DNA from: Sphagnum compactum
Lineage: Eukaryota
NCBI GenBank assembly: GCA_965153455.1
Contig: OZ234493.1
Location: 27,456,213-27,520,212 of the forward strand
DNA: 64,000 nt
Direction of reading: 5' to 3'
The position numbers and the translations under genes were made by a program. Of this stretch, positions 1-64,000 are shown piece by piece; the first letter of the stretch is position 1; every line of letters begins with the position of its first letter. The notes below the pieces were generated by a model. That model was not told the DNA's origin. It saw only the letters and a program-made list of their open reading frames with translations, and ran no database searches.

Positions 1-1099
1 TGAAGCAAAATACATTGGACAACTAGAGGCGGGAGTAACACCATCCCATGAATTCTACCATTTCAGCAATTTTGTCAGCTGCCTCTTAATGGCACTGCTT
101 ACTGCCTGTTGTTCCAACCTCATGGGACTTTGTGCTTAGCAAGTATGTTGCTGCTGTTCATCACATATTTCTCAATGGACTTAATGTGGCAATCTGCTCG
201 CTCCCCTTTCTTTGACAACCATTCTGGGTGATCCATCTCAATGAGACTCAGGGGATTCCTCTCATCAATTAGCAGCATTGGGGGAGCCATGACTTCTGTA
301 TACATTGTCATAATCTGATCCACCTACATGAATTATGTGGGCCTCTACGAATTACCTGGGCCTCTACTATTGTCTACCACATTCAAAATGGAGTGCAAGT
401 TATTTCTCCATCCCCACTTGGAAACATGAAATCTTGGAGAGTGTAGAGTGAGGATGAGTTAAATGCCATCATGTAAACCAATCATTAAGCCATGTGACAA
501 TGTGCAACATGCTAGACATGATCCATGAACATTATTAACCTTCCTATCAAAAGACGATATGAACTTTATTGCAAACAAGTGTAGGAGAAGGGTTTATCAA
601 CAGACCTTTTTCTTACGTAAAGTGTTAGTGTGAGAGTGACATTGTGCAGGGACAACGTTGCAATGACAAGAACAGTGAGGAAGGACATATTGGTGAGTGG
701 AAGTTACTCTAATAAGTTGGAGAGTACCTTCCAAACTGCGTAAGTTACTATTCTTAGAACATCAATGCAGTGTTAGCAAACAAGATTTCTTCAACCTGAT
801 GAAGGATCAAAATATACAAAATAAAATAAAATGTGATGATGCTTTTACAATTTAGAGGATGCCTAAATGGCTACCCACTTAGCAACACTTGATCTTGAGT
901 GTTCTTCTAGGTGTTCACCCATCAAGGAGTGGTTGGTGATGGGTGATTCTACCCTAGTCACCTCTCAGACCATTAACATTCATTGCATGAACATATGCAA
1001 TACCAGACCTTTCAAGGCATGGTGAACGCATATAACTACTATGTTGACATTTTCCATTACGTGGTGATCCAGTAATCTGCATGTTATAATATAAAAACA

Positions 1100-1403
1100 T
1101 CTCCGTTGGAATTCAAGAACCGTTGGTTCTGGCTATTTCAAAAACTGTAAAGAATTGCTAGGTTTCATTAAAAGAACCAAGGAAGAACCAAACAGCTTTT
1201 TGGGTGATTATTTTACATTTTCACAAACTCTGAAAATCATGATGTATAGATATCAGAACCGGTTATCTGATTTTTTTTATAACCATGATTGTATAACAAA
1301 TTTAAGTATTTGAATTTCTTGGAACTGTGATTACGGATCCTAAGAACCTCCCTGATACCCAACAGGGGGTTTGGTGTAATTTTTAATAACCGCCCCCACA
1401 CTG
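1100..1403. mobile_element. Fragment of non-autonomous hAT-type element (GAACC/GGTTC-rich family)
   Basis: Ends in AATAACCGCCCCCACACTG (reverse complement CAGTGTGGGGGCGGTTATT), matching the CA(G/A)TGTTGGG(C/T)GG terminal motif of the TIR elements at 26440, 44161 and 50164; interior rich in GAACC/GGTTC motifs. Left end not found. Confidence 0.5.
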
Positions 1404-2207
1404 AGACTAACCACCTACATGCATCTGCTCACCTAGTAGCCACATATTATCTACCTCAGCACCTACTACACATACCTATTCAGGTTACCCAAGGTGGAAG
1501 GATTCATCCATGTCTGAGTCATAATAGGTCAGTTTGTGACCCCTGGTTCATACCATAAGTAGTTCAGCCCTGTATTCCTTCCCTTTCTCTTCTGAACTGG
1601 TGCTTTTTCCTTAGTCAAGGAACAAAATCAAAGGACCCATGTCCAAGAGGACAAATGAACCACCTAAGAGGGCAAACTACAAGGGGAACATCAAGTTCCC
1701 GAACCCCCTCTTGTCGTGAGAAGCATATCAAATAAGGAAAGGGGAAAATTGATTTTGTTTTCTGTAAATTGAAGAAGAAGAAGAAGCTACATACATACAC
1801 ACATTCCCTTGGGTCCTTTGATGACACCCAAATGCTAAAAGTAGCTTGGAGCTTTTGGTGAAAAATAGGTGATCTTCAACTACAACCCTGGCATCATGGA
1901 GCCTCATGTGGTTTAGACCTATAATTGTTTTTACAGCAGATTCCAGATTGCAGAGTCTGCAACAAATTTTCCATGCACAATAATATAATCACACCATGTT
2001 TCTGAAAGACAAAATAACATTCATTACATACTAAATAAATTGCAGTGGAGCCACTACGAATAGTTATGGTTCTTGGTCAGCTCCCTTGATGGATGTGTTC
2101 CAGACATTTTGGGGTTAGAAGTGGCATCAAAGAGAGAGAGAGAGAGAGAGAGACTCGAGTGTGTGTCTGTGTGTGTTTTTTTTCAATTTTGTGATGTTGT
2201 CGCATTG

Positions 2208-2286
2208 GCGATCATCCACAAGAAGATTTAGCCACATTTGGTTATAGCGATCATGCACAAGAAGATTTAGCCACATTTGGTTATAG
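2208..2286. repeat. Two-copy ~39-bp tandem duplication
   Basis: GCGATCAT(C/G)CACAAGAAGATTTAGCCACATTTGGTTATA repeated twice. Confidence 0.85.
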
Positions 2287-2439
2287 ATCAGCTTCAAATG
2301 AAAAGAAAATATTAAAATCCTTCTGTATCTTTAAGAAATATGATGATTTTTTTTGAAAAGAAAAGAGATTATTTTTTATAAAAATTGCCAAATGGTGAAA
2401 ATTCTCCCCAAAAGAAAAGAGATGGCATCAAATAAGTAT

Positions 2440-2860
2440 ATATGGTTCTTTAACATATATAACCATGGTTCTCAGAAAATCAAAGAACCAATTTTAATAT
2501 ATAACCATAGTTCTCAAAAAAAAATTAAGAATCATTTCTGATATATAAAAATTCAGAATCAAAGAACCTCTGGATCCAGGTTTTACCAAAAAAAAACTTC
2601 AAAGAACCAGCGGGTTTCATGAAATAACTGGCAGCTTCGCAAATGGTTATTTGACCGGTTCTTAGATTTGAGGGGAACTGCTATCAGCCACAGGTGTATA
2701 TATCAGAATTGGTTCTCAGGTTCTTGAGAACCATGGTTATATTATCGGTGCGGGTTAGTTTTGATTATTTTGGCGAGAACTGTGGTGCCTATACCTTTGG
2801 GGAACCGTCCTGAGAACCGACTGTTATCAGGTTCCCTTTCCATTAACTGCCCTGACACTG
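2440..2860. mobile_element. Fragment of non-autonomous hAT-type element (same GAACC-rich family)
   Basis: Many AGAACC/GGTTCT motifs; ends in TAACTGCCCTGACACTG (reverse complement CAGTGTCAGGGCAGTTA), similar to the hAT terminal motif elsewhere in the window. Confidence 0.45.
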
Positions 2861-3239
2861 GTGTCCTCCTTGTTTTCAGTTATTTGTTGGATATTCCTTC
2901 CCTTTCCTTTTTCAGCCATTTCTTTACTAGCAAAACAAATTAAAAATTGTGATTTTTGAAATGTTTCAGTTTTCAATCATCAATAGTGGGAATTTTTTTT
3001 TAAAAAATCACCAAATTTCTATATTTGGTTTTTCAGTCATGGTTTTTTTTTTTTTTTCCCTTCTATTTTGTGATATAAAATTTTTGGCGAATTTCCCCAA
3101 AAATTGTAGTCCAATTCACCCAAAAATAAGCTATATGGCCCATTTAACATTGGGTGTCACCTAGGATGCCACCTAGATTTTCATTGAACACTGACTTAAC
3201 ATCAAGTGTGAATGCACCATAAATCTTCCAAACAATGAT

Positions 3240-3367
3240 CAAAGATTTGTGCTTTATATGTGGCTCAAGTATAGCCATTTTTGGCCGATATGATTCTTAA
3301 AGATTTGTGCTTTATATGTGGTTTAAGTATAGCCATATTTGGCCGATATGATTATTAAAGATTTGTA
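3240..3367. repeat. ~58-bp tandem duplication (two copies plus a partial)
   Basis: AAAGATTTGTGCTTTATATGTGG(C/T)T(C/T)AAGTATAGCCAT(T/A)TTTGGCCGATATGATT repeated. Confidence 0.85.
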
Positions 3368-3588
3368 CTCCATATCCGGGTTTCCTAAAGGTCAGTTTTC
3401 TTCAAATTCTATCATTAAGTGATACACTTTCTTTCAGCATAGACATTCTGTGTCCAACTGAATCATAGTTCAAAGCTACAAAGTTTTCTTTAATATTTAT
3501 TTTTCTCATTGGAGCACTGTGTGGGTGGTGCCTAATTTTTCTGTTTCTTTGCGAGTTGGGTTAAATCTATGTTTGGGTTATTCAGCAG

Positions 3589-5050
<1,462 letters not shown>

Positions 5051-6231
5051 ATGGTTGCGGGTTCAACTTCCCTCGGGCAGATGCTGTTTGTTATCTCTAG
5101 TGGTCAACTCAGCTATCACATGGGCCACTCAGTTAACCAGTGGTACGAAGTGCAAGACTAATGAAAGTTTTGGAATCCATGCAAGAAAATGTTGGAACCA
5201 TATTGCCTTGATTGTTGTGTCTGTTAGAGAAAGTTGTCCACCTTCCAGTGAGGAGAAAGTGCCCTAAGCGTGAAGAGATATGTTATTCTTATTGGACAAT
5301 TTTGCCATCATCATTTAAAACTATCTGCACTAGATCCACAACTGTCAACATCATTTGTGAAAGTGGAGTTTGAGGCAATTGCCTCATAGAACCCATTACT
5401 CATCTTTACAGTAAAATGTGTTCTCATGCAGCACTGGGAGTTTTGGCAGCTCATAGTGTTGTGTCTATGGCATCAATTGGTTTCTTTGAGAAGGAAGGGG
5501 GGCAAACATATGTTGAACTCTTGGTTCAACATTGTGCAACATCAGACCGGGTGCAACACCATTGCCTCTCTTTACAATGACCTTGATGTCGCTATGAATC
5601 TGGCGATTTTTTACCTTTTTTTCCCCCCCTCACTTTTGGTTACAAAAAAACCTCCAAAATCACTATTTTTTCAATTTTCAAATTTTTAATTTTGGTTTTC
5701 GGAAGCGAAATTTTGCTAATACGACAAACATTGAATGGTCATTTATACGCTTTTTGTGTCAATTTTTATTGCAAATCGATGATCAATAAATGTGCATGAA
5801 ATGTTGGCCATTAAAAATAAAAAAAATGCTTTGGAAAAGGCCCTGGAACGAAATGATAAAGTCAAACTCTCTCCAATTATCTTCTCCTTATGATTGATTT
5901 AATTGGCTTGTAAGAACCTGAAGAATTTCAACTTGTAGAATTTGAACTTGTTTGTAATTATTTGACACCTAGTAGCATTAAAGGAACATATGTGTTTGTT
6001 CATCATTACCATAGTGTGCCTATTTAGGACAATGATGTAATTGGTAATTATGATCGAAATGGCATGTTTAGAAAGGCACTTACTAATGTCTACCTTTTAG
6101 GAGTTTCTAATCCTAAAGTTTGTGTCCATTCTCAACCACATAGACATTTTTACTTGAAATAGTATAAACAACCATTACGTTTTTCATTATATCTTTTCAT
6201 TTTCACTTACTTCTTCATCTTGATAGGGGCC

Positions 6232-9200
6232 ATGAGTGAGAGCACTTTAAGAAGGCTAAGACGAGAAGCAAAAGAAAAAGAGGTTGAAAGAAAAGTTGAA
6301 GCTTTTAGTTTTAGGAAGCAATAGATTGAGAAAAAGAGAGTGGAACATATTCAATTAACTAGAGCGATTTATGTGAAACCATTTGCTTCACACGCACCTA
6401 TAGCAGAAGAGATTCAAGTTTCTGAACAAGAACATATAAGTAGGGAGTTGGAAGAGGAATTAGAAGCAACACTGAACTTTTTAAAGAAAACCATTACTTC
6501 TATATCAAAACCAGCATCGCAAGTTATTGTTATTTCATATTCAAAGGAAGAAGTGGAGATTAAACCTCAACCTGTTGGTGAGGAACAATTACAATCAGTC
6601 CTTGCATCAAGACCTATGGAAGAGGAAGAATTACAGCAACTTGTTGTTGAAGAATAACCGCAACCGATTCCTACGTCAAGACTTGTGGAAAAAAAGTTGC
6701 AACAACTTGTGAATAGTAGAGAAGAGTTTTTTCAAGAACTTTTTAAATAGAAACTTGTATCCAACATTAGTCCTTAGCACCCAAGATCAAGAATAATAAC
6801 CATGATGAAGCAAAAAGGCAAAGCTCCTGTAAAAGAACAGGTTGAAAAATCTATTAAGAAGAAATTAGTGTCTAAAACGAAAAAGACCTAGAAGATGCGA
6901 CAATGGATGAAGATGGATTCCAACGAACTCAAATGGGTTAGACGAGCCGATTTGGAGAGCCCGTTCAACCTTCAATGGACAATGCCAAGAAAAGACCTAT
7001 TACAAGACTTCCTATGAACTTGGGAAGTAATAGAAGATGGAAAAATTCAAGGGGGAGTACGTGATCAAGAAATTATCATTGGTCAGGTACTTATTCATGA
7101 AGACGTTGGAATTTCCAAGGAAGGAGTAGTAGATGTTGCAAATGCAACTTTTGAGGAAGCCAAAACCACTTTCAAAAGAATTACAAATCCACATGCTTTT
7201 GTTGAGAATGAATAGTGGAGTGTAGTGCGCATGAAAGAGGAATTTCATGCGAGATTTACAGCCATGTTGTAAATTCTTTATCAGAAAGAGAGGTTAGCTT
7301 ATTTCGGCAACTGGATTGCTATTATTTTCTATTTAGCCAACAGGGGGCAACTTGCTAACTAGTGTTCCATAATGTTGACCCAGTTACTAGTTGAATTAAC
7401 TCGCTGGACTTAATGTCAGAAAAAGGCAGTAGCTAACTTGGTTTTTTAACAAAACCAAAGCATATAATTACTATTCAGGGCAGATTTTAGACATTCTATT
7501 TAGGAAGTGGTTCCCTTTATCCGAGATGGCTTCATTAAGAATAATAACTCTAAAAAAACATATATCACCAACCAATCAAGAATGCCAAGTTGTACAACGG
7601 TGATAAGTTTCATTTGAACTTGTTACTAGGGAGTAGTTATTGAAAGAGAGAAAACTAGCACATTCAATTACAACATCACCCTTACCAACACATTAGTCTC
7701 ATCGACTAAAAACATGTATAAAATTGACTACACCAAAGGATAGGTTAAGCCCTGAACCTATTACTTCACGGCCAAGAAATAAGACTAAGATTACTTTTGG
7801 ATCACCGGTTAATGATTCAGAAGAGGATGAGGAACGAACCTATTCAAATGACATTGGAGGTGGAGGAGGAAAAGAACTTGATGCAACAGTTACATAAGGT
7901 AGCATTGAGGAAGAACCTGAACCCAACCTAGACCAAGTAATTAACAACATCCAAGTTGAACCTATTGTGTCTATTGAACCTGTAGTTTCCATTACAGAAC
8001 CTGTTACTATAACTACATAATCATTCCAACTTGTTCAATCTATAGTTGAACCTATACAAATAGAAAACCAACAATTTTTTAGATTTCAACATGTCCTAGT
8101 TTCTAATCATTCCACATAAACTCTAAAACAAATTAATATGTTTTTAGAACAAGTTGCTCAAAATGCCACAACCTGGTCAGAGACATTGCAAGAACTTTCA
8201 AACCTTAGAGTTGAGTGTGAGCAAGTCAAGGAAGATCTGTTGGAGACCCACAATCGCCTTCAAACTTGTGGCTTAAAGCTAGAAATAATGCAGAAGACTT
8301 TGAAGAACTATGACAAAAAATTGGTCATAGTCAAAGGACAAGTGAATAGGGTCCAACATGAAAACTAAAACCTGTCCAATAAGTTGAATGAAGCAGAATA
8401 GGCTACTAGGAAGATTGAGAACCTGTAGCAAGAATATGCCGAACTCAACCAATTCAACTAAAAGACCCACAATGATTTGAATTGTCTCCAAGTTGATATG
8501 GAGCAAATGATGTGAGATTATGCCAAAATGGATGAGTCCAATTTGGAACAATAAGGTATCATAACTAGTTTAAAGCAAACATTTCAAGATTTAGGGAACA
8601 ACACATAATTGCCCACATAGAATTTGACAAGGAGAATCAAAGTCTTACTGCTCAAATCCAAAATTGGAAGGGTTAGTATGAGACAACTAAGGTACAATTA
8701 AACAAACCTAGCCCCATCCTACCTGTTAGAATGAACAACAGATTGAAGGAGTTTAAGGAGTTATTGCTGGACAATACTTTATTCAAAGTGCAGATTCAAG
8801 CCTTCGGAGACAAAAACCCCAAGTGGAAGTAATGGTGGTAGACTGTTCAAAAGTTCACAGAAGAGCAAATTTAGGACAATATGGAGTTAGCTCACTCTGA
8901 TGAACAAAGTTATCAACTTGACCTACAAGCCTATCAAACTACTTTCCTTGATTTCAAGTACGAACCCTTGAGTTTTGTATTTGTGGAAATTGGAACCAGT
9001 AGCAAAGTTCCAACAACACCATTTGTGGTACAACATGTTATTGAACCAATTAGTCCACTGAGAGGTGGAATAGGTTTAAAAATCATACCTTTACCTATTT
9101 AGACTTTTATTATACCTGTTTCAATGACCACTATTGTTAATCAACCTGTAGGAGGTAATGACAAATTTGATAAGGCACAGGTTCAACCTGTTAACCCTTC

Positions 9201-9880
9201 ATTCACCATACTAGATAGTAGATTAAAATATTTGGAATTCATATCTATTAGTGTACCTTTGACCCCACATCAAATAGGTGTAGGTCAGGAGGTTATTTTA
9301 ATCTCAAGTACCCCGCATGTCTGAGAGGTATTTACAACACCCATAAAGACCTTTGAAAACACACCTGATCATCAGAAAACTACAACACCAACCGATCTTC
9401 AAATTTTGAGTCAAATGGAACTTGTAGAGGCAACAAATGCTAAACCTATTGAAAAAGTCATTAGTCACACTGGTTGCAAAAGGCCAATCTAACCTAGGAC
9501 TTTGAGTTAACATTTCAAGGACGAAATGTAGATTTCAAAAGGTGATAACGTTACCCAAATTTGGTAACAAGTGACTTAATAGGTTGATAGTGTAAGCAAG
9601 TTGTTAAATCTAACAAACTTGTTATTTAACCTAGCTTATAATATTGATCTAACTAGTTATTAAACTTGGTAAGTAATATTACTAGGTTAAGATGATAGGT
9701 TGACAGGTTAGTCAATAGGTGATTTGTAGAACCTTGTATGTACCTGTTTTTGTTTAAAGAACGTGTTGCTAAAAAAATCCAGAGGTAAATCAACCTTGAT
9801 GGGAATAGAAAAAACCTGTTAATAGTCCCAATCCCAAAAGTCCATATAAATGAAGACATTAACACTAGAATGGAAAAATT
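6232..9880 (+). mobile_element. Degenerate retroelement-associated ORF relic (accessory/coiled-coil ORF, probably LTR-retrotransposon derived)
   Basis: Long intron-less coding-like stretch broken by many stops and frameshifts: Glu-rich N-part, a segment ..FNLQWTMPRKDLLQDFL*TWE..GKIQGGVRDQEIIIGQVLIHEDVGISKEG.. reminiscent of plant transposon accessory domains, then coiled-coil (8138-8700). Family assignment is inference; no RT or integrase seen. Confidence 0.45.
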
Positions 9881-10419
9881 TGTTAAAAATCAATGTTTAG
9901 TGGGCCCTATGTGGTGATTAATCAATTAATAAAGTCCATATGAAAGGATGCCCATTTAAAAAACTCTTTATTATACATGTTAGGGGGAAAAAATATCGAT
10001 CCAACAAAAAACCAAGATTGGGACTTTTGAAAATATGGCCCAAATCTAGTCATTCAAAAGTTCATAGTTATTTGTTCGTTAAACTTTTTGTTGTAAATTT
10101 TTTTCAATTCATATTGAGTCCCTATAAAAAATGTTGAGATGAAATCATAACAAAAAATGCATTTGAATGCTAATGCAAAACCCAAATTTTAATCCATATG
10201 TCCACTTTAAAAGTCCATTACTACATCATTGGTGTATGTTTATTGAATTTCACCCCTTAATAAATATTTTTATTCAAATTAGCAATATTAATCCATAAAT
10301 ATTTTTGTCAAATTAATGATTTTACAATGTGTTTATGGCATTTGAATAGAATGCATTCTACAAAAAATCCATAAGGTTGCAAAAAGTGAGCCACCACAAC
10401 TTGCATCTACCCTATGGCC

Positions 10420-10600
10420 TAGATAGTAAGTAATGTCAAGAATGAGGTGTTTTTCTACTTTGGCTTTCATGAAGTCAAAGCTTCATAATAAGCTCATTGC
10501 CCATCTACTTCTTGTTGTGCACATGTTTGCACATCGTTTCTACATACTGTAATTTTTTTTGTACATGGAATGCATTGAGCAACAGAGAACAACACAACAC
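10420..10600 (+). mobile_element. hAT transposase C-terminal (dimerisation domain) remnant
   Basis: Translates as CFSTLAFMKSKLHNKLIAHLLLVVHMFAHRFYIL*..ECIEQ, matching the hAT ERxFSx(6)KxxxRNxL pattern. Confidence 0.65.
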
Positions 10601-12539
10601 TGATATTGTTATGTTGCATAAATGTTGGCTAGCTTATTTTTGCAAAGGTAGAACAATTATGGCTTGTGTTTGTTTCTCTATCCTGAAGACAATTGCTACT
10701 AGCCAAACACCTTGGGTTGCCAACATTTTCACCCCCTTGCCTCAATCCAATTGTAATGGATTTTGATCTTATGATTTTTAAAAAGTTGTGAATGTAAGTT
10801 AATTTGGTTTGTTTTTTTAGGTCATTTGTGTTGGAAAGGCGAATTTCAAGGGTTTAATTCCCCTGCAAGTGCTTGTGTTTATAATTGAATTATGATGTTC
10901 ACTTATTTGTTCAACATTGTTAAGTTTTATTTGCATCTATCAAACCATAAGTAAATTTCAACAATTCACCAAAACACTACATCCTAGCACAAGTAATCGC
11001 CATATTCATAAAAACAATGTGGCAAATTGTCAAGAAAACTCCACATAAAGTGAAATCACCAAAAAGTTCCAAATATTTTCTCATTGTAGCCAAATCTTAA
11101 CACCTTTAAATATAGTTATGGGGTCAAAGTTTTCATGTTAAGGAATATTAGGGTAGCCAAATTGAGAAAAAAATCAGCAAATGGGGCCAACTTTAGCTCC
11201 ACTTAAATTGGTTGTTAGCCAAATTAACATCTTCAAATTTCCACAAGTGGCCCCACTGCCTACTTTGCTAAAATGAACAATAATAACAATGGACATACCA
11301 AGTAGTTGCTAGCCAAAAAAAAAGCGTCATGTGATTGGCACAAAAAACCTTCAATGAATGTACTAAGAACATTAGTGATGATGTTTCAAATAAATGCTAT
11401 AATAAAACAAACAATAAGTTTTGGCATAATGACACTACCCTTTAAATGAAACCCATAAGGATGATAAACATTCAAAATACTAAATTGGAAACACATGGTG
11501 CTTAACATAACATGATTAAAGCCCAAGTGGATCCTTTAGTCATGTCAATAATGTTTCTACAAAATGACCTTAGAATGTAGGGATACCAAACTTTGCCCCA
11601 TTTCTAAGATCATTATAATGTCTCTACCCTGAAGGCAAATCTACTAAAAATTGTGTCAAGTAAAATGGTGTTTAACTCGTGTTTTTGTGCTCTCCACATA
11701 ATAATGAACAAACAAACAACTTGTTGCATGATGACTTTGCCCTTGAAACGACATCCACGAGAACATCTCCAGTGGTGTTCATTGCATGACCTTGCCAAAA
11801 TACTTTTCACATCCAAGTTTAGTTTTTTTTTTCCTGACTCCGCCAATAGAACATAAATTAGGACATCAAATAGGTGGGGGACTAGTAATAGCAAACCACA
11901 TGGACTAATCATTATGATGGGTCAATCAAGAACACTAAACAATAATCAGATCATATTTATTACATTATTTTCTATAGGTGCACAACATTGTTGCACATTT
12001 TACCAACATAATTATGTTCAGCCAAACCATTTTCATTAGCCAATTTTTTTTGACTTTTTTCCATCCAATTTTATTATGCAAGATCACATATTTAGCACCC
12101 CTGAAGATGTTTTAAGGATGATAGATATTCAAAATAATAAATTAAAACACCTGCTAGTTAGCATAGTGGATATGTTGGTAATGTTTCTATAATGGACTTT
12201 ACAATGCACATGAAGAAAAACCCTGTATATAAAAATCAAGGACAAGAATCCATCCATCAAAAGTATTAAGGCAAATGAGAGCACGAATAAAAGAAAAAAT
12301 GAAAGAAACAATCAACAAAAAAAGAAAGGAAAGAAACCTTATGCAAATAGGACCCATGGCTACGAAATGACGATCAACAATAACAAAGAAAACTTAAGAT
12401 GAAAAAGTTGTTGTCTGTCACAAATTGGCTAGTGATAGAAGTCCACTAGTTATGATGTGTGGAAGAGATGAAGAACCTTGACTAAATGTAATAGCCCACT
12501 GAAGAATCGATATGGTTTGCGTAAGTTATAGGGTTATGG

Positions 12540-14760
12540 ACACACATTGTCAATAATGAGAAGTAAGCATCGAGGGGACTAAAGAAGACCGTTGATGAGA
12601 CGCGATAGTGGTCTTTGCACAAACAATCAAGAATGAATCAAAACAAAAATGAAAACACCCAATGCTTTAATAACAAGGGGAATGAAGTCATCACCTGGTG
12701 CTTATTTGGCATTCTAAACTATGTTTATTCTTGAGCAACCATCATTGTTGCATGTGTTGTCATCGTCGATGTTTGCTACACCATATATGTGCGAATTAGG
12801 TTAGCAATGACAATGTCCATCAAAGTTCGGAAGCCATTTCTGGTGATAAGAATATCCACTTGTCGTCGGGTGTGGTGAGGGAAAAGGTGGGAAACCTCCT
12901 TCTAAACATGTGCTCCACTTTCCAAAATAATAGTTGCAACAATATTTCGAAATGTGTCGTGGGTTACTATATGTTCATTTCTGTAGGGGCACTGAAGCAA
13001 ATGGGTACCTAGATCATCTATGGTGTGACCACATTGACATCATGAAAGGTGGGCAACTATAGGATGTGGCAAGCCAAGATGGGTATGTAGTGTTGTAAGA
13101 AAGTGGGTTGATGATAAATGAAATGCTAGTGTGGTAGGACGAATTAATAACTAAACACCTGGCCCTAGACTTGCACATGAGTGTAAACATGTTTGCACAA
13201 CATCTTAAAGAACACTTATTAGAAGCGAAACAAACTCCTACTCATGTAAGCGATCTGCAAAAAAAACCTGCAACTAGGGATAAGACTTAATCATTAAGTT
13301 TTCAAAGGGTGGGAGCTGAGAGTAAACAACTTGGGGTAACATGTTGCGGACATCTCATAGTGTTATTTGGAATGAAGAAGTGCTGGTCTCAACATGTGAT
13401 ATTGCATCTAGAAGAATAGGGCGATCATCCTATTAGAAATGATAGACAAATGCAAGAGTGATCAGTGCCCAACACCCCAAGAATGCGGGGGTAATAGTTC
13501 GAACTACAAAAGGGAGGTCGAGCCCACCCAGAGAAGCAGGAAGAATGGCCTGATGATGAGTTAAATGACCGATAGAACCACCAAAAGATCTTACACCAAG
13601 TAATTTCTCCAATGTAACTATGGTATGAATATCGAACTCAACATACTGTTACAAAATACCTAGAGATGGGAACATTGTACGAAGCAAGTAGCTTGGGCGT
13701 TTGGTGTAACACAATGAAAGCATCGCAAAAGCCACATGAAGATCTGCAAGCAGAGGGAAATTAGATATCATCCCAAGATCCTCATGGAGAGCCTCGGCCA
13801 CAAACGATTCAACAAATGATGTGGATCCCATCAGTGTGCCCAAAATACGAAAATTCGAGTTAGGAATAAGAAAGCCAGGGGGAAGTGATATAAAGTGATC
13901 CAACCCCTGAAGAGACCAAGTTACACATTTCGTTAGCTACATTAAAAGCTTTAATGCTGATAATTCCTCCTGCAATTGTAAAAACACATGAACCACATCT
14001 AATGTGACCTACTCTATGTGTAACATCTGCCAAAGAGGGGAAAACACAAGTAAAGTGGGTTGTTGTTATAGGGCGAAAAACGCGAAGGTGAGCAAGAGAA
14101 AACAATGTTCTTCCCAATGGGTCCCCTTATTGTGTACCTAACTTCAACGAAATGACTATGAGATCCCCATGTTGGGAAGCCTGAGAAAAATATAATGGGG
14201 ATGGGCATGCATAGAATTGTCGAACAAATGGGAAAAGTTGATCCAGAGAATTGGGTGAAAATCATAACTCCTGAAAAATCGCTGATAATGACACCAAATT
14301 GAAGGTGTTATGGACATCCACTTGTAGCACCTCCCAATCTGGGTGCAAATCTAACATCACTCAAATGTTGTGAAGCACTGTTTCACACCCCACCATGAGT
14401 TGTTACACCAAACTGATGACGATTAAAATGTTCCACAAGAATATTTTAAAACTAAATAGCCAAAGTGTGGGCAACTAAACGATAAGTCACTTCACTAATT
14501 ATGATGGGACATATGTCTCCAGACTACTTTTCCAACATTAAAAGCAAACACAATACTGAAAATGGAACATGACCTCGAGCAATGTGCCCACATACTTTGA
14601 AAAAATGGTCGAATCATTCACAAAATCGTCTGAGACAAAACAATTTCATAAAAGATCATACACCATACCAAAAGGGTCATTAAAAAAAAATCGTGGTGAA
14701 CGAAACAAGCAGAAACAAATGCCTCCCGATTAAAATAACATTCATCTTAAAATGAAAATC
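12540..14760 (-). mobile_element. Degenerate non-LTR retrotransposon with RT and C-terminal restriction-like endonuclease (CRE-like clade)
   Basis: Minus-strand translation gives decayed RT motifs (PIIISEVTYRLVAH..HQFGV..GCETVLH..LQVDVHNTFN..; FPSLADVTH for YxDD; RILGTLMGS). These are followed by a zinc knuckle CQCGHTIDDLGTHLLQCP, an HD motif (VTHDTFRN) and RLE-type KEV..RQVDILI..LMDIVI. Many stops and frameshifts. Confidence 0.8.
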
Positions 14761-14857
14761 ATCAACAAAAAGAAAAAGATCAACCTTAACAAATGAGTGA
14801 AGGTGAAGGACTCCTGTGTTTTCATGAGATGAGATACATGACTTTAGAATAGCCTAA

Positions 14858-15030
14858 TACCTTGGCCATTTCAACACATGTCCATTGAATTAATTTTGCA
14901 AAATTCATTTCAACAAATGGAATATTCCCAAATATTCACTATTATCCTTCACAATATTTTTTGATTTTGAAGTTTGAGAATTTCAACATTTCTGAGAATA
15001 ATATAATTAAATGTTGAATTGGCCAAGGTA
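14858..15030. mobile_element. MITE (~170 bp) with 19-bp inverted ends, TA-flanked
   Basis: TACCTTGGCCATTTCAACA (14858-14876) versus TGTTGAATTGGCCAAGGTA (15012-15030): 18/19 inverted match; AT-rich interior. Confidence 0.75.
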
Positions 15031-15055
15031 CCAAGGCATATGGATACCAAACTTT

Positions 15056-15150
15056 GGCCCATTGTTTCTGGGCAATAAAAAACCAGCTGAACAAACGGAT
15101 CCATCTGAACATCGGAGTGGAGCCATGAACTGGTGCCCTAATTAGGGTTT
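15056..15150 (+). promoter_or_regulatory. Site II (GGCCCA) plus telo-box (ATTAGGGTTT) promoter module
   Basis: GGCCCA at 15056-15061 and ATTAGGGTTT at 15141-15150, 190-280 bp upstream of the G-patch gene ATG; this pairing is typical of plant ribosome-biogenesis and translation genes. Confidence 0.55.
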
Positions 15151-15334
15151 TGCGTTTTGAGAGAGAGAGAGAGAGAAAAAATCAGGAGGGATTCAAAGCT
15201 TTGAGAGCGCCGATCGCAGCATTCGGTTATTGTCTTCAAGAGCGGCGCTCTTGTGATCTCGATCCTGTTTTTTTTTCGGTTGCGTTTTGAGAAGGGTTTG
15301 AATCCGGCCGGGAAGGGCGGGGGCGGGGGCGGAG

Positions 15335-18300
15335 ATGGAGCATCCTGTGATGTTCCAGGGCGTGGCTAAGGACTCGCCGGCCTTTCGTCTCATGACGCAG
15401 ATGGTAAGAAGTTCCGTCCTGGACTTTCGCCTTCCTGTTTGTTGTTTCTTGTGTCGAAAACTCTGATAATCTCGACATCTCTGGCGGCCTCGGAAGAGAG
15501 AGAGAGAGAGAGAGAGAGAGGCTAGGGTTGAAAGAAATATCTTGTGGCGCAGTCTTCGACGGGGATTTGCTAAATCTATGAGGACGAGATTGCTTGCTGT
15601 GGATGTCTTCGCAGGGATGGGAAGAGGGAAAGGGTTTGGGGAAAGACAAACAGGGGATCAAGTCCCACATCCGAGTGAGAAAGCCTCGAGAAGAGAAATC
15701 AGGTTGGTTGTTTATCATGCTTAAGTTTTCCCCAGCCCCCAATTTTAGTGTCAAGAGTGCAGATTGTGCATTGCAACAATACCCATCTCAGAAATCCCTG
15801 TGGATGCCTACACCTCCCTCTTGTGGCATCATCCTCAGTCCTGGAACTCTTAGTCGCTTAAATTCTGAATTCAAAGATTCGCAGCGCAGTTTCTTATGCA
15901 AGAAACCAAATCAAAACCCCTGTCCAGTGTTCTTTCCTTTGACAGTCAGGACTGTCTCTGATGGGAAGTTCTGATATTTTCCAATCAATAGCTGCACTCC
16001 TGGCTTTCTGCAAAACATTCCATGCACCTTTGCTCCAGAGAGTTTCAGTAGATAGTTTACTTACTGGTCATGAAGCTCAAACTCTAATTAGGGTTTTGCT
16101 CAAACCCTTTTGTCTGCATTTGGTTTGTACAATAAACTGCATCCTCAGTGTCAGCTTTTGCACAATAACTCAGCTGGATTGGTGACACGGATCTTTTGTT
16201 TGTGGATCCAACAATCAAATCAAATTTTGCAGCTCACGGGCAATGCTCCAACTGCCTGTGAACAAAACAGTCAGCTGTAACAATGTACTGTATGCCTGAA
16301 CATCAGAATGTCACCAGGAGTCTGATCTGTTGTTAGGGTGCTTAATGCTCAAATGTGGATCTTCTCCATCTTGAGAGCTGACTGTGTTTACACCTTCTCC
16401 TGCTGCAATATGGTTACCCCTGGTTGTTGTGCTGGGACCATAATCCCAAGCATGACTGGACCTGAACTGTGTGGAACCAATCTTGCATGCGGATTTTATG
16501 ACCAGTGGGTGGTGGTTGTATACTACTGACCACTGTCTTGTAACTGTCTCTCACGATTATGTTTGGACAAGACATCTTATATGTGACAAGACATATAATT
16601 GATGTCAATTGTTGCAATGCAGGTGTGGGTGTTTATGAAAAGGAAAAAGCAGCGTCTGATTGGACCATCAACACACATGTATTTGATAACATCCTGAAGA
16701 ATCTTAACTTGGTACTGACCCATTACCCTGTAAAGCCTGTATTTACTTATGCTTGGAATTTGCAAAAAAAATGTTGACTGAAAGTCAAAGGGTGTAGATT
16801 CTTAAGAAGACTATAGATTTCCACAGCAAGAATTCCTCCTAGCTACAACAATGCAGGTCATCACAGGTCTCTCTCATCTCAATTCTAATATCTCAGATAC
16901 TCATACATTTAGTGTGATCAATAGTTATGTTTCAGATTCTTAAGCCCTGTCATTCTGATGAGTTCTTCTTTGGTCAGGAGTCAATAATGTCAATCCAATT
17001 ATGGAGAGTTTTGACTCCCACCTTTTCTGGGTTTTTCTCTTTCCTTGTTCTCCCTTCTCTTTGTGGTTTCTGTTTCTAGGGTACCTGTTGCTTTTATGTT
17101 TGTGTCCAAGCTAGCATCGTTTGCTGAATGGGTTACATGTGGATTTTTGACAGGAGCTCAGTACATAGTTCAATGTTTAGTTGGCCTATATGTCCTGTCA
17201 GGAACTGATGAAGTGGGTAGGAAATTTTTGTATTTCGGCAGGGCATGTTGATGGTCATTGAACTTTGAAGAAACTGTTGCTATGGTTGACACCAGATTCT
17301 GCTCTTTTAGTTGGTGTTTCTCCTCTTACTCCTGCTGCTCCCTGTTTCAGTCTCCTGTTCTTTTGTTGGCGATTCTCATTACCCTTGCTATTAGGTCATC
17401 TCACAATGCCTATTCAGGTCTGACTCAAATTGTGAGATCAAGCCTTCTTAATGCATTTGAGGATCCATATATCTATACTCTCTTTAACCACTACAAGGAG
17501 GGGTGGTGGGTTTCAAGCTTGTAGTGGTTAAAGAGAGTATAGATATATATCCTATATTCATGCATGCTGTGTGAATCCTTCAGAGATTTTGCCACCTTTG
17601 TTGACCCATTGGCCAACCATGTTGTTGGTGAGCTTAAGTCTCTGATTGCAGTGTTTTACAGTAAGATTGGAAAATGATCTAGTTGTGAATAGAAAAGCTC
17701 TGTTGCATTCAGTGAGCTTCATGTTGGGCCATATGGTAAGTGTTTGTGATCGGACTCCCAGGGCTCATCTTTCACCTCTTTTAGCTGTGAAATGAATTTT
17801 GAGAGTACTTGAAGAGTAGGAAAAGAGAACAGCTATAATCTGAAGTTGCTGCAATGTTTCTGAATGTGGGTTTGGGCTTGGAACAGCAAGTGGCAAATTC
17901 CAATGTAACAAAAGGCAAGTCAGATCTTTACATTTGGATCTCAATAATTTCTATCTGAGTCCTGAGCAAAGTAAAACTACCGAATCACCAGTAGATGCTT
18001 TACAAATGGACCAAAAATTCCCCGATTTTGACCAGGAAATGTAGTCCCAGTTTTGTACTGAAATTAATTTGGAATGATAATGAAAAAGTAGGTTATATTA
18101 TAGTGTGGGAAACATGGTGGTTCTTTTCTACGATCCTGGATGGCGATGGACCTGACACTTGGACTGTGACCTCCTGGCTTAAGTTGCAGGAGGCCTGCAT
18201 AAAGTGACCTATGTTGGGTTTTGCAGGGTATACAAGTATGTTAGTTGATCCTATTTGAAGAAAACAGTGCAATTTTCTTTTATTGTGAACATTTCAGGTG

Positions 18301-20897
18301 ATTCTCTTTTGTTGCTGATTTCAGTGCCCAAAGAAGAGTCAGATGAGACTAGTGATGATGAGGTTCCTGAAGTCAAAGAAGTAAAGGTGAAAAAAGTCTC
18401 ACGGCCACAGGGAAGGTAAGTTTCCTACTTTCCATTTTTTTTCTTACTGAATTAGACACCAGCAAATGGTAAACTCATACTTTCTAATTGTGAAATTGTG
18501 CCTTTTTCTAGAATGAATTCGCACACAATTCAGACCAGTGTTGATGTGGCATGATAGATTTGCAGGTACAAGAGAAGAGAAGGTGGAAAATTTGTCCGAG
18601 GCTACTCTGAAACAGACCTCAAGGCTATTTTGGTGAATACAGCAACCTCTTTAGTTTAAGGAGTTGGGATTTATGCTTTCATTTTATAGTTCTGGTTTTT
18701 GGGTGATTTAGAGTGTAAAGCTTCTGACAGAAATAAGTCAAGTATTATACCAACAATAGAAAACATTTCAGCACCCATGGAAAGCTCCAAGTGAAACAAG
18801 ACTAAGAAAAGCTTGAACAAATGTCTACAGACACTCCAGGGTCATGGCCACTGAAGTGAGATATCTCTTTTGTTTGAAAGTGTGCGAGCTCGACAAGGAA
18901 CTCTAACTTTGAGCAGACAGTTACATTGACCATGACCCATTGCTCTCTTCTGTTATTAAATGTCTGTATATGTTTGCACAGGGTGGCCAGGATGATGGAG
19001 TCTCAGTAAATACTGCTAAGGAAGTGACTGCTGCAACAGATGCAAAGATTAGTAACCAGCCATTAGAAGCAGGAGTTATTTCCACAAAGAAAAGTTCAAA
19101 GTTGAAGAAAATGTCTGAAGGTGGGGTGCACATATGAGCTCTGGCTGGCATGGTTCTTTTGTGTAAGGAATGTTCTTGAATATTGGAACTGTGGTGGAAA
19201 AAGCTACATCATAGTTATTGGGTGAGGAAACTGTGGTGTACAAGGCTAATCTTTTCCTTGTGTTTGCATTGTGAAGACTAAGCTTGCAGACAACATCTGT
19301 AATTCCACCCTTTTTGTTTTGATAACTTTTCTATGGTGTGTGAGCAACTAAAGCTAGTTTGTTTTTGTGTCATGTTGCAGTGGTTCGTCCAACTGAGAGG
19401 GAAACAGAGCTACAAGAGGAAAAAGTGAACACTCCTCCCAGTAGAATTCAGGTGAGAGAAGAAATCAATCCTGCACATGAGGCACTTGCGGTGGATTGGT
19501 GGGGTACGAATTTCAACTTTGTCAGGGGTGGAAGATTGGGATCCACACTACATAAGCCCAATGCAGCTGTGGGCAAGCCTTCTGAAGAAGACAAGGCTTT
19601 GTCAAATGGCCGAACTGAATTCTGTGAACAGGACCAGGAGAATCTTTATAAGCTTGTTCAGGTGAGTTAAATGTTCTTGTAAGATTCTGTGATTTGCTTG
19701 TGTCACCAACCATGATGAGCATTGTCCCCATTCTGGTGTCCACCCAAGTCTGTAGCAATTTTTAGTAGTACTGTTTTTGGAAGATGCAGTAGGGTATGGT
19801 TGTCATGAGGCCAATCGTTTGTTGATGGTGATTCATTTCTTGTGAAATTTATTTGCTACAGGACAAAGCAACTACTGGGAAGAAGGGATTGGGTACTGGA
19901 GATCGCACCCAGAAAGTAGGAGGGGCTCACTTCAAGGGCCAAAAGAAGGTTTTTGGTGATGATGATGATGATGGTAGTAAACCAGAGAGGGAGCCAGGCA
20001 CAGGCAATGGGTGCAGTAAAGATCTATTGAAGGAAGATGACAAACCAAAAAAGCGAAAGAGAGACAGGGGTGGTGGAAATGAAGGGACAGTGAAGGAGGG
20101 TTCAAAAATAAAGCTCAAAGAGCTCATTTCACAGATACTAACACAGGTCCTATACTCGTTTCCTTATGTTTTTGCTTTGCTGTGCTATTTCTTCAATTTT
20201 GGGGCTTTGAGTGAGCACATTTCATGGAGAACCCAAGGCCTCAGCACAAAGGAAATTATCTTGTCAGATGAGTAAATAGAAGTCATATTCTGATCTGGTA
20301 AACCTCATCTGGTTTTGGTTCTCCAGGCACCTGAACAGAGAATGAGTGTAAAAAGATTACAGAAGCGGGTAATTGCTACGACTGGTTTATTTTCAAATCT
20401 GACTGAAGATCAAGTTGATAGCTTCAAGGACAAGGTGAAATTGCCTTTGGATTTGGATTCTTTTCTCGTTTCTTTCTTTGGTGTCAACATCCAAGGAATT
20501 GCAACCCTAAATTCCTACACCCAAGAAGGCTTGTATGGACATAGTCTTGCTATGCATGGGGGAGGTGCCTCACTTTCTTTTCTTTTGTGACGCCCTTTTT
20601 GGGTTCAAATCAGTCCCTAGTGCCAGAGGGTTTTGTTTAAAGAAACAACTGTCATTTTCATGATGCATTTGGCAATAAACCCTAAACCCTAAACCTGCAA
20701 CCTGAAAACTATATATTCTGGGTCTGCTTCTAATAGACCAATTTACTGTTTAAGAGATGGCAATTACAGCATGAATGTCTATTTTGGTTGTAAGATGGAT
20801 ACTGAGTCAGATCACTGTTGTGCAGCTGTTAAAGAGCTCAAGGTTTGTGGTGGAGGGCAAGAAGGTGTCTCTTGCAGCTATCAAGCCCAGGACTTAG
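15335..20897 (+). CDS. GDP1: G-patch domain nucleolar protein, GDP1/PINX1-like (ribosome biogenesis)
   Basis: Exons 15335-15403, 15615-15702, 16623-16711, (probable small exon 16817-16856), 18325 (or 18298)-18415, 18566-18632, 18982-19120, 19381-19661, 19862-20146, 20327-20434, 20826-20897; all GT-AG. Protein: [36 protein letters not shown] (G-patch), FDNILKNL, RPQGRYKRREGGK..YSETDLKAIL, WWG..FVRGGRLG, FCEQDQENLYKLVQDKATTGKKGLG, ending SSRFVVEGKKVSL; these are motifs of plant GDP1 proteins. Confidence 0.9.
17467..17548. repeat. Perfect 31-bp inverted repeat with 20-nt loop inside a GDP1 intron
   Basis: ATATATCTATACTCTCTTTAACCACTACAAG (17467-17497) and its exact reverse complement (17518-17548). 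Confidence 0.95.
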
Positions 20898-21859
20898 GTG
20901 ATTTGTGTGTCAATTTCACATTCAAGATTCTTGTTCTTCCTTCATAATTCCTTCATAATTCCCCTGTTATTGGAACACAGTATCTGAGTACCAAGACGAG
21001 GTGAATTGTCTGATGAATTGTCTTCCCAGCATCTTCTTAGAAACCTGGAGTTCCTTAACGGCTCTGATCCCCCATCACCACTGAACCTTACCTCCAACAA
21101 ATGTGGGTTTCACTGAGAAATTTATCTGGGCACATGGTATGTGTAGCCTGACACGAAAAATGTAATGGTGGAACAACTCTGTTTCAACCACAAAACAGAA
21201 CTGGCAGGGACTGTAGTTCAAGTTGAATAGTAACAATTTGTAGGTATTTTTGTCAAGAGGAGACATGTAGTATTTCTTCTTTTGGATGAGCCACTATCAA
21301 AAGGAGGCTCCAAAACTTTTTTTGCTGAGATAGTGCATGGAATGTATGTGCTGACAATTTTGAGCGGGTCATCCTTTTTGGGTATAGAAATCAAGTTGCA
21401 AAACTGGCCACAATGTAAACAAACCCTGAGGCTGGAATATGGGTAGTTTCGGTCCTTTTGCAGCTTTCGTTATCTTATTGTGATCAGAGTAGAAATCAAG
21501 TGAGAGGGTACTACAAGCTTTTGGTGTACTGACATGTGAATGCAAAAGAATTGCAGATATTTTCTGTCACCAGTGATCAATGTGGTGGTGGTGTCCTCAT
21601 TTTCGCACAATTTTGCCTGTTTCTGTTTGTATGATGTACCAGTCTTTTGACATGTAGTTAATGACGAATTTCACCTTCACTTTTGTTTGGTTTCTGTGCA
21701 AACATGTGTTTGCACAACAGTAGACCTTGAACAGCATCTGGAAAGAAACCTTTGATGATTGCTTCATGAGTTCATAAGGGGCTTGAGATATGTCACTTAA
21801 CAGTCAGGCTTGATTTTCTTCACCATTATGATAGGTGCTTTGGTGATGCTTGTAACAAA

Positions 21860-23555
21860 GAACCTTCAGCAGGTGCAGTAGCAGGCTTGCCTTGCAGAGT
21901 TTGCACTGAAAATGGCTTTCTTTTGCAAAGCCAGTGCTGGAAAGTTTCCTGGCAAGGTTGAGCAATAGAGAAGGTGAAGAAGGATGGCCTTCCTTCACTC
22001 AGAATGGAGAGTTGCAGGTGGCAATGGGCAGTTGAGTTTGCAGTGCCAGGGATAACAATCCTGCAGACCACAACCCTTCTTCTCTCATGCTTCCGTTTTT
22101 TCTAAGTACCTGATTGGATAATGCTCTTGCAGAAGGTGCACTGGATTGCAGAGCTAGATTAATTAAGTTCATTTTACATGTGCTTTTTGCTCATGCAACG
22201 TTGGTGTGGTTGTTGCAGCAGATGGCAAGGCTGCAGGACACTTGTGTTCTGTGCATGAAGGTGAATAGCACACATGATTACTAGTAGTAGTGCAAATGAG
22301 TGGAAATTGTCACAATTACTGCATGAATTGGTACTTGTGCCATGGATCCAAGCTGTACCCAACTCAGGTTGATCTTTTTTTGGAGGCAAATGGTCTTTTG
22401 GGTGGTCTTTTGGTTCTTTTCCAGGAGAGGAGATGCAGATGACTTTGGCCTCAAGTGTGATCCAGAAATACTCTCAAAATTGCTCCTGGATTTGTCTCAT
22501 GGTTGGAAAAAGCTTTGATAATGAGCCGCTGATTGATGATCATCAGCTTTTTGGAATTATTCAGCGGCCTTATCAGATTTTGAATGATGTCACTACAGTT
22601 TCAAGTTTGATGCAATCATGCAAGTGCTTCATTTTCATTTCAGTCCAAAGATCTGAGCTCAGTCAGGCTATTGCTACATCTGTGGATTTCTTGCAGGCAC
22701 TACCTGCAGTCCAAAATGATCAACTTGCAGGTGCTCTGGAGAATGATTACAGTGTTGACCATTGAAGAAATTCCACATTATGGAGATCAATTCAAGTACC
22801 AATGTCAGTTGATCTTCTTTATTGAAATCTCATCTTACTTATCTCCAATTTCCATTCCATGATCAGCCTTGATGCCTAACTCTTTTCAAGAATCCAGGCA
22901 TATACTTTGTTCAAATCCCAATGCCATTCAGCAGCTGATCATCAGAACCAGTATGGTCTCCAGTATAAAGGAACAGGACTGGGAATTTGTCAGTCTAGCA
23001 ACATCAGCATATCATTCTTTCATGGGAAACTCTTCTTGTCTGCCCCCCCATAGCTCTCTTCTTCATGAAGGTCATAAGTTACTCAAGAACTTCACGAGTT
23101 CAAAGTTGATGAGTAGTGATTCTGGGATGAGATCCTGGCCAAGAGGTGGTTGTTGTTTTTCAACATACTATTTGTGCGAATCTTGCAGAGGGTGTGGATT
23201 GGAAACCAGGCCAAAGGTGGCTGCTGTTATTCTGCAACATACTATTGTGTAATCTTGCAGCATGTGTACCTGACTGGGCTGGAGCATGCAGGAAGATCAA
23301 ATGTGATTGCATTACCAATTCCAGGCCTTTCTCATGGGATTTTACACATGAGCTGCTTATCATGACTGATGTCCATGCAGAAGATTGAAATCTACCGCAT
23401 GATCATGATGATCTGAATATTGATCTCAAAGTGGCTATTTTTCCCATTCAGAGGGATCTCACACAATATTGATCAGTGGACCATTGCAGCAATATCATCA
23501 CTGGTATCTTGGTGTGTGCTCATTCCGAGGATGAAAGGCATGCAATCAGAAGGTA
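21860..23555 (+). pseudogene. Degenerate coding-like region, unidentified pseudogene
   Basis: Higher-GC stretch with chained, frameshifted ORFs (22433-22765, 22869-23252, 23146-23388) and exon-like boundaries (TTCCAG|GAG ~22424, GAAG|GTATG ~23553); no recognisable family. Confidence 0.3.
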
Positions 23556-26439
23556 TGGATTTCTTTGCAAATGTGTGCTAGTGGTCCTGTAACTATAGAA
23601 CCATTGCATCACCAAATTATTCATGTTCTCTTAGTTTGGATTGAATTGCAACAAAGTTGAGTTTGAATTTGTTAGCACTGTGAGGCCAACTACATTGAGA
23701 TCACACGGAGAAATGCATTGTACCAAGTACCCGCTTTTAGGGAAAACTGGAATATTATATTTAGTATCAAAAGTAGTACAAAGGAAGACTTCAGTCATAT
23801 TGAATTCTTCTAGAAAAAAATCACATTTAGTTGATTTGAAACAATTTAAAATTAATTTGAGTCATGGTTTCTTGTGCAATTTCTTGTATCTATTGGCCAT
23901 TTTCAAATAATTTACTATATATATTTGACATTCAAACCTGCAACAAATATTTCACCTTTTAGTACTTCAAAAGTGCAATAATAAATGTGTGTATACATAT
24001 ATATATATGTACCTCACAAAGTGCCCCTTAACGAGGTAGAGTGCACATTTCCCCCTTTTGCGATTTTTTTGAAAATGGAGAAAAAGTTATTAAATTTAGA
24101 GTGATTTCTTGTGTCTTTGGAAATTAAAATTAAAAAAAACTAAAATTTTCAGAATTGATTTCCACAAGAACTTTGAAGTTAAGGCCATTTTTATTTATCA
24201 TAATTGTATTGAGATCCATGACCCTGACAAGTGGGTTTGATGTTCTTAAGTCAAATTGCACAAGGGCCCACTAGTTACAAGGGAGAGAGCTTGAAGTAAC
24301 CCATCCAAAGGGTAAGGAGAGCCTAACACCTAACCCAATGATTTTTATTTTTTTTTAATAGTTTTATTCCAGTTTATTCATCTAGGGAAAGAAGACTAGA
24401 GAATAACAATATGTAAAGCACTAAGAGAAATTCCTTATTATATTTGGAGGGCATTTAATAATATCTATGAGTATCTCTCCTAAAAAAGGAGGAGGGATAT
24501 TTAGCTTACGGCTTGAGTGGGAGTAGGCATAAGAACCCTCCCTCTCCTACACCTCATGATCTCCATATTGTCTAAAGGTTCATGATACCTTTCATTTGGT
24601 GTTTTTGAACTTAAAAGTCAAAAGGTGGGAGCCATTGCTTCACTCGAGGCTTGTCGTGCTTTATGATGTGTAAAGTTTAAGGGTGAAGGACATTCCTTCA
24701 CTTGTGGCTTTCCATACATTACTACAATGTCCAAAATTGCATGGAGGTGTATTCCATTGTTGGTTGGTTATTAAAACATGACCGAGTTATCAATAAGGTT
24801 ATAATTAACTTACATCTTGATTTTTTTACTTTTGTGAAAATCGATTTGAGAACCTACCTTCTTCATAGGTAGCATCCAAAGAAAACAAGCAAAGATCCTT
24901 ATAGGCCAAGTATTGAATTTTCGATTTTAAAATCCTAATTGGATGATTGGAACTTCATCCATGTAGATTATCAATCTAAAAACCTTAAATCTATTTATGA
25001 CAAAATGGTGGTAATACCACATACTCTAGGGCTTAATTAGAAATGTTTTCAATTTTGGAAAAATGTTTGGGTTCTACTCATTTGCATATTGTTGCAAGAT
25101 TGCACTTTGACATTGGCTTGAATAGAAACTTGGTCATTTGAACTATGGAATTTACCATTTGTGTTTAATAGAGCATTTACCAAATGGTAAATCCCATATT
25201 TCTTATTGTTTCTTCTTAATATGTTTCTTGTCAATATGTGAATTTTGGCACTTCATGTTTGGTAGTTCATTATTGTGCTCCTTATTGTGCTTTGCACTTT
25301 TCATTGGCACCATGGACAATTTTTGCGTGGATTCAACATTTTATCTATTAACTAATAACCTTATTCTTGAAAATAAGACCACATTAAAAAGAAAACTAAA
25401 AAGAACATAACTAAACCTTAAAAGTTACCTTACCTAAATAGAATAATAGGTGGTTCTTAAGGTGGATATTTGAGAACCAACCTTTTTACATAAGAGTTGG
25501 TTGTTGCCAAAAAACAACCAAGTAAATTGATAGTTGAGATAATTGTTAGTGTTGGGTGATTCTTTGGTTTTAAAAGAACCTTGAATTTTGGTTTTGACAT
25601 TGTAAAATTGATTTGGAGGTTTTTTAGGTGGGGGTTTGAATTTGATTTTTAAAATTTTAAACTTTTCAATTTCAACTCTAATAAAAGAAAATTCAAATTA
25701 AAAGCCCTTCATGCTTAGTACAAAAATTGAGTTTGATTCCATGTACATATTACACACTCCCTCATGCTAGAGATGTAGAGTCACAAAATTTTATGAGAAA
25801 TTAAAATAAAGGTCTACATAAGTACAAAGTTCAATGACTAATTAAAATTAAGCCTTCAATATAAAATTTAGCCTATTTATTAACTTTCCAAAACCAAAAA
25901 GGAAATCAACTTTCCAAAAAAATCAACTTTCTTACTTAAAAATCACAATCATATTTTTTATGAATAATTTTTCATGGTTCTAGTTTCAGTTCTAAATCAA
26001 ATAAATCCTAGTTTCAAGGTTCGATCCTTTTTGCTAATTCCAACAAAATGGACTCAACTTGGGTCAATGACAAGAACTTGAACTTGAACCTTTGGTTTCA
26101 TTGTGCAAATCAAATACCCTCACAACAATGACAAATTACTTTGACAATGAAATTGATAATTACTAACATGCTTTGGTGAATGTTTTTATATTGATTCCTT
26201 GTGTGGTGCCAAAAAATATATAATTAAAACTTACCCGACCACTTAGGGGGGAAAACAAAGTAACCACCAACCAAAATTAGTGTGTTTCAATTGCATGGGT
26301 GTGAAAGAACTAGTGTTTGGTGGGCACCAAGCAAGAACCTGGTAACGTAGACTAATATTGATCTTAGTATGAAAAAATTGACCACATTGGTACAACCTGA
26401 AGCAATACTAACATTCTATCAATATTCGCCTAGGAGGAC

Positions 26440-29400
26440 CAATGTTGGGTGGGTATCTCATTTTATGATACTCATCACATTTTGTTTTCACAAAATAAAT
26501 TACAAAAGGTTGTGGTTTTCATTTTTTAATAAAAAATTTAACCAATTTTCACAATGCTAGTTCTCACAAATTTGAAAACAACTAGTCATCATTCAACAGT
26601 TCTCACCAACTGGTTATTACATTTTTTAAAATAAAAATTATAATAAAAATATTCCAAAATATTTTAAGAATTATTTATTCTATTTGAATTGTTAAAAATC
26701 ACAAAATGATTTTATATAATTTTTTCTAAAATATAACCAAAATTTTTATTTATTCCATTTTCACACTTCAACAATTTCATCCTTTTCAAAGTCCCCTTCA
26801 AATTCCTCTAACTCTTTTTCTAAATCTACATCCTTCTTAATGCATTCTACTAAATTAATGCAGATTTACATCCTATCTTAAGGTCATTTAGCCATTTTTT
26901 GTTACAAATATCAATTTCTCTAAAGTTTCAATCTATAAATGATATTTCCTAAAGTTAGTAAATATTCTAACAAATGAAATAATTCTTTTTATTTCAATAT
27001 TTACTCGAACAATGCCCAAAATTCAACGAACTAGGCAATAGTTGGAAACATTGCTTCATATTTCTTCACCATTTGACAAAACATTTTATGTCTTTAGCAT
27101 CCAATTAATATCATCTGAAAATCAACAATTCTTTCTTAACGAACTTTTCTGTTGGTTTGCTTGTGTTTGTAGTTTGTTCAAAAATATGCAAACTGCAATC
27201 CTAATCAAAAATATTTTTGTGAACATTATTTTTATCTAACCTTATCAAAGGATGCAAATGTTCAAAACATTTAACCAACATAGGATACAAGTCTTCTTAT
27301 CATATTCATTAACAAGGTTAACATTTTGCTCATGTTCAACAAATGAAGATATTATTCAAAGGTTTTTTAACCTAGGGTCTAGCATAAAAAAATCATAAAG
27401 TATGGGTTTTTTAATTTTCATAATTTTTAAAATGAAAGGAAAGAATTCAACACACCACAAACTTTTTTTCTAATGTTAGAAACCAACAAAGCCAACTTAT
27501 CAAAAATAATTAAACATTTTCCATTTGCTTTTCAAATTTAGAATCAATTTCATTTTATTCATTGAGTTTTAAACTCATTGAAATTATAAAGTGCAATGTA
27601 TCACTAGTAGCCAATGTCCACGTGTTTGGTTAAGAAAATAAGTAGAAACAATTAAAAAAAGACATTCCACAATAATGTGAAAAAGTTGTCAAGTCAAAGG
27701 TGGAAGCATTCGATTATTAACCCCCACAATAGTATGTTTACTATAACAGAGCACAATTGTAGAACGAAATTGCAATGCCGCTTGAAACATAATAATTTTA
27801 CTAGCAAACTTGCAGACATAACAACAATAAAATGATTATTATTTTCATTTAATTGAAAATTAAAAAATTAAAAAATACAAAAATAATACTGAAAAACAAA
27901 TGACTACATGGTTTTCACTAGAGTGTTCAATTTCCTTGGCTGAATTCTAGTTTTAACATGTGTCTTATTCCATTCATGCCTACCCTTCCCAAATTTTTTT
28001 AATTCAATGATGCAATTTCACAAATCTATTTAAGTAGACTTAATGGAAACATATTTCAAATTTTTGCAAACCTTTTCCTTTATTGTGTCATATTGACATG
28101 CCTTTGAGAAAACATGTCCAAAATAAGTTCCTTGGAAACTTTCTTCCAAACCAAGAGATTCACAACTAACAACATATTTCAATGCAATAGTCATAGCATT
28201 GAAATTAAATTTTTCATCTTTGACATAAACAATGATTTCTTTCCTTAAAACATAATTATCCAAATTTTTTGTCAAACTTCTAGCCAAAGCTTTTCTTCTA
28301 GCCTTGAACAAGCTAATAGTCACATGTTTCAACTGCCAATCATTCCCTAAAAAATAGTAACTAATGTAAACACATCATAAACTCCTTTGGACATCCATAA
28401 GTTAAAGTTAGCAGTTGTAGAATGAAATTCTATTAATGTAAGAAAAACATGAAATTGTTTTGTTTTCTCCACTAGCCCTAATAATATTTCTTGTGATTTT
28501 TTTTTTAAAATGACAAAATTTAGTTTTGGACATAAGCGCAAAATTAACCATTTTAGCCAAATACTTTCCACAAATTGAATTGGTAAATTATTTTTGATAA
28601 TCAAAAGACCAAAGGTCCTCAAGAAATTCTTTATGTGGCACATCCTCCTTTTGGAAGGTATCTTCCATAACAATTTTTTTGAAATTGACCTTTCAAATAT
28701 ATTTCCTTTTTTTTAATAGGTTGTCTTTTCTTTGTTTGTTTCATTGCATTGTTCATTTTTCTTTTCAAATGTATTTGCAATAAACATATGATCTACATCC
28801 ATGTTTTTAAAAAAAAATTATTCCATTTGTTTTGTAATAAAAAATTAATGTTTTTTTTGCTTGTGTTCTTAGATTTGTTACAATTAGTGGTTTTTTATCA
28901 CAAAGTATACAACACATGATTTGTGAATTCACATTGTCATCTACACAATAAAATCCCCAACATAAAGATGTTTTTCCATGAAATTTCCAAAATTTTCTTT
29001 GAACATGCATCTTTTTAAAGTTAATCTTCATTACTTAATTTTCTTTGAACATGCATCTTTTCAAAGCTAATCTTCATTACTTTTTCAATTTTGTTCAAGA
29101 TTTCAATTTCCTTCTTTTGATTTTTGCTTCCTTCAGTTTCCACAATAGTTTATATTGTTCTTCCATAATTACATCATTCATGTTTATTTAAATTGTCTCA
29201 CTACTAAAACTTATTCTATTTTCATATGTAGAAGACCAATCCATTGAAAATAGTTTTTCAAGAATATATAGCCAAGGCTAATGGAGAAAACCTATACTTT
29301 TCTATACCAATTCAACAAATTATAAACTACTTGCAAATAAAGTAAAACATTTATAAAAAAAGGTTTTAAGGGTTTTAAAAAGAGGTTTAGGGTTTAGAAA

Positions 29401-32368
29401 ATTAGTCAAAAAATAACTCATTATTGATTCATCTTGATTAGAAAAAGTTTTATATGGGAAATTCTTTGTTTATAAAATTAGTGTTGTAAAATATTAAAAT
29501 CCTCCACACAAACAAATAAAACAAAATATCAGAAATACACATAAAAGAATATTGGAATTTTTGTACCATTCCCCTCTGCCACAATTTTGCACCAATCATG
29601 GATTCCACAAGTAGCAAGAGAACATGTGAGCTTTGAGCTTCCTATTGCAATCTATTGAAATGATGGAAATACCCATCCATTCAAGTTTTCCCTTCTCTCA
29701 AGCTCCTCACCCCCACTGAATTCTGTGAAACCCCTCGCCCACCCCTTTTACAATTGTATGACTTTTTTGGTTGTTAGTTTGGTTGGTTTTCTATGTTATT
29801 TTGGAGTTGCACATTTGGTTTTTGTGTGTGTGAGTTTGGATTTGCGCAAATTTTCTTTGTGTGTGTGTGTGTGTGATATTTGATTTAAATATTGTATGAT
29901 TTCATAGTGGCATTTGACTTGAATTAATTCTAATTTGCATTTGAAATGTCATTTGAACATTGTATATATTAAGTGCTTTTGAATTTCTGTTTTGGTCCTA
30001 GATTAATTGAAGGTTTATAGAAATTCAGGATATACAAAAGAATTGAGTTATCCAATTTTTAGAACTTTCAATTTCAATATCTTTTTGTTTTTTTTCTTCG
30101 ATTAGTATAACTTGACCTGATGCCTTGATTCTTATATTACATGATACAATGATTGTATGCAGTATTCTTTTTTTCAATTTTGTGATTGTCTTAAAACTTT
30201 GCTGATTTTTTCCATTTTTTCAAATTTACAATAAAAGAACAAACATCTCCAATTTTTTTAAAGCCGTAGTGCAAAAATTTGCCAAAAAACATATGACAGA
30301 AACATCCATTTGATTGGAATTTTATTTACATAAATAAATTGTCATTTGAATATTGTCTTGTTTTGCATTTTGGAATTTTTGTCTTAGAAAAAAGTAAAGT
30401 TTCATGGTTTATACTACTTATTGAACACAATACTTTTTTGCCAGTCCTATATTGAAAATTTTACTTGAATTAATTAATCATGTTTTTCATCATATGTGGG
30501 GAAGTTGGATAAATGCGAGTTGCAAGAAAATCTTTAAATGAAAAGATTTGATAAGAAAGAGAATGTTAAAGAAAATTAAAAAACAGAAAAATCTATTCTG
30601 GGTACTTATTTCTGTTTTATATTGATTAGTTGAGGGTGCCTCACAAGTCCATCTTTTTTTTTTTTGGGGGGGCAAAGAGCCAACTTGATTGGCCCATGGC
30701 AAAAAAAAGTTGAAACAATGGAAGCTCCCCAAAATAGAAGATTCTATGGAAAGTTGGAGTGCCTAGGGCCCACCCCTTTGGTCCACCACTATAGGTGAGA
30801 AGGGGAGGACTTCAGGCAAAACATATGGGATTAAAGTGAGGTACTATTGGGAACACCATTGGGGAACACATTGGGAACTTGAAAGGAACATGTTGGGAAC
30901 AAAAGAAACCACTGCAGCAGATGTGGGAAAATAGTACATATAATATTTCACTGCCTTAGAGCATCCCCACCGGTGCTCAGTACGTGACCCTGCACATTAA
31001 AATTGGATGAAGAAAAGTCAATTATACCGGTGTGGATCAGGAAAATGGGTTTTTCTCCTGCATATCTGCACACTTTGCTGAGGCTGGTAAAAACCGCAGC
31101 AACGCTATTCACCTGCTAGAGAAGAGTGTAATAAATATGATCTGACTGCTGCTCCCTATTTTTTGATTGGCCAATCATAATGAATGGTCCAGGTGGTTGG
31201 TTTGCTATTAGTAGTTTCCCACCTATTTGCAGTCCTTTGTTTCAGTTTTATGGGTGGGGTTGCAAAAAAGTAAATAACTAAACTTGGATGTGAGAAATAT
31301 TTTGGCAGGTTCACATATTGAGGCAGCGGTGGGGAAATAAAACCTCAAATAACTTAGGGTAGAATTGCCCATCGTCAATCACTATCTTATCATTGGTCAC
31401 TTTTTTAGATCTTCATCATCTGTGTTTCATTTTGAGTGATTTAAAATGTTATATATTGGGAGCACTCCCCCAAGCTGTAGAAATCATCTTTGAAGTGCAA
31501 ATGAAAAGGAGTAGTGAAAAAAATAGCAAGGAAAAAAAAAAACTTTCCAACCCACAAAACACATTATTTTTATTTTTTTTCTTCTCTTTGGATCCTTGGT
31601 ACTTTCAAGATTTCTAACTTTCTCATTTCTTGTTCATTTTAAATGATTTAAAGTGTTATAAGAGCGTCACCTTCAGTTCTACAAATCATCTTTGAATTTT
31701 CATAACAATAGAATAACATACAAGAATTTTTTTGAGTGATCACGTTTAAAGTTTTGTAATGTTCCATGGTATGTTGTTTTTTGAGTTCTTGACCTCCTCT
31801 ACATTGGGGGGCCGTAACTTTCAGTTTTAATCCGTTTTTGACAATTTTTACTATGCCAGATATGCCAATAGTAGGGGTTCAAGTGTTGTTTGGAGTCCAA
31901 AGACAGTAGAGCCCTCCTCTTAGATCTGGCTTGCCTTGAGCACTTAAGTGATGGTTCATGGGCTGTTCTATCCTAACCTTACAACCTAAGAAACAAAAGT
32001 AACTTACAACCTTGCAACATATAAAGCAAGAACATGAAGATAATGGTTCTAACCTTTTTTTATTCACAATAATCAAAGTTTGGGGAAGAGAAGAAAGTCG
32101 TTGGAAAGCCACGATTGCTTCCTAATCTCAACTTAAACCCTAATTTCCTTCAACAATTAATAATCTTAAAAACCTAACTTGGGTAAGGAGACTTATTTCA
32201 CCCGGGTCTCAATATTTTAAACCTTTTTTTCATCATTCAATTTTCACAAAAGTGAAAATTAAAAATCAAGGTTTCAATCAGGGTATCATTAAATGTGATA
32301 CCTTAAGAGGTTTAGATATGCATACCCAAATGATGCCCAAAAATATTTTTGATACTCACCCAACATTG
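26440..32368 (-). mobile_element. Decayed hAT DNA transposon with TIRs and 8-bp TSD; contains nested repeats
   Basis: TIRs CAATGTTGGGTGGGTATC (26440-26457) and GATACTCACCCAACATTG (32351-32368), 17/18 inverted match; flanks AGGAGGAC / AATAGGAC (6/8). Minus-strand transposase remnants ~26850-29050: BED-finger-like CWGFY..MCCILC, NLPIQFVES, FNLWMSKG, YVKDE, FGHVFSKACQY, MLDPRLK. Confidence 0.88.
30620..30905 (-). repeat. Dispersed repeat family copy (GGGAAC/GTTCCC-rich)
   Basis: Reverse-complement similarity to 62440-62745 and 62860-63165 (GATTGGCCC, CCCCAAAATAGAAG, TATAGGTGA, CATATGGGAT..AAGTGAGGT..TATTGGGAAC). Confidence 0.75.
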
Positions 32369-32589
32369 AATAGGACCTGAGATAATACCAACTCCATACC
32401 AAAGGCTTATATCAAACTCAATACCATGTATATACTTATTCCATACCAACCAAAAATCAACCTCAAACCCTAAAAAGAAAACATTATTCCAAATATTTGC
32501 GGAATCTGTTTGTTTTCTTTCTGTTTGTCGAATTCCGGGATGCGATTCCAATGGATAATAATCTCCGTGCACTTCTCATGTTTGGGGAC

Positions 32590-32695
32590 AGGATGGAAAA
32601 CATCCACCCCCCCCTATGAAGTTTGTGGGTATGACATTGCAATAGGATGGAAAACATCCACCCCCCCTATGAAGTTTGTGGGTATGACATTGCAA
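32590..32695. repeat. Two-copy ~54-bp tandem duplication
   Basis: AGGATGGAAAACATCCACCCCCCCTATGAAGTTTGTGGGTATGACATTGCAA twice. Confidence 0.9.
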
Positions 32696-35600
32696 CATAA
32701 CTTTTTGTCGTGTTCCGGAATGAAAGAGGACAAATAGTTTCAAGAAACATGATAAAGTCATAACCTTGTAACATATGTGTAGAACTGATTTGTCCAAAAG
32801 ACAAAAGAATTTGGGCTTCAAATCCTCGGCATATTCTTTCTTCCTTTAGAAGATCAAAACTTGACTTGGGTTTGAACCTCTAGGTTAAGGCATGGTCGTT
32901 CCAAAAAAAATAAGGGGTCCATGGTTTTTTTCCTTTCAATTTTGTGATGTAGTCCTAAAGCCCTAAACCCTAAATCCACCCACCTAAGTAGTTGATATAG
33001 AGGTATTCTTGTATTGCTAGGGGTATTATGCACTATTGGGAACAACACATTTTGATTTAATTTGACAAATATATAAATTGCATTGGTGAATTAGCTCATG
33101 TATATGACATAATGAACTAAATGTCTTTAGTGGGTTTTTCTCTTGTGACTTTTGTTATTGTATCCTTTGTGACACTTTCCATTTTCCTTTGAATAGAGAG
33201 TTATTTCCGGCTTTTTTTCAAAACCCTAAACCCTGCACCCCCAAGACATGAAACATATGTTTGTCAAATACTAATTAATTTTGAAATTTCCAGGATGAAA
33301 ATTAGAAGTTCACAAAATTTTCAAAAGATTCTTTTTTTTTCTCTCTTAAAGAAATTTTTCCAAAAATTTCAACATTTTTCAAAATAATAAATTTAATTTT
33401 GAAGCTACCAGCGTAGTATGGTATTACTTCAAATCATGCATTGGCTGCCCACATATCAATAAGAATATGTTTAATCCAATGGCCATCACACCTCATTGCA
33501 CCGCTCTTTTTAGAGTTTGACCATGATCGTAATAACCTCTAAAGGTTCAAGAACCATTGCAAGACTTCTTCATCATCCTCTATTGTTCTAGTGTTGAGAG
33601 CCATTGGCAATGTTTTGTTGGTGCAATGTCTACAAGGTGCAAGGCGAACAAAGACAATGTTCAAAGAGTGAGTTACTTGTTAGATCACTCCAATATAGAA
33701 ACCACAAATCCCTTAACCAGCTTCTCCAACTAGTTCACTCTCAAATTGTTGTATTGTCTATCAATTTCTCTCACAAGGAATCATGTTAATGAAATGTTGG
33801 ATTGTGTATCAATAGGAATTTAAACTCTTGTGAAGCAAATTGCACTAAAGGAGAATCGGATTGTCAAAAATTATGGCAAAAAATTCACACCCTAGTATCA
33901 AATGTGTGTTCAAGCCATGCATGATTCTTGCACTTATTTCATCTAGCCATGCCTTGTTTTGAATGTGGCAAAAGACATGGTGTTGCTTTGCTCAATAACC
34001 AAAATGTAGCAAAAAGAACCATGGTCACTCATGAGTAGGAATTTCTATTCTACCCAGCCAATGAGGTGAGGCAGCATGCAACCAAGGGACCCAATTTTTT
34101 TTCCTTGAGGAGCCCAAGTCTGTGTTTGTGAAATTTTTGGAGCTTGGTGTTCTCGATGCATATGGTTTCCCAATGTGTTGCCCGTAAGTTCTCATTGTGT
34201 TCCCAATGTTGTGTTTTTCAAGTTGTCCCAATAGTATCACACTTTTCTCTTTTATACTTTGCCCAAAGTTGTGCTCCGTAAACTATATGGTCATGACGAA
34301 AAGAAAGACGATCAATATTTTATTTTGGGAATATATTCAAAGTGAGAAATTCTTTTTTAGGTGGTGGGTCAATTAAAAAAATAGCAAAAAAGCCCATCAC
34401 CAAAAATAATTAATTAATTAATTAAAAAAGAAACTTTGTGTGTGGGATGTTGTGGGGATGTGGATGATGCCTCGAATCAAATCTTCCATCCAGATAGAGA
34501 TTTCTGAACCGAGAATCAATCATTGATATATGCAGATGTACGTGGGAAATATATGATTTGTGAACCCAAAAACTTGTGAACTTTATTGTTCATACTTGTA
34601 TTAAGGGGGTGGCCCCACATTTTTATTTTGGGTCTCAGAAGGAGCTATTTGATTGGCCCATCACCAATATTTTTATTACATGGGGCCTAAGTATAGTAGC
34701 CTAAGTATGCTTCCATCCCCAAAATAGAAGCATGCTACATGGGGCTTCCCTTTGCACACCCCCCTCCCCCCCCCCCCTTTCCTTCAAAGTGCCCATCCTT
34801 TGTTTTCCCCCTCTGTGATAGACACCAAGGGTGCACTTATTTTGGGTCTGCCCCACTCCAAGGGTAGTTTCTAATTTTAGAGCAAAATTTGGTAGTTTTG
34901 CTCTAATTTTTTAAAAAACCCTTGGCATGAATAACCTTTTTGGTAGTTTCTACAACAAAGAAGACAGATACCAGCAAAAACAATTATACCAAAGCCCCCA
35001 AAAAAAGAAAAGAAAAGAAAAGAAGCTTGTTTTCAGGGTTTAGAGTTTTAGGGTTTAGGGTTTGTGATATTCAATTAAAGGAATTGATTCCAGCTGTGCA
35101 TAACAATCTCAAGGAAGAACAAGCTTGGTTAATAATGTAGTCGGCTGAGCTCTAAATTTGCTATTAAAAAAAATAGGCCAATAGTATAGGCCTTGGGTGT
35201 GCCTAGTTACCTTGTACTAACTTAACACCAATCCTGATTTTTTCCTTGAGATTTTTTATTTAAAAAAGAAAAAGAAAACCCAGCCCCCAAAAAAGAAAAA
35301 AAATTCACAATCAATAGGACAAAAGGAATGGAATTTTCTGGTGATGTTTCCTAGTGAGGTTATTACTCAACTCACCTGGTGTTTAGTGGTGGGTGGGAAT
35401 TGGACTCCTAGAAAGTGTGTTTTGTGAGGGAAAAAAGGACCCCCAGAAAAAACAAACCCAAAGTTTTATGAATGAATAATAACAAAGTGAATTTTGGTGG
35501 TAAGTTAAAGTAAAGGACATGTCCAAAGATGTTGATCTGGAAAGAAGAGAGAGAGACAGAGAGAGAAAAAGTGTGTGTGAGAGTAGAGGGTTGGGAGAAG

Positions 35601-36104
35601 AGTAGGTAGAGGGTGGTGAGAATTCCATAGAAGTCATAAGCTCAAGTAGGTATGTGGGAGTAGTTTTTGCAAATTCTTTGAGCACTTGTTCAGGAGAATG
35701 TTTGTCTCAAAGATTTAGTTTTTAGGGTCACAAACAAAGCTTGCTTTGTGTGTTTTACAAGCTCTGGACATCCCTCCTAATCACCTTTTGGGTAAACTCC
35801 AAAAGGCTTGCTAGATTTAAGGAGAGACTGACCCAAGCACTCAAGAAAGATCTCATTCTTGCATCATCATCACCCGCAAAAACTGGGTAAAGAGAGAGAG
35901 ACACAGAGAGAGTTGACCTTCAATCTCATTTCCCAAGCTTTGAGCTTTGAGATATCTTCCCTGGAAAAACATCCATAGTTGTTTTGAGAGAAAGATTGAG
36001 CTTTACATTTAGGTGAGATCCAGCTTCAGATTGTGTCTTAGAAAGAGAGAGAGATCTCTTTGAGTGGGTTTTATGGTAGTAAAGAATTGGTGAGGTGAGA
36101 GGAG

Positions 36105-38173
36105 ATGGGGAAAGGAACAGGATGTATTGGAAGCAAGGGTCTTCTATCCAAGAAGAAAGCCCCAACTGAGAATGCAGGGGGGTTTCCCTCCACCACCACA
36201 GCAGCAGCACCAGCTACTGCAACAACTCCCAACACCCAGGAGCAGCAGCAGGAGGAGGAGGAGGCCAAAACCAACAACTCAGACGTGCAGCTTGAAGAAG
36301 AAAAACCAGTAGCTTCTTCAACTCCAGCTCAACCCACTGAAGAAGTGGCAGCATCCTTGAACCCAACAACCCACAAAGTCAAACTCTTCATTGTGTGAGT
36401 TTGTTCTTCCTGATGAGTTGTTAAATTCTTGCAGAGGATTTGAGCTTGATTTTCAGTTCTAGTTTCTCCACCCAGATCTGCTGTCAGTTTGCTCCTGACT
36501 ACTTGACTCAGTGTGAGATTCTAGGATTTTCTAGAGCTTCTTCTGTAACCTAACCTCCTCCTCCTCCTCCTCCTCCACCCATAGTTCCAAAAAAGTTTTT
36601 GGAACAGTTTGATTCTTGGGTTTTTATTTTCTAATTTCGTAATCTGTAGACATAACTTCAGCATCTTAGCACAAAAGTGAATCCATTTGTTGCCTCAATC
36701 AGTAGGTACACTACACATCAGTGGTGATATGTTATCTAGGGTTGTCCCCAACCTGAACATATGGCTTTCTCCATGGCTTTGGCCTAGATGCTTGGTTGCT
36801 GGCTTGCTAAAATGAAATGAACCTTCACCTGACAAGCTTGTTGCAACTTGAATGATGGATATGATTATGGCCTTGAAAATGAGGATATGATTGTCACCGC
36901 TGCGAGTGCTAGCCCAAAGATACCCGATAGTTATGAGGGTTTACGAAGTCAGGAAATCTTTTAATGTATATATATATTGTACCCTAATTTTCTTGACCAT
37001 AACTTTGTGTATACTTACTTATTGTACAGCCTCAGGGGTGTAAATCTTGGGCACCCAATGCCCAAACACAGTTTTTTTCCTCGTAGTTATGAGAGTTTGA
37101 AGAGTTGGGAAATTTTTTTGAACAATTTTTTTTGGGCCCCAAGTTCTGACCATTATCATTGTATATACATATCTACTGAAACTAAGAAATTTCTGTCGTG
37201 GGTTTCAGAGCATGGCTAATTTTGTTGCCTTATTGAGTCATACGAGCTTTCATTCGATGATGACAATGGAGGGTTGTGAAAATTCATTCACAGAAGATAA
37301 CTAGAAATAATTTGAATGTAATTTCTTTGCCAGGGAATTTTGTATTCTTTCACATGCTTTTTGATTTTTGGGCATCTCACAGGTACTACTCCATGTATGA
37401 CCATGTGCTCTCATTGGCCAAGAAAGTAAAAGAGGGAGCAGATTCGGTGGAAGGAGTGGAGGCCGTGCTTTACCAAGTCCCAGAAACCCTATCGCCTGAA
37501 GTGCTTGAGAAAATGAGTGCACCAGCCAAAGATAAATCCATTCCCATCATATCACCAGCAGAATTGGCAGATGCAGATGGAATTATATTCGGTTTTCCTA
37601 CTCGATACGGCTCCATGTCTGCTCAAATGAAAGCCTTCTTCGATAGCACTGGTGCCCTTTGGCGAACTCAGGCGCTTGTTGGCAAGCCAGCTGGAATTTT
37701 TACCAGCACAGGCAGTCAAGGTGGCGGTCAGGAGACGACTGCGTAAGAAGAAACACCCAAGAAACTTCCCCTTCTTATTTCATTTCAAGTTGAAATTTTG
37801 TTGAAGAACACTTGGGTTGTTACTGATTTTATTAATTATTAATTATCTTATCTTATTTTTATTTTTGCTTCAAAATTTTGGAAATCTTTGCAATGTTGCT
37901 TCTTCACTCATGTCACATGGGATTTGTCTCAAATGGGGCAGGTGGACGGCAATCACGCAGCTCTCACACCATGGAATGCTTTTTGTGCCTATTGGCTATA
38001 CATTTGGTGCAGATATGTTCTCATTGGAACAGCCTCGTGGTGGATCACCATATGGAGCTGGAACATTTGCTGGTGATGGTACCAAAACTCCCACTGACAC
38101 AGAACTTGCTCTTGCTGAGCACCAGGGCCGATACACTGCTGCTATCGCCAAGAAACTTGTCAGTAACAATTGA
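36105..38173 (+). CDS. Flavodoxin-like NAD(P)H dehydrogenase (quinone), WrbA/FQR1 family, FQR1-like-2 type with N-terminal extension
   Basis: Exons 36105-36394, 37383-37742, 37942-38173 (GT-AG, phases consistent). Motifs KLFIVYYSMYDHV, QVPETL, ELADADGIIFGFPTRYGSMSAQMKAFFDSTG, KPAGIFTSTGSQGGGQETTA, HHGMLFVPIGY, RGGSPYGAGTFAGDG; N-terminus MGKGTGC. Confidence 0.96.
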
Positions 38174-41100
38174 AGCACCAAAAGAGTTTAGTAATAAACA
38201 CCCACCCAAATGTGCCTTTTTATTTTTCCCCCTTCCTCAATTGCCAAAGCAAAACTTGGTCTCTCTTGTCAATTCATATGTGAAATCCCCTAAAAACCAT
38301 CATATCTCTTGCTCCTCTTAAGTCTCAAGCTCCGTTCCTTGTGTGAAGAGAATTGTAGATTACTTGCTTGCTTGCTCTTACCCTTTAGCTTATTGCTTGC
38401 ACCTGAAAACTGTTCTCATGAACCCCGATGTGGAAAACCAGCATAAAAGCAGTGTGTAAGCCCTCCTCCTCCTTGTAGAATTTTTCTAGTTTGTTTACCT
38501 GATTCAACGATCAACATCTGTACTTATCCGAACTAAGTAAATCTATTGTTCCTGCTTCTTACTTAATGTGCAATGTTTGATTGAGTGTTGTATTCATTCG
38601 CATCTCCTTATTGATGATATAGTCTGCGGCTCTCCATGGGCTCCTCAGAATTGAAATGACAATGTTCCTGGGACTCCTAAAATTGCTCTCCTTCTCATAT
38701 ATTCACTTGGGATCACAAATTCGTGTATTTGGTGCAATTGTGTATCATAAAGTGCATGTGAACAATGTGGGATTGTGCATGACACATAGCCTTCCAACAG
38801 GGGCCTTCTGTTGCAATCCCCCCTCCCATGTAACCCTAAACCTTAAACCCTAAAGCTTGAGTCTTGAACATTTTCATGGAGCTCTTTGGAAAACATGCAC
38901 AGATTTGGTGGGGGGGCTTTTGAATTTGTCAGGTTTATGAAACATTTGGGATTTTCTCTATTGCTGAGTTAACAATTCAGCTGTGTTTTGCATGCTTGCC
39001 GCCTAGTGTTATAGTGAAAAAAATTCTAGATAACCTTAAAAGCTGATTAGGGTGGGTTTGGGGACCAACCCATTTGGGAGCTTTTTGGTTTTTTTACTTA
39101 GTAGATGTCCAAATTGGTTTGCAAATTCAATGGTTTTTTGAGGAAAAAAAAAAATTGTCAAAATTAGAAAAGAATTCAAAGAATGTAAAAAAGTCACCAG
39201 AGTTCTACACTTGGTTCAAGTTTCCTTTCATATTTTGTTAATAGGTAGCCAAATTTGGCTGAATCAGTTTATGGATGGTTGCCACCTTGGCTACATCACA
39301 AATTGAGAGAAAACCATTGCCAAGGGACAGGGCTATTTCACAAACCCTGAATATTTGTGTATAAATTTTTACATTAATATTATATCCCTTTATCAGACGG
39401 AGTTAACAAAACTTTCAATGGCACTTAACTGGGATTGAACCAACAGCAAATGTTGCACCAAGGGTCGATGGATGGCAGTTGGACAGTAACAAATGCTTTT
39501 TTTCATCCGGTTTCATGAAAACTTTAAACCCTAAATCTTAAACCTTAGCTAATCACCATGGTTAGCTCAGCCTCCATTTTTACCACCTCCATGCTCACAA
39601 GTTCACAACCCACTACAGGCTAGCGCTTCATGCCTTCTACTTGAAATCACATGCAAGCGTTGGACTGGTATTGAGCTTTGAACATACTAAATTGGTCTTA
39701 TTACATGTTAGGAGGGTAAGTTTACACACATTTACTTGATGTGTAAAAATTGGGTAAGTGTAAATGATTTACGTTCATTTCAATTTTTTTGACATTTACA
39801 TTTACCTTGTTTGTCATGTAAATATTTTTCACATTTACATGGGAAAATGTTTTAAAACTTAATTACATCTACATGGGCTTGTGTAAATATTTTTGGTAAG
39901 GTAAGTGTATATATCAAATACCCTTAACAATTACATTGTTTTGAAATTCACATTAATTAGTTGTGGTTAAAAGGATCCCAAAGCTTACAAGCCCACACTT
40001 TTGGGCAAAGGATATGGGTTAAACCATGGTGCTATTGGGGAATATTTTGGGTGGATATATATTCTATTACACTAGGAGAAAAATTTATCAACCAATTTTC
40101 AATTGCATGTCATCTTTGACTTCATTTCAATTACATAATTGTATTTATTTCTATAATTTCCATGTGGATGGCTTGGCATCTCAAATAAGTCAAATTGTTG
40201 ACTTATTTGGTAGGTGGATGATGTTGAGCATGGAAGAGGTCTAACCTTTGAAATATTTTATGACACAAAAAATAATCTAATTGAAATATAATTCAGAAGT
40301 CCATTTTTTAGTGACAGACCATGCCACAACATGTTGACCAATTTGACTAATCTAGTGGACTTTGTTTATGAATGGATGAAATATTGCATATGTTTTTCAT
40401 TGTACTTCAATTTTAATGCAATTTTTTTTCAATTATATTGGGATTTTGTTACAACTATGTTGCGACTAGTTTCCAACTTTATTAGAAATTTGTTACACAT
40501 TTGCCAAAGTTTGTAACTTTCATTATAATGCTTTGCTATTGGACATCCTAAGTGGACTACAAATTGTGCACCATAATATTTAGGAGTAAGACAACATACA
40601 CATCTTGGTATGAGGTCATTGTGAATGCTATTACAATGACTAAAAAATGTCCAACAAAAAGCTCACATGCCCTTACTTTGCAAAGTATTTGTGAATAGGG
40701 TGTAGGTAAGGGCAAATAGGAAAGTAAATAATAGGTTAGTAAGTAGGTTACATACCCACTGAAAATGTAGGTAAGGTCCAAGTAAGGTAGATAATAGGTA
40801 GCCTTTCTACCTACTAATCTTACATATTACCTATCGACTTACCTACGTAATTTACACTCTATTACAATATATTACTTACCTACCTAACTATAACAAACTT
40901 ACTATTTACCTACCTAGGTTAAACTAGGTAGGGTAACTAGTTAGTTAAACTAAGGTAGCTAACTAGGCAAGGCAAGTTAGCCTAGCTTAACAAGGGCTTA
41001 ACTATGTTGGTGAACCTTGTATGTTGTTCAGGAGATGGCTTGGGAGATCAATGGACATATGAATGTTCATGGATAATTTGGCATATAGTATGGATGAATG

Positions 41101-44100
41101 AATGTTCATGGGTAATGTGACACATAATATGGATGAATGTATGATATGACATATAACAATGGTGGTAGGAACTTCAAATTTTGAATTGCATTTGTTGAAT
41201 TTAAAAACTAGTTGGAACTATGTCAACATGCATAATTGAAAATTAATCAACATCCCAACTATAACCATGCAATGAGACTTCACCTTATATTACATTCCCA
41301 TTCAAACTTTGATCTTTCCCTTTGTTTTGGTTTGATTTTGTTTTTTGAACTACTCTTTCTTAAGCTCAACTTGTGTCTAAGTTTCAACCCATGAAATTTT
41401 CAATGTGTGAATTTCTTTAAGTGAGTGCACCTTGCATTTTATATGTGGGGAACTTCAAGTCTTTCACATTGGGGGTTCAAATTCTCATTATTAACTTATT
41501 TCTAATTGGTTTTAATTATTTCATTATGTTCAAGTTATTTTTTCGTGTTTTCAAATGTCGCATTCCTTTGAACTCTTTAGTTATTAGGCACATGAGGGCC
41601 AAACGGTGTCAAAACAAGTAAATGTGGATAACACGAGGAGCCAAGCTTATGGTGCTTTGAAGCCACCATCACACTTGACATGTTCACAATTGCAAATCTT
41701 CAAATATTCTTATCTTCTTTTTTAATTTTTTCCCTTTACCATGACATTATTTCTCCTATTCTTTATTTATCATGTTCTCCACCATCTTGCCTTTAGTTTT
41801 TTTCTCGACTAGGTTATTTTTTGAACTCATATTTGTTTAATTTTTTCTTCGTCATTTCAAGACCAATAACTTGGGTAGTGAGGAGACGAACTTATGAAGC
41901 TTTTCAACCATCAATGCATGTTAATAACATTCAAATAGGTAGGCAAAGGTTTTTGGTTATTCTTCAATCTTTTCACCATGTCTTTTATCTTTTATTTCCT
42001 TTTTTCCAAGCAATTGTTGCGATGTTGCAACCATTACAATATAATTTGATCATTTCAAAATTGTTTTATAAAATGCCAAAATCTGAAGTTCTATTTTGTT
42101 TAATTTTGAAACTATGGATTTGACTAGATTTCAACTATGTTTTGATGGGGTTTGATTAGATTTTTGACTTTGTGTCAATTATGTATAAGGTAAACTTAGA
42201 TGTGCACCATTTCTACCAATTATTTGGGTCTAATTTTTTCCCTCTTCCAAGGTTATAAAAATCATTGGCTTACTTATTTTTGACTATTAATTTCCAAATT
42301 TTTATTGATTTTCAATGCATTTGTAATTAATGTTATGTAGAGTGTAATATTTGGGGTGATGAATTGAACTACTTACCTTCCATCACTAATTAGTTGTGAG
42401 ACAATGGGATAGATCCTTGGGTGTTTGATCTACAATTAGGATCAATTACAATCTTGGTTTTCATTTTTTCATCTCTAATGAATAGACTCAAACCTAACAA
42501 GTAAATAAAATTTAAGTAAACCTTTAAACCCTAAACCCATAGTCAACTGTCCTTGTTTAAATATCTCTTCCAAGCAATAGATGGAAAGGACTTGTAGGAC
42601 TCTAAAAAAGCAATAGAGAAACACACATGAAGAGATACCATATATTTTGTTGCAAATCTATATGTTTATGTATGTTTACTTGGAGATGTGACAACTTGTC
42701 AATGTTAATTAAACTTTAAACTTTAAACTTAGGCCCAAATTATTTAAATGATATGGGAATCATGGGTGGGATTGGTAATGAGGCTCCAACAGTGCATTCA
42801 AGCTATTTGAGTAAGAAAAAAAAAGCTTTTAAAAACTAATCATGATTATTTGCACTTATGTTTATGCAAAGTGGCTATGTAGATGTGTAAATTGATGTAC
42901 TGTAACATGAAATTAGGTCGCCACGCCAGTGTGAACACTATCTGATCTTGGGATTTAAGTTTGCTTTATTAGCCGTTTTCTTTTTTTTGGCAGAAGTCTC
43001 TCCATTACTACTGCATGGGAGTGCATGGGGAGATCTCTCTCTGGGTGTGTGTGAGATGTTGTACAGGAAGGAATGCATGGCGGCTGCTACTGAATGAGCA
43101 TGAAGGCTGATCATGCGTGAGTGAGGCGGCACGGAATTATGGTGAGGAGTGGAGCTGCAATTATGAACTCAGGCGGTTGGAACGACGGCGGCGAGGCGGT
43201 TAGGGAGGTGCTGAAGAGTGGGGCTATGGAGGAGGCCCTCAATTTTTTTTCTTAGAAAAGTAGGCAGTAAAAGAGAGATTAGTGCAGAAGGTGATTGATG
43301 AATTGAAAGATGCGTAGGCAGAAAAGGAGTTCGGATCATTGACAGAGCTCTTGGCTGGTTACAGATTTTTCCGCTGCGCTAGTAGCTCAGCCAGGTAGTT
43401 GCATCTGTCTTCATAGAGCATGGTCCGAGAAGATGATAGAGTGGGCTTTGAAACCAAAAATCTGTGGAGTGTATTTGCATGAGAGCCAGATTCAGCGAGG
43501 GGTACTGGTAGGATTGAACTCAAATGCTTCTGTATTGGAGGTTTCTGAGTACAATTAAGCTTGTGAGCATACAGAACAGAAGACTTCAACAAAGAAGAGA
43601 ATCTGTGAGGTTGAGTTTGTTGCACTGTGTGAAGGAGCAGATTGGAGGTTTTTGGATTGAGTGAGTGCTGAGAGTCTCCGATCTGAAAGGTTATGCCTTT
43701 TCAGACGTCTGATCGGTAATGAACTTGCTAGAGGCCGAAAGTATGTGGTCCTTGGATTTTTTTTGTAAATAAAAGTACAAGTTTCAAGTTCTGTGATCAG
43801 GGCTGTGGAAGTCCATGAGCACAAGCTGTGTATGTGCAAAAGTTTCCAAGGTGTGCTCAGGCGAATGCTCGTGACTAGGAAGAAAGGATCAGGAGTTGAA
43901 GTTAGTTTCAGAACCTCAGAAACTGCAGATCGTGTGTAGACCCAACAGGTTGTAGGGTGATCGTTTAAGTTCAGCACCCTCCTTTTTGGTTACAGTATGT
44001 TTGTGGCGCCCTTTTTTCAGTCAAGGCTTCCGTTGTGTACATGGATATGTCCCTTGAACCCTAAAACATAAAATTTTCAAAACAAGCATATTAAAAAGGA

Positions 44101-44160
44101 TGTTAGTAAATTCGTATTTTTGTATAATCCTATTATTACAACACCCATGGAGGTCCAAAC

Positions 44161-47100
44161 TAGTGTTGGGTGGTTATTAACTGTTTTGATAACTAGTTGA
44201 TTTGGTTTTTTAAATTTCAATAAAAAAGAGGTTTTATTAAATTAAAAATCTATCAATTTAAATTACCTTATCAAAAAAACATTCCTCATGCCAAATTGGT
44301 TTTTTCACAATCAAATTTTATTTCATTCATATTAGTCTATTATATTTAACTAATTCTTTAACATCAATTTGAAATTTTAGAATTAATATTAAAAAGATTA
44401 TAAAATTTCAAAAATTTCGTTGGCCAAGAAGAAAACCCAACAAACTTCATTACAAAGAACCACTGTTTTAAATAAAACTTAATTTGGAAAAAATCACAAG
44501 ATTAATTTTTTTTTCCACCCATCTAATCTATTTCATAATCTATCAATTTTACCAAATTAAAGGGAACCTTATAATTGGTTATTACATCATTTGGTCAATT
44601 TTTAATCACAAAGATTAATTTCTCAAAGTTATGTGATTGCAACTGACAATTCTTCAAATTGGTGGGTACTAGCAAGAGAAAAAATTCTTTTAATTTCAAT
44701 TTGAAATTAACCTATAATCCCCAATAATTGTCAAGTTTAAAATCCAACAATTGGGAACATTTTTCCTCCACCATTCCAAAGGCCATTTGATGTCTTTTGC
44801 ATCCATGTGATGTCTTTAAAACATCATCAATTTTCAAGAAATAAGCTCTTTCACAAGTTCACAAATGTTTATTACCATTTCAAAGATGTCCAAATTGGTA
44901 TATTTATCAATTTTCTAAACAAAAGAACTTTCAACCTTAGACAATGGGTGCAAATGATGATAAGATTTCAAGAACATAGGAAACAATGATACCATATCAT
45001 ATTCTTTAGTTATGACCACCCCTTGTTCATGACTAATACAAGAAATTAAAATCAATTTCAAAATTTTGAAACTTAGATATAACATATTCTGAGTTCTCCT
45101 TCCATCATGGAGGGGACAATAGTAACAAAAAAAAGAGAATACATGAATAAAAATATAGGGTGCAATATATTGGTTGTTGGGTAAAATTATAAGTTAATTA
45201 GTTTAAAAATAGGGCACATTTTATTCAAATAATCAATTTAATATAATAGAATGTATGTAATAATATGAAATAGTGGATTACAATTAATATAGGGTGGTTT
45301 TAATATGTACATAATAGGGTGATAAAAAATAGGTTGGACAATTATCTAATAACCCCCCTAAAAATGGTTGTTTGATGCACATAGATCCCAAACTTTAAAC
45401 AAAGTGTTCCCCCTTGGGCCTCTCATCATATTTTGTTAAGAAGGAAATGAAAGAATCAATGACCCCACAAACATCCTTCTTTATGTTCTTGCAAAAGTCC
45501 CCAAATCAATATCTAGGCTTAAATAATCATTAATCAAAACATGATCCAAAGCATGAGGATTATTCACTTTTTCCTTTAACTTAACATTCATGGATATGGT
45601 TGTATTCAAGGCATCATTCAAAAACTAGTGACCCTTTGATTCGTTTAAAACACAAGCAATGATAACAAGAAACAAATTAATGTTTGTAATAAACATATGC
45701 CATGTGAGAAGAGGGGGGTAGACGACCAATGACCCTAGGACCAATTTGCCTACCATAACCTATGACAATGATTTCTCAAAATTGAAAAACTTATTGAAAC
45801 ATGATCACTTTGTTTGCAAATATGCACAAATCAAATCTCCAACCATAAAGCAAAATCATGTAGTAACAAAATTCAAAACAATGGAAAAAAAACAAAAAAA
45901 CAAAAAAAATGTCAACTTGCATTTCACCTTGTTTTGATTAATGTATTCAAATTTTTCAGCTTATTAAAACCTATAGTAATACAAGGTTTCATCCATTCTT
46001 ATTTTCCTTTCTTTGATTGTTTAAGCCATGTTATATTTTTTTGCAAACTGCTCTAAGCAGATTTGATGGAAACATATTTCAAACCCATGTGCATTTTTTC
46101 ATCAGCAGTTGCATATTGACAAACCTTAAAGAAGGCATGTCCAAAACATGTGCCTTGAAAACTTTTGCCACACCCAACTTTGACAATTGACATTGATTTT
46201 AAAGTATCTATCATGGTACTTGAACTTGATGCATCATCCTTGACATAAACAAGGATTAATTTGATCAATCCATATTTTTGTAAGTGGTCTTGCAAATTTC
46301 TTGCCAATGTTTCAAACAAGTCAATTGTAATATGTTTTGGCACCAAAAATTTTCCTAAATAATTCACAACCAATGCAAAAAATCATGTCCGAATTTGGAC
46401 ATCTAAAGATCAAAACTTGTAGTAGTAGAAACATAATCTATTAAAACTAGTAAGACAATATATTTATTTTGTTTTTTCAACTAGGTTTAATAACACTTGT
46501 TGACCAAATTTTTAAAAATGGAATAAACAACATGAGGGGCACACAACTACATTATCGAACATTTCAACTAAATATTTTCAACAAATTGAATGTGCAAATG
46601 GTTTTTAACAACAAGAAGACCCAAATTTTTCAAAAAATCTTTTTGATGCACATTATCCTTTTTGAAAGGATCCATGCCCCCCCAAAAAATGGAGATTAAT
46701 GGTGGTATTTGAAATAACACCATGCGCAAAACTAGATGCAACACTTGAACAAAAACAAAGAAGGGGTTAATGGTAGTACTTAAGAAAAAACACCATGTGT
46801 AACATTCTAGCAACACCTTGCAACATTCACAAAACATTGACATTACCACAAACCACATTAACAACACTCAAACATACATTGGCAACACACAAAAAACACT
46901 AATAATAACATTTAAGAACACCTTAAAAAGCCTTGCAATGCCCAAGCAGCACTGAAAATGCTTGAATAACATCAGCAACACTTGTAGCATCTCAAATAAC
47001 ATTAATAACACTTAAGCAAAATTGATAGCACCCACAACACACAAAACAATGTGTAAAACACTTGAGTAGCATTTATAGCACATATGAACAATGTCTACAA

Positions 47101-47903
47101 CAAACATAAACAACATGAAAATGCTTTGTTGACAACACACATGAACAACACCAAGAACCCAAGAGTAATTTTGAAAGCCCATAATTAACCCAAAAACATG
47201 AACAACATTAGTGTCCATGAAACAAAAAATTTGCTTCCAACAACTACAATTGGTATTTACAACCCAAAAAAAATGAAACATTTGAATAATGCCCCAAGAA
47301 AAAAAAACCTTATAACAAAAAACAAGAAAACAACAAGCTGGAGCAAAATGAAAAAAGAAGAAGAACTTGCAAAAAAACAAAAAAAGGACCCCAACAACAT
47401 TTGCAACAATGAAAAAATAGATTAAAAAACAGAGCTCTCCATTAAGAATAAGAAAAAACAACTAATGAAGAACTAATCACTAGTCATGCAAATTGAAACA
47501 AGCAAACAAGCAAACAACTACATGAAATAAGAAGTTGTTGAACTTCTTATTTTTTGCTCCCCATGCGAGATGAACATCACCTCTAGCTAGAGCTATTTCT
47601 TGTAATTCAAACCCTAAATAATTGCTTCACCTAAACATATATAACCTATGATCTAATACCCTACCTCTAGGCTCCTTATATATCCCCAACCCCAAAGAAT
47701 TATACCCATGGGTTATCCATAAAACCTACTTGAATATGAAAATTTTAAATTTTTTATGAAAAACCATTTCTTTTAAAAATGATACCCTAGTTTCCAATTA
47801 TCAACTTGGGTAGCACTCTAATGATACCATCTAGTTTTTATTGAGAGAACCACTTGATAACTAACCTAGTTCGCAAGGGCAAATTGATACCCCCCAAACA
47901 TTG
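44161..47903 (-). mobile_element. Decayed hAT DNA transposon with degenerate TIRs and 8-bp TSD
   Basis: Ends TAGTGTTGGGTGGTTATT / GATACCCCCCAAACATTG (12/18 inverted); flanks GTCCAAAC / GTCCAAAA (7/8). Minus-strand transposase remnants 44800-46700 (PFKKDNVHQKDFLKNLGLLVVKNHLHIQFVE, KHITIDLFE, YVKDDAS, QGTCFGHAFFKVCQYA) homologous to those at 28030-28673; CAA-rich low-complexity block 46730-47500. Confidence 0.85.
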
Positions 47904-50163
47904 GTCCAAAATTTTATTGTTTTTTTGTTTGTAATATAATCCCATAAATGCATTTCTTCTTGGACCCAATTATGTATGTGCCATTGAGGGTGACTTTTCA
48001 AGTCCTCTTTGATGCTAAAATTAGTTTCTAGGGCTGATCTATCAATTTCTTACCCACCTACATTAGTTTCCAATCTACTTACTTTGCTTTTGTTCATGAC
48101 CTACCTAATTAGGTAGGACTTTACAACATACATATGGAGCTTTACACTTAGGAATGCATCTAGGGGGTACATTCTACCTTCTAGTTTGCCACTCATGATA
48201 CTCGTGGTGAAACAAACTAAAATATAGCACAAATGGTGATAGTTATCTTTTGCAATACAATATTCATTGACGTGAATTAATGGCCTTGGGTATATTCTAA
48301 AACACACCCTGTCATCACCTTATAAAACTCCACTTACCCGAATGAGAATTCAAATTATGCAATGTTCACCTTGCTTAACTCCATACACCTTAATGGGGGA
48401 ATTCAAATTATCCTATGTCAACATTGAATGTTTTCTAATTCCAAACAAGTAGTTGTTTATTGCACAACTAGACATAGCAAAAAAAAAGAATCATTCGCAT
48501 CAAGGATCAATTTTTGACTAGCAAAAACAAAATTTAGATTGATTGCTTATGAAATTGTAGGCATTTCACTTTGATAACATTATGTTTTGTTTTTCAACCT
48601 TTCATTGAAATGACTCCATCTCTCATTCAATTCAATTGATTCTTTTGAACTTGTTCGTATTTTCAAAACAAAAACTACACAAAACCTAATGTTAACTTGA
48701 GACGCCATCTTCCATGCACTTTTTAAACTTTCAAAAGATATAGTATCTTGGTGTTTTTTTTTGACTAATTAGTACAAGGTACTAATTGGAAATTTGTTGA
48801 ATTGTGAGTGTTCAAAATATCTACAAGCATATCTTACAAGTCTTGCATTTCATGAGCATCCTCGCATTTTATTTGATAAACTTTTTGATTTATAACCCTT
48901 CATGTTAGCATGTAACTTTGAGTTTTGAATATTTTCTTTCAGTAGGCAACTTTTTTCTCGTCTTCAAAATATTAAATTTGAAGTTTACAAAATGATTGGA
49001 GTGGATTATTGCTATGGTATATATATTGAATGACAATTAAATTCCATTTATTGAAAGGGTACCCCAATCTTAAATGTTGTTTTTCTTTATTCATTACATC
49101 TAATTTCGTAAATGCTTTGTTCTTGGAATAGGACTAGAAGAATCATTCATCCTTTAATACGATTCCATTTTTTTTGTCGAAGTTACATAAGGTAATTTCA
49201 AGAATTATTTTATTTTATAATGCATGTTAATTTGTACATTAATAGTTTGACTTCTCAAAGTGGGTACCACATTGATACAAAAGAATCAAAACTTTGGTTC
49301 TAAAGGTTGTTAAAATCAAAAGAAATGGTAATTTCAATTATACAGTGTCATTTTGAGGAGCATAAACGTATATAGGTAATTAATGAAGTTGTGTTGAACT
49401 CATGCAAATCCACAATATTCAGCATTGAAAAGAAATCCAAAAAATTATCAAGTTTGAAAATGTTTGTTAAGGGCAACATTACCAACTATAAGTTGGGATG
49501 TCATATTTGATAAGAGTCATTTCCCATTAAAAAAAAAGAAAATTATGAGAAATATTCATAGGCTAATCTTTTGAAAAAAAAATCTTAATATCTTAACATT
49601 TAATTTATTACTAATACAAGAGCTAATGTAGTCCCAATAAATAAGTTTTAAAAAAATTAAAAAAAATCATCCATCTAGTCACAAATGACATCAAAATGGA
49701 GTTCTGTGAAGGTGATATAGAAATAGGAATTTTACTTAATCTTTGGATAAACAATAAAAAAAAGAATGGATTTTTTAATTCAAATTTTGGATGGAAAGAA
49801 CAAACAAATAGGAAGACTTCAATTTTGGGATGGAAAGAAAACAGGAGTGACAAAGAGCTCAATTTGTTTTTGGACGGAAGCAAAAACTGAATTAATTTTA
49901 TTTATTTAATTTTCTGATGGAAAGTAAGAATGAATGTTTTATTCAAAGTTTTGAATGGAAACTAAAAAAATCAGTGAAATCATTTATTCACTTTCTGGAT
50001 GTATAGACAAGAAAAATAAGAATGACAAATTTAAGACTTCAATTTTTGGATGGAAAGATTAAGAAAAAGAAATGAAAATTTAAAAAGTTCATTTAACTTT
50101 TGGATGTTGGAAAGTAAAAAGGAATTGGGTACCTAATTTTGATTCAATTTCCAGGGTAATAAG

Positions 50164-50443
50164 AAGGGTTGGGCGGTTCTTAGACTCAGGGACAGATACC
50201 CACCGTTTATCAACCCAAGTACATATCCACTTACCCACCGGGTCTTAAGTTTTCAATTCACTGGTTTTGGCATATAACCGTAATTCTCACTTGTTCTGAA
50301 ACAAGTCAAAGAACCGGTCAAAGAGCCGACAGTTCTTTGAGGCTTTTTCAGACAACTGGAACCGATGATTCTTTTGATTCTGAACTATTTAAAGAACCGG
50401 AATCGGCGGTTCTTTACAACATTCAAAGAACCGCCCACCACTG
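50164..50443. mobile_element. hAT-type MITE (280 bp) upstream of the JASON-like gene
   Basis: Ends AAGGGTTGGGCGGTTCTT / AAGAACCGCCCACCACTG; flanks GTAATAAG / GTACTAAG (7/8 TSD); internal GAACCG motifs. Confidence 0.8.
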
Positions 50444-51300
50444 GTACTAAGTAAGATTCCCCCAGAACGTAAACAAAATTGGGGTCCCAAAATCGAGGTC
50501 CCACCAAATAACCACATCCGCAAAACCAACGTCCCAACTCCCAACGTCCCTTACGTCTCGAACTCGGCACTTCGAACGAGGGACCGCTCGTCGGCCCCTG
50601 ACACACACGAAGGGTACGTTCGGACGTTCCTTCCCAACGGTCTTGTCTCCGTTGGCTCGCTCCCTGCCTTTCGTTTCCTTCCGCGGAGGATCCACACGCT
50701 CTCTTGCTCGCTCGCTTTGCTTCCGCGCGGATCCACATGCATTGTCGTCTGGCAGCGATCGCATCCAGAGATTTACAGCTCCAGGATGCCAGCAACAACT
50801 AGTAGGTGGATCGCCAGTTTTTGAAAATTTTAAAACAGGCGACAGAACGAATGATTTTTCATGTGAGAAGTTTCGGTATCTTTCCAGTGCTTGTTTGTTC
50901 TTCTCGCAAATCTCCTCCTGTCTGTCCGTCTGCCTGTCAGTCTGTCAGTAGCATCGCTAGTCGTTCATTCGGAGGGATGATGGATTGTGATGATGCTCTT
51001 CTTCTCCCGCTGCTGCTTTGGCTATGATTAACTTTATTAGTCGAAGAAGGACTTTGTCGCCATGATTGTTAGTTCTGTAACCTGTTCCTTGTTATTGTTG
51101 TTTTTGGATTAGGTTCTTAATCATGCCCGATTTGGTAAAGGACATGGCAGCTGCGAGGTCAACTCCTGTCGCTCGCGCGCTCTTTCTTTCGGTGAACAGT
51201 ATACCTAGGTAGGAGGTATGCGTACGTAGTAAGGAGCTCTTTTCGTACTTGTCTTTTTTTGCCGTTTTTGAATTTGGAATTGTGATGACTCCCGCTACAA

Positions 51301-51543
51301 TCCTTCTTCTTCGTCATCTTCTTTTTCTTCTTCTTCTTCTTCATCGTCGTCGTCATCATCGTCTTCTTCATAATCATCATCATCATCATCATCATCATCT
51401 TCTTCATAATCATTATCATCATTATCTTCCTCTTCATAATCATCATCATCCTCACTTTCATCAACTTCGTCTTCATAATCATCATCATCATCATTTTCAT
51501 CATGTTCATAATCATCATCAGCTTCATCATCATCTTCTCTTCA
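51301..51543. repeat. Compound trinucleotide microsatellite (CAT/CTT/CGT/AAT)n
   Basis: ~240 bp of interleaved CAT, CTT and CGT triplets, probably in a 5' leader or intron of the JASON-like gene. Confidence 0.95.
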
Positions 51544-52704
51544 GCAGTTTAGGGAGTACAGAAGAAGTTTGTTTCGGTTGCAGGTGGTATTATTCTTCTG
51601 TTGTTTGAGTTGAGGATTTGACATTCCCAGTTCAAGTAATAGTTGTTGTTGCATCGGAGGATTTGCATTTCCAGCGGCATTTTTCTTCTTTCCGCTTTCT
51701 TCAAGATTGGTAGTCGATTTTTTGGGGCAAGCATTCATATCAGCTGATGTTGTTTGTTTTTGGGCTTCCAGTCTGAGTAGGACTTAGTTGTTGTTTTTGT
51801 CTATTCTCATATTTCTTCGTCTGCGGCGTGTTACGAGCATTGCCGACATGCAACTTGCGCTTTCCTCTTCTATTGGCCTCGTCTCTGGTCTATCAGGCCT
51901 TTGAGATTTCACAGATTTTGTGCTGTAGGTTTTTCTTTGCAGCTGTGTTGAAGTTGGAGGCTAGAAGACTCGGATACTACTGGTGAAGAAATCTTGGTTG
52001 GGATTGCTGGAATTTGGGAGCCTCAAAGTGGGACTCGGTTGCAATGTAGGAGGAGGATACAAAGGAGGGGGCTTTTCCTGAGAGATATGGAACTCATCAT
52101 GCAGTTGATGACAACAGTTGCTGCCTGTTGCAGCTCACGGATTTTCATCCTAGCTTTGTGATTAGAAAAAAGAAGGCCCGAGGCAGGCAGGCAGGTAGCG
52201 TTGGTGTATGTGAAGGTGGAAGAAAGTAATGGGCTGGCTATGGACTTGCCTTCGAGGAAAACATGGAGTTCAACCCTATCGAATTTGTGCAGGGAGATCA
52301 TCAGCTCATTCCTCAAGCAGTGTACATTCTCAGTCTGCCCTTCCTATGATGGGTTTCCACTCTCGATCAAAGACCCCCTGAGTGATGGAGCATTTTATGG
52401 GCCATCATCATGTGTTCTGTAGGTGGATTCAGAAGCAGCAGCGATTGTTTCTTTTGAATTTCCTGTCAGTGAAAAGAGGGAGCATGAGAGCAGATTTTCT
52501 CAGTAATCCCAATTTCTGTTGCAGGAGAGAATCTTTGGAAGTGGTGCCCTTATTTACCAGGAGTGCTGCATAAAAATGCTGATCTTAATTGGACGAGTTT
52601 CAATGTTGGTTTCTGCTTTTGCAACTGCCACCACATGCATTTTGCTTCTGAGATACAATCACAACCATGTTTCCTGACATCCATAGTTGCAAATGGTGTT
52701 GCAG

Positions 52705-55700
52705 GGTGGAGGGAGCTCCCAGTCAGATTCCTCAAGGTTCCAGCAGCATCTGTCTGTGCATCGCCCCAAACAAGGTTTGGAAAGCTGAATAATGCCTGTG
52801 AATAATGTCACAAGAAACAGTGCAGAGGATTGGAAGTAATGGTTGTGGAATGCAATCATAATACCTTGTTCTTCACTTGTCATTGAGCTCAATATTGAAC
52901 AATCTTGTGCTGAGGATTGCTACCAGACAATATGTCCAGTATTCTCTAAGTCACTGATTGACTGAATGGGTCCTTATGCGAGCATGTTCTTTCATACAGA
53001 ATCACAATTTGTATGTGACCACCTGTATCTGATTGATGAATTCTGCAAACATAGCTCTATTTGTGGGGTTTCTTAGCTAGCTCCTCTTGTTGGACTGGAA
53101 GATATGTTTTTGTGAAGAAGCATTGATTGGTAGTAGGATTTCAATTCTCAGGACAAAGGTCTGCAGAGAGCTTTAAGAGAAGAGCAGTGCAATCCAGCTA
53201 CAAATGTGGTGAGCCTGAAGGTGGTGGGAATACGATCAAGGTTCCTGTGTCATCTGTGAGCACCTGCATAAGCAGCAACACCCTGCTGAAAGCCTCAGAG
53301 GGCAGAACTGTTAGAAGCTTGCTTTCTGACGATGGGTCAAGCTTGCGATCTGATGTGGATGAACTCAAGGAGGAGCTTGCTGCACTTCGTCACAGGCTGG
53401 CTGCTGAAGAAGAAGAAGCAAAAAGACTTAGAGAAGAGGTATGGTGCTTTGTGCTTGATGTTTCCCATAAAGCCACATATCATTTTTGGATCAACTATAC
53501 AGCCTAGAACATAACTAACTTCTGTTTTCCACAGGTGAACTATCTGCGCTCCTGTGGTGTCCTTCACAAACCTGAAAATTGTTATCAGGCACAAGCTTCA
53601 AAAAGCAGGGAGACACTTTTTCCACAAGATTCGAAGCCCTTGTCAATCTGTGATGATGCTACTGACATGAGGAAGCAACAAAACAGAGATGGATCAGTCA
53701 AGCAGTTCCAAAGATGTTTCTCTGGACCTCTGAGTTGGACTGGCAGCTTAGATGAATCTCTCAGTCTACCCCGGGATGCATCCATTGGGTAAGTCCTGAA
53801 ACTCAGGAATATTTTCCAGATAGCTTCTGGGGGAGAGAAGTTGGGATTAACTGGTAGCAATTGAACTTGAAGCTTCATAAATTTTCCTTCTTCAGGTCTG
53901 TGGCTGCAGCAGAAGTAAATGGCCTGCAGCAAGTACATACAAAAGTTCTTCAGCCAGTTCACTCCTTCAAACCCCAATTTCAGCTCTACCACACATGGGA
54001 TGAACAGAACATACATTCAGAGAGGTCAAACCCCACCAGTGACAATGGACCAGATACGAAGATACTTGGAGGAATGGTCTCAAGGACTTCCACCTCAGGC
54101 CTGAGCTATAAGAACTCTTCACTCACAAGTACCAGTTTGGCTTCCTGGGCAATCCATGAAAAAGAGAATCTTCAAACCTTGCAGGTAAAACCTCTTTGAT
54201 GTAATGAATTTACTTCATGGAGAGTACCTCTCTGGAAGTGTAGAACTTCTGTTTGCTTGATCTGACATGTCTATATTTAATGCTCACAGGAAAATGGAAA
54301 GGTTGAGAGTTTGGGCTCCATCAATGGCACTACCCAATTAAATGAATCTACAGAAGTTCAATGGATTGAGGTTCGTGATGGCCCATGTCCCAGCAGCTCC
54401 TCAACAAATGTGAAGCTGAGTCCCGATTCTCTGAAAGATAATGCAAAGTCTCCCCATAAGTCATCACTGCAGATGTGGGGTGCTGTAGACAGTGCTGATA
54501 CCTTGCTAAAGGATCTGCAAAAAGCACGGAAGAGGCGACAAAGAAGGGTAGCACATCAGGAACCCATTGGAAGTCAGGCCAATGGCCGATCCCTGAGTCC
54601 TGTAAGCTCAAATCATGCCATACTTTCTGGTCCTTTTGAGGACCAGTCCTCGAGTGTGGTAGAATCATTCAACCGGCAGCAGCAAGCCCAACTGTCTTTG
54701 ACAAGTAGCTCACCCAGTAATGTAGGCAGCCTCTTTGGTACATCACGAAAGAGGTCCATGACATTCAGGTCTCGTGGATTCTGGCAACCACTATCACCTG
54801 TGAAAGAAGCGTTGTCTACAGAAGAAGTATCCTTGAGTAGCAAAAGTGAGGTAGAGCAGGTTTTGAGAAACCATGAAATGCCTTGCAGTGCTGGGGTCAT
54901 GTTGAGTGACAGCAATAGGAACCAAAGCTTTGAAACCTCTGCAGCTCCTGAAGACCCTGAAGCAGGAACTGAGAAGCAGCCTGAAGGAATCTTTGATGCA
55001 AATGGTCATGCACCTAGTAGGTTTGTAGGCAGCACAGACCTTGAACCTGTCCAGTGTGCCTCTCCATCCCCCTCTCCAAGAAAATGGTCTGCTTCCAGAG
55101 AACCTGACATGCTCTGTAATTTACCTGTTTCATCAAACACAGCACTTGGTTCTCCTGTTGTTGAACCAGAGCTTTTGAGCGGTGTCGAGGGAAAACTTGT
55201 GTATGCAGTGTTTGATAATGCTTTTGCTTCTGATGATGATGGAGAAGAGGTCATGCCCCTGCAGTGTGTCTCCCCTACCTTCACCCCAAAGAGAAAGCCA
55301 TCAAGAAGTGCAGTTTATCAGGCCACAGAATTCAAAAGAAATGAGCTGCCTTCACTATTGAATTCAGCTGAGTCTATGGGCAGCAGAGATCATGAACTTC
55401 TGCCAAAGTTTGAGAATCAGGTTATTCCTTTGCCATCAACAGCTAACAGCTCTTGCTGGACTTTGTCGCCTGAGAATATTGACTTCCATCCCAACATCGG
55501 TGATCAACAAGGCCATGCAGATGCAGGTACAGATGCTATGCAAAGCATCAATTGTATTCAGTTCGCAACAAAAGAGCAAGAGTCAATGCCTCCCAAGGAA
55601 ACAGACCCTGTGGGAAAGCAATGGCACCAGAATACAAGGCCACTGCAGGTCAAATCTGCAGAGAAGGAAGTTGCAAAGCAAGATTTCCTGTCTTATGTAT

Positions 55701-57177
55701 ATGACACTGATGAGAAGACAAAGACTCATGAGAAAGAATGTACAATCAAGATGCAGCAGGAGACGGAACAACAAATACCCATTGAGGACTGTAAGACACC
55801 ACCTACTTCTTTGGTCATGAGTCGAGTTCAATACTGGAACTCTGTGCACAAGTCTGCCTCAAGTGATGAAAAATCAAGCTCAGATTCCAAGAAAGGTCAG
55901 TGTCAATTGATGCTGCTTGCATTTATTCATATGGGAATTCTGTTTTGGTTGTAGAGCTTGGCTCCAGTTATGTATGCTGCAGAATGATCAAGCGTTCAGT
56001 ATGAAAAGACTCATATTCTCTAACTTGACCATGAAGAAGTTGAGCAAGATGTTTCCAATAGTAGTCTTACCTTCTTGCTCTTCTGAACTTATTCAAGGTG
56101 TCTGAGCTTGATGCCTGACAGTGCAATTGCTGGTACAATTGGCTCAGGTGGGCGGAAGAGAGATGGAAAGGAAGCCAGCATGGATAGCAGTGAGACAAAC
56201 AGTGTCTCCACCACCTTCTCTATAGACTTGGGTTGCTCAGAAAACTCTCCCATGAACTATGAATCATGCAGTGAATTTGAGGGTTCTGACAGCTACTATG
56301 AGTCATCTGCACAACCCTTGGTGGATGTAGATGGCACAGAGAAAGAAGATGGCTCCAGATGTTCTAGGGGTCTGCTGCTAACAACTCCTTCCAAGCATGC
56401 TTCAGTTTTTCAAGAGCAATCTGCTCCCTCAAGTGGCTCAAACAAGCAGAGTATGATGTTGTCGCAAGGCGACAGCAGTCCAAAGGGCAGACCTATATTG
56501 GGTGTGGTTCCAGCAGCCAATTGGGAGAACATTCTTGCCCAGTCCCCACAGCTATGGGATGGCAAAGGCGAACCAAATCTCACTCACAAATACAAGGAGG
56601 TATTCTACTACTGCTTGCCAGAAAAATCCTTTGCAATTCCTGGAATCTTTTGTTATCTGTTGAAACTGATGTTGGCAATTCTTACATTAGTGATAAAGCT
56701 CAGAGTTTTTTGCAACATTTAGCTATAGGGTATAGCCCACCTTCAGCTTATGGTTCTGTAAAGTGTGATTGATGTGGGACGGAGATGGTGGAACAGGATC
56801 AGAAAGTGAACTGGCATGGAACACCATTTGAGGTACGAGTTGAGCGTGCTCTTGCCAATCAGTCAGATGTGTCTCCCAGGTGCAATACTTACCAACCCTG
56901 CAGTTTTGGTTTGATCTTCCTATGTCTCCTCAAATTCTCGTGTTTGATCTTCCCCAGCATCAGATTCAATTTAAGAACAAACTTGCTCTGAAGAAACCTG
57001 GTGCCACTGCTGGAGGAGGCTATTTGGTTTTTTGCACTGAACTTTGAACATGAAACTTTGCCATTTCCATTTCTGGAGAGTTAATTTGGAAGGTTTTGTT
57101 TGTTGTGTGAATACAGGATGCTCTTTGGAGTAGTTTCCGCAAACTTGTCAGTACGAAGTAGCCTGGAGATGCGCTAG
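52705..57177 (+). CDS. JASON-family protein (plant-specific; meiotic spindle/organelle positioning in Arabidopsis); start codon unresolved
   Basis: Exons (52705-52774), 53152-53438, 53535-53788, 53896-54184, 54290-55895, 56148-56599, 56797-56879, probably 57117-57177; phases consistent. C-terminal signature RPILGVVPAANW..SPQLWDGKGEPNLTHKYKE|DQKVNWHGTPFEVRVERAL and N-terminal coiled coil ..LREEVNYLRSCGVL match JASON-family motifs; long Ser-rich disordered middle. First and last exons are uncertain. Confidence 0.85.
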
Positions 57178-57775
57178 CTATATCTAAACAAAACCAAGTC
57201 TTGCAGACAAGACACATCTTGTTGTCATATTTGAAAGCATTTGAAAGTAGTGCTCTCCATCTTTCAGATCATCACTTTTTGTATGATAAGATCACGAACA
57301 ATCTTCTTACATGCCTGTGTGCGGTGTGTGAAGATGATCCGTATGTCGTGTGAAGTTTTGAGATTCAAGGATTCCAGGATCAAAATTACTGAAATAATGA
57401 TTTTTTGAGCTGCTGCTTGCAGTAGCACCCACCACCACCTTCACAAGATGCTTACACTCAATCACTGAATGCTGAATTCTTTTATTTTGCTCATGTTCCA
57501 AATACATTGGTGTTTTGTCATTGCCATTTCCTAAGCTGTCACACAATAATGACAGAGCAAACACTCATTCACAACCTTCTTTCTTGAGCTCCATGAACCA
57601 CCACTACTGTATGTGCAGGCAAGATCAGACATCATCACAGCCAAGATCAGACACTACAGAGAAGATCAAGACAATTTGGGGGTGAGATTATGTTTCCAGA
57701 AACATGAACACAAGTGAAGCTTGCATGCATTTGCATGAACTTGAAATCAAAAACTGCACTTTGTCTTACTCTGCT

Positions 57776-58705
57776 ATAGAAAAGTTTCCTGCAATCTGTG
57801 GCAAGAAATCTGGGCTGCTTGTTGTTGATGCTCCTACTACTCCTTTGGTCAAGCTGTTCCTTCTAAAGAAAAGTTCCCTGAAATGCTGTGGGAAGAAATC
57901 TGCTACTTGTTGTTGATGCTCTCAAATCCTTAGGATAGAGAAAAGAAAATTTTCCTCGTATTTTTTGTGGCAAGAAATCTGCAGCTTCATTGATTCTCTG
58001 AATTCTAGAGAAAAAAAGATTCCGGGTTCTTGTCGTGGCAAGAATCTGCTGCTTGTTGGTGATCCTATTCCCTAGAGAAAAGTTTGTTGTGACAACAGAT
58101 CCGCTCCTTGATGCTCGTTATCCTGAGGTGTTAGCATGCTACAGAACCCTAAACCCTAGAGAAAAGTTTTCTGGAATTTGTGGCAAGAAATCTGCTGCTT
58201 TGATGGTCCTAATTCTTAGGTGAGGATGCTAAACAAAACTTTTTCCTGGTACTTGTGGCAAGGAGTCTGCTGCTTGATTGATGCTCATGATGCCCTGAGG
58301 TAGGGATCCTAGAGAAAAGTTTGCTGGAAGTTGTGGCAAGCAAATCTGCTGATTGCTTGCTTGATGCTCCTAATCCTTAGCTACTACTAATAAGTGTGCC
58401 AGAGAAAAAAATGTTTGCTGGAATTGTGTGGCAAGAAATCTGCTTCTTGCTTGATGCTCCTAAGATTTCTTAGCGTAAGGATTCAAGAGCAAAGTTTGCT
58501 GGAATTTGTGGCAAGAAAGATATATGTTGCTTGATGCTCCTCCTAATCCTGAGCTAGAGATCCCTAGTAGAGAAAAGTTGCCTGGGAATTTGTGGCAAGA
58601 AATTCTGTTGCTTGATGATGCTCCTAATCCTGAGCTAGGGTTTTCTACAGAAAAGTTCCCTGGTATCTTTGTGGCAAGAGATTTTGCTTCTTTGATGCTC
58701 AAAGA
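57776..58705. repeat. Degenerate tandem array, 12 units of ~65-90 bp, upstream of the QueC-like gene
   Basis: Consensus AGAAAAGTT(T/C)(C/G)CTGGAATTTGTGGCAAGAAATCTGCTGCTTG..TTGATGCTCCTAATCCT followed by variable tails; GTGGCAAG-like cores near 57798, 57888, 57967, 58036, 58089, 58180, 58255, 58333, 58428, 58508, 58592, 58671. Confidence 0.92.
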
Positions 58706-58789
58706 AAAACATGGGTCTTCTTTGTTTTTTGGTATCATCCAATTTCCTGCATAGCCTGTGAGGAGGAGGTTTGGAGCTTCTTTTTGAAC

Positions 58790-58820
<31 letters not shown>

Positions 58821-58827
58821 GAGAGAG
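58790..58827. repeat. (GA)n microsatellite in the 5' region of the QueC-like gene
   Basis: Near-perfect GA run about 55 bp upstream of the ATG; similar (GA)n runs occur at ~2130, ~15160 and ~15495. Confidence 0.9.
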
Positions 58828-58881
58828 GGGGAGGGCTTTTCTGACGGTGATGATGCTGTGCTTCAGGAAGAAGAAGAGTCG

Positions 58882-61405
58882 ATGGCGGGATCAAGTGTGG
58901 TGTTGATGAGTGGAGGAATAGAGAGTGCAGCACTGCTATACCATTGGAGATCATCTGCATCTCGTCTTCATCCTTTGTAACTCTATCCTTCTCTCCCCTT
59001 CCGTCCCTTTCCCTCCCCCTTCTTCCCTCGCTCGTCATCAGCATTGAATATTTGCAGCATTCAGTAATTTGCTTTGAAGGTCAGGGTTCAGAAATTTTGT
59101 AATTGCCACTGGTGCCTTGAAATCAGGGAGCGATCAGGATTCTTCCTCTTCTCTGTGGAATCTCCACAAATGCATGGCGTGTTCTAACCATGAAATAGCG
59201 TGACATATTATAAATGAAGTTTGCTAGGGTTAGCGTTGGTGACAGTAAAACCCTAAATTTGATCAAATGCCTCTCCCATTTTTGTTGCTGAGAAACATCA
59301 TAGATGCAGATTATGGGTAACACTGAGCAAGAGTGGTATGGTATGGAAGGTATATAAATTATGGTCAGAAGGGTGCTACCATGGAAGAACGGGCATGCGA
59401 TAAACTCTGTCAGCATCTTAACCTTCAGCTTGGGCGCATCAATATGTCTTCTGTGAGTATTCTATTTTTTCTCCTTGCAGCTGAATAAGTATCGTAGATT
59501 TGCTTGTTGTTTGATTGAAGATGGGTGGTGTCAAAGGTTGCTAAATATTCTTCAGATCATTTGTGTCCCCCTCTTTAGGGTTTGAGATTTGGTGATGCTC
59601 CTGTTTTCAATCTTCCACAGAGGAAAGGTGTGTGAAGGATCTAAGTATTATAGTTCACTGTCTAATAATTTCAAATCTTTGGTTGAAAGCTTTCTTGTGT
59701 TTTCTTGCTTGTTGCTGCAAAGCTTATGGAACAGATATGGCATTCTGGTGCCATTTGTGTCATTTGGTTTAATTGGGTTGGATAAGGGTGCAGGTTGGTG
59801 AAGAATTTAGGGCATTACAACAGCCAGCAAAGTCATTTGTACCTTTACCTCATCGAAATCTTGTGATTTTGGCACTTGGAGCTAGTTATGCCTGCCAGGT
59901 AAAACTCCAATGTTTGTCCAGATTGTGTAGGCAAAGGATTCAGGAAACTTCAGGATTGGCAATGTGCATATATGAACTTTTTGATGCCTTGAAAGAGCAA
60001 AATCTCTTCAGACAAGTATTATGAGGGAACCCATCAAGTTGTAGTACATACAAGATGGGTCCTTGGAATGAATGAATTTGTATATGTCACCTCATCAGGC
60101 CTCCTTCACCTCTGCGCAAATTGGGGGTGCAGTTAGAAAGCAAACTTTTTACTAGGTCATATTTTTTATTTCTGTGCTAGGTTTCTCTAACCTGAACTGT
60201 TATGAGATTGCTTCTTCTTCAGTATGTGTTGTGTGGTGAAGACTTTAAGATGGGTATGATGAATGGGGCTGATTGGGGGTGTGAAGGTAGGGTCAAGAGT
60301 GATTGCACTTGCACTGAATAAAGATGACCTTGGTTCTTATTCAAGGTATGTCCATCCAGGCTTATTTTGGTGTTTTATCCTGAGTGCTCTTATATACCCC
60401 CTTGGACATTTTGTAAGGTGTGGAAGATGTAGATCCTTCTGGAGACTGCAACTTGCTTGTGCCAAAATAGCACATACCCTAGAATTGAAGGTTTGGAGAG
60501 CATTGGAATGTAAGCGCATGAGTTCTGTTAGATGGGCAAGTACAACCAAACCCAGAATTGAGCTTTTGACTGTTTTGGTCCCCTTGCAAACTGTTTGAAA
60601 CAAATGGGCGTTGAGATCATTAGCTGGTATTCAGAGAGTCTGATGTGAATCTCGCATTTTGTGGGAAGAAATAAGAAACTTTTTCATCGTTTGCAGTTCA
60701 TCACAGTCATTTCTTGATAGTTTTCGAGCAACAGCAGCCACTTTGAAGCCATCACTAACTTTGGTTGCGCCACTTAGGTAAAGGGCAAACCCTAACCCAT
60801 GTTTGCATTTATTGGTGAAACTAGTTTTGTACGGGGAGTGCTGTTCAGGGGTGGGATGGTTTCTGAACAAAGTATATATAGAGCTGCTGCAAAGCAGCAT
60901 AAAATTGGCGGCAGCGCCTCTTGTAGAAATCTTCATCAGTTTATGCAATTGTTGAACTTTTCTGTCCCCACTGCTACAGCCATTTAACAAAGGCGCAAGT
61001 GGTGACATTTGGCAATCACTTGGGGGTGCCTTTTGCTGACACCTATAGTTGCATGGTTGGTCGACCCCGGCATTGTGGCCACTGTCATCAGGTCCCTCTC
61101 TCCCTTCTCCAATTTTACTATTCAGATTTGCATGTTATGTTGTGCTACCTAACGTTTTGATTTTGTTGTGCTTCTTTCTTCTCCATTGTTCTTTAAATTT
61201 GGAAATTGCACATAGTTACCAAATAATTGCCATTAAGAAAGGAAATTGACTACTAATGGCCCACGGATTCACATCAGGAGATATGAAGTCAGGTGGAGGT
61301 ATTGAGTAGTAGGACGTGATTTTGGTTTCTTTGCAGTGTAAATTGCGACGACAGGCTTTTGCACATGTATCCATTGAAGAACCCCCAGGATTTTATGAGC
61401 AATAA
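58882..61405 (+). CDS. queC: QueC-like protein (7-cyano-7-deazaguanine synthase / PP-loop ATPase family), 7 exons, 207 aa
   Basis: Exons 58882-58976, 59350-59452, 59794-59898, 60287-60345, 60697-60777, 60980-61091, 61337-61405 (624 nt, all GT-AG, no internal stops). Protein: MAGSSVVLMSGGIESAALL (PP-loop) .. LHPLYINYGQKGATMEERA .. FVPLPHRNLVILALGASYA .. LALNKDDLGSYSSSSQSFLDSF .. LVAPLSHLTKAQVVTFGNHLGVPFADTYSCMVGRPRHCGHCHQCKLRRQAF (C-x7-C-x2-C-x2-C zinc site). Motif order is that of QueC. Confidence 0.9.
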
Positions 61406-62429
61406 AAGCCCCATTCTTGTAACTCCCAATACCAGGTATTCAGGATGGAAAACTCTTGATAAATTCTAGTGGAGTATAGCCCCATTGAATATATCAGCAG
61501 ATATCATGACTTCAGTATGTAAGCAAAGCTGCAGAGAAGTCATTTTGTTGCATCATATTGCAGTTGCACAAATTGATAAGTTCAGGTTTTGCTGATGGCC
61601 TCAGCTTTTGCTTGCAATCAACACCTGACAGGTGACAAATTTTTGTATGCAAGGTGCTTCTTGTCTTATGTGGTTGGTCTACTTCATTCAACAAGGAGAC
61701 TTTGGCGAATTCCCACCAGATACTATGCAGCTAGAGAAGGTAGAGAAAAATGAAAAAAATCAATGTTCCTAAAACCATTTCTGCTTTAAAGTTTGTGAAT
61801 GTGATTGTGTCAGCATATCAACTTCAGATGGGCTATCACCACTCATGTTTGCACAGTGCTCTATTATGTTGTAAGTATGCCAATTGTGCTAGGTGATATT
61901 TTTGTCACTGTTCACTTTTGGTTTTGCACCTGCAGTTTGAACAAAATACTGTCTCACCTCACATCCAATGAATTGTAGCTGATTGATGCAAATGTTCTGA
62001 GGAGAAGCATCAACGAAAATGTCAACAAAACGTCTTCCTCCAGTTGGTGCATGATTGGCTTTCATGCAGACAGATAATGTACAAATCTTACGAATGAATT
62101 TAGTTTACCTCTATTATCCTTCTTCCATGCATCCCTCACAAGATAGACATTTACAACCTCCCGTTATCATTTAAGTTATTGTTTTTTGACCCTTGATTTT
62201 TTTGAGTTCTTCAGATCAAATGTTGTCTCTATGTGCAAATGTTGTGAGCCCCCTTATTGGAAACAAAAAGCATGGACTCAATTGTAAACCTAATTTGGGC
62301 TCTGTGCTGCTTTGCTCTAAGTGACAATGAATTGTTTTAAAAACAATGAAAGAAAAAGAAAACTACCGAAACTTCTGTCATTTTGACACATAATTTGTAT
62401 GTAGGTATCTAGGGTTAGGGTTTTCCCCT

Positions 62430-63165
62430 TGTTCCTGATGTGTTCCCATTATGTTCCCTTCAAGTTCCCAATGGGTTCCCATAAGGTTCCCCAAGTTCCC
62501 AATATGTTCTTGAACATTTTCTCCATAGCACCCCACTTATTATCGCATATGTGATGGCAAATGTTGTCCTTCTTTCACCTATATAGGTGGGCCAAAGGGG
62601 AGGAACTCTATACTTCAAATAGAACCTTTGATTTTGGGGAGCATTCATAGTTTCATTTCTTTTGAGTGATGGGCTAATCAAATTGGCTCGATGCAAAAAA
62701 AAGTTGAACTTGGGAGGCACCTCATTTAATTATTGGGGAAGGTGAAATATGGATGCACTCAAGGTGCCTTGCTTTTTTTCTTTTTAAGTTGTTGGGGGGG
62801 GGGGGGGGGGGGGGGGGGGGGCGAGGGGGAGATGGGATATTTTTTCATTTTTCCCTAGTTCTCAATGTGTTCTTCCCACTTTGTTCTTTTAAAGTTCCCA
62901 ATAGGTTCCCCAAGTTCCCAATATGTTCCCCAACATATTCTCCCTAGCACCTCACTTTTATCCCATATGCTTTGGCAAATGTTGTTCTCCTTCACCTATA
63001 TAGGTGGGCCAAAGGGGAGAAACTCTATGTTTCAACATAGAACCTTTTATTTTGGGGAGCTTCCATGGTTTCATTTTTTTTTGAGTGATGGGCCAATCAA
63101 ATTGGCTTCTTGCAATTTTTTTGTTGAAATTGGGAGCACCTCATCTAATTAACAGGAGAGGTAAT
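62430..63165 (+). repeat. Two tandem copies (~310 bp) of a dispersed repeat separated by a G28 run
   Basis: 62440-62745 and 62860-63165 share GTTCCCCAAGTTCCCAATATGTT..TAGCACC..GGCAAATGTTGT..TTCACCTATATAGGTGGGCCAAAGGGG..ATAGAACCTTT.ATTTTGGGGAGC..GAGTGATGGGC.AATCAAATTGGCT; poly-G at 62794-62821. Confidence 0.9.
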
Positions 63166-63239
63166 TGAATTGAAATGAGACATCATTCAAATTAATTAGA
63201 CCATTGGTGCGCTCACAACTTTTTCTTTTAGAAAAAGGG

Positions 63240-63620
63240 AGCCATATTGATTGGTCCACCAGCAATTTTTTTGGAACATAGGGCATGCCCCCAATAGAAG
63301 CACCTCTTTGGAACCCCCTTGCAAAACAGAAACAAATGTGCTCCCATAGATTTCACCTTTTCAGTTAATATACATGGGAGTTAAACCCAGGTGCTATTGG
63401 GAACATCTTGGGGAACACTTTGGTAACTTGAGAACCCATTGTGCAAACCATATGGGATAAAAGTGAGGTGCTATTAGGAGCAAATTTGGGAAAAACTTGA
63501 GAACTTGGGGAACATAATGGGCACAAGTAAGGAACATGATGGGAACAGGGAAAAAATGAAGAAAATTCCTACTCAATAAAAACCAACCACATGGCTGCTG
63601 CCTTGCGTGAGCCCTTATTT
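63240..63620 (-). repeat. Inverted, diverged copy of the same dispersed repeat family
   Basis: CATATGGGATAAAAGTGAGGTGCTA, GAACTTGGGGAACAT and TTGATTGG motifs are reverse complements of motifs in 62860-63165; related pieces also at ~34080-34420, ~34620-34740 and ~40000-40060. Confidence 0.7.
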
Positions 63621-64000
63621 TGGTAATGTCCTCGCCCTTGTACTTTACCTTACACAAAATCCTAATTTGGCCCTCCTGAAAAAACCAACCAATGCACCCA
63701 ACATCCCCCCAACCTTCCCCCCTCCACAAACCCCAAGGGCCAAAACACTAATTGATTTTTGTGCCAAGGAAAATGCAATGAAGAGCCAAGTCTACGATGG
63801 AAGGTAGATAAACCTATCATCGAACACTAACCTATCACCGAACATGTTGGCAATTCTTTGTCAATTCTTCTTTGTTTTGAGTGATTTAAAATGTTATAGG
63901 AACGCCTTCTCAAGCTTTACAAATCATCTTTGGAGCCAAAGGAGCAGCCACAAAAGAGCAGGAAAGAATTCAACCTAACAGACAAAACTGATGCATCCAA

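Follow-up and report, generated by a model that had tools for sequence, protein, structure and literature searches.

The closest described systems are the 7-cyano-7-deazaguanine synthase QueC, which converts CDG to preQ0, Cap9 of type IV CBASS and QatC of the QatABCD system. According to the accessible part of Libby et al. (2026), each of the replacements Y35A, R99A, Y131A and Y189A abolishes the function of E. coli QueC, eukaryotic sequences in the canonical cluster are treated as contaminants or symbiont transfers, and 43 eukaryotic sequences fall into 'Cluster 1'. The same part describes a 'Cluster 4' in the PF06508 similarity network, which consists mainly of proteobacterial sequences and whose members are about 10 residues short of the QueC length. 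For Cap9, the portion of the Cap9-CdnD structure paper available to us states that D117 hydrogen-bonds the deazaguanine and that Y115 and R86 stack on it. The literature search retrieved no publication on a QueC-like gene of plants or algae.

The protein encoded at the Sphagnum compactum locus shares with canonical QueC the full-length Pfam domain and the fold (TM about 0.8). Both also have the PP-loop, YGQ, RN in the VPxRN motif, Tyr in the YPDC motif, a conserved Lys and a four-Cys zinc site. The Sphagnum protein differs from canonical QueC by its score against the QueC equivalog model (107 bits, cut-off 150.3), by SGGIES in place of SGGxDS, YxQxH without the His, YSSS in place of YPDC and Met in place of Tyr189 (E. 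coli numbering), and its bacterial counterparts are second copies beside the real QueC, unlinked to queD/queE. With Cap9 (PDB 9NTO chain B) it has in common the compact QueC fold and the conserved stacking Tyr and Arg, whereas Cap9 keeps the Asp of YxDC, which is Ser here. QatC is also a QueC-family PP-loop enzyme, but it has extensions, its motifs are remodelled and its length is about 400 aa. Compared with Cluster 4 as outlined in the accessible text, the present group shows the same predominance of Proteobacteria, the same shortening by about 10 residues and a variant YGQ...E motif, but the Sphagnum protein has C(x)7CxxCxxC and not the CH(x)5CxxCxGCxK signature of Cluster 4, and no PfkB-domain gene was present among the scanned bacterial neighbours. 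As far as that text describes the clusters, the group probably falls inside Cluster 1.

Structure and expression of the gene

A seven-exon GT-AG model had been proposed in the first-pass annotation from the letters alone. In the window, i.e. the whole stretch of 64,000 nt that was analysed, this model was confirmed at 58882-61405 on the + strand, where a 624-nt open reading frame encodes 207 aa. The features are as follows:

58866..58881, + strand: 5' UTR part of the first coding exon, behind acceptor 58865/58866 (cttcag/gaag)
58882..58976, + strand: CDS exon 1, from the ATG, residues 1-31 plus 2 nt, PP-loop SGGIES at 58909-58926
58977..59349, + strand: intron 1, 373 nt, GT..AG, 23 junction reads
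59350..59452, + strand: CDS exon 2, YINYGQKGATMEE..., residues 32-66
59453..59793, + strand: intron 2, 341 nt, GT..AG, 57 junction reads
59794..59898, + strand: CDS exon 3, residues 67-101, VPLPHRNL with Arg87 and Asn88, QueC profile positions 86-109
59899..60286, + strand: intron 3, 388 nt, GT..AG, 39 reads for this main junction
60287..60345, + strand: CDS exon 4, residues 102-120 plus 2 nt, ending within Y119-S-S-S-S, which replaces YPDC
60346..60696, + strand: intron 4, 351 nt, GT..AG, 54 junction reads
60697..60777, + strand: CDS exon 5, residues 121-147, Ser121 at the position of the deazaguanine-binding Asp of QueC/Cap9
60778..60979, + strand: intron 5, 202 nt, GT..AG, 63 junction reads
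60980..61091, + strand: CDS exon 6, residues 148-185, Lys152, TYSC and Met173
61092..61336, + strand: intron 6, 245 nt, GT..AG, 63 junction reads, splitting the four-Cys zinc site
61337..61405, + strand: CDS exon 7, Cys186-Gln207, stop codon TAA at 61403-61405
61436..61653, + strand: probable 3' UTR intron, 218 nt, GT..AG, beginning 30 nt past the stop codon

The spliced product was identical, letter for letter, to the deposited 'unnamed protein product [Sphagnum compactum]' (P0001), and the motifs named beforehand were all recovered: SGGIES (residues 10-15), NYGQ (35-38), PHRN (85-88), PLSHLTKAQ (146-154), TYSC (169-172) and the zinc-site Cys172/180/183/186, the first three with codons in exon 6 at 61050, 61074 and 61083. 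Each of the six introns, all GT..AG, was confirmed by spliced reads in raw polyA RNA-seq (X24) bearing the same species label as the window, with all junction reads on a single strand. The same six junctions were found in contigs from three metatranscriptome runs; the counts from runs X1 and X2 were the same, and a single data set may have been deposited twice. Intron 1 is partly retained in polyA RNA (depth 25-31 vs about 50 in the adjoining exons), and a minor acceptor of intron 3, 4 nt downstream of the main one, was used in 10 reads (392-nt skip) and would shift the frame. An eight-exon model with a small exon near 59579 was rejected, as it broke the frame and had zero supporting reads.

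Upstream, the acceptor at 58865/58866 joins a non-coding exon located in an array of 78-81-bp repeats: five X24 reads and one X5 contig carried loose ends before 58865, the consensus of which resembles the repeat unit. The probable 3' UTR intron is based on 47 X24 reads with loose ends behind 61437 and a consensus equal to the window from 61656; it was left out of the junction count, because its acceptor lies outside the stretch used for read mapping. Taken together, the locus, which is placed on a 36.9-Mb contig, is confirmed as a real, expressed, seven-exon nuclear moss gene of the QueC family. In the ORF scan of the window, one of the 32 long open reading frames had a Pfam match, an FMN_red exon.

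Family assignment and active-site residues

The spliced protein matched Pfam PF06508 (QueC) with 123.9 bits (cut-off 22), residues 5-196 covering profile positions 2-209 of 210. Three of six single-exon translations matched Pfam QueC and no other family, colinear with the profile; exon 6 alone reached E 1.4e-6 over positions 161-197. QueC was the best HMM, not another PP-loop family, and no nesting within a characterised eukaryotic enzyme family was seen; with spliced transcripts present as well, none of the outcomes named in the first-pass annotation as refuting it was observed. The AlphaFold model (pLDDT 93.3) had as top Foldseek matches Cap9 (9nto_B, 27% identity, TM 0.73/0.83), followed by QueC 3bl5 and 2pg3, and comparison of the family profile yielded 83.5 bits vs 3bl5, 79.5 vs 2pg3 and 74.2 vs Cap9. 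Against the equivalog model TIGR00364 the Sphagnum protein scored 107.2 bits, below the cut-off of 150.3. All seven eukaryotic members, this one included (76-118 bits), and all five bacterial paralogues (79-119) stayed below it, whereas five of five canonical QueCs scored 198-210. The QatC models gave 18.9 bits (NF041925, cut-off 280) and 13.5 bits (PADLOC QatC), and the ESM Atlas search returned generic QueC clusters only. As the 207-aa protein has no N-terminal extension, the enzyme is presumably cytosolic. Only two of 12 longer relatives carry another Pfam domain (RWP-RK in Hanusia phi and one HEAT-repeat protein); these fusions are uninformative, and that of Hanusia phi may be a gene-model artefact.

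Residues were counted in 84 paralogue-type and 67 canonical-type sequences. The Asp and Tyr positions were themselves used in this sorting, which makes the counts there circular; it does not enter into the tree or the equivalog scores. At the PP-loop position occupied by Glu in SGGIES, the paralogue clade has 58 Glu and 15 Asp among 84 and the canonical type Asp in 67 of 67, a conservative alternation that is consistent with retained catalysis. In the equivalent of YxQxHxxE, a motif given by Libby et al. (2026), Tyr36 and Gln38 are present, Gly40 takes the place of the His and the Glu is shifted by one residue; at this E. coli His39 position, His occurs in 0/84 paralogue-type vs 27/67 canonical-type sequences. 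The VPxRN equivalent reads L84-P-H-R87-N88, with Arg and Asn each kept in 80/84. In the YPDC equivalent, Y119-S-S-S, Ser121 stands for the Asp, and this position, used in sorting, is Ser/Thr/Gly in 69/84 paralogue-type sequences and Asp in 3/84. The residue after zinc Cys1 (the E. coli Y189 equivalent) is Met173; it is Met/Leu in 69/84 paralogue-type and Tyr/Phe/Trp in 67/67 canonical-type sequences, again at a sorting position. Lys152 and the zinc-site Cys172, 180, 183 and 186 are all present; these residues, like Tyr36, Gln38, Arg87 and Asn88, recur in 76-83 of the 84 sequences. Neither the zinc Cys spacing nor the Q...E spacing separated the clade from short canonical-type QueCs. The Cap9 residues D117, Y115 and R86 align with Ser121, Tyr119 and Arg87.

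The paralogue clade in bacteria and in the green lineage

The paralogue clade was recovered with a support of 99 both by FastTree (107 of 149 rows) and by IQ-TREE under LG+C20 (78 of 92 rows); it is a subfamily distinct from the preQ0 synthases and uncharacterised. Among named relatives outside the eukaryotes, Proteobacteria come closest to the Sphagnum protein, at 40-49% identity. Canonical QueC was also present in 12 of 15 bacterial genomes carrying the paralogue, and in two of these genomes (G001, G002) the gene next to queE is the canonical copy rather than the paralogue. In the remaining three, all MAGs, the paralogue is the sole representative of the QueC family. G006 and G015, two of these MAGs, have PTPS/QueD-like and Tgt matches as well as QueE-like ones (80-86 bits, cut-off 300), and judged from gene content the paralogue might fill the QueC role there. 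Around G006, 28 of 31 genomes had no QueC-family match at E <= 1e-12, so that absence of QueC is normal in that lineage.

Neighbourhoods were analyzed by all-against-all ORF clustering of 80 bacterial loci. No gene family was common to the beta-type (33) and gamma-type (23) loci: TerB was adjacent solely in the 23 gamma-type loci and a ferredoxin-like/hydrolase/ABC set solely in the 33 beta-type loci. Among the scanned neighbours neither a CD-NTase, QatA/B/D or another conserved partner nor a defence-island context was found. Co-occurrence of the paralogue with RuBisCO across bacteria is a possible lead to partner genes.

In the green lineage, orthologues were identified in Ceratodon, Physcomitrium, Marchantia, two Riccia species and Diphasiastrum, and in the algae Klebsormidium, Botryococcus, Micractinium, Parachlorella and Chlorella sp. 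A99; a cryptophyte also carries the gene. The 19 green rows, from mosses, liverworts, one lycophyte, Klebsormidium and chlorophytes, are monophyletic (support 88) and sister to the bacterial members rather than nested among them (support 91). Streptophyte and chlorophyte rows separate within the green clade, the latter forming a clade (95). As branching within the green clade follows the species tree, the gene is ancient and vertically inherited rather than a bryophyte-specific transfer, and its acquisition predates the chlorophyte-streptophyte split. A gain tied to non-seed plants is not supported by this topology or by the copies in chlorophyte algae and the cryptophyte. No seed-plant copy was found in the searches done, and the lycophyte protein as query retrieved no fern or seed-plant relative, a negative result of little weight since the search was word-based.

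Proposed function and alternative explanations

We consider it moderately probable that this green-lineage gene is functional, has been inherited vertically and encodes a QueC-fold paralogue that is not a preQ0 synthase but likely an amidating or ligating enzyme with a substrate other than CDG. We infer a chemistry in which this fold, a PP-loop ATP pyrophosphatase domain with a four-Cys zinc knuckle, would bind ATP at SGGIES as in QueC and Cap9, the conserved Tyr119 and Arg87 would hold a carboxylate between them for adenylation, and an amine or ammonia would attack the acyl-adenylate to give an amide, possibly a nitrile. Given the changes of the YPDC Asp to Ser121, of the YxQxH His to Gly40 and of the Tyr after zinc Cys1 to Met173, the substrate is most likely not CDG and would rather be another planar (hetero)aromatic carboxylate. 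Against a non-CDG substrate counts that three of the four residues essential in QueC by mutation (Tyr36, Arg87, Tyr119) are retained, so that CDG might still be bound. The lack of a neighbour shared across the bacterial clades and the three MAGs in which the paralogue stands alone also weigh against the favoured reading.

A genuine but divergent 7-cyano-7-deazaguanine synthase, making preQ0 from CDG in a de novo or salvage pathway of green algae and non-seed plants, seems unlikely to us. The strong Pfam match, the name used in databases, the retention of Tyr36, Arg87, Tyr119, Lys152 and the zinc site, and the three MAGs with this form only, two of them with PTPS-, QueE-like and Tgt matches, speak for it. 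Yet all eukaryotic and bacterial members tested fell below the equivalog cut-off that canonical QueCs pass, the Asp that binds the deazaguanine is lost together with the His and the Y189 equivalent, canonical QueC stands alongside in 12/15 genomes, and absence of QueC is the normal state around G006. Chlorella and Chlamydomonas reportedly do not synthesize queuine, as stated in a 1988 J Bacteriol report, which also counts against such a synthase. Of the two readings offered by the first-pass annotation, unrecognised 7-deazaguanine synthesis is therefore disfavoured by the failed cut-off, the lost Asp, His and essential Tyr and the coexistence with canonical QueC, and preference goes to its fallback, a repurposed adenylating/amide-forming enzyme. 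The accessible part of Libby et al. (2026), in which Eukarya are without a functional QueC, points the same way.

Slightly less likely still is a ligase of the Cap9/QatC kind, which would couple a carboxylate in activated form, be it a deazaguanine or not, to the N-terminal amine of another protein. Cap9 ranks first in the structural comparison and, at 27% identity, is also the solved sequence closest to this protein; it is of similar compact size and nearly equal to QueC in profile score (74 vs 80-84 bits). But its Asp117 equivalent is Ser here, no CD-NTase, QatA/B/D or conserved partner and no defence-island context was seen among the scanned neighbours of the bacterial members, and the QatC models gave low scores only. 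About equally unlikely is a reading in which the subfamily, despite the lost Asp, would still process a 7-deazaguanine (for example CDG, ADG or preQ0 from associated bacteria) or attach it to a protein or a metabolite; if so, green algae, bryophytes and lycophytes would have a deazapurine chemistry of their own, which eukaryotes are held to lack. A recent transfer of the gene from bacteria to bryophytes, or contamination of the assembly, for which the 40-49% identity to Proteobacteria might be cited, is highly improbable given the monophyly of the green clade and its sister position to the bacterial members; contamination, already deemed unlikely at the outset, is excluded by the six spliceosomal introns, the 36.9-Mb contig and the strand-specific spliced polyA reads.

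As anticipated, homologues are already auto-annotated, databases using '7-cyano-7-deazaguanine synthase', and under the favoured reading of a QueC-fold paralogue this automatic name probably misleads pathway reconstructions in bryophytes and algae. In at least one lineage, then, the QueC family is represented by an authentic nuclear gene that is spliced and expressed, a counter-example to the view of such sequences as contaminants or symbiont transfers, and this lineage is conserved from chlorophyte algae to lycophytes. For enzyme discovery the clade is tractable: the protein is small and soluble, Physcomitrium and Marchantia have orthologues, and bacterial members occur in cultured Thioalkalivibrio and Sulfuriferula.

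Gene model, transcripts and flanking sequence

The first-pass annotation had proposed an intact QueC-like gene of seven exons, and this model was reproduced when positions 58500-61800 of the window were read and the three forward frames translated. The exons obtained by spliced translation are as follows.

58882-58976 (+), exon 1
59350-59452 (+), exon 2
59794-59898 (+), exon 3
60287-60345 (+), exon 4
60697-60777 (+), exon 5
60980-61091 (+), exon 6
61337-61405 (+), exon 7

All six introns (373, 341, 388, 351, 202 and 245 nt in order) are bounded by GT..AG, and the spliced exons form a 624-nt frame of 207 codons. Three of six single-exon translations matched Pfam QueC at colinear profile positions (2-23, 86-109 and 161-197), and none matched another family. 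With the exon-6 frame as query, a deposited 207-aa protein was retrieved (P0001, "unnamed protein product [Sphagnum compactum]", on a 36.9-Mb contig), which a scripted comparison showed to be identical to the spliced product of the window. The protein belongs to a 90% cluster of 15, in which S. fallax, S. jensenii, S. troendelagicum and S. magellanicum are also represented. Some members are called "7-cyano-7-deazaguanine synthase" (UniRef or IMG); orthologues are already in databases under automatic names, as the earlier annotation had suspected.

In 17 RNA runs from several studies, about one third of the sampled words from the 2.9-kb gene stretch were present, which is consistent with exons without introns. 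Junctions were checked in raw polyA RNA-seq reads carrying the same species label (X24) and in three metatranscriptome contig sets. In X24, junctions 1-6 were crossed by 23, 57, 39, 54, 63 and 63 reads, on a single strand throughout, and all six were found in each contig set, although two of these sets (X1 and X2) agreed in every number and may represent a single data set deposited twice. Thus the junctions for which RNA-seq confirmation had been called for were all seen in RNA, and this splicing excludes a pseudogene as well as contamination, which had been judged unlikely from the sequence.

Intron 1 (58977-59349) was retained in about half of the X24 polyA coverage (depth 25-31 versus approximately 50 in the flanking exons), while depth in the other introns was 0-4; when it is retained, a TAA stop follows directly after codon 32. 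A minor acceptor 4 nt downstream of the exon-4 acceptor (59898/60291) was used by 10 reads versus 39 and would shift the frame. An additional exon near 59579 had zero supporting reads and was rejected. Loose read ends indicated a 5' UTR intron with its acceptor at 58865/58866 and a probable 3' UTR intron at 61436-61653. The following features were observed in the flanks.

37264-37743 (+), exon-sized frame matching NADPH-dependent FMN reductase (PF03358, E 3e-14), an ordinary plant-type gene
54281-55951 (+), uninterrupted 557-aa frame about 3 kb upstream, without Pfam match, possibly belonging to a plant-specific gene or to a mobile element
58155-58638 and 58790-58827, shortly before the start codon, tandemly arrayed units of 78-81 bp together with an (AG)19 microsatellite

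The repeat array seems to contain the 5' UTR exon, whose GT donor falls in one of the repeat units.

Family assignment and departure from canonical QueC

Residues 5-196 of P0001 matched Pfam QueC with 123.9 bits, and the runner-up families, PP-loop ATP_bind_3 (20 bits) and ThiI (11 bits), stayed below their cut-offs. An AlphaFold model built with 22 relatives as input had a mean pLDDT of 93.3. In Foldseek searches of the PDB its best match was Cap9 (9nto_B, 27% identity, TM 0.73/0.83), accompanied by QueC of B. subtilis and Erwinia (3bl5 and 2pg3, TM about 0.8); TtuA, NcsA and other PP-loop enzymes scored far below. A profile of the P0001 family gave 83.5 bits for 3bl5, 79.5 for 2pg3 and 74.2 for Cap9. 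With QueC as best family, spliced transcripts and no nesting in a characterised eukaryotic family, none of the findings that the first-pass annotation had named as speaking against its reading was obtained.

As a test for canonical QueC, the NCBIfam equivalog TIGR00364 (cut-off 150.3 bits) was used, on which P0001 reached 107.2 bits. For control, five bacterial genomes with a close relative were taken and their two QueC-family genes scored.

Scores on TIGR00364
Canonical QueC: 198-210 bits, 5/5 pass
Bacterial relatives of the plant protein: 79-119 bits, 0/5 pass
Further eukaryotic members: 76-118 bits, 0/6 pass

The available text of Libby et al. (2026, Biochem J, PMC13329287) gives the canonical signature as SGGxDS, YxQxHxxE, VPxRN, YPDC, K165, a Cys-rich zinc motif and Y189, and reports that Y35A, R99A, Y131A and Y189A abolish QueC function. 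These motifs were compared in an alignment of 173 sequences.

Canonical motifs and their counterparts in P0001
SGGxDS: SGGIES
YxQ: Tyr36, Gln38
His of YxQxH: Gly40
VPxRN: Arg87 and Asn88 retained
YPDC: Y119-S-S-S
K165: Lys152
Zinc motif: four Cys retained
Y189: Met173

Among 84 clade-type sequences, i.e. the QueC sister branch of the plant protein and its bacterial relatives, the position of the E. coli His of YxQxH was never His. The YPDC Asp position was Asp in 3/84, and Met or Leu followed the first zinc Cys in 69/84; both positions had been used for the sorting, on which only the His count and the tree do not depend. Judged by its sequence, P0001 is not a canonical QueC. It also differs from the proteobacterial Cluster 4, since the Cluster 4 signature, as far as it is set out in the available text (Libby et al., PMC13329287), is absent from its clade.

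Phylogeny and bacterial relatives

In a FastTree phylogeny of 149 rows, P0001 fell into a 107-row clade (support 99) apart from canonical-type sequences. A quick IQ-TREE search (LG+C20+F+G4) of 92 rows, one fragment and two long rows having been left out beforehand, recovered the clade with 78 rows (SH-aLRT 99). Within it, the 19 green-lineage rows were united (support 88) and branched as sister to all the others (support 91). Streptophytes branched as Klebsormidium, an unnamed sequence, a lycophyte, mosses (99) and liverworts (99), and Botryococcus, Micractinium, Parachlorella and Chlorella formed a separate chlorophyte clade (support 95). This branching agrees with the species tree; the gene is thus old and of bacterial type, and its vertical inheritance began before chlorophytes and streptophytes diverged. 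Two word-based searches returned neither fern nor seed-plant proteins, and within these searches the gene is apparently absent from seed plants. A second group of 14 rows, defined only after tree inspection, comprised the cryptophyte Hanusia phi, the only named row, and unnamed sequences extended at the N-terminus; a topology constrained to unite it with the green group was not rejected (p-AU 0.705), the likelihood being higher by 9.7 log units. The Hanusia protein (P0046, 593 aa) is predicted to carry RWP-RK (131-170) ahead of its QueC-like domain (386-582), a fusion that may stem from the gene model. A literature search returned no paper on QueC-like genes of plants or algae; in the available text of Libby et al. 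(2026, PMC13329287), 43 eukaryotic sequences of Cluster 1 are dismissed as artefacts.

A scan of one genome per prokaryotic species yielded 161 relatives. The best 80 (35-49% identity) came mostly from Gamma- and Betaproteobacteria that oxidise sulfur or iron (Thioalkalivibrio, Sulfuriferula, Sideroxydans, Acidihalobacter and many MAGs) and included one Polyangiaceae MAG. Pfam QueC detected two family members in 5/5 genomes, one at 251-267 and the other at 107-127 bits, and a canonical copy above the TIGR00364 cut-off accompanied the paralogue in 4/5 and 3/5 further genomes, i.e. in 12/15 overall. In two genomes (G001 and G002) canonical queC is directly adjoined by queE. Among 201 genomes sampled evenly from the G002 class, of which two flagged unpublished (G084, G186) lacked the paralogue, eight had a paralogue-level match to the family profile (184-296 bits, with a gap down to 145), and seven of these eight also had a canonical-level match.

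Genomic context and possible function

No neighbour gene was shared between the bacterial paralogue clades, the beta-type and gamma-type loci. A TerB-domain gene divergently adjoins the paralogue in 23 gamma-type loci, and in 33 beta-type loci a thioredoxin-like [2Fe-2S] ferredoxin-like gene, an alpha/beta hydrolase and an ABC-2 exporter do so, divergently transcribed. Divergent clade-specific neighbours in two such loci are:

L038, 4984-7814 (-)
L025, 7072-7599 (-)

The RuBisCO large subunit was present in 8/8 paralogue-bearing genomes versus 88/201 overall in the G002-class sample (chance about 1 in 1000, ignoring relatedness of the genomes). In ten other paralogue-bearing genomes it was present in five and absent in five, the latter including three Myxococcota-type and two small MAGs. 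A link to CBB autotrophy, uncorrected for relatedness, is possible.

We favour, as a fairly probable reading, that the QueC-like enzyme would be an ATP-dependent carboxylate-adenylating amidase or ligase whose substrate would be a planar acid other than CDG. That P0001 is a true QueC appears rather unlikely. The strongest evidence for a possible, occasional QueC role of the paralogue comes from the three paralogue-only genomes, all MAGs; PTPS-like, weak QueE-like and Tgt matches were obtained in two of them (G006 and G015), while in the third (G011) Tgt alone of these pathway genes was matched. But among 31 Polyangiaceae-related genomes around G006, 28 had no QueC-family match at E <= 1e-12, one had a canonical and two a paralogue match, so that lack of QueC is usual in this lineage, which probably salvages 7-deazaguanine precursors. 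G006 carries two Tgt copies.

A Cap9-like protein ligase, to which the best structural match might point, is unlikely. According to the available text on the Cap9-CdnD structure (bioRxiv 2025.04.06.647259), D117 of Cap9 hydrogen-bonds the deazaguanine, on which Y115 and R86 stack. In a profile alignment these residues correspond to Ser121, Tyr119 and Arg87 of P0001, so that the stacking platform is retained and the base-reading Asp lost. A recent transfer or contaminant is hardly credible. Returning to the proposed amidase or ligase, land-plant proteins begin directly at the PP-loop, and chlorophyte and Hanusia-clade proteins carry N-terminal extensions of 45-110 residues, which could serve in organelle targeting.
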